From NCBI GenBank assembly GCA_965649765.1, contig OZ287759.1:30442001-30506000 (forward strand): a DNA stretch of 64,000 nucleotides. The letters run 5' to 3'. Position 1 is the first letter of the stretch. The number at the start of each line of letters is the position of its first letter. The notes beneath the pieces are model-generated. The model ran no database searches. It was not told the DNA's origin and saw nothing but the letters and a program-made list of their open reading frames with translations. Positions 1 to 64,000 of this stretch are shown here, one piece after another. This stretch comes from Bispira polyomma (Eukaryota). A program made the translations under genes and the position numbers.

Positions 1-172
1 GTTTAGCTCTGCTGTAAACTTAAAAAGAGGTTTGGCACTGCTGTAATTAGATCCTGGGTTGTGATGGATCTTGAAATTAATAGTCCAGTACACTAACAGT
101 CGAGCTAAAGGGGTAACCCAAGAAGCCTGGGTGTTTAATGCGCTGATATACACTGATATTACAATAACTTAC

Positions 173-412
173 TTCTATAGATGTAGGAGTGCACATTTTC
201 TAACCTTTTGAAGGTTGTACACTCAGTTTTAGGGTAGCACACATGCTGCCCCGCAGCAGGTCTCTCATCCACCACAAAGCCCATGCATTGTGAGTTCGAA
301 CTGCAGATATCTGCACAGGCGCTGGCATCCGTGTTCTGAGTGGCACCAATGTCATTACCATAACAATCAAAGTGTAGTACCTCGTGGTAGAAATTGATAT
401 TGTCCGGTCTGG
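173..412 (-). CDS. Internal exon encoding a PAN/Apple-like domain of a secreted protein; the gene continues beyond the left edge
   Basis: Minus strand: acceptor ...ttttgtcacacAG|CC and donor AGAA|GTAAGT. The 240-nt phase-1/1 exon is open throughout: (A)RPDNINFYHEVLHFDCYGNDIGATQNTDASACADICSSNSQCMGFVVDERPAAGQHVCYPKTECTTFKRLENVHSYIYR. The pattern DCxGNDI...CxxxC-x5-CxGF...CYPK is typical of PAN/Apple modules. Confidence 0.85.
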
Positions 413-499
413 CTGTGTGACAAAATGCAGAAAAAATAAGTATAAACTAAATAGAGTCATTACAGCTGTTCCAAAAAATATCCGTAAAGAGTACCCGTC

Positions 500-800
500 A
501 AATTACCCAAATGCTTTATATATTCTTATACACTGCACCCAAGTTATGGAATTGCCTACCACAAGATATCAGATGCTTACCTTCTCTTTCAACATTTAAA
601 AGTAAGCTAAAGACACATATCTCTATCAAATAGGTTATTCCTCCTGACACTGACTTACCATCACCGACTCCCTCTCTGGTAACGACCCATTTTCTGTCCA
701 CAACAACACAATTCAACACAATTACTGAATAATTATTTTGATTCTCGTGCTTTAGATTCTGTCAGTACAGAGATTAAGCGCCATTGCGGACAAATAGATT
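500..800 (+). mobile_element. L2/CR1-clade LINE 3' fragment
   Basis: Encodes APKLWNCLPQDIRCLPSLSTFKSKLKTH, the characteristic L2 ORF2 C-terminus. Confidence 0.75.
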
Positions 801-1694
801 AGATATATTAAAATTTTATAACAAGAGAAGATCAATTAATAACGTCAGAATCTGTTACTTTTAACTGGACCTTTTAACCTTTTACTATATGGTGTATAAT
901 TATGCCTTTTTATAGTTAAACACAAGTCTAAATACAGCTATTGGCAGATACAAACAAAGCAAGTATTGATTTGTTGCCTGTAAGAATTACTTTTGAACTT
1001 AACTTGAAATACAACAAAAATCAAGCAGATCGTGTAAGCCTTTTATTTGATGAACTTATTAAATTTAATGCAGTTGAAATATGCAATCATAAACTGCAAC
1101 GATTCTAAAACCATCAAAAAATTTATCTTCTCTATGTTTTCAAAAAATGGCTTCTACCGCATACAGAAAAAAAGGAACAGTGCATAATCCCTATATATTA
1201 TAGCTACGACACCCTTTACTATGTGAAGGGTGGAAGGGAGTTGCGCTCCTGGCCGCCGGACGCTATGGGGTCGGTTAACACCCAGTCTGTTTTCTATTTT
1301 ATTAACCAGCTGTTAACCCCCCTACACTTACGACCTTGCTATGCCCATGGACTTCACAATTGGGTCACCCATTCTGCTGTTCCGCTTTAGAAGATGCTTA
1401 GCATAAAAAAAAATGTGTTAAAAATGTATAATAATAATAATAGACTACGTCTCAATGTTTTACACATCCACGCAATTCACAACAAACAAGGATAATGTTT
1501 TTAAAAGTATTTCTTGTACATAAAATATTTCCTTTTTTCATATTTTAACATAATTCATTTATTGTCAATGTGTGACAGACTATATTAGGAAAATTACATA
1601 TTGGAACTATATTTTTCCCACAATCCCAAGCAGTATCCGTGAGGGATTGTTCTGCCTGCAAAATGATAACATTGTGAGGATGCCTTCTCTCGAC

Positions 1695-1933
1695 TGCCAA
1701 CAGCCAATTGCGACCGAAATCAGTTAACTATCGTTCTCCCAACTGAAGAGAGAGAGAGACTAGGGTATGACCATTTATTAACATCTTAAAAGATGCTTTG
1801 CCTGCCAATGGGAATTTGATTTTAGTGGTCATTGCAGTCACTAAATATCTGCTGGTATCTAGTCATCCCTAGGATCAAACTCCGGTCTTCTGTGTATCTA
1901 AGCGAACATCTTTAACCACTGGGTAACAGTGGC
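1695..1933 (-). mobile_element. tRNA-derived SINE, degenerate
   Basis: Minus-strand head with A-box-like cccagtggttaaag and B-box-like gagtttgatcc. The body (aacagccaa...cagttactgtcatt...gagagaggcttgaggatgacc) recurs at ~2030, ~17790 and ~18620. Confidence 0.6.
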
Positions 1934-2014
1934 ATGGGTATTTTCACTGTAATTGTAATCAGATTTATACTCAGCGCACATATATTTAAATTCATCTGGT
2001 AATTAGAGCACTCA

Positions 2015-2341
2015 TTAACCCTTTCCTGACTACAACAGTCAACTGCCTCAGTTACTGTCATTCCCCTAACTAAAGAGAGAGGCTTGAGGATGACCTTTTA
2101 TCAATGTCCCCAAGGATCTTTAGCCTGCCACTGGGGTTTCTCCCACATTACCTAGTGACAGACCACCACCATTTTAAGTGGTCATCCATGCCACTAGGCA
2201 AACATGTGTACAAATCTTGCCCAAGGATGTTAACCCACCAATGAAACTAGTAGATTAAGATTATCAGAAGGTACCCGGACTAGAACCCAAGGCCTTCTGA
2301 TCATCAGACCAACTCCCTAACCACTAAGCCACGGGGGACCC
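2015..2341 (-). mobile_element. tRNA-derived CORE-type SINE
   Basis: Minus-strand head gggtccccgtggcttagtggttagg...gggttctagtcc, followed by the CORE-like tccttgggcaag motif. Confidence 0.65.
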
Positions 2342-3195
2342 TACAGTCAGATTCTTGACCCTATCTGGCACCAGTTCTTATATTTTGGGACCATTAATGC
2401 ATTAATATAGATTTGGGTCTCCTCTTTGTGAGAATATAAGGACTGGCACAGTTTACTCTATGGAATTGAAGGTAACTCTGTCCAGACTCTGATGAAATCT
2501 AAATTTTGATATTCGGTAAATATTTATATATTCTATTAGGTAACATAGAAGAAAATCTATCGTGGAGCTATTCTAAAACCTGTAAATTAATTTGTGAAAT
2601 TATAGATGAAACTACTTATGTAACAAAAAGTATCAAGTTCAATGGCCAAAAATGTCTGTCTGTCGATGGAATAGCCAAGTAGTTTCATAGTGTTGCTCAT
2701 TACACAATGTATTCCTCACTTAACTAAGAATACAAAAGGGTTTAACAATCTCTGCAGACGTAAATAATTACTAAATTAATAGGTACTACTACTAGGCATA
2801 TAGGTGTTCATGCATGGATTAATCCATCTAAAATTCAAGATACTATATTTTATTGCACACAAAATCGTCCTTCATAGGAGATGTAAGTTTATTGAAATTT
2901 TTGAAATATCAAGAGAAATGTAGTAAGTCTTATTACATCATTAAGAAAAAATCCTGATAAAGCCTTGTTTCAAAACTCAAATTTTCTGTAAAATTATTTT
3001 CCCACATTACTCTTCTTTTAATAAATATATCGGTTTGAGAATTAATTATAGAGAGTGTTTTTTATTCTAAAAACTTTCTTTTTGCTTGAAAGTGGTTTAA
3101 TTGCTTTTCAAGCAGTCTCTTTTTCTATGTGTTTATGGTTAAAATAATGTTAAGAAAACTCTTTAAAATATCATTTAAATTATAAAATACAATTA

Positions 3196-3415
3196 CGGGC
3201 GTGGGTGGTGTAGTGGTAACAGACTGGCCTCCTGTCTCTGCAGATTTTCGTTTGAATTCCCCCTTTGGGTTGTATGTGGTAACATTTGCGGTAAACTTGG
3301 TTTGCAGATCAGAAAACCTTGAACAACTACCCTGCTATGATCTCCTCCATTGGTGAGCTGCCCGACGTGGTATGACATAACATGTGTGTGATGTTAGACC
3401 CAACATTAACAAAAC
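3196..3415 (+). mobile_element. tRNA-derived SINE, old copy
   Basis: A box ggtggtgtagtggtaa and B box gtttgaattcc. The body resembles the family at 24735 (gaaaaccttgaacaact). Confidence 0.6.
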
Positions 3416-3490
3416 TACAAAATTACAGTTATGAAAAACTACTGCTGAAAAAACAAACATAATAAGCTCTAAGTAGTTACATGTACTTAC

Positions 3491-3548
3491 CTGACTCAAC
3501 AGAAACTTGGTAAAGAACTCCAAGAATTATCACTATGAACAAATTCAT
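3491..3548 (-). CDS. First coding exon (signal peptide) of the PAN/Apple-domain gene
   Basis: aaaATG start, translation MNLFIVIILGVLYQVSVES+G, then a consensus CAG|GTAAGT donor. Phase 1 matches exon 173-412 (G+CC = Ala). Hydrophobic core followed by a small-residue cleavage region. Confidence 0.75.
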
Positions 3549-3835
3549 TTTGTGTGTATCTACCATCCAAAATGTATGTTAAATTACATCTAGCACAACG
3601 GTGAACTATATATTCCAGATATTATTTCATTTGTATTAGGTAACTGTATTTAAAAGGCTTGTGTACATGTGTGACTGTGTGTGGTTTTCTTTTGTTGTTG
3701 TACAAACAGATTAAGAGCGTTTGAGTTTTTTATAGGAAGTTGGCTATAATCCATATGTTATTGTATGTAGTTAATTCTATATATAGCAACACATTTCAAT
3801 CTTTTACAACTACATTCTACACAGATAGATTTTTA

Positions 3836-4174
3836 GCCTGGGCTTCCTTTCAGAATGTTTTTCTCGGCCGACGTCGGCCGACATTCGGACAACATCGGCC
3901 CATTTTATCGGTCATTATTTAATATTAGCATGTGCTTCCTTTCAACATATTTTCCTCAGATCAGATCAGACGTTAGCTGACATCTGTTACACCATCAAAA
4001 TTTATCGGTCAGGGAGGTCGGTCCAATTTATGAACAAAAATTAAGAAAAAAAAATTGATATTGAAATATTTAGTACATATCGGATGAAAGTAGGCGCTAC
4101 ATTAGCTGATGTCAGATCGGCTCGGATTTTAATAAATCAGCCGACGTCGGTGACTGTCGAAAGGAAGCCCAGGT
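3836..4174. mobile_element. PIF/Harbinger-type MITE
   Basis: TIR (g/a)cctgggcttcctttc ... gaaaggaagcccagg(t), flanked by TTA on both sides, with internal ccgacgtcgg repeats. Confidence 0.8.
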
Positions 4175-5356
4175 TTACTGTACATGTACCATTATGTGGT
4201 GTTAAGAGCCTTGTTTACTCTTACCAACAGTCACACAAGTAAATTTGGTTAAATCCATTCAGATATATATATATATACATTGCAGATTTAGGTTTTATTT
4301 GATTTGATGATATAGTCCCTGATTATCTTCTAAATACATTTCGTACATTGCAGTTTTCAATTCCAAGCAGTGTGAATATATTGACCTTTAAGACAATCCC
4401 CTCAGGCTCAATCTGATCCTTATTCTAAACAAATAATTTTTTCAGAATCAACTATTTTCACAAAGAAAAATTTATTTACTGGCACTTAAGAGGTATAACA
4501 CATACAATCATTGAAAGATTCATATATATGTTAGAATCTGTGAAACTAGTCATTAAACGTAATGACTAAAACTTTTAGTCATTTCATGTAATGACTGAAA
4601 CTACATTGAGCAGACAATAATATTATATATCATGATCAGATATTTTTCAAATGCAATTTTATGTGTAATTATAGGTATTTTTAATACTTTATCTTCTTTG
4701 TGGTAGGTGTTTTAATTTTCTTGACAATATGGTATCATTATGTTCAATAAGAAATGGAACAATTGAAGTAATGCATGCTGTTATTTATTACACACTAACA
4801 TGAATAAGGTTAATGGATAAAATGTAAGATAAAATATATAATTTGATAAAATATGGATAAACACCTATTTATTACTGTCTATCAGTACTACATATTCAGA
4901 ATACAAATTTGCTAAGACTAAAGATCACTGTGGTAAATTCCATTAGTTTCCCATTGAGTGTTTGTTTCTACATGTACTATTTCTTTAGAAAAAACTCATT
5001 AATTTTATATCACTCAAAGACAAACATATTAAAATATTTGCATTATGTTTGTGTATGTTGTGGGAATATAGGAAATAAAAATGTTTAAGGAATCTTTGTA
5101 CACACATTTAATTGGTATATCATATTTAAACTAACTAACAAACCTTAAGACTGACTGTAAAAATTAATAAAATATGTGAAACTTTGTAGAGATGTATACG
5201 TGTAGTAACACAATGTCAGACTAATAATAAATCTACTTAAGCTTTCACACTGTTAAGAAGTTGCATAAAATAAACTTTATTGTTCAGCATTAAAGAGGCT
5301 TTTAATTTTGATTAGGAGGACATTTGTGTGAAATATTCAACTAAATCCGTACACAG

Positions 5357-5487
5357 NNNNNNNNNNNNNNNNNNNNNNNNNNNNNNNNNNNNNNNNNNNN
5401 NNNNNNNNNNNNNNNNNNNNNNNNNNNNNNNNNNNNNNNNNNNNNNNNNNNNNNNNNNNNNNNNNNNNNNNNNNNNNNNNNNNNNNN
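5357..5487. other. Assembly gap
   Basis: Run of N. Confidence 1.
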
Positions 5488-6589
5488 GAAAACCTGTACA
5501 GCAGTCAGTGTTTTTAAAAAGAAACTAAAAACTCACTTTTTCAGTTTTGCTTTTGAACATTAATTTATAATTTATGCTGTTAAGCGCATTGATTACTTTG
5601 TGTAGATTTTGCGCTATAGAAGAACTTTTATTATTATTATTATATATATTTTGAGCTACCTTGGCGTGCTTGTTGATAAGACCTCTTCAAGATTTGAAAT
5701 CTTAAAACTAAGTGCTATGTTTTTAAGTGCTTTTATGCTTTCCTTAAAATATCAGAGTTTGCCCCTCAATCAGTCAACAGTTTTAAATACACCAGACACA
5801 TATCGGATCAGATCAGATCGGATGTCACCAATGCTCATCAGGGGGTTACTTGATTATCAACTGGCCTAAGACTCTTCTATAAAGATAAAGTTCTCAGTGT
5901 AATGCAGATCCCTGGGATTAGGGATCCGAGCGTTTGTCCCAGATCATGTCCTATGGTATGTGGAGGTCATCTGCCAGTTGGCATTACCTTCATTCATCTA
6001 CTTCCATCGTTCTGTATAAATTTTGTGATTTTTATAAAATATATACTACCTTTTATTAATATGTACAGTTTCTACTAACTCCTAAATTTGTTATTTTATG
6101 ACCTTTTATTTTCATTCCTTTCACCTCTAAAATGATGTACCTGGGTACTGATTACATATCTCCATATTTCCAGCTCATAAAATTTTACCATACCATCTAT
6201 TTGACAGTAAAGAAAGCGAGGGCCAAGCACCTCCTCTAAAGTTTGACCAGGGAATCACAGAAGGTCCTATGACACTGATGTAAAAATTGTAATGTAATCT
6301 ACACACAGCAAACCAATCACAGGCACGGATAGGTAAACAGGAAAACTGTGAACCATGATATGAACCAAACAGAGATGTACAATGAATCCAAGAGAAATAG
6401 TCAGAGGAAGATGCCTATTTCCCATGAACCAGAGATAACTGCCTTTTACACTAACAGGTTTGCAATGTTTCATTGTGTCTGAAACTCTACATATTAGCAT
6501 TTACTATACCAAGCATAACTTTTGCACCTATGAGTGTATCAGTTCACCACTTACCTAACTGCCATCTATACCAAGAAAAATGGAGGTAG

Positions 6590-6850
6590 ATGGATGGGGA
6601 ATGTCATACTAGCATTCACTGTTGCCTCCCCAGTTTTATGGAACAGCCTACCAGAGAGTTTGAAAGACAGTGAATCAATATCAGTTTTAAGTAACGACTC
6701 AAAACACATCTTTTTAGACTCACCTATTGTTAAAACATCCTGTAAAAGCAATCATTTTAGCATATGTTTACATTACTCTGTAAAGTGCTCTAGAGTAATA
6801 TATATAAAGTGCTTTTTAAATTTGTATAATAATATTAATAATAATAATAT
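6590..6850 (+). mobile_element. L2 LINE 3' end
   Basis: AFTVASPVLWNSLPESLK...LKTHLF-like peptide, then a tgtaaagtgctctagag...aataataat tail. Confidence 0.75.
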
Positions 6851-7134
6851 AATAGCACTTCAATGCCAACTTGTAAACTAATAGATACAAATAGAGAGAA
6901 TTGGTGCCCAACTCAGGGGCCAATAAGAAAAATAGGACAGACATCAATCAATAAAAAGCATACAAATTTGTAGTCGGGTAAATACTAAACTAGAAAATGT
7001 ACTGAAATTAACCAGGACCAAGGGGTTGGACCATATTGTCCCTTCTTCTCTTGATATATAGTTATGAGGCTTGGACCTACTTTTTCCTACCTGTGGCAAC
7101 TCAACTAAACACACATAAGTGTCACTCTGGCCAA

Positions 7135-7320
7135 CCAACAAGTATCAATCAGCTTACAAAGCAATTCACTCTGCACACTTCTCTCCTTTAAAATTGACCT
7201 CTTGACCAAAGGGTAAGTATGTATGTGTCTCAATTGATCTTAATGGAGCCTTCAGCAACCTTCGATACCATTCCTCATTTGTTCTTATTATCAAGAGCTT
7301 GAATCATGGTTTGGAAATAG
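7135..7320 (+). mobile_element. L2/CR1 reverse-transcriptase fragment, decayed
   Basis: KYQSAYKAIHS followed by a degenerate D-L-S-x-A-F-D-T-I-like motif (ttcagcaaccttcgataccatt). Confidence 0.55.
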
Positions 7321-7689
7321 TTTGGAAAAAGGGAAATTAAATTAACAGATAAGAGTGAAAAATTATTCCAGGTCTTATCCATTTCACCTTATGAGAGTTA
7401 TATAGCCACATGTGTATACACGAAACTACATAATCCAAACACAAACTCTATAGAAATGACCATTGTAGCATATTTTGTGTTTGAATTACTCTACATTTCA
7501 AAGTACAATTCATAAAGATAATCTATTGGATTTCCCTATAATTCTACAAATGGAAGTGCATAACATAATAGAAAATTAAAATTATACCACAAGAGGGGCA
7601 AACCATATCATTCATACTTTCATATTAATGCAATTAGAAATAGAAAGATTAATCCAGTATAAAAGTATGTCTATATTAATGGCTCACTT

Positions 7690-7916
7690 TCACATTTCGT
7701 GGTTCGTTGGCTTTGTTCGGACAAAGCATAATTTTCGTCTACCTTAACATATTTATTTCGGTTGGAACGATACCGGAATCGGTCTTTTGTAGAGATGCTT
7801 TTTACCTTGACATGAAAACAAAAACAAACCTTTGCACAAGTATACAGAAAATAAAAATCCTTTCCTGGAGGAGGTGATGTAACACAAACCAATTTAATGT
7901 TTATTCATCGGTAAGC
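7690..7916 (+). promoter_or_regulatory. Candidate promoter or non-coding first exon between the two divergent genes
   Basis: Locally CpG-rich, apparently non-repetitive block ending in a G|GTAAGC donor at 7910/7911. NUDT19's ATG exon has an acceptor at 16923 and so needs an upstream 5'UTR exon. Confidence 0.3.
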
Positions 7917-8051
7917 CTTAATTAAAACAATGTATCTACAATGACGATATATTGTGACATTCATGAAATACAGTAGTAATGTCACATATTAATGTTGAAC
8001 GCCAGTCAGTATGGCAAGAACCAAATCAAGGAGCGTTCATAAAAGCGGTTA

Positions 8052-8282
8052 CTGCTTGTGGTTATAATTCGACCGCCTGTTATAAATCGGCCGTCAAAGT
8101 TTGAATGTCAATTAGTAAGAGTTCAGTTACGAAATAAACCATGGGATTAAAGTAAAACAATTATAATACTGATATTTATTAAAGTAAAGTATTGTTAGGC
8201 AAATTAATTTAATTAAAGGTAAGACACATTTATTCTATGATGGCCAATTTATGGCAGGCGGCCGAATTATAACCACAAGCAG
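8052..8282. mobile_element. Tc1/mariner-type MITE
   Basis: ~40-bp TIR ctgcttgtggttataattcgaccgcctg... / ...caggcggccgaattataaccacaagcag with TA target duplication. Confidence 0.85.
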
Positions 8283-8587
8283 TAGGTCTTAATACCGCCC
8301 GCTGCATTTTTAAAGAATTTAGTGAAGGGAATTAAAAAAAGTAAGATATTTAATACACAGTCTTCGGAACCGCCATTAGCGGTTCGCAAACTCAAGGGAT
8401 TTAGAACCGACATACATTTCTATATTATTTTACCGACAAAATCAATTATTTTACCGACATACTTTCGTTTTTTAATAAGGTCCGTGGCTGACATATATCT
8501 CGGGAGTAAACCATGTGTGTGTGCGCGATAATGATGTTATTGAACTTTGACCCTATTACTACTGTAAACAGTTCACGAAAAATGCCC

Positions 8588-8782
8588 CAATATAGCTTTT
8601 TGTATTGGCCCGTCATTGCTCCCTTTTTCTTTGCTAAGTTTTATTTTAAAAATGTAAACATTTTAACCATTTCTCAATGGATTTTGATGCAACAAAAAGC
8701 ATAGTAATAGCTTTTTTATTGGCCCGTCATTGCTCCGTTTTATATGCTAGGTTTTATTTTTAAAACTTAAATATTTTAACCA
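8588..8782. repeat. Direct duplication with ~118-bp period
   Basis: aatagcttttt(g/t)attggcccgtcattgctcc...ttttaacca occurs twice. Confidence 0.8.
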
Positions 8783-8916
8783 CTGTATTAGGTAAAATTG
8801 ATCATAACGGTTTGGAAAGCAAATTGATTCAGAACTGTCAGCGTGTGACGGTTCTAAATCACATTGTTTTCTGAACCGTCTATGACTGCTCTGAAGCCTC
8901 AGTGTATTTAATAATA

Positions 8917-10449
8917 CAAGAGTTGCACGCTATTTCGATACCAGTGGCTGATTAGGGGTGCCATTTAGACACCTAACCCCAGTGCTTACTTCAACCAAAG
9001 AATAAATGTTTAAGATTTATTTTAATAAAATCCTTATTTCTGGCTTGATTTTAACCAATAAGGTATCATTTTAAAGTGTACAACACAGGGAACTTAAATA
9101 TTTCATAATTACAACTGATTTAGTAATTAGCTACACAGTACATCGCTATTAAAATTAATTTCAGGAAATTTAATTTTGAAAATTTCAGCTGGTTATTAGC
9201 ATAGGTTTAACAGCCAGGGTTGTTATATTTCCCGGGAAATACTGTATTTCCCGGGACGGCGGGAAATACCGGGAAATACTAGACAGCATGACTGTTCAGT
9301 TAGTAATGCTTTAAAAAATATATGATGGTCCTTAAAGAAATATATATACACATATATATACTTGTATATGCATATTTTATTATTGTTATTATGTGGATAT
9401 ACACATATGTATTATATAGGGAAGGAAAAAAAACAATTATGTCCATCTTTATTTTAGGTAATTCAGTATGTTTTACTATTTGTGGGTAGCTTATTGTTTC
9501 AGTCAAGTACTTATATAGTTATTATAATATCTGTGCTGTCAGTATAATCCTTTTTAAATCTTTCCTCTATTCAAGAAAAATTACACAGATATATATCCCA
9601 TCTTGATTGAAAAGTATATTGAACAGAACAGGCCTGTATATACAGATAGAGGGTGTAATCCCTTCTGGTTTTAAGATACAATTAGCAAGTGTGACAAGTA
9701 AACCCTTTAACTTAGGTTCAGTGTTCTACAGTGTGGCCATTGTACTTTTGCCTATGCCGTTAATATAATCCCTTTTAAATGCCTGGGCCATTCAATGAGA
9801 AAAGGGAGCACATACTTGTCATAGAGATTAATTCCCTCTTGTTGGAAATGTGTATTTATACTGGGGCAATAAAAAGTAAAAATTTTTCATTTTGTCTTTT
9901 GGTACTGCTGTGTTATCATAAATTTTATTCTTCAAGATGAAATCTAAGGATATAGTTTGGGGATTTTATGATGTGGTTGAAGTAGGTGAAAGAACTTTAC
10001 TAAATTTAAAAAGTGTAAAACAACTGTTCTGAAACGGATCGTTTGAAAGCCATTTTCCTTATTTTTTTGTTATTTGAGTTTGCCAAAAAAGTCACACAAG
10101 AGTATTTCACGGTATTTCCCACTTTTGGAGTATTGGACAGGGCGGTATTTCCCGGGCGGTATTTCCCGCCTGGGAAATACCGAAGCAACCCTGTTAACAG
10201 CGATTTGCTTAATAAACCAGCTATATTTTGTACTTTTGAAATATCTCTGTGTTGTAAGCTTTAAAATGGTGTCTTATTTGTCAAAATCAAGCAAGAAATA
10301 ATGATTTTATTAATAAATCTAAAACAATTATTGTTGTTGGTGTCAAAATGGCCACGCCAACTAGACACCAATACTAATATATGGGGTGTCAAAACGGCCC
10401 CCCTAGCCGATTCAAAATGATGAGGGTGTCGAAATGGCCCCTACACTTG
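8917..10449. mobile_element. Long-palindromic non-autonomous DNA element interrupted by a hAT MITE
   Basis: Arms 8917-~9110 and ~10240-10449 are diverged reverse complements (e.g. tatttctggcttgattttaaccaataagg vs cttatttgtcaaaatcaagcaagaaata). Ends are TA|caag...cttg|TA. Confidence 0.65.
9215..10193. mobile_element. hAT-type MITE
   Basis: TIR cagggttg...caaccctg, exact 8-bp TSD ttaacagc (9207-9214 and 10194-10201), and subterminal atttcccgg/gggaaatac repeats. Confidence 0.9.
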
Positions 10450-12055
10450 TATATATGTTGCCGTTAATGTCTAATTGTGATAAATCAATATAAAAGGGTA
10501 AAAGGTCTTCTTTAAAAAGTGCACTTAATTGATCAAGGTACAAACTAAAACTCGGACTTCACTGTTAAACTTGGAAAAATGTTGTGTAAAGTGGCATAGG
10601 TCATATATGGCTGAGAGGGGGGGGGGGGGGGGTGTTCAAACATAACATCAGACAGGGCAGTAGACAGTTATATTAGAAATAACATTTTGTAAAAAAAATT
10701 GTACATACCTTTCTTCTTTTAGATGCAATCTCACAAATTCTTTGAAAATTTTCCAAACAAATGTTTTTGAAGTGGGTCGATTTGGGTAAGCTAGCTGAAA
10801 CAATACTTTATACAAAATATAGATTTATTTTGTGTATATTTCATGACGTCACTGCAGGGTATATCCCACCTCAAGAAGCACAGCTAAAATGTCAAATTAT
10901 TTAATTTAACAGTTATGAATTCAACTAAAACTGTTGTGGTGTAGTTTGGCATAGTGGATTATTTCAATGTGTTTGGTGGTACAGGTATGTCAATATTGTT
11001 CTGTTTCAGAGGAAATTCTTTAAAAATCAACCCACTTCATGCTGCCCTGTGTAATATATTTAAATATTAAACCAATTTAAGTAAATTAACAACATCCCAC
11101 ACTAAATGTATATGTGGTGTTGGCCTGTAACACCATGTAGCATATAGGTCAAACTTACACCACAACCATTGATTGTAGAACTACCCATGTACTGTCTAAA
11201 TGTATCATAATATTATGTATATTTGCTACCTGTCAAATAAAACATTATTAAAACAGGGAATATTTCCTATAATAGTCACATGTAAATACAAAAATATATA
11301 TGTCAACAATAAAGAGACCATTGCCCATCCTCTAGGTCCGCAGGGAAACCATCCATCCCTTGTGTTTTATTGGTTTTTATTTGGCTGATGGGAACACTTA
11401 ATTCGTCATATGTCAAGGGTCCTTCTAGACACTATGCTTGTTGTGCACTAAGTTTATTTACTTGACAACCTCTTAGTAAATGTTTTAGATTAACATGTTC
11501 GACTATAGAGTTAAAGTACTGTGCCAACTGTTTTTCACAATTGTTTTTATCTGTTCAATATCAGAGAAAAAGACAAAATCTGACATGCTCAATTTTATTT
11601 CTTTGAACATTATTTCTTTCCCTGTATTGGAGTATATATATTTTAGCTAGTACTATCTCTATTAAACGATATTTAATGCAAGTTCACAGAAAAAGGGCAA
11701 ATACTTCTTTTTTTATTAATAGCTTTTTAATGTTGAAATATATACCATTCCCTTGAAGATGAAAAGACACAAATTAACTACACATTGATTAATAATCAAA
11801 CATACCATGATTACCTAAATATTTATTATTTTAGACACACAACACAGTTAATAACATACTTGTTTGTGTGTGTATACTTTTTTATGAAGAGAATGTAAAG
11901 AAAAATATGATTGCATTTGGATGTTTATACTTCATGTATAAAGGGGAAGATGATTGCCTAAATAATACATAAAAGAATCTCTGTCCAACTGATGTCAATT
12001 AACTAAGATTTAGTTTACAGGTAATAATAAATTGCCCATGCCCCTCAATTGCCCC

Positions 12056-12300
12056 TCCCCACAAATGTACTAAACAATTAACCAAATAATTTATGTAATT
12101 AACAATCATCAATAAAGTTCAACTAATGCGACCCCATCCCCCCCCAATACCCACAAATGTACTAAACAATTAACCAAATAATTTATGTAATTAACAATCA
12201 TCAATAAAGTTCAACTAATGCCACCCCATCCCCCCAATACCCACACATGTAGTAAAAAATTTATCCAATTCACATAATTTAATAACTTCCAACTAACCCC
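12056..12300. repeat. ~90-bp tandem repeat, about 2.5 copies
   Basis: cccacaaatgtactaaacaattaaccaaataatttatgtaattaacaatcatcaataaagttcaactaatgc repeated. Confidence 0.85.
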
Positions 12301-13436
12301 ACCCCTAGCCTCTGTGATTTGGTGAATTTACATCACTTGGTCTACGTCCCTTTTACGCCTCTTACTTGGCCATTCTACAGCAGTTGTGGCGTAGTCTATT
12401 AAAATACACTACTTTTACATAAATTAAACAAAAAGCCGTCGGTAAAATATATAAAAATTTAAATTACCGACCAGCAGTAAAATACCTTCGCGTTTATTTT
12501 ACCGACAATTGTAAATAATAACCTCTTCGAAAATAATATGCGCCAAAATTAATATTGGAAAAAGACATACTACTTCATGGCTAGAATTATAAAATCTTAC
12601 AGAATACTATATTTTGAACAAAATTTCTAACTACGTTTTAGACGTTGAAATATATGCGAGTCACCCGACCGTTATTATTATAACAAATAGAAAACTTGAT
12701 AAAAAACAAAATGAAAAAACAATTGTCATACAATATCCTGATTTTTTAAGATTGTGAAAAGACTTGTAACACTTAATTATAACAATTCAGAAGATGCCCT
12801 AAAAGAGAAATCAATACTGATTCAGGTCATAAATCTGCCACCTATGCAAGTAGTCCCGACCAATAAATCAGTTATTATAAGATTCGGGTCTCCGATTTCT
12901 AAACAATTAGTAAAGATTGTGGTCCCCGATTCATTGGAATTCCTACAATAGCAATTTTTAAAATAATAGCTACTTGTTTTAAATGATAGTAAAAACATAA
13001 GTTTTTATAATTACTTTTATATCGGGGACATTATTACATAGGTTATCATTCATTTATTGATATACTTCATTTTGCGCAGTTTTTGGATGTGGTAATAGAG
13101 ACTTTTTCGCACACCGTTTATACTACCGCACGTAGAGTTATCACCACGCACATAGTTTGAAGTTATGGTAGTGTAAAATGTTAAAAATGCTTTTTTAACG
13201 TGAAGGGATCCCTTAAGCTATCCTTAGTGTCAGGAGTGAAAAATTGTAAATGATAATATTATGATATTATTATATTTACAGAGTATGAACGTCAGTCCTG
13301 ACGGCCCCAAGCCATATTGGCCAGACCTTGAGTGCATATATCCCAGTATTACCCTCACAAACAGCTTATATTCTGTTTATTTTACCAAAGCAATTATATC
13401 ATTTACACAAAATGTTTTTAGTAAACGTATAGGTAA

Positions 13437-15016
13437 AGCTGCTGTCACACTATCAAGAGGAGACCCCGATAATGCAGTCAGGAGCAATTTTAAGCTTTTT
13501 GTCCCGATTTTGAAAAAAAAAGGCGGGAAATTTTACGCTCTATGACTATAATCGTAATGGTTCTCGAGTAGGATGATAGGTCGGACAGTAAGGCCCAATA
13601 GATCGGGACAGATTGGAAATTTTGCTCTTTCGAACCAAAAATATCCTACCGATTGACCAAGATAGGTCGTTACAACTAGTTACGACCATAAACATAAGTC
13701 ATTGTTGTCCCCAATAGGTCAGTACCTCGCTCCGAATAGGTCGGTGCCTCGATCCCAATTACTTGCTACCTCGAAGACATATAGTTCTTGCAAATTTGCA
13801 ATTGGAAGACGTACAGGACCACACGATTCGCCTCCATAAACTATATATAGGGGAGAGCACACAAAATCCAGACAGTTTGTATTGAGAAATCAACTGCGTA
13901 ACATGATACCACAAAAGATTATAGATATTGCCCTAATTCTACAAGCTTTGTTAGCATTTATGCAGATTTCTGCTGCCACCCCAGAGAACTGGAAGAATGA
14001 TCGCAGCTGTATACAGAGACACCTGAAATGTCCCTAATGCCCTGGGGGCCATAGATGGCAAACACATAGCAATGAGATGTCCAAGAAAGGGGGGAGTGAG
14101 TTCTCCAACTACAACAGATTCCACTCCATCGTTATGCTGGCCCTGGTGGATGCTGAGTACCGCTTCATGTGGGTGGACCTGGGTTCCAGTGGCTCCTGAT
14201 CTGATTCACAGATTTTCAACCTATCTGAATTGAAAGAAAAGATTGAGGACCAGTCTATCAACTTCCCCCCACCTGAACTCATAAGCCCTGGTAGGCCCCC
14301 CAACCCCTACTTCATCATGGGAGACGACGCATTTGCCTTAAAGACCTGGATGATGAAACCCTTCTCCAGACGAGGGACCCCAGTCAACGGATGTTTAACT
14401 ACAAGTTATCCTACGATAACTCATAATGCTCCTGACTAATCTGGAGGGTGCTCCTGACCAATCGAAGGGGATTAGACGATTAATCTTTTTCCAAATGGCA
14501 AACTTTACTCTCCATTTAGATGTCGATCGAAAAGATAGGTCGTTATAAGGTTAAGATAACTCGTTAGCAGCTTACGATTGAAGCCTATCTTTACAGTCTG
14601 GGCTTCCTAACGACTTATCCTCCGCTTCTCCCGAGTTATCTTTATATTCCGGAACTTGATAACGACTTATCTTTACAGTCGGGGGTTCTTTGCGATTTTT
14701 CAGGAGGGATTGGACGATTAATCCTTTTCAAAATGGCTAATTTTTTCTCCTAATTTCGATCGGAAAGATAGGTCGTTATAAGGTTAAGATAACTCATTAG
14801 CAGCTTATGATTGTCCCCGATCAACCCCGATCAATCGGCAGCAGTTCATCAACTCGCAGAGGTTTTCTAAAATGTTAGTTATTTTGCACGAGTGACTGCG
14901 AGTGTCCAGATTGACTACGATAAGTCGGGACAACTTCCCCAGTGTCCAAATTGTTCACCCGATTTGCTCCCAATTGTAAAATAGGGAGCTAAGATCGGGA
15001 TAGTGAGACAGCCACT
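13437..15016 (+). mobile_element. Deleted PIF/Harbinger DNA transposon
   Basis: Imperfect TIR agctgctgtcacactatc / gatagtgagacagccact with TAA on both sides. Contains a transposase relic and subterminal repeats (14456-14580 vs 14705-14812). Confidence 0.75.
13960..14400 (+). pseudogene. Harbinger (HARBI1-like) DDE transposase fragment
   Basis: PNALGAIDGKHIAMRCP..GSEFSNYNRFHSIVMLALVDAEYRFMWVDLGSSGS*SDSQIF...YFIMGDDAFALKTWMMKPF, with an internal stop and frameshifts. Confidence 0.92.
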
Positions 15017-15765
15017 TAAACAAAATTGCCGCCAATAGTGCTCACTAAACTTTGTAAGTGATATGACCCGCTGTAGTGATATGGGCCCCGAATCCCAGGT
15101 CATATCCGGTTTTATGTTATGTTATGTCACGTGATCGCATTTTAACCAATAGGATCGCTTGATTCGCCACCGAGTTATAATAAAATATGATATACTGGCT
15201 ACAAAATAAAACAAACAAAATGCAAATCTACCACCCAGTGATATAACAACTAATTCTTTTAAAAAAAAAACTTCAGAGTTTTCAACTGTTCACCACGTAA
15301 TTGAGGAGATCACCTGGTTGTGGACATTATGGTCCACATTTGTATGTGGTTTGATTGTTTACTTACATTTAGATTGATAAAAAACGTTGTATGAAAGTCT
15401 CTAATATTTATGGACCCAACGTTGAACTTTAATTGATGTAACTTATCTATAGATTTGCTGCAATAGTTTTGTTAGGCCAACATAGTATTTGGTTGTCATA
15501 GCCGAAAGTATGTACTTTGCAAATGTATTGTGCCTGCATTGTGCCTTTCCTATTTTCAAGAAAAGTATTTACAAAAAGGCACACTATGATGTTTATTATG
15601 AGTGGTATTTACAAATTCAAAGGAGAAATGAGAAGCAGTTTACACTGGTCATCAGGGAGGTACACTAATGATCGTTATTATTTATTAAATCTTTATATTA
15701 TTTTACATGTCAGGGACAGCGATTATACTGGTGATTGGGGACCCAATCGTTAGTACACTATTAAG

Positions 15766-16258
15766 ACCCCAGTTCCACCGGATTTACGTTAGTCTATGTT
15801 TACCACGCAAGGCTGACGCAAATATTTGATGCAAAAGTCCACGGAGAAGTACATTTATATATTTTTATTACGTCAAAGGTGTGAACTGATGCAGAGATCG
15901 TATTTGTACCTCAATACCTGCAAAGACATGCAAATTTACATAAAACAACTTACATTGACCCGTTAATATAGGTAATACAAAGTCAATTCCTATGCATTCT
16001 CACGTTGTATTACGTGTACTACGTTAACACTCATTTGGCTACGTCAAACCATGTTTTAGGAATAGATGTATGCAAGTCACCGTTTTTTGTTAGGTTGCTT
16101 GCCACATCAATCTTATGTGGTTTGAGTGACCAAATTTCAAGGTTACGCCAGGTTATGTATGTTTATGTATGTTTTGTCAGCTCCCGCAAATACCACGCAA
16201 AACCTACGCAAATTAATTTTCAAACGACTCCTAACGTGACGACCGGTGGGACTGGGGT
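15766..16258. mobile_element. Harbinger-like MITE
   Basis: TIR accccagttccaccgg / ccggtgggactggggt with subterminal tacg-rich repeats. Confidence 0.7.
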
Positions 16259-17005
16259 AGAATTCAGATGAAGTTATTGACGACCTTATATTCAGTTTAC
16301 TTACGTATATATATAAAAGTTGTAAATTTAGGTAAGTATTTTGTTACATCATAGTTCCTAATTTTTTTTAAAAACTCAGAGTCTTCTTTTCTTCAGTGAA
16401 AACATTGATTATGGGGTCTATATGTTCAAAGACAGTGTGTTTATAGTATGGTGAAGTATAGGTTATTTCCACGAATAAGGATGTCCAACATGTACATGTC
16501 TTACCTTTACATTGTAGCACTATTTATCATTTACATATCTTACCTTTACACTGAAGGACTATTTATCATTCATTTACTATTACAAGGTTCATATTTTCTT
16601 TAAAAATGGAAGAAAACAACTGTGTTTTGATCGGTAATGGCTACGCCTAGTGAAATCTCCATTATTCGAACTTCTGTTTTCCAAATGTTCAATTTTCTGA
16701 ACCTAATAACACTCTTATAAATTCATGCTTTTCCTGTTGTTTTATACAGAAGCACCTCTTCTATTTTATAGACCTTTTATTATCCTAATAAAATATTGCT
16801 CGGCCAACATATTCAGATAATAAGAGGTTCTGCTCTACCTGTATATCAGTGTCTGGGTTTCGCATATTAATCTTAAAATAAATATTTACAAACTATAATA
16901 CATCTAAATAAATTATTTTGTAGGTGGCATCCACTGAAATAGGAACTTGAAGACTCCAGGATATTTGTAGCTAATTTAAAGCCTTAGAGAGCAGCCACTT
17001 GTAAT

Positions 17006-17649
17006 ATGGCAAGAACAGGTGGTTACTGGCGTGAGGCAGCAACAATTGTCATAGCTGCAAAGGTAACACCTGCAAAATCTGTGTCCAATGAATCTGTGAC
17101 AGAATCAACAAAAGGACAGAGACCTTTGATTCCATTTGACTACCAGGTATTAATGTTAAAGAGAAGTAAGAAAAATGCCTTCTTGCCTGAGAATTATGTG
17201 TTTCCTGGTGGAGCCGTATCGGGTGCAGACTTTGACTCTGCTTGGATCCAGCTTTTTGAACAGTTCACAAGAGATTCAATATCAAACACTGCAGAGAGGT
17301 TTAAAATGCATAAAGAAGTACCACTCCTATTCACCGACCGGCCCATAAGTGCTCTTCCAGCAGAAATAGCCTTCAGAATCTGTGCATTGCGTGAATGTTT
17401 TGAAGAATGTGGCATATTGCTAGTAAGAAGTTTGAAGCACAAAGAGGCGACAACAACTAGAGTTTTGACATCCTCTGATTTAAACAGTGGCACATGGCGT
17501 AAGAGGGTCCATGGTGATGCAATACAGTTCCTCAGGTTATGTGAAGAACATAATCTAGTACCTGACATCTGGTGCCTGTATGAGTGGTGTAATTGGCTAA
17601 CACCCCACATGGGACCCAGAGTATCTGAGCCACCTAAAAGACCACGTAG
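17006..17649 (+). CDS. NUDT19: NUDT19 (acyl-CoA diphosphatase, Nudix hydrolase 19), coding exon 1
   Basis: WREAATIVIAA, the CoA-type motif LMLKRSKKNAFLPENYVFPGG, a split Nudix box (GG..SGAD...AFRICALRECFEECGILL) and WCNWLTP. In-frame TAG at 16985 precedes the ATG. Upstream acceptor ttttgtAG at 16923, donor AG|GTGGGT at 17649/17650. Confidence 0.93.
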
Positions 17650-18377
17650 GTGGGTTGTTGTGTGTGCTTCATATTTTGCCCTTGTAGTTTAGTTTCAGTT
17701 CAGGAAATCATGTATTTGTATTCAGATTTATACTTGCCACATATATCTACCTTAATCTGGTATTTAGAGTGCTAATTAACCCTTTCATGACTATAACAGC
17801 CAACTGTATCAGTTACTGTCATTCCCCTAAGTCAAGAGAGATGCTTGAGGCAATTGCACCAGGTGATGCCTGGTTATTAATTGTCTATTCATAGAATTCA
17901 GTCCATAGAATTTAATAAAAGAAACATTTTTTCATTCTTTTTCTGAGGATCAAATAAAGAGAATGTTTTAATTTTGGTCATTGTGTTTATGAGTTAGTTT
18001 TTAAGACAAGAATGAAATTTGTTTGTCTGAGGTAGTTAACTGTGCATTAGTTTTAGTCAGTTTTGTTTTAATTCAGATTGAGATCTCAGCTCCCTTTTTC
18101 AATGCAGTATCAACAGGTATTTATTATTTGGAGCTACAGTACAATAGACCAGTATCATTAAACAGGACCAGGAATAAGTGTTCACTATATAGAGGTGTTC
18201 ACTGTTCTAAGGTGTTTAATATCGGAGATTTCACTGTATTTAAAAAAGAGGTGCAGCTGTTTTATCAGTGATTTTAAGCCTAAATCCCTTTGTATGTAAT
18301 TCTGTTTTGAATTTAGAATGTTAGGTAGATTTGAAGTGTGTGACTTGTGTTGGTACTCTTGTGTTTTTTCTGTTTAG

Positions 18378-18459
18378 GTTTGATACTATTTTCTATGTTT
18401 GTTGCCTCGACCATCAGCCAGAGGCTAGAGTGGACAACAGAGAAACCACCACTGCACAG
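18378..18459 (+). CDS. NUDT19: NUDT19 coding exon 2
   Basis: tttctgtttAG| (R)FDTIFYVCCLDHQPEARVDNRETTTAQ |GTAACT. Contains the conserved RFDT motif; phases 2 to 0 are consistent. Confidence 0.92.
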
Positions 18460-19063
18460 GTAACTCACTGAAGTTCTGGTGAAACCTAGATGTTTAGGTT
18501 TCAATATATATAAACATTGTATTGGTTTGTAATTTGTATTTTAATATGATTCTAGGTATCTATCCACCCTGTATTTCATATTCAAAGTGCTAAGTAGACT
18601 TTTCTTTACTGCCTGAGTACAGCCAAGTGAGCCAACCAGCACAAGTTACTGTCATTATATAAACCAAAGAGAGAGGCTTGAGGATGATCATTTATCAGTA
18701 TCTCCAAGGTTCTTTAACCTGCCACTGGGGATAGCACTGAATTACAGAGGACCGCCATTTTAGGTGATCATCCACACTTATGTTCTCTGGGTAAATATGG
18801 GCGAGAAAGGTGCTTCTTTGCAGCTAGTCATGTTAAGGTAATGTACTACCCTCGGCTCTCCTGGGAAAAATTTTACACCTAGGCTCCTGAAGTTTGGATA
18901 TTGCCTAAAACACTGAAAACAGTATCCAAGGATCACATGAATGGCACATGAACCCCCCTTAGAAAGGGAAGCTTACCAAGAATCTAAATTATTTAGCCTA
19001 CTTCTGAAGAATGAAATCTTTTAAAGTCTAACTTATCTCACTAATGTCAGTCACTGTACTATA

Positions 19064-19260
19064 TAGTGTAGAACCTCTTATATCGAAATGTCATTGGAGA
19101 GCAAATTTTGTTTGGATAATAGATTTAATTTTGTGATTTGAATTTTGGCATTTCTGTATGGAAAACCAGAGAAAAACATATATTTTAGGTGAGTGAAAAT
19201 GAGTTTATGATATTGAAATATTTAAATAACGAAAGCTTGGATAATAGAGGTTTTACTGTA
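19064..19260. mobile_element. Tigger/pogo-like MITE in a NUDT19 intron
   Basis: tagtgtagaacctcttatatc ... gataatagaggttttactgta inverted ends with TA. A similar smaller element lies at 18136-18238. Confidence 0.6.
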
Positions 19261-19273
19261 TGTCTTCTTCTAG

Positions 19274-19481
19274 TGGCAGAACCCAGGTCACCTGTTAGAC
19301 CTGAACTATAGAGGCAAGATACAAATGATCAGCCCTCAGGTGTTAGAACTGTCACGTTTTTGTAACTTCTCAAAAGTGGCAGACTTAAGTGACTTTGCAA
19401 GAAAACGCGAGGTGTATGGGGTTCAGAGGTGGATGCCAGTGCCAGCTGTATGTGAAGATGGTGTTGTTATATTACTGCCGG
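19274..19481 (+). CDS. NUDT19: NUDT19 coding exon 3
   Basis: ttcttctAG| WQNPGHLLDLNYRGKIQMISPQVLELSRFCNFSKVADLSDFARKREVYGVQRWMPVPAVCEDGVVILLPG |GTAAGT; phases 0 to 1. Confidence 0.92.
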
Positions 19482-19740
19482 GTAAGTGCTCAAACAAGTG
19501 AATTCTTTTCACTTACTTTAGTAACTAAGTGTTATCTTTTCACTGGACAAAGTTTTTTAAATATAGATTTGGTACTTTCTTAAAAAATCCACTTACTAGT
19601 GTTACCAAAAAAATTCTTGTACTGTACACTGCTTATCTTCTGAATGGGAACCAGTGTATATCGAAGTAAGTAAAATGCTATTGTCAAAACTCCATTCTAC
19701 TTAAGTTTCACTTAAACTTGTAAGGTTATCTTAACTTCAG

Positions 19741-19982
19741 GGCCGGTATTCTCGAACGTATACTCAGCTTAAACTCATACTCAACTCAAATATAGACCAT
19801 GTGGAAATCATTATACATGGAAATAACCTATACTTGTGACCATTCATTTTAATAGAGCTTTTAACCCTGAATTCAAATATCAAGTCAGATTTTAGATATA
19901 TTTACCGTATCTAGAGATATAGAGATTCCAGATTTGAGTTGAGTATGAGTTTAAGCTGAGTATATGTTCGAGAATACCAGCC
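19741..19982. mobile_element. Harbinger-type MITE; best-preserved member of a local family
   Basis: ~50-bp TIR ggccggtattctcgaacgtatactcagcttaaactcatactcaactcaaat, flanked by CAG on both sides. Diverged copies at ~25920-26130, ~32985-33192, ~40040-40200, ~41845-42068 and ~44318-44537. Confidence 0.85.
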
Positions 19983-20242
19983 CAGTTTTCAAAAAACTTT
20001 AAATTTAATTTAAAGTTGCCGTAGTGTCAATTTTCGTCGTAACTTAAATCTAATTTGTGGTAAACTTAAAATACTATAGAAATAAAGTGTATACATATAT
20101 CCTAACTGCTAGTATCAATTCATGGTCAAAACTCCAATTCATGAATTCAAATAAGCAAGGTCAAAATTCTTCAGGCTTGGTATGAAGCACTGTAACTTAC
20201 AAATTTTCTTATAAAGTTCCCTGGCTGTTTTTTCTTTTTCAG

Positions 20243-20454
20243 GAGACGGACTGTATCCAGAACATCCAGATTATGAAGGGAGAGCATCTCCCATCTCTTT
20301 AGACTACACAGTGGCTTCCTCTGGAACAGTAACCCCTCACTTGAACAGATTACAAATTGGTCGCCGCATGGAAACAGTCTTGTGTACCATACCTCAGCCG
20401 TGTGGATATGTAGCTCCTGTACAAGATATATACTTGGACAGCTCAAATTTATAG
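20243..20454 (+). CDS. NUDT19: NUDT19 last coding exon
   Basis: ttctttttcAG| (G)DGLYPEHPDYEGRASPISLDYTVASSGTVTPHLNRLQIGRRMETVLCTIPQPCGYVAPVQDIYLDSSNL*. The conserved LPGDxLY motif spans the junction. Total protein is about 381 aa. Confidence 0.9.
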
Positions 20455-20468
20455 AGAAAATATACCTC

Positions 20469-20785
20469 GGGCCAATATTCACAAATATTCTTGTTCTTAG
20501 AATTACAGTTATTCTTAGAATTTTTGTTACACAAAGAATTTCTAAAAGTAACAATTTTCAAATTAGTTTCATTCATATTGTCAGATTTATTTTAATAAAA
20601 AGCTTGAATGAGGCTGAAATCTAAGAATTGGACAAAAATTGGAAACTTTGTAGTTAGTAATTCTTTTAAATAAATCTAAGATTAAAAAAGCGACAAATAT
20701 GAAACTTTTTATTCTTAGAAAACTCTCGGATGAAGACAAATTCTAAGAATAAGAGTAATTTTAAGAATAGGAATCTTTGCAAATA
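20469..20785. mobile_element. Harbinger-like MITE immediately after the NUDT19 stop codon
   Basis: gggccaatattcacaaatattcttgttcttagaattacagttattcttagaattt is the inverted match of aaattctaagaataagagtaattttaagaataggaatctttgcaaata. Confidence 0.75.
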
Positions 20786-21126
20786 CATAAAGTATATAAT
20801 ATAAAGATGCATTCCCGTGATATTTTAAAGTGGTTTACGTTGGAGCTGCGTCGATTAGTGATTACATTATGAATCTGGGGATTGTGACTCAATTATGCAT
20901 AGTTTACTCTCCAATAAGGATTAGTTTTAGTATGCGCTCAACGGTGCCTTGTCACATAGAAAAATTTAAACAGCTGATGGATTCATTTTATATTTAGATG
21001 CAAAATGGTACAATGGGGATTTATTCAGTATCACATATTTATTTATTAGAAGATGGTTTTTTGATCCATCTTTCGTGATGTATCTTTGTGTATAAGAAAT
21101 ATATTAACCTCCCCGCCAGTTAGGTG

Positions 21127-23229
21127 CAGTGTTCGACTTTAGCGCCGACCCGGCGGTCCAAGGCCGACAAAATTGTTGTAGGGTCGAAAACTATTTCACT
21201 TCATCAGTCCGGCTGTCCAGCAACAATAGATAGGAACTCATGCTCGCGAACATAAAAGCTACTCGCCCACGCTAGCGAGTACCAGAAATCGCTTCAAAAT
21301 ATATAAAATAAGGTATTTTAACCAATAAATACCCAGATTTTGTAGCTTTCTTCAATAATTTGACGAAAACGTGTGATCCGCCATCTTCTTTGTTTACAAA
21401 GTTACCACATCCGGGTCGTTTAGGGTCTCGCTAAACGTATAAACTTCAGCGAAAATTCTAACGTTCTTGTACAATTCACACCGGATTTCGTACAAAACAC
21501 ATTAGTTTTTGAACTTTTCACACTACTTTAGTACAATAAACCTCTTGTGTTTCTGTTTTGGTTTGGCGACATACATGTTTAAGAGGTAAAATTGTGTATA
21601 CTATAGTAGTACATTCATACTAGCTCCATATATTTAGTAGGGATGTGGAAGTATTTGAAAGGGGTAAGTGACCCATATAAGAAGAAAAAGATCCCAGAAA
21701 GTTTTAAAGATAAAAAAGAATAAGGGTGTTTTTGATAAACTGGCAAAGTAGGAGCCCATGGCTCAAAGAAACAGAAGGGGATCTTTTGTACATGGTGCAT
21801 TAAAGACAAGAATAACCCTGAAATGACATCTAAAAAGTTTATCGATGGTTTTACTTTATACAAATCAAAATCAATTGCATTCCATGAATCCAGAATCCGC
21901 CCTGTCAATGTGGCTTTTGGCGGCCCACAGAAACAATATTCTGACAAACTTAGAATTTTGTTTAAAAATGCACAAGCTTTAGCAAATTTAGAGATTTTTC
22001 CTAGATCTGTAACCTACACCAAGCGAATGGTGTGACAGTTGGCACGTACAGAAATATTAGGGCATGCCAAACTTTTGTCAAGTATATTGCTGTTGCAGCT
22101 CGCGATAAACTTAAAGAAAATTTAAAGTTAAATTTTAGTGTTCCTTCGGACGGGTCTACAGACTCCAGCATAAAAAAAACAGGAGATTATGTTTTTTCAT
22201 TTTGTGAATGGGAACTGTCATAGTAGGACTGACAGCCATTGAAGATATCAGCTTCAGTCGTTTGGAGATGGAAGATTTCTGTAACCATGTTAAAGCTTTG
22301 GGCAGAAATTTTCCCTCTAGCCGTGTTAGTGGAAGTTGCAAACACTGGAGATTGATATACCTCATCTAATTTAGCCTTAGCCACCTGTGTACCGTTCTTA
22401 CAAGACTTCTTAGAAGACTTTTTGTTATCATTATTGACCCTAGCGTCCATTCAACTAGTCAGAGATCTCATCCTAAGGGTGCCATTGACTGATGTCGGGA
22501 GAGAGGACTCATTGGAGTCGTGATCAAACTATATCTTCTTACAGAATGACTTATCCTGACAAATCTTTAACTGATCAACTGAGAAACTCTTAAAAATACT
22601 GCACTCCTGTTCGTTCTTCAGTAAGCAAGTATCTAGGCCTCTTGATGCAGCCCTACTCACAGGGCAGGAATGGTGAGAATCCCAGCTCAGCAAAAAACAT
22701 TCTGCAAGTAAGACATTTCCTCATCTTACAAACTCTCATTATCCTCCTTCATATTTAACAAATTTGAAGTAAAAATGACAGAAAAACACCAAAATCGGAT
22801 GAAATAAATAAATTCCCGAAAAAATATGTGCCCGTTTGGCGGTCAATTTTGTAATGAAGGGAAGGGGCGGAAGCCAGTTTGGTGCTCAGACACCTGACCT
22901 GTAAAGTGGTGTCTGCTTACGTAGTGTCGTGATTTTTTGTTTTAACCGAGCCGACTCCCAGCGGAGTCAAATATAGTAATTGTTAGAAATAAATAGGTAT
23001 ATTTTACGCAATAAAAACCACACTTCACTTAACCAAAGGGCAAAATCATTGCTTTATTTATAAATTGATAATTTATTATACTATCATCCATGGTCTCTTC
23101 TGAACAGTCACTGTAAGAAACGGTCAGATTATTATTTACTGGGCTGACAACTTTTGTGTCGGGCCTGAAACTTTTGGGACTTGTAGGTCCTGCAGGCCTG
23201 CAAGATTTATAGCTAAGTGGAGAACACTG
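21127..23229 (+). mobile_element. hAT transposon relic with a ZNF862-like transposase fragment
   Basis: TIR cagtgttc...gaacactg with exact 8-bp TSD gttaggtg. Decayed coding ~21640-22340: W..RSPWL, HES, GTYRNIRACQTFVKYIA..RDKLKENL..FSVPSDGSTDSS. Confidence 0.88.
22345..22724 (-). pseudogene. DIRS-like gag N-terminal Cys/His-rich fragment inside the hAT relic
   Basis: Allowing one extra T in a T-run: MRKCLTCRMFLLSWDSHHSCPV(S)RAASRGLDTCLLKNEQECSI(F)KSFSVDQL. The bracketed codons AGT and TTT are each one substitution from Cys, giving a CxxC..DxH..CxxC..C..CxxC pattern. Confidence 0.5.
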
Positions 23230-24090
23230 GTTAGGTGTATGGGTTGTATTTTTCTGTGTGTATGGCTGGGTGTATGACTAGGTGTATGGCTGGGTGTATG
23301 ACTAGGTGTATGGCTAGGTGATTGGCTAGGTGTATTGCTAGGTGATTGGCTAAGTGTATGACTAGGTGTATGGAAAAGTGTATGACTAGGTGTATGGCTA
23401 GGTGTTTGGCTAGGTGTATTGCCAGGTGATTGGCTAGGTTATTACCTAAGTGTATGAATGGGTGTATGGCTAGGTGTATGATTAGGTGTATTGCTAGGTG
23501 TATGACTAGGTGTATGGCAAGGTATATGACTAGGTGTATGGCTAGGTGTATGACTAGGTGTATGGCCAGGTTTCTGGCTAGATGTATTGCTAGGTGTATG
23601 GCCAGGTGATTGGCTAAGTGTATTGCTAGGTGATTGACTAGGTATATTGCTGAGTGTATGGCTACATTGGCTAGGTGTGTGGCTAGGTGTATTGTTAGGT
23701 TTATGACTAGGTGTATTGCTAGGTGTATTGCTAGGTGTATGGCTAGGTTTATGACTAGGTGTATTGCTAGGTGTATGACTAGGTGTATGGCAAGGTGTAT
23801 GACTAGGTGTATGGCTAGGTGTATGACTAGGTGTATGGCTAGGTTTATGATTAGGTGTATTGCTAGGTGTATGGCCAGGTGATTGGCTAAGTGTATTGCT
23901 AGGTGATTGACTAGGTATATTGCTAAGTGTATGGCTACATTGGCTAGGTGTATTGCTAGGTGTATTGCTAGGTTTATGACTAGGTGTATTGCTAGGTGTA
24001 TGGCTAGGTGTATGTCTAGGTGTATGACTAGGTGTATGACTAGATGTATGACTAGGTGTATGGGTTGTATTTGTGTGTGTTTGACTACAT
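23230..24090. repeat. 12-bp minisatellite (gctaggtgtatg / actaggtgtatg variants)
   Basis: Direct tandem array. It accounts for the spurious MARC/MTRC ORFs. Confidence 0.97.
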
Positions 24091-24432
24091 AGTTTTGTTT
24101 CTAACTAAAAGCTGTGTTTAAATCAGTGGTAAAACATCTAGGTCATTCCTATTAATATGGAAATATTTAGTTGTATCATCCACTGCATAAAGTGCATACT
24201 GGCTTATATGCAGTTAATGAGAGATGTTCTTTGTTAATGCTATAATATCTTGGCCCTGCTAAACTTTGGCCTCGTTTTGAAAACAAGATGACCACCTCGA
24301 CAACTTCTTTAACAATGATTTTATATTATTTGCAGAAAAGCTGTTACAGGTATCTTTACCAAATTTGGTATACAGATTACCAATATGTAGATGTTCATCA
24401 AAGTAAACTTTGGCATCCTTCTGAAAGCAAAA

Positions 24433-24790
24433 TGGCCACCACAGTGGAATTAAAGCTTTTTCACCTTATTGCTCTGAAAGCAGTTATGATATCTTGCTAC
24501 GGTGGTACATTCACCTCATGTTACAAGACAAGATGTTACAGATATCTCAACAAAATACAGGGGCCGCTTTGGCCTAGTGGTTGGCAAGCATTGCGCTTCA
24601 CAATCATCGGCCACTACAGTGGAATTAAAGCTTTTTCACATTTTTGCTCTGAAAGCAGTTATGATATCTTGCTACTGTGGTACATTCACCTCATGTCACA
24701 AGACAAGATGTTACAGATCTCTCAACCAAATACAGGGGCCGCATTAGCCTAGTGGTTAGCAAGCATTGTGCTTCACAATCATCGGTCTCT
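24433..24790 (+). repeat. ~176-bp tandem duplication covering flank plus SINE 5' head
   Basis: ggccac(c/t)acagtggaattaaagctttttcac...aaatacaggggccgc...cttcacaatcatcgg occurs twice. Confidence 0.9.
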
Positions 24791-38400: not shown

Positions 38401-40009
38401 TTTTAGGGTATGTTTCCTTCATTGGATTCCTGCAACAACAGCAAAAAACCCATCAAAAACAGATTTAAAAAAAAAGATTTTGAAAAAGTATTGCAACTTG
38501 CATGAATGGTGTTACTTAAACCTTAGGGTAATCTCCTAATTGGTATTCAGAGCAATGTTATTTTGTATCATCTACATTTAACTTGATCTGTTTTCTCTGA
38601 CATTTGTATTTGAATTCAATGCCATCCCTTGCGTCATCTGAAAATTCTTACTTAACACAAAGTTTGTGTCGCCGTTTGTGTCGCCGTCATCGATACTTAG
38701 GTTTTAGTATACCCAGACATTCCTCACTTTTGGTTAACAATAGCTTAATACCGTAGGTAATGGGATGCCTGATTAGTAATTATAAAATATGTAAGCGAAA
38801 ATGTTTCATGAGCAAAACGCTTTCCAGCTATATCGTATTATATATGTCAGCAGTATAGTTTTAGTATTTAGATCAATGTTAATGTCATAACAAAAACAGT
38901 TAATAATCTTAACAAAAGTAGTGTGTGAATATAGTTGTGTTAACAAACATTGATGTATAGTAATGCTAACAGGTTGTTAATGTTGTAACACAAAGGGTAA
39001 CAATTGAATGTTTTTAAATAAACTCATCCCATAAGACTAATTTAGTTTTCAAGAATAGACGAGTATCAATTAAATAGTAGCAGGATTTATATGACATTTT
39101 TAGTGATGTTACGATCATAACCCATACCAAATTGGGGATACCCAGGGAAATTTTCTTACTTTCAGTAATAAATACACATACACTTCACATAGACTAAACA
39201 AATATCTTTGGGTTGTCTTGGGCTATTCCTTACGGCCTGGTCTCACTTTCACAGATCAATAGGGGTTATCTGTATAACTAGATGAATGTACTTGGCAGTT
39301 ACACAAATGCGGCTACATGGTCGTTTTGTGTCTGGATTTCTCATGTCACTTTTTGATGTCACACACACGTACACATCCTGTTTATATTATGCACTATCAC
39401 TAATACGTCATTGACACATTACTAACACAAGCAATCATCACATACATGGCACAATCCCTACTTTTACAGAAAAAAATTCTTACACAAATGGACACAAACA
39501 TCACTTATATAAACTTTTACTCACTGCCTTTGCAGACTTATACAGACAAAAAGAAACAAAGCCACATATTATGTCATGTATTGTTAATGCTTACGACACA
39601 TACTGTCATATACCATCACATTCTATGAGCTGTCTTCACGTTTTTATCAGAAATGCTCACTTATTGACACTGAATGAGATTAACTACTTTTTGACATATT
39701 TAGAAATGTTCTTGTACCATTATGTCACGTATCCTCATTAATACTCACCTTTGCTGGCCTTCGCTCACCTTGACAGACTCGCTATGAACTAAGTCATGTT
39801 CACATTGGCGATACCTGGTAACTAACTCACTAATGAGATATTCCTTAGGGATATATATATAAGGATCTTACATGCTTCCGAACGAATGGCAATGTGAGCG
39901 ACATACATATTTTAGTTTCTCACTGTTAAAATTAGCGGTAACAAATCTAGGCATTCTGTTATACTATATTTACTTATTTTCAGTTTTATGTCACGGTTGT
40001 TTATTTTGT

Positions 40010-43000
40010 AGTCTAGTTACTATATTCTACCAAAGCTTGACGTTGTCCCCAAATATCTAGCTACAGTGAAGTTGAGTAAAATCTGAGTGCATCTTTGATA
40101 TCACCAATGAAAATAGTAAATTGAATAGTGACATGTATAGGTTATTTCTACTGGGCATCCACATAGCCTCAATTTGCATTGAGTCTGAGTTTGACCTTTT
40201 TATTTGACATTGCAATCCTAGCTTTTCTTAAACTGCTTAAATTTTTGCTTGTACCTAAAGCATGTTCATGCTTTTACAGCAGTTCAACATTGAATGTTGA
40301 TTCGGTACTTTTATTGTGATGATTTATTGTGGACTGGTAGCCAATAAAGCTACACTGGTGCGTATGTTGTGTAGATAATGTACCTTGTAAGTTACAAGTG
40401 AGTATTGTGTTTGCGTGCTATATTATAGTTGTTTATTAGGAGCAATGCAATGCTCTAATTCCATATGACAAGACAAAAAAAACTAAAGCCTACAATCATG
40501 AACGACATATTGAATCACTCTTTTTAACAAAACATGCAAAAAAATAATTGATCATGTGAGCTTTGTGAGTTGCACAGAATTTTTGTCTTGTGTAGCGATT
40601 AATTACATACAATTGGTTGTGTCATGTGAATAGGGCATAAGAAATTGTTGTATATATTTGACTTGTACATTTCAGGTACAAAGGTTGGTGTATCTCGGAA
40701 TACTGTATTGGGTTTAGTTTTATGTATTGGCTTTATGTCTTGTGTTTAGTTGGGATCATATATCAAATACGTGTAGATATTTAACATGTCAATCTATTAT
40801 ATTTCAATATTGATACTGTTAGAGGAGTATTAGTATTAAAGACTATAGATTTATCATGCTATTAATATCGATCTATGACGTGTCTTCTCTAATTAGTTTA
40901 CAGACAGTTTAGTAAAATTTTACTTAACGCTAAACTACAAGTACCATTTTGCATACGATCATGGGGAGAAACTGATAAGAAATATCAATATCGATATTTT
41001 CATTAGATTGTATACAACTTCTCTATTCTAAATTGCATGTAATTCCTACTATAGTCTTGTGTGTTGACCTGACCTGAAACGAAGAGACAGGTATGACCAA
41101 ATCATAGTGTGAATAGAAAGTGCAAGGAGTTATAGACTATGGTAGCATTGATTAAACATGTCTGGCATAACCAGCGAAGGTATTTGCATGTAGGTGTAAT
41201 ACTATACTATTCTTTATACACTGGGATTTGCATCAGTGGGAGGTGGAGCATTTAAAATGGCAGTTGCAGATTAAAGATTCTTGGGGACGTTGATAAATGG
41301 TCATCCTCAAGCAAGCCTTGGCGCCCATAGTTGCTGCCAATGAGAAAGCACATTTTAAACGGCCCCGGGTTGTATAAGTGCACTATAAGAAATGCCCTAT
41401 TTCATTTTTGATTTCACCATTTGATTTAAAAATGCGAGGAAGTGTATTTGTTATTTCAGAGTACAATGTCTTGACCACAAAATTTGTTAAAAAGCGGTTG
41501 GGTTTTACAATGGTTATGTGGACATGTAGTCTTAAACTTACTATATATCGTCTGAACAGTAGCCAAATTACAAGTAGAATTTTGTAAGTACTGCAATTAT
41601 CACAATATGTAAACCCTGTACAACCTTTTTGTTGAACATGTTATTACAAATAAGCAAATGTTTTTCCAAGGATAAGTATTTAAAGTCACCCAGAAGGTTT
41701 CTCTTGTCATGTTCCGTCTTTGAATTTAGAGGCTTGTTACAGTTTCTGTCTCTTTCTTAATAGCTTCTTGCTAGCTCTTTGAGGCAAGCTGTCATCTTGA
41801 GTAATACTATTTAGCATCCTTTGCTGAAACTTTAGTGGTCATAGTCTGGTCATATTACAATGCACTCAGATTCAAAGTGATACTTCAGATATCCATAACT
41901 CTGACCGGAGCAAAGTTTAGAACAATCTGACTCTATATTTGAATTCAGTGTTTAAGGCTCTTTTTCAAATGAATGGTAATAAAAGTAATAAATCATTCCA
42001 TATTCAAGGACTTCTACATTTGAATTGAGTTTTTAAGCTTGAGATGCTTTGGAGAATACAGCAGCCCGATAATTGAATCTGTCCCAAGCAGATATGTGCT
42101 GTGCTTCCTACTTGCCAGAAGTTCTTTCATACTTATTGGTGCAGAAGGAGGGAGAGGGGGAATGAGCATCTGTCATTAAATGGAGTGATAATTTTTTTAC
42201 ACACTGCAAGGTTTAGCCATTTAGGATTTCTCAAAATATAGGGGCTTTCTATTATTTATATATTTAAATTTATTATAACAAATATATATATATATTTATA
42301 AAAAAAAAATCAAAATGTTGGGGTCTTACCTAAACTTATATTGTCCAATACTCTTCATACCTTCCTGTAAAATGAATTAATTCAGTTATGACTTTTAATT
42401 ACCATTTACCTTTTTAGCTTAGACAAGTGGTAGTACAGTATAACCTCTTTTATACGAACCTTCACTGTTCTAAATTAAAGATAGATGTATATTGAAACTG
42501 GTAATTGGTACCTTGTGTTACAGAAACATTTATTTTTGCTGTGACACACACTATTATAAACAAAATGTAGCCATGAAAAGTCAAGCGTAATGAATCCTCC
42601 CCCTGCATACCATAATATGTATGTTGCAGTTTGAAAGTGTTACCTATTTACCTCTCTATATATGGAGCATTATTAAGATCATAAAGTATCCTTCCTTGCA
42701 ACATAACCGTCTAGTTACAAACTTTAAATAAAATGGCCACAAAAGACACCCACAGAGACATTAAGTTAACTTCAAAATCTCAGCATCAAGGTCTCAGTTG
42801 ATAAAACAAGAGCACTCAGTATAGTGTGAGTAACAGACTAAAATATATAAATTACAGTAGAAGCCCTGTTATCTGAAAATTCTGTTTTATGAACTCAATG
42901 TTGACAAAGTGATCCTGGCCACGACTGAAATATCGGCAGGTCGTCTTGAATACATCCCAGCAGTTGCTGAATAGTTGCCGAAGCGCATAACCAGTGGCAA

Positions 43001-46000
43001 ACCACCAACTTCCAACACAAACAATAACTTCTTCTTACAGTGCTCAGTTAAGACTTACAATTTTAAAGTTAGGACTTATCTTTTTAAGGTTAAGACTTAT
43101 CTTTTGTGCCTTCCAGACTTATCTTTTCATTATTTACATGCAAATTTTCCCGCCTTTCTTTCAAAAATTCTTCTTGACAAAGCAATGATTAGCCTTGATA
43201 GTGGAACAGTGGTGTTAGAGCTTAGTCTTTGGTCTCAATCACTCTTTAATGTTCTTAGTTATAATTAGGTTGTATGCGGTCTTTAAGAGATCTTAACCTC
43301 TGTGTGACTGGGTCTTCAGGGAATGTAACATTTTTGAATAATTTAGGCAATTACAAGTAAAGTTTGATGTATTATAGGAAAGTCTCACCCTCAGGACCTA
43401 TTTACTTCATCATTTGGCTTGATTAACTTTTTCTGTTTTTGCTTTTGACCCAGTTTTCTATCCAGTGCATCATTTCATGGTCTCCATATCTAGTGCTAAT
43501 AGAGGAAAGAAAGATGAAGGGATAAAGGTAGAGAGGAGGGGGTAAAATGGCTGGAAGCAATTGCTAGAGAGGAGTGTGATAAAATTAGAGCTGGGTAGAA
43601 GCTCTAGTTTAGCTCTCCTTGAATATATTTTTGTTGACAGGTTTTCCTTGAATAATGAAATAATAACAGAAACAATAAGATAACTAGTTGTGGAAGATTC
43701 TTTTATTTGCTTCACAAGCTAAGCCGATTACCTCAGCAATTGATGTGCTAAGTGATATCATTAGTACAATGTAGCATGGTTGTTGTTTTACAGTTTTATT
43801 AGGGGCAGCTTCATATTGAAATGAAAATGGCGCCGCCATCTTAGAAAATAATTATTGGGACATTATTTTTTTTAAAAATCTAAAATATATATTATAAACT
43901 ATATAATACTAGTAGATCAGTAATTTGCGCCTTCCACTTTCACGTCGGCCTTGCGATTTTCACTGTTTACCCAGCATGTATCTGTCGCTGTGAAAATGTT
44001 TGTTCATCACTAATCAAATCCGGTTTCTATTTGCGGTCAGTCAGATCATATCACATATGAAGGAAAGTATAGCAATGCTCCTACAAGGTCACATTCAATT
44101 TTAGTTTTTTCTAATTTTCCGCAGTGGCTGTAGAGATCTACGCTTACCCAGGATTTTAGATGGAAATCACTGTGGGTTTGAAATGTTATACCGCTTCCAT
44201 TAAGGGATGTTTCTGCGACCAACTAATCGCCATACATGCAAGAGCCTCTCTTTTTTAAGTCGCTGAAGTGGGAGACAGGCTTTAGTCCCCAATATTAGAT
44301 CCAGTTGATCAAGTACATATACTCAAGCTCTTCTCAGAAGCTTAAATCTCAATTAGAATCTAGGTAAGAGTAAAGGTAAGTAAAATTAGATTGCATATTC
44401 AAATTTAACAGTTAAATATTTGTTAAAATGAATGGTTACAAGTACAGGCTCCTTCCATGTACAATGACTTCTACATAGCCTTCATTTGACTTGAGTCTAA
44501 GTTTTAGCCTGAATTTCCTCTTCGAGAATACAGGCCCTAAAGTTACATTAGCATATCATATAACTTGTAGGTGGGGGAGGGGGGTGGTTTCAGTAGTACA
44601 GTTATTTTTTTCCCAAATTGACCATAAAGAACACCAGTGATCAGTATAACTGGAACCTGTTCAAAGGATGGATTGCCCTATATTCTGTAGAAGTCTCTAA
44701 TGTATAAACCATTCCCTGTCATAATAAAGTCCAATTATTGTTGTACATCAGACTATCTACTAGATACAAGGAAAAAAAGAACTAGCAGTAAAACTGGCAT
44801 TGGGAGGGCCATTACTGTGGATAGAATAGGCTTAGATATCAATATGTAAGTGTCCCCTAAAGACCACAAGCACTGGAGGAAATATATGTAGTCTATCAAC
44901 TGAGACAGGGTGCTTAGATATGCATGTATACTGCTGGTTGGTGCTACACTGAAATGCTAGTTTTAATAAAAGCCCTCTGTGATTAATCATTCTTTCTGCT
45001 ATTTCTGTACCACTTCTTTGTTTGTAAAAAAAATAGTCATCACTTTGGGATTCAGGGAAAAAATAAAAGCTTTGGTTGAGCACTTTAAAGCAATACATCA
45101 AACTATGTTATACAGCAGTGAAAATAAATAATTCTGAAAAGAATCAAGAAGTGTTTCAGTAAGGCACATGTACCACATATTTTTTGTCCGAATTTAGTGG
45201 TGTAGTGGTAGTACACTCGTCTCCCACCTCTGTAGTGTTGCATTCGAATCCAGTCCTGGAATAGATATGGGACCATTGACCAGTAGTTTGCAAAGCAGAA
45301 AGCTGTTATGATTTTCCTCCACAAGTGAAATGTCAAACATCATTTGGTATAAGACGTGATGAAAACTACGATAAACTCAAACTAATTTAATCATATCAGT
45401 CTTATGGGCAAAAACATACACAGTTGTTTTCCTATTTTATACTTCTTGAAAAAGCATTTTTTTGTGTGTAATGGGTTTCTGTGTTCAAATATTTAACATA
45501 GAAAAAGAGTTAACATTTATTTAAAGTATGACATTACATTACAGACTAATGGGATTTAAAAAAGTTTTTCTTATTTTCTTTCTATGAAAACACACTTTCC
45601 TGCATAGCCCAGCATCAGGTTGTAATGAACTGTTGCATTTGTGCAAATAAAAATTCATGGCTTTGAAGACAGTCAAACTGATGATTTTGTCGCTATTAGG
45701 TATCTTTAGTACAAGCATTGTTCTTTTTTAAAAAACATGTATAATCATTGGTTCTCACAATGTTACTACTGCTGCATTTTAATAATCTCTCTTTTGTTCA
45801 AATTCAGTCGTGTATAGTACACTGTTTTGTCTAACATGACACATCTGTGTCAGTGAATCTGATTGGCTGAAAGCTTTGGTAAAAATCACCATATACACAT
45901 GGATCATTTTCGTCCGTCGGATTGACGCCCAGAGAAAACTAGTTACTTCAGTAACATATAATATTCCACAAAAATACAGTAGAATTATTTCATTTAGCAT

Positions 46001-47995
46001 ATTAGAATCTTAATAACTTATTCCAAATCTATAATATAAGGTACTTTTTACCACTCTTAGAGCATAGAAACTCTCAGACTTCGCCTTTGTGTTAGTACGC
46101 CTCCAATCGTGGTAAAAATTACTTTGTATCATGGTTTGTCATGTGTTTATTCCTTAAGTAAATTTAAAGTGATCTCTTTAGAGCCCTTAAACTGGCTTAC
46201 CATCTTTGTTTTGTTTCTTGTGTTGCTACCCTCTTCCCTGGTTTATGGCCATATGATGTTTTACAAACAACATGCTCCTATTAAAAATATGCTTGGCATC
46301 AGTAAGGTGGAAGATTTTAATGCCCATCACCATAACAGAAGCCAACAGAAATCGTGTTTGCCTATATAGTCTTCACACATAATCTCTTGTGAATAGAATC
46401 AGCAGCTGTACATATATCTGTTTTTTATATTTATGTATCTTTTTACAATTGGCTGTGGTTACTATAAAGGAATCTTCAAAAACTAATAGAAACTAACACT
46501 GCTTATGTTTGTAGCCAGACTCTCCTCCCTCTATAGAGAAGTATTTTGACTTGAAATAAAGCAGTTTGATATACAGTTATAAGAAACATCACCTTTTTGT
46601 GAAAAAGGTAACATTTTAGAAGAAAATAATCTATTGTGGGTTTCAGTTGTGCACATGGCTTGCAAGATTTATATGTGCATAAATACATGGAAAGTTATAG
46701 AGGTCTGAGCATTATATTGGAAGACCCACTGTCGACTTACCCATGATTAAAATTTTTAGAATTGTTTTGTCCCTTTACAATTGTTTTAAATTTCGATACG
46801 TTTTGGTATCCCCAGACATCTCACTTATGGTCAACGATATCTTAACACTGTAGGTAATGGGAGGCTTGATTAGTAATTATAAAATGTGTAAGCGAGAATG
46901 CTCCATGAGCTAAACGCTTAATAGCTCTATTTGTATTATATATGTCAGTAATTCAATTTTAGTATATAGATCAATGTATATGTCTTAACAAAAGCCGTTA
47001 ATAATCTAAACAAAAGTACTGTGTGAATATAGTTGTTAACAAACATTGATGTATAGCAATGCTAACAAGTTGTTAATATTGTAACACAAAGGGTAACAAA
47101 TAAACGTTTTAAAATAAACTCCAAATATGTTGTATATATATATATACCACTTTTTCACTTATTGGCGTCTTTCCCATAAGACTAGTTTCCAAAAATAGAC
47201 CAGTATCAATTAAATTGTAGCAGGATTTATATGACATTTTTAGTGATGTTACGATCATAATAACCCATACCAAACTGGGGATACTCAGGGAAATTTTCCC
47301 GTCCTGCAGTTATAAAGAAAACTATACCTTACATAGACTAAACAAGTATTTTTGGTTTGTCTTTGTTTCACTTTCACGGATCGATTGGGGTTACCTGTAT
47401 AACTAGATGAATGTACGTGGCAGTTACACAAATCCAACTACTTGGCCGATTTGTGTCTGGATTTCCATCTGATGTCACTTTTTAATGTGAACCACTAGTT
47501 GGCACATAAACATCCTGTTTATATTATGCACTGTCACTAATACATCATTGACACAAGCAATCTTTACGTACATGGCAATATCCTCACTTTTACACAAATG
47601 GACACAAACACATCAATTTTGTACACTTTTGCTTACTTTTGTTGGAGACTTATACAGACAAGTAGAAACAAAGCTACATATTCTGTCATGTACTGTAATG
47701 CTTATGACACATACTGTCATATATGATCACATATTGTGAGCTGTACGTGGATTCCTATCACAAATGCTCACTTTTTGGGACTTATTGACACTAAACAAGA
47801 TTAACTACTTTTGGACACATTTAGAAATGTTTTTGTACCATTATGTCACATATCTTTATTAATAATCACATTTGCTGGCCTTCGCTCACCTTGACAGACT
47901 CACTATGAACTAAGTCGTGTTCTCATTGGCGATACCTATGGTAAGTAACTCACTAATGCGATATTCCTGATATATATAAGGGTCTTACATGCTTC
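40010..47995 (+). repeat. Segmental duplication, copy B
   Basis: 40010-40440 matches 25885-26370; 41424-47995 matches 32533-39880 with copy-specific insertions. Confidence 0.88.
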
Positions 47996-48319
47996 ACTCA
48001 TTACCCACAGCTAAAAAAATGTATATTAATCAATTACTTGAATCCCCATTACGCCATTACCCGAATGTGGCATTAGTCATAATATGATATCATGCCTTAC
48101 TAGTTGGCTTGGAATTGGACGTAGTTAAGCTGATGCTCCGGCAGAGGCCTGGAAGAAGGATTTAACCTTACTAGCTACTTAGTCGCCCCATCTACAGTCA
48201 GTACTTCATGGCTAAGTTAGAGAGTGGGGGACCTTAATCCATTCACATCCTTGATCAGTGTTTACTCTACACTATTTAGAGAGTTAATAACAAAAACTAC
48301 CCCAGAATAGCAAAAAGAA

Positions 48320-48640
48320 GACTGAAGGCTGCAGCCTAGTCATCACACTAGTCACGGGTGACAGCTACATATCTCTATTATATGACTTCAGGGTAGCACA
48401 CAACACTGTCCACAGTATTGTCAAGGATTTACTGCATGCCAACATTGATGAATACATGCAGGAGGTCATCCATCTACCCAACACCCGATGGAATGGCAAT
48501 CTGAGTTATATTCCAGCCGATGGCTTCCACCACACCTTAGGTGCCCTATGTGGCAAGCACGTGAGAATCAAGTGCCCTCTGAATGCTGACTCACTCAACT
48601 ACAAGTGCTTCCATTCTATTTTCATCCTGCTGCAAGACTG
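48320..48640 (+). pseudogene. Harbinger (HARBI1-like) transposase fragment
   Basis: VTGDSYISLLYDFRVAHNTVHSIVKDLLHANIDEYMQEVIHLP...FHHTLGALCGKHVRIKCP...NYKCFHSI. The catalytic DGKH is mutated to CGKH. Confidence 0.85.
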
Positions 48641-48649
48641 GTTGTCAGG

Positions 48650-49082
48650 AAAATAAATTTACTTCTGCAAGTCCATCATTAATAGAAGGACTACACTGGT
48701 TACCTGTGCAAGCAGGAATAAACTTTAAAATAATTTTTCTAGTGTTCAAATGTCTGAATGGATTGGTGCTAAGTTACCTAATTAATCTCAATGTGAACCC
48801 AGGCAACTAAGGTCAAATCTGGCTATTTCACTGTTTCTCCTAAAATAAGAGACTTCTTATGGGGATAGATCGTTTGCAGTTGCTGGACCAAAACTTTGGA
48901 ATTAACTCCCTGCTGAACTTAGAATGACTACTTCCAAAGACATTTTTAAATCTAGACTAAAATCACATCTGTTCAAGCATAACTGTGTGTAAATTCCAAA
49001 CAATATTTAAATTGATGATTGTCGATGTGTCTCTGAACATTCTGTGGAATGGGTACGTTAAATCAAATTATTATTATTATTG
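48650..49082 (+). mobile_element. L2 LINE 3' end
   Basis: LHWLPVQAGINFKIIFLVFKCLNG...GDRSFAVAGPKLWN*LPAELR...FKSRLKSHLF, followed by an (att)n tail. Confidence 0.9.
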
Positions 49083-49098
49083 TGGCACTAGTGGATGC

Positions 49099-49350
49099 AT
49101 TTGAATTTGGATATTTAACGTCCACTCTAGTACCTTTTAGTAGGGTATATTGGGACGGGTAGTTGGAATGGCTGGAGGAAACACAGCATACAGTCGGTCA
49201 AGGTTCTGCAGAGAAACCAGCGGCCCACAGTGAGGAACTACCACCTTTCCCACATCGGCATTGGCGGGATTCGAACTCACGCTGGCCAGAGGTGAGAAAC
49301 CAGTGATTGTGAAGCCCAATGCTTGCTAACCAGTAGGTCACCGCGGCCCC
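49099..49350 (-). mobile_element. Full-length family A SINE
   Basis: Reverse complement of the 24735 family (ggggccgcggtgacctactggttagcaagc...gacgttaaatatcc). Confidence 0.9.
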
Positions 49351-52300
49351 TATGTATAGCAGGCAGCACTTTTATAAAACAAATTCGTTCTCTCTCTCTG
49401 TACATTCTCTACATCTAGATCTAGATATGAGTCAGAGGAAGTTTTTGAATTTAAATATAATTTACTTTTATGATGTTTTAGGTTATTATTGTTGTATCTC
49501 GTCAATTTTCAGCCCTCTCATCTTTTAGTGTAAAACCTGTTAAATCCCTGAAGTGACGGTTTCCTGGCAAACCATTTTGGCTGCCTTGCTTTCAGCCGAC
49601 AGCAGTACCCAGATGTTGTCATGAACTTAGTATTGACCGATTGTTGCCTGAACATCGTAATAGGATTGAGATATCTACAGATGTATGAGGGACTTTTGAA
49701 CAGTGAGGATCTAAACTATAGTATGATGCCTGAACAATAAAGAGCTGGGGCAAATATGGCAGATGTGCCACAACAGTAGGGTTGCAACAGAGTTACAGTA
49801 GCTGCCAAGAGGCAGAGGGTATATTGTTAAAAACGGCTTGCAGTTATTTCTATTTTTACTACATGTTTATTTATAGCCTTTGCCAGGCTAGGCAAGTAGT
49901 TTATACAGAGGTTTGTGTGCACCCACAAAAGGGTTCAATACTGATTTACTATGATATAGAAGGAGTGGAAATTCACAGTATGCACGACGAGTGGTGATTC
50001 TTTTGAAGTTTGGGTGACACAGTAGGGCAAGTTCCCTAGCAGATGGATATGATCTGAAACAAAGCCTAAATGTCTCGTTTGAAGCATAAGTGATTGGCAA
50101 TAGTCAACTGCTCAGTCAAGGTTTGACAACCAAGACACTTGGTAAAATAGTTCAATATATTACCTTGAGGTGGATCAAATGTTCAGGTCTGGATTATAAC
50201 TGACAGGCAATGGTCAAGTGTCCACTCAATGTTTGAGAACACTTGGTGACCCTTGGTACATGACCTTGCGGTGGTATAAATGTTAAAGTTTGAAGTGTAA
50301 CTGACTACCATGCAATGGTCAAGTGTGAAGTCAAAGTTTGATATTTCAAGCCTCTTTGCTTGGTATCCATGTTCAATAATAGTAATACTTTTTATTTAGG
50401 GGTGCTATGGAATTGAAACTATTGTGACTTGAAAGACACAAATCTACAATAATTTAGGCTTTTTAGATGAAATGTCATATTACAAGTTAGCATTTTATGC
50501 ATAAAAATGCTAAAGATCCATCTGGTTCAATGAAATTTGTGTCAATTATTTTAAAAAAGGTTGTTACGTACACTGCGGTCTATTTCCCAGATATTGTGAG
50601 GAAATTCAGATGGAACCTGTACAAGAAACTCTACACTTTTACACTTTCAAAAAATTATATGTCCCAAGCTCAAATACTGCAGTGTACACACCCATAAGTC
50701 CCATGAGCTCTGTGTATTGTGTCACATACATAAAGCCGAACAAGCTGTCACAAAGGCGAAACACATCACAATAAGCTGTTGCAGCGTCTTCCCGGTGAAA
50801 AACATTCAGTTGGGGTTTAACATCACTCTCAACAAGTCTTGTATTCTGCCAGGACAAGCAGCTGGTGGCAGAAATGAAAGCACACTAGCTTGTACGAGTG
50901 GAATTTTAATGATTACAGTTTATTAATGTTTTTATTGCGAAAAAATATGGATTACCAGTTGTCAAACCGCAGTCTTGTTGGAAAATCAAAAGGAGTAGTC
51001 TGACAACATTTAAGAGTACATTTAAATTTGACAAATTATGGGAGTATGCATTTCTGGAGATACTGTTCAGGGAAATGTAACTTTTTGGTACACTAGCTTT
51101 AAAGCAAATTGCTATACTGACTTTTTTCGGTTACTATCAATATATTTCCAAAACTTATTTTCTTGACTTGCTTACTGATGAAAATCGGGAGAATAGTTCC
51201 AAATAGGACTATGTCCAATTAGAATGATGCTATTTATCTTATGATGCCTTGATTTAAATCTTCATAGTTGTAGTTCGGTTGTGCATAGAAAAAGTAATCT
51301 AAAACAATGATTTTAACAGTCTTTGCAAAATATACAGGTTTTATCGTAGTTTGTAAATTAACAAGCCATTTAACTGGTGGATGCTACTATATCCCCCTAT
51401 TTAGAAAAAAATCAATTTGGTTCCAGAATCATAAAGGCTTATATATGTGATAGGTTGATTGGGATGCTTTAGAAGAAAAATTAAAAATTTATGTGTTCCA
51501 AGGGGGTTCAGCCTCAGTGGCTGTTTTGTGATCCCAGCTTATCTATGGTTAAGACAATGTATGGTTCAATGTCTTTAACATCAATCAAATATGCTTGGAA
51601 TGGTTGTACCATAGAATCATCTACAGTATAGAGATTGCATTATAATCTTATATGTGGAATTTTTATCGTTTTAATATAGACTGCATATCATAAAGAATAA
51701 AATTCAGTTCCTAAAGTGCAACAGGAGGAAAATGTGAATTCATTAATTGTTTTACATCACATTCAACAGCTTTGGTCATATCACGTTGGTCAGATTTAAC
51801 GGTGGAAACCATTGGAATGAACATAATTCAAACCCACATTGGTAAAAAGGTCAGTGATTGTGAAGTGAATGATTCGAACACTGGGCAACCAATGCCCCCT
51901 CAATAGGATGGAACCATCAAACTCAGCTAGATGAAAATCCTTGTATTAATGTTTTTGTTGTTTTCGTCTTTTATGTAAGAAAATCATGTAAAAGAGTATT
52001 AGAGATACCATGAGAATGAGCTGGCAATTTGTGGCACATTTCCTTTTTGTCTCTCAACCTTTTATCCATTTATTCCATGGTGTTGGTTGTTATAACTTAA
52101 AGAAAACAGAAAACACAATGCATGACCTTGTTTTTGAAATCCATTTTATTCAGAATGTTTAACACACAATGACCAACAACTTTGATTTTGAGAAGGAAGT
52201 TCGCATTATTGCTTTTGTAGTTACTAATATATAAAAGTTAGCTATTCACATACCATAAAACTACAGCTTCACGGGTAGATAAGCTTGGCTGTCAAACGAA

Positions 52301-53645
52301 ACTGATTGCAATTATAGATCATCCATTTCATATGGGTAGTTTTTTTTGTTCATAAGACAGCCTTATATGTTAAAAAAGTTCATATTTCTTAGCCTGAGAG
52401 TTTTTCATGAACTATTTCTATTCTTCATGATTCAAATGTACTAAACATAGTTTATTAAACCAACATGGTCAACTTCTGTGTTACAAAACGTGTTCTTTCT
52501 GACTAAAGTCTTATTTTTCTCTGGTGGTTTGGGTGTTAGAAGTCTTGTTCTACTGTTTAAATGTGTCCTTGGCTGATATTCGCACAGATTCGGATTCTTA
52601 AATTATTGTCTGGAGCAATTTGATTGACTGGAAATATTGTGTCGAATAATTTGATTGACTGAGAGTAATTAGTAATTTTAATAGTTATAAAACTGTAATA
52701 TCAGTTGATCATCAATTGAAATATAACATGTAATTAAGTTGCAGAAAGGCTACTTCTTTAATGCTGTGACACTTGAGCCCATTTGTAGCTCTCTGGTAGG
52801 ATCTTTTGGAGCAGTAGACAGCAGATGTTTTCTCTTTCAATTGCTCCATTTCTCTTTGATTAGTGGGGAATTGGATCATAAATGTGCCATCATTAACTAA
52901 TCTTATTTCCCAGAAATAACTGAAGCACATCTTTTGCCAGGTAGAATTGTCACCTTGATTAAACAAAATAGATTAAAAATCACCGAGCTGTAAAGAAAAA
53001 GTATATCTGATTTTACTTTTATTAACCAGTGTGGAAATGCATTTGTATATGATTGTATCTCTGTAGTGCGGTAAACTGATGTACTGTATAAAACCTGCAG
53101 TAAGATTGGCATACACTAAAATTCTCTTTTAAATATTTGCAACCCTTTCATTTGCCAGTTATAAAATAATAATATACACACATATTGCATCTATACAGAA
53201 ACACTTGTAGGCCCTGAGATAGGAAGCTTCTCGAACGAGTATGAAAGGATCACTGCTACAGCCAGTTAACAGATAATAAACGATGGCTGTCTTTACAAAA
53301 GGTAATGTATTACTTTCTGCAAACCAGCAAAACAAAAGATTGCCTGTGTTAACAGTATAAACTGGCAAATGTGGTGTATTTATATAATGCATCGCCATAT
53401 GTCCTCGTGGGTGTTGGTATTCAAATGAATAGCCCATGTAGTATCTCACATTGGCATGGGTTCAAAGAGTTACCTAACAAAGTTATAAACTAATAATTAA
53501 TAGATGCAATAAAGACTGAATGCTTTGCATGTACTTGTCATACAATGGATAGCCATTAACAGAAGCATTAAATAATTAACCCATTTTTTTGGTGGAAATA
53601 AGAAATACAGAAAGTAAATCTGCAAGGCAGTATTTTATGATCTAT

Positions 53646-53990
53646 GTGGTCTCTGTGGCCTAGCGGTTATAGTGTTGCACTTTGTATATGAGAGAGATCT
53701 GGAGGGTCCAGATTCGATCCTCACTGCAGGCTTGGAGATTGTACCCTGGACAAGGTGCTTTACACAAATGTTTTCCCTCTCTACCCAGGTGTATAAATGG
53801 GTACCTGGCCGCTAATGGTTGTAAGGCTTTGTGCGCCGTATTTGGTAGCATGGCTAGTATGCTTCCTGAGGGAGCTGAGACTGAACAATTGGTTGACAAG
53901 TCATAAAACCCAGACTGGGGGTGTAAACTGTACAGCGCTTTGAAAGAAAGCGCAATATAATTGTTACATTTATTAATATATTATAATTAA
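53646..53990 (+). mobile_element. Full-length CORE-SINE (family B) with L2-like tail
   Basis: tRNA head (tggcctagcggtt; gattcgatcc), MIR-CORE-like ccctggacaaggtgctttacac...gtataaatgggtacc, and tail agcgctttgaaagaaagcgcaatataa. Confidence 0.85.
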
Positions 53991-55499
53991 TTTTAACGGT
54001 TATACCTTTCTGTTGAATTTTAAAAAATGCCTTAAATATAAAATTCCTCTTTTAGCTGAAGGCAGAGTGGTATAATTAGTTGTCGAGTTTAAGTTTTTGT
54101 GCTTTCTCATTAGAATTTATAAATGTATATTTTAAATGCAAAAAGAAACATAAAGAGTTTTACCAATACTTTTGAACCAAACTAAAACCTTTCTGTACAT
54201 TACTTATTTTTCATAGGTCAAGAAGAGCAAACTAATTACATATCGGTAATGAAAAGTTTTTAGAAGTATTAAAAGATCCCTGCAAAATTAATCTTTAAAG
54301 TTGATATAACAAAGTGATAAACCTATTATTTGATCAAGTAACCTTTCTATGAGATCATTTTGATGAAACGGATATTCAATCTGGATGGTAATAAGGCAAA
54401 TGTGAAAGCTGAGATGCTGCAGGTAATTGGTAAACACATTTTTAGTCATTGTAAAGGTTATTCTTACCGAGCTATGACAATTAAGGTCAGGTTGCATTTT
54501 GTGCAAACTACTGCTCAATGCAATAAAGTGAGATTTTAATGTACAAAACAGCTTCATGATATCACTTTCTCTTTTCTTTTTGTCAAACCCAGTATAAAAA
54601 GAACAAATATGTTATCGATAAAATAATTTCCTGATGATTGGAAAATCTTTTCATTTTGAGACATTAGGTATATTTGCATACATTTTTGTCGTTTTCAGTT
54701 TATCTGTGACAAATATTTTTACAATTTGGTATAAGTTTAAAGTATAATTACCAATAATACTTTATATATCAACCTATTCCAAACAAGAGTTGTCTTTTAA
54801 AAAATACACAAAGGCACAATGTGAAATACACTAACAATGATATGGCCACTATATACTCGGGCCCCAAGCTGACACCCCTCAGTTTGGCCGGGTTGATTTC
54901 TTCCAACCAATCCATGAAGGTCTTACATATTTTTTTACATAAGATTGTGGCTTTCTTTTCAGAATGGAAACAATATCAAGTTTACAACTGCTTTTGTGTT
55001 AATATTTACAGGAATGTGTTCTAAGTTTAAGTGCACCAGCTTTTATTGTATACCATGGCAAAGCTGTCCTACCATCAAACATTCATGGGAGAGGGGTGTC
55101 CCCTTCTTTTTAATGAGGACAAATGTAGGCCACTGTGCACATCAGAAAGATTTACACAGCAATAGTAACAAAAGGTCCAGGTCAATACTGCACTTTTGAA
55201 TAATGTATGCACCATTGCATGTCATCAATAATTCATGGTGTCTTAATTGTTAAAGGTCTTATATTGTAATAGAGGGACAGTGTGATACCATAAACAAGAG
55301 ATGGGGGCAAGTGAGTAGTCATAGTCATGAATGAGGTAGATCTTGTTACACATTTACTAGACTGAGCAAACAAAGGGAAAACAAATAAACATGCTCATAT
55401 TTTCAGAATTGAGGTTAAGCAGAACCTCTGCAGGGGACCACTAGTTCAGTCCACACACCCCGCATCACTAAAAATTATCCTTCTACTTCTAAATTTAAT

Positions 55500-55664
55500 A
55501 AAATAATTATAATAATTATTCGTTTGATATAGCGCATTATGAACATCACTGTTATTTAACGTGGTTTGACATTATTACCCCAGCCTGGGTTCTTCCACTT
55601 GTTCAGTCTCAGCTACCTCAGGAAGCATACCAGCTGTGCTGCCACATACAGCGCAAAAAGACTA
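55500..55664 (-). mobile_element. 3' half of a family B CORE-SINE split by the Ngaro insertion
   Basis: Reverse complement matches 53825-53960 (tatgcttcctgaggtagctgagactgaacaa). Confidence 0.85.
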
Positions 55665-55890
55665 TAACTAGTAGGACACTTTAGGGCACTAATGATTCAG
55701 TCCTCATAGCAAAGTTTACACCTCTACCTTAAATGTGTGAACTACACATAACTATGCTTAACAAATTTGTCTGTCTATCCACAAACTGACCAATCAGAAT
55801 AGGCGGCTTGTAGCTTAATTCCCGTGTTTTGAAGGGATTCCATATTAAAATTTGCTAATGACATGGAAGCAACAGAAAATATTTTAAGCA
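55665..55890 (+). repeat. Ngaro repeat A1
   Basis: 226 bp, one mismatch to A2 by eye. Contains a CCAAT motif (ccaatcaga). Confidence 0.95.
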
Positions 55891-56013
55891 AGCAAATAGA
55901 CAATTTTACATAGATTTTAGTCAACTGTTTTAATTTTTTATACATTTTATTGTGTTTTATTATATGTTGGCTGCTTGCAAGTGTATATTTGTGTACCACA
56001 TTGTGTGTTAATT

Positions 56014-57260
56014 ATGAGGAAAACAACAAAGAAGACGCCGCTCGTTTCACAATTAAAGAAATCCACACGTCAGAACAAGGGTTCAACAACAAGGACGGGG
56101 GACAGGGGTCAACAGGTAAATACATTATCTCGCAACTTACAGAGTATTCTGACAGAAGCCGTTGGTAATTACAACAGTACTTCTATGATTGACCCTGACA
56201 ATGTCCCCGTCCCGGCCAGTATCACAGCTAGTACACTGCCTTGTTCTAGAGTACCCCTGTCGGGAGAATCCACATCAGATGAAATGCTAAACATATTAAA
56301 ACGTCTGGAGTCGTCTAATGCTGCCTTGTCGCAAAGGTTGGACAAACTTGAGTCGGAAGCGTTGAATCAGCACATTCCAGTGCAATCTCAGGGCCTATCG
56401 GCCACACAGACCACGCGTATTGCTACAAATCCACTCCCGGTTCCCAACTTCACAACGGTTCCACAGCAGCAGCCAGCCGTGGCTCATGTCAACATGGCGA
56501 CACAGCCAAACGCTGCTCAGGCCAACCCTCAAGAATTCGCCCGTGATGGAATCGTGCCAAACTTGATGCCTTGCGAACCATGCCGTCAGTACAAGCGGCT
56601 GTCACCCAGCAGTTGGCTCAGTATGAGATGGCAGCCATTAGAGAGTTAACTCAAGGTAAGCGACTTAAATCTGGAAGATTTAATAGCACTGACATTACTA
56701 TGACCGATGCGAAACGCAGATGGCCCAACGAGGGCTGGGTTGGCGGGGCCACATGCAAACATCCAGTCTATGATGACTTATCACTGCCCTAATGGGCAGC
56801 AGGTCAACTGTCAAACACATTACTCGTCACCGACATCAACGAGATGCGCGGGATCATGCAGCAGCTAGTCTATGCACTGAGAGACGCAGCCTCGCTTCCA
56901 TGGCCGGTCGTTCACGCTGCGTGGGCACTAAATATGCAAGAGGTACAGGAGGGCAGATTAACCTGGACTGATAGCACGCAGTGGGCCATCAACAGGCTCA
57001 ATGCATCACAGGTAGCTATGGCAAATGGTAATTCAGGGGGTAATGGAAACTTCTCTAGTAACAGTAACACAGGGGAGGGGAAATCAACAATATGTAAGCA
57101 CTTCAATAGTGGAAAATGCACATATAAAGCAGATCATGGGGTATACAAGCATAACTGTTGGCATTGTGCCAAGGTGTTGGGGAAAGAGTCAAGCCACCCA
57201 GAATTTAAGTGCTTTAAGGCAAACGCCAGTAAAATTGAGAACAATACCAGTACAAAATAG
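56014..57260 (+). pseudogene. Ngaro gag-like ORF1, disrupted
   Basis: Three ORF-track pieces join with a 1-nt frameshift at ~56565 and a TAA at 56790 (LP*WAAGQL, probably CAA originally). Contains a coiled-coil segment (LKRLESSNAALSQRLDKLE) and a C-terminal Zn finger CKHFNSGKC..H..KHNCWHC..H. Confidence 0.8.
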
Positions 57261-60031
57261 GTAGTTTACCGACAACTAGGGACAGAGACAAAGCAATGTA
57301 AAATTGAGAGCAGTGATAGTATTTTAAATGTTAATGTACATAGTGTTGATAATGAGAGTATTATGAACAAAAATCATGATGATCTAAATGAGTACATAGT
57401 GGAAAATGTTAAAATTTGTGAAAATATTAAAAACAGCACAAATAATATGCCTTCTATTGTTATAGAATCAGAAATTTTAGGTGATGAAATGACCAATCCC
57501 AAAGGCTCATCTGGCTCCTCCTGGGTGAGAGATGAAGGGCAGGAACTTGCAGAGAGTGCACTTCACGAGCTCCAGCATAGCAAAATAATGGTAACAAAAA
57601 GCGCATACAATCCAGAAACTCATAGAGGGCATGTTGTTACAGGTAGCACTGACCAAGCAATGAATCAGGGCAAGGTTAGGAATTTAAAAGAAGTTGAAAT
57701 GGACAAAACTGTCACAATTTCTGAGACAAATTGGGCATATGTTGATTTTACAACTGGAAATAAGTGTCCTATTGTACACATAGCTGATCACAATGGTCTT
57801 AGTCAAGGTTTTTACTGTTTAGAAATAGATTTGGTCACTGCTGCCTCTCTGTTTTATAAAGTTGAATTTAAACCTAATGGTTTATTGCAAATAATTAACT
57901 CTTACCAAGTGTTGGGTAAAGACCTGAATGTAACAAGTAATTGTAACAGCAAAATTGAAATCAGATCTCAAAGAGAAATAAATCAGGCAGCAATGGTTGC
58001 TGACAATTATAAAGCAGATGTAAAAAGTTTACAACAACATGGTAAAAACCATACTGAAATGATGGAACAAGTAATTGACTCATTGATATATAACTGTGAG
58101 CATGCAATAGATATTAATAATATAAACAGTGAAGATGAGAAAAGTCTGAATCACCAGCACTGGGCAGGGGCAGAAGCCCATTTCAATGCAGGTAAAGTAA
58201 ATTGTGATAAAATACACACTCGCTGTCTGTCTTCTTCTAAAAGTTCAAAAAATTTTGTCATTGACGAGATCAGTGTAGCTGGCTCAATGAACTCAGACTT
58301 AAGGGACTTTAATGACAAAAATAAGGAAATAGGTTTATAGCTTTAGCTCCTATTAAGTACACTTTTTGTGGTCCTGACAGATGTGGGGAAAAAATTGACA
58401 CCATCCCAAAAATCTTAGAAATGGCTAAAATAATTAAAGACACAGGGGTACCCAATTATAAACAGGCTAGAATCCCTGTTAGTTCAGACTTGCACATTAA
58501 GGCATGGGAGGACATGCTAACGGAATATCCAGATGAACTCCTCATACAATACATAAAGTTTGGTTTCCCTCTGTGTCTGGAAGATCCAGACAGCGTCAGA
58601 AATAAAGACATAAAAAATCGCTTCTCAGCTCTTCAATTTCCCTATGAGGTTGGAGAATATCTAAGAAAAGAACAGCAATGGGGTGCCATGCTAGGTTCAA
58701 GTAAGGAAATTGACACAATTGACTACAACTGCTCTCCTCTGCTTACCAGGCCCAAAGATGGTAACAAGCGTCGTGTTATACTAAATTTGTCACACCCATA
58801 TGGGACGTCTCTCAATGACTACGTGAACAGGGACAAATTTGACAATGTAGCGTTCGCGTTAAAATTTCCCACCATTGATAACATCACAGATGCAATTCGC
58901 AAAACGGAAGACGTAATGTTATTTAAAATTGACGTGGCCCGGGCGTTCCGCAACTTGAGAGTTGACCCCGTAGACGCAGTCAAACTGGGCATATTTTGGA
59001 ACAATGAGTATTACATAGACCCGGCAATTGCATTCAGATGGGTACACGGCAGCGTGGCCTTTCAACACTGCACTGACGCAATTACGTCACACATGCGCAA
59101 ACAAGGATACAATGTATTTGGGTATATAGACGATTACATGGGCATAATTAGTAAAAAGGATGCAGAACAGGGTTTTGAGAGTTTACACTCACTACTCACA
59201 AAACTCGGTTTACCTATGAACGCAGACAAACTAACTGCCCCTTGTAGGAAGCTCACATGCTTAGGAATTGATTTTGACTTGGACAAAGGTACTATAAGTA
59301 TTCAGCCTGAAAAACTCAAAGAAGTGTATGACGCATGCGTGGACGCCATTGACAAGAAATACATAGGCAAAACAAAATTTCAATCACTTCTTGGAAAATT
59401 ACTCTATGTTCATAAATGTGTAATTCCGGCTCGTGCTTTTATCAATAGATTACTAGCAGCCTTTAGAAATAACCATGACAGAAAGCGATTTAAGGTTGCA
59501 CAAGATATGAGGAATGACTTACAATGGTTTATTTCGTTTATGAAGAAATTCAATGGAATTACTTTTATTAACCACAAAAATATTCCTTTTGCAAATGAAC
59601 TGCATCTGGACGCATGTCTTACAGGCTTCGGGGCAATCTATAACGACGAAGTATATGCCACCCCGTTTTATAACTTATTCGACCAAGATCTCACGATTGT
59701 ACATCTCGAAATGTTGAATATAATAGTAGCACTACGTGTATGGGCCAAAGTATGGGAACATCAAGCAATTTGTATCAATTGTGATAACATTCAGAAAACC
59801 AAAGACCCTTTCTTAGCTTCATGTGTAAGAAACATTTGGTTCATTACAGCCACATATGATATTAAGTTAGAAATTAAACATATACCAGGGAAGGTAAATG
59901 TAATTGCTGATCATTTATCAAGAATTTACTCTAGTAAGCCTCCTAATGAACTGGTAATGCAGTCATTACTGAGTAACTTCAGGTGGAAACATGTACCAAT
60001 TGACTATTTCAATTTAAGTTTATTCATATAA
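57261..60031 (+). pseudogene. Ngaro pol: long N-terminal extension, reverse transcriptase and RNase H
   Basis: The 325-aa ORF joins the 536-aa ORF if one T is restored at ~58336 (IG-FIALAPIKY...). RT motifs KIDVARAFR, YIDD and CLGI; RNase H motifs LDAC, HLEMLN, CDN and ADHLSR. There is a probable short in-frame deletion after CDN. Confidence 0.9.
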
Positions 60032-60063
60032 TTGTAGGCTCTACAGTAATCAGTCAAACACTG

Positions 60064-61014
60064 ATGTCTTCAGCTTGGTTAAGGATGAACTCATCACTCA
60101 GGCCTAAGACTACTACAGCATACAAAGGAAACTTCAGGACATTTCTCAGCTTTCTTCAAGTGGTGGGCATTCGACAGATTACTGTACATGCTGTCATTGC
60201 TTTTATTGAATATTTAATTCAGAACAACCTGTCTCCAGGGGCTATTAGTAATTACATGGCTGCAATCAAGTTCACAGCTAACAAATTTAACTGGGACATG
60301 ACACCCTTTACACATAATTCAGTAGCTCTGTTGTTAAGGAGCTTGACACATAACTCAGCATTTAAACACAAACCCAAAGGCATTTTTACAATAGAGGATC
60401 TAGTGGAAATCTCAAAAGCATGCAATATACTAGAGGACCCAATATTATTCAGGGCAGCATTCATGCTGGCGTTTTTTGCATTCTTGAGGGTCTCAAACAT
60501 TGCCCCTCACTCCAGAGCCACTTTTGACACAACTAGACATTTCTTAAGGCAAGACATTGTTTTCGGCGAGCCTGGTGCACATATCATATTAAAATGGGCA
60601 AAGAACTTACAGAACCGCACAGACACCCATATCATACAGATTCCAACTCTAAAAAATAAGCACATTTGCCCAGTCACAGCTTTGAAGGCACTGTTGCAAT
60701 CAAGACCACTCTCGCCAGTACATCCCTTGTTCGCAGCAAATGTTAGTCCTTTTCACACAATAGTAGATTCACACATCAGGGTAGCACTGCAAACAGTTCT
60801 AGAACATATAGGCATACAATATGCATCACATGGTTTTCATACATTTAGAAGGTCCGGGGCCACCTTCGCCTTCAATCACAATGTTTCATTACAAAACATC
60901 ATGGCCCATGGCCTATGGAGGTCCTCCTCAGTATGGACATACCTACAGAAAACTTGACAAGCTGCGTCTATAGTACCACTTACATTTGCTGCAGCTATCC
61001 CTTCCTCCATTTAG
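60064..61014 (+). CDS. Tyrosine recombinase (phage-integrase family) of the Ngaro element
   Basis: Catalytic R (FLRVSN), HxxR (HTFRR), HGLW and WTY. The TGA at 60955-57 lies after the catalytic Tyr and is probably premature, since the frame continues QAASIVPLTFAAAIPSSI*. Confidence 0.92.
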
Positions 61015-61022
61015 TTTGGCTT

Positions 61023-61482
61023 GGGGCTTAAAAATTTGTTAAAAATGTCAAAATTTTAAGCATTATATTTTAATATTTTATGTAACATTGTAAATATTAC
61101 TAACATGTACAAAAATAAAACCTCAAACCTAATCTTTTACTACCTGTCTTTCACCAAACATCACTCTTAATTTACCTAGGCTTTACCTTCTGCAGAAATA
61201 GCTTTAGAAAATCTGACCTTGCATTGTTTGACCTTACTTTTCAATCATGGGCACTGTAACTAGTAGGACACTTTAGGGCACTAATGATTCAGTCCTCATA
61301 GCAAAGTTTATACCTCTACCTTAAATGTGTGAACTACACATAACTATGCTTAACAAATTTGTCTGTCTATCCACAAACTGACCAATCAGAATAGGCGGCT
61401 TGTAGCTTAATTCCCGTGTTTTGAAGGGATTCCATATTAAAATTTGCTAATGACATGGAAGCAACAGAAAATATTTTAAGCA
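61023..61482 (+). repeat. Ngaro internal B1-A2 junction
   Basis: B1 (234 bp, contains AATAAA) directly abuts A2 at gggcactg|taactag. Confidence 0.95.
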
Positions 61483-62335
61483 TCCCACCACCTCCCCTTT
61501 ACCACAGCTAGGGATAAGGTTTTTCTATGGCACTAGATTAGAATGGACTTAAGTCACAAGGTTATAATCCCAGTTAGATCTGGGTAGGTCGAACCGTGGG
61601 CCGTGTGGGGGCGGGGTCCAGTCTGCTGTAATCCTCCCCCCTGAGCAAACCACTGGGGTGCCAGGGTAGAATAGGGGCTCTGAGAGGCTGGACCTACCCC
61701 TGCTAGGCGGGGTTGTCCAAGGCCCTCGGTTCCAACCTGAATAAGTACTGGTAAATAGGGAAATTTAAAAAAATCTATACAACTTCAACCCTGTGGTATT
61801 AGGTCTTAAAAATGTTTAAGGTACAAATGACACATTTGTAACTGGAATTGTTTTAGATTATACTCAGGAAAACGTATGCGAGGGGTAAACATTAACAAAT
61901 GACATTAGACTACATACGAGATTTGTGGTTTATGACAAAGTTAAGGTGTGGAAATACTTGGCAGGGAACGTTAAAAATGTAGATTTATGGGACGCTTATG
62001 GCGACCCTCATAAAGTGTAAAAGGTGGGTGAAGTACATCACTCACATCAGAAAACACTATCAAATGTAATGATTCATGGCAGACTAGAGCTGGTTAAAAG
62101 TTGAAACAAGCGTTAAATGCAAGCACAAGTGTGGTTCTTTTTAAACTTACAAGTTGTATAAATGATTTTATTGGTCAAAGTTGTTTTTAGTGTATGGGAT
62201 TTATATATCCATTGTGTTTAATGGTGTATCTGACTATTTATGTAATACAATCATTTATATTATTATTGTGAGGCTAGTCCTGTGTTATTGCTTATGGCTA
62301 GACCTATACTTGTATGATTTAGTACCCTTTAGTAG

Positions 62336-62569
62336 GGGGCTTAAAAATTTGTTAAAAATGTCAAAATTTTAAGCATTATATTTTAATATTTTATGTAATA
62401 TTGTAAATGTTACTAACATGTACAAAAATAAAACCTCAAACCTAATCTTTTACTACCTGTCTTTCACCAAACATCACTCTTAATTTACCTAGGCTTTACC
62501 TTCTGCAGAAATAGCTTTAGAAAATCTGACCTTGCATTGTTTGACCTTACTTTTCAATCATGGGGACTG
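62336..62569 (+). repeat. Ngaro repeat B2
   Basis: 234 bp, three mismatches to B1 by eye. Confidence 0.95.
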
Positions 62570-62716
62570 ACACCTGTAAGCAGCCAGGTACCCATTTAAA
62601 CACCCGGGTAAAGTAGGACAACTTTGTGTAAAGTACCTTGTCCAAGGGCAGAATTATCAGGCCAGCAGCCAGAATCTAACCAGGACCCTCAAACCACTTG
62701 GCAACAGAAACCACAC
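62570..62716 (-). mobile_element. 5' half of the CORE-SINE split by the Ngaro insertion
   Basis: Reverse complement tgtggtttctgttgccaagtgg...cccttggacaaggtactttacac...aaatgggtacctggc matches 53646-53820. Confidence 0.85.
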
Positions 62717-62845
62717 AAAAAGCACAGCTACCAGTATTAACCCTTCTGTCCATCTCCACCCTTCTTCCAATCACAGGCCGAGAGACCTGTCACCTGTAGC
62801 TTCTGTTATCTATTAGTCCATATTGAATTAAGCCTTCGACCTGTC

Positions 62846-63080
62846 AGCAAGCATTGCGCTTCACAATCACTGGTCTCTCACCTCTGGACAGCGTGAGTTC
62901 GAATCCTGTCAATGCCTATGTGGGAAAGGTGGTAGTTCCTTACTGTGGGCCGCTGGTTTCAGTGCAGAACCTTGATCAACTGTATGCAGTGTTTCCTCCA
63001 GCGTTTCCAACTACCCGTCCCAATATAACCTAAACAGGAACTAGAGTGGACATTAAATATTCCAATTCAAATTCAATTCA
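62846..63080 (+). mobile_element. Family A SINE, slightly 5'-truncated
   Basis: Near-identical to the 24735 and 29335 copies, with a (caatt/caaatt) tail. Confidence 0.9.
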
Positions 63081-63780
63081 AACTCACCATGCTTTCTTTG
63101 GTGGCAGTTGTAAATTTCGGTTTACTGTCCCCCTTAGGATTCCCTTCATTTTAGGCATTCGTATGATGGGGTAAACTGTTAAATAGGGTGTAGTGAGATA
63201 TGAAAGAAAGTTTTTTTTTATGTGACCCAGACATTTCGCTGGTGTCCCCTCTCTATAGTGACATTAAGCATGTCCCAAAAATATAATATTTCCGTTTGGT
63301 TTACATTGTCACTGTATATTTCACTTCACTTGCCTGGACAGCTGACACGTAGAAGTTGGTTTATGAGCTATTAAAGTGTAAAGCTCTGTTGCAGATACAC
63401 TGACCATAGGTTAAGGTTAGCGTAGATTTATAGCCAATTAATGGGCTACATTAATTTCCATTATCTAGGGGGCGAGTTGCCTCCTTTATAGGTTGTAATT
63501 GTTGAACCTCATTTATGTGGTGTTCATGAACTATTGGTGTCCTGGGATACCATGTTGAATGTTAGATTATGCAACTGTTACGCATTATGCAACTGGTAAT
63601 TCCATGTTGGTTTTGGCATAGCAGTTTTACGTACATTATGGCACACATGTACTAGTTTTATCATGTATACTAAATGTACACTGCCACATGTATTATGTAA
63701 ACTTGTTTTACTTTGTCTTGTCCTATATTGTTTTTGGGGTTAAACCCCCATTCATGAGGCTTTTAGTGTTTTGTCTATAT

Positions 63781-63920
63781 GGGGCTTAAAATTTCTACTT
63801 TTAAATTTTCTAGCTTATTTTTAATCATACTCAAACTGTACATAATACTAACTTGTGAAAATTAAACGTTCAAACTATATATGTTACTGTCTCGCATACT
63901 TATACCTGGCTTACCTTATT
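63781..63920 (+). repeat. Diverged homologue of the Ngaro B repeat
   Basis: ggggcttaaaa start; tgtacataatactaacttgtgaaaattaaacgttcaaac vs tgtaaatattactaacatgtacaaaaataaaacctcaaac; tacctggcttacctt vs tacctaggctttacctt. Confidence 0.55.
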
Positions 63921-64000
63921 TCTCATATCTCTCAAATTAGCTGGACTGTGTACTGTGGACAGAACTATAATTTTCAAATCTAATTCTATTGTATAATTTT

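Follow-up and report, generated by a model that had tools for sequence, protein, structure and literature searches.

What does the GC-rich island between the A2 and B2 repeats of an Ngaro retrotransposon do? The window analysed here is a stretch of 64,000 nucleotides from Bispira polyomma (contig OZ287759.1), in which a sequence-only reading had placed a multi-stem RNA structure at 61483-61745, within the A2-B2 spacer of an Ngaro element. That setting proved correct: the repeats could be located, and reading frames for a reverse transcriptase (RT) and a tyrosine recombinase were found. The element has the following parts.

55661-55890, + strand: A1 repeat, 5' end of the element, 99% identical to A2
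58325-60031, + strand: RT/RNase H reading frame (RVT_1, E 2e-8; the RNase H part is assigned from its position, with no Pfam match)
60004-60957, + strand: tyrosine recombinase frame, with Phage_int_SAM and Phage_integrase matches
61023-61265, + strand: B1 repeat, with a conserved motif at its 5' boundary, the putative plus-strand start
61253-61482, + strand: A2 repeat, from comparison with A1
61484-61508, + strand: C-rich tract adjoining A2, the putative minus-strand start site
62336-62578, + strand: B2 repeat, 3' end of the element, with clean identity to B1 up to 62569

The split direct repeats follow the order A1-ORFs-B1-A2-B2, the RT precedes the tyrosine recombinase, and the methyltransferase domain, a PAT/DIRS1 trait, had no Pfam match in any of the five frames scanned. 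Judged by repeat layout and domains, the element is an ordinary Ngaro. It shares its layout, its enzymes and the occurrence of solo AB units with Ngaro elements (order DIRS) as outlined in earlier accounts, the available parts of which describe neither a long structured A2-B2 spacer nor a conserved tract at the A2 end, unlike the element here (PMC8547959, PMC9210276). Its A2-B2 spacer is 853 nt long, its recombinase frame measures 317 aa from stop to stop (332-333 in many relatives), and the gag/pol region upstream is broken in this copy. The element is inserted in a very high-copy short repeat, and because both flanks (55595-55663 and 62567-62647) match one uninterrupted copy on the opposite strand (53744-53892), its ends are fixed. 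The Ngaro family is very large in the Bispira polyomma genome: a first look at 1.04 Gb gave 11,777 recombinase candidates, of which 150 were scored.

Sequence comparison supports a selected, covarying three-way-junction fold at 61586-61738, predicted in plus-strand RNA. The predicted order is P1 (12 bp, irregular), RU, a long P2 arm, UA, P3 and NNA.

61569-61584, + strand: small hairpin, in near relatives only
61591-61602, + strand: P1 5' strand, outer extension 61586-61589; two-sided change in 8 of 12 pairs
61603-61604, + strand: junction J1/2 (RU); GU in 42, AU in 4 and UU in 1 of 47 representatives
61605-61624, + strand: P2 5' strand; base near-invariant, upper helix covarying
61625-61684, + strand: distal domain, lineage-specific; pseudoknot or paired hairpins
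61685-61703, + strand: P2 3' strand, covarying
61704-61720, + strand: J2/3 (UA), 4-bp P3 hairpin (61706-61717) and J3/1 (NNA); P3 99% paired
61721-61732, + strand: P1 3' strand, outer extension 61735-61738

About 14 near-invariant letters surround the three-way junction and are concentrated there, with the arms and the tip varying. The base of P2 is wobble-rich as well as near-invariant, and the P3 loop has 4-6 nt. These junction statistics derive from 47 representatives; 115 instances could be parsed, and among the 40 newest loci 9 could not. The invariance of the J2/3-P3-J3/1 letters partly reflects row selection because they served as the search anchor. The P2 tip ranges by lineage from absent to a possible pseudoknot, which would form by loop pairing of 5-8 bp in two lineage types; in the window's type a rival hairpin is equally good. 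Two loci show further variants. One spacer (L067) holds two divergent junctions, and another (L040), whose recombinase falls in the window's clade, has a short junction form seen elsewhere in lineages with about 35% recombinase identity, through either a swap or convergent shortening.

The helices were evaluated by covariation. A 27-row alignment made from sequence alone, and so not fitted to structure, had 87% of cells paired, against 35-55% for slid partners, and two-sided change in 21 of 32 pairs (0/500 shuffles); a model-fitted alignment of 63 distinct rows gave 24 of 32. On a 25-row tree, 26-31 compensatory double changes fell on single branches, compared with 2.6 +/- 1.9 expected from re-paired columns and a maximum of 12 among 3000 re-pairings. 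Covariation across Ngaro lineages, which the sequence-only reading had named as a check, is therefore present in this genome as an excess of compensatory changes. Moreover, in 28 representatives the arms pair better with their own partners than with swapped ones (P1 -17.6 versus -11.1, P2 -20.7 versus -12.2 kcal/mol), with the own arm ranked best in only 11 and 13 of the 28. P3 has no two-sided change at all, so that its support consists of one-sided changes. No single pair reached E <= 0.2 in an all-pairs G-test, which used a home-made tree-based null and 36 of 69 rows, partial and near-identical ones having been dropped; its distal columns are not homologous. The G-U pairs are conserved and the plus strand is the more stable in 25 of 28 representatives, an argument for strand that is weakened by the general tendency of G-rich strands to fold better.

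Folding energy is weak evidence and could not carry the structure claim by itself. A comparison with shuffles, also suggested at the outset, is passed by the core at 61585-61739 on the plus strand (z -2.35; 4 of 200 shuffles as good) but failed by the whole interval 61483-61745 (z -0.17; 80 of 200). The minus strand of the core gave z -2.94 (1 of 200). This core window was picked by hand after the fold was known, and no 120-nt sliding window across the core fell below z -2. The minimum free energy fold does pair both long stems as proposed, but the full interval is no more stable than its shuffles. The strands quoted for 61586-61602, 61721-61738 and 61569-61584 do read as given, and conservation and covariation confirm both long stems, outer and inner. 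Two smaller hairpins fared worse: ccctgc/gcgggg is incompatible with P3 and with the conserved base of P2, and does not form in other lineages, while cccag/ctggg (61569-61584) is limited to near relatives and unsupported as a conserved element. The junction and its 4-bp P3 hairpin (61704-61720), the portion of the structure that is kept best, had been overlooked.

A DNA search returned 46 matches, the distant ones covering only the core and the 28 bases that follow A2. To avoid bias, loci were also chosen by recombinase match and not by motif (70 loci: the 30 best and 40 spread down the list of 150). Among the 48 sampled loci that keep A2 and the C-rich tract, 33 have the full motif, one a degenerate form and 14 none. 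In six relatives of the same type, identity to the window is 0.73-0.87 in the core and 0.33-0.49 at fourfold sites; outside the core the spacer, measured in four of the six, has an identity of 0.48-0.62 (0.5 for shuffles). Synonymous sites and the remaining spacer are saturated while the core is kept. The motif still lies between A2 and B2 in full elements whose recombinase identity is down to 36% and 44%. Two exact junction patterns occur at 405 and 89 places (reversed controls, 0), copy counts that are lower bounds because they are exact matches. Summed depth from three runs, on contigs only, was highest at the core bin among interior bins, which has no bearing on expression. Pattern matches in viral and metagenome sequences (1 and 50) reached a best model score of 22 bits and included no convincing full fold, and no relative of the recombinase was found in viral contigs. 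The literature searched does not describe the fold; an earlier mention, for example in Repbase, is possible. A loose Rfam search of the element and 12 other loci gave nothing relevant to the fold, which is thus an RNA fold with no Rfam match in an otherwise known element type.

The structure had been proposed to be a cis-acting RNA for RT priming, template jumping or packaging. The part of this proposal that is supported is a selected plus-strand structure. An essential signal of any of these kinds is unsupported, given the motif's absence from 14/48 recombinase-ascertained elements that keep A2, its loss from an amplified subfamily, and its variable distance from A2 and the C-rich tract (168-486 nt). 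In that subfamily, nested among motif-bearing relatives in a quick tree, a 218-nt deletion takes out the whole motif; 15 deletion-spanning copies, 96-100% identical, lie on 8 contigs, some of them clustered and perhaps duplicated. The three copies examined all differ in their flanks, keep the frames for pol (947 aa) and recombinase (333 aa) open, and have B repeats that are 98.7-100% alike. On these sequence comparisons, one young subfamily spread after junction loss. L056 lost the motif through another deletion, independent of the first, and it is likewise missing from L086, L090 and L098; the number of motifs in an element is 0, 1 or 2. From the 14 of 48 and the amplified subfamily it follows that the junction is not strictly needed in cis. 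Other structures occur in these spacers: L047 and L064 contain different hairpin modules (one lineage has a 35-nt hairpin in tandem), and the spacers of junction-less L086, L090 and L098 carry unrelated folds.

The C-rich tract, which had been seen directly after A2, is a better candidate for a priming site than the junction. It abuts the end of A1/A2 homology in 20/20 elements, with identity ending at most one base from the tract in 16/16 elements with an A pair (21 examined) and in 4/4 distant ones (16 loci); it follows A2 only, not A1, and at 85-100% identity in 14/14 compared relatives it is better kept than the junction. B1/B2 identity begins at a motif that precedes B1 only (19/20, and 5/7 in the distant set). 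Because of this abutment, the tract is likely the start site of minus-strand synthesis. The minus strand would start there and copy A2, B1 and the ORFs, and the plus strand would start at the conserved motif before B1. B1-A2, lying between the two starts, would be copied like one LTR, which would explain why A1 and B2 have sharp ends exactly there. A tRNA primer binding site begins with TGG and is the fixed complement of a tRNA 3' end; the tract begins with CC and varies in distant lineages, and was rejected as such a site. A tRNA scan returned none, and a search for an internal primer strand within 21 elements gave no consistent partner for the tract. For tyrosine-recombinase retrotransposons in general the start of reverse transcription is described as unknown, as is the primer of DIRS-1, whose RT acts in trans (PMC7192593, in the part available).

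What, then, could the junction contribute? Our preferred reading, to which we give a probability of roughly 0.4, is that it is an accessory protein-binding site marking full-length RNA for RT/Gag. An RNA would contain the spacer only by reading through B1 or by starting at A2; since an mRNA ending in B1 would lack it, the fold would mark the sole transcript from which a complete element can be copied. The junction would make packaging or initiation more efficient but would not be indispensable. We chose an accessory RT/Gag landing site because invariant junction letters with free arms fit a protein site. Consistent with this are a core kept where fourfold sites and spacer have diverged, the covariation, the better pairing of own arms, and the motif's presence inside the A2-B2 spacer down to 36-44% recombinase identity. 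Against it count the loss in 14/48, the amplified deletion subfamily, the variable tract spacing, the G-test with no significant pair, and a C-rich tract with no conserved partner strand in the elements. Retroviral psi and hepadnaviral epsilon are essential, lie near the 5' end and occur only on RNA that is packaged and copied. The junction would likewise sit only on RNA to be packaged and copied, but its position is 3', its spacing varies and a young subfamily does without it. The locus offers two concrete cis features, a tract at the A1/A2 identity end and an Rfam-unmatched RNA fold, and its natural variants (long, short, doubled, deleted) are ready-made controls.

Less probably, the junction faces the host, and stabilises the RNA, exports it or favours read-through to full-length RNA. 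A 3' non-coding position and 0, 1 or 2 copies per element would suit something helpful yet dispensable. Exonuclease-resistant RNAs have a downstream partner that closes a ring; there is no such partner here, and the junction lies about 600 nt from B2. The closest precedent in role, with another fold, is the ENE of Evade/Copia93, a 3' structured RNA that would raise retrotransposon mobility and whose deletion lowers mobility, the available text not stating that it abolishes it (PMC12501189). The junction differs in being GC-rich and far from the poly(A) end, and it was rejected as an ENE since a U-rich internal loop between short helices was not found in the sequence.

It is rather unlikely that A2-spacer-B2 is a separate non-coding transcript, its junction working in trans either as a cofactor of the RT or as a decoy for silencing. 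Units of the form A-spacer-B often stand alone, and all six of the long loci L111-L116 are of this kind, with no ORFs of their own; the A repeat has a CCAAT-like box and the B repeat AATAAA. Supply in trans would also explain the spread of the deletion subfamily. In T. cruzi, SIRE is such a stand-alone unit, equal to the A2-B2 part of VIPER, although its inner part is about 30 bp as described, versus about 850 bp with a conserved fold here (PMC6681497). However, a pure public good would be expected to decay, whereas the fold tracks the recombinase tree in most lineages, and solo units are possibly recombination leftovers (PMC8547959, in outline). Ten further loci (L101-L110) have ORFs and B with no spacer unit (10/10; A was seen in nine), and the partial forms L101-L116 may stem from recombination or be by-products of reverse transcription. 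Permuted elements, with the spacer unit upstream of the ORFs, numbered 0 of 10 examined. In L209 (G000:C3:22724200-22734100) the tail is a tandem B-A-spacer-B-A-spacer-B, 99.8% alike.

We also consider it doubtful that the C-rich start tract and a CR4/5-shaped junction form a telomerase-like RT-cofactor RNA, with a tRNA-free start and A2-spacer-B2 supplied in trans, or else a primer-making catalytic RNA. If there were such a cofactor, its supply in trans would let junction-less subfamilies spread. The telomerase CR4/5 domain (P5-P6-P6.1), as outlined in PMC4993307, binds an RT, can act in trans, and has a three-way junction, a 4-bp hairpin and an invariant A between long arm and hairpin. Three helices, a 4-bp hairpin and a preceding invariant A are found here too, that A having belonged to the search anchor. 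The likeness is an analogy of shape and layout only: loops here have 4, 5 or 6 nt as opposed to a fixed 5, the junction lies in a retrotransposon with no telomerase Rfam match, and it would pair up with a DIRS-type RT, for which no TRBD is known. CR4/5 membership was rejected on the 5-nt loop and the telomerase-RNA context.

A new class of self-cleaving ribozyme, which would process the RNA or free a primer, seems improbable. Ribozymes occur in other retroelements, and about 14 near-invariant letters around a three-way junction could be a catalytic core. Yet a cut would separate B2 from the remaining template, the few partial copies seen break at differing places, and there is no Rfam ribozyme match (E <= 10 for the element, E <= 5 for the 12 other loci). 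The hammerhead core, reported absent at the outset, is indeed missing, by sequence and by lack of an Rfam match; HDV-like, twister, pistol, hatchet and twister-sister ribozymes were rejected with it, none matching by family model or catalytic core. Should the junction self-cleave, or bind RT, it would define a new RNA family.

Very improbable is a DNA-level element (GC boxes, or a fold of single-stranded DNA, the form of DIRS-1 cDNA according to PMC7192593 in part) or a neutral GC island: the window's copy has GC-box-like runs and the whole interval a z of -0.17, but there are compensatory changes, GC boxes do not persist across lineages, and on the minus strand an A-C mismatch would replace each conserved G-U pair. 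A bacterial promoter scan, a method ill-suited here, was at chance level.

Two smaller sequence features accompany the repeats. The B1/A2 joint (61247-61299) contains a short inverted repeat with GACTG-like and CAGTC arms, kept in many lineages and likely the recombinase site. The 9-nt motif GGCTAGTCC (window 62272-62304) is often doubled; of 41 A-spacer stretches, 15 have it 18-81 nt before B2 and 8 more have it farther upstream.
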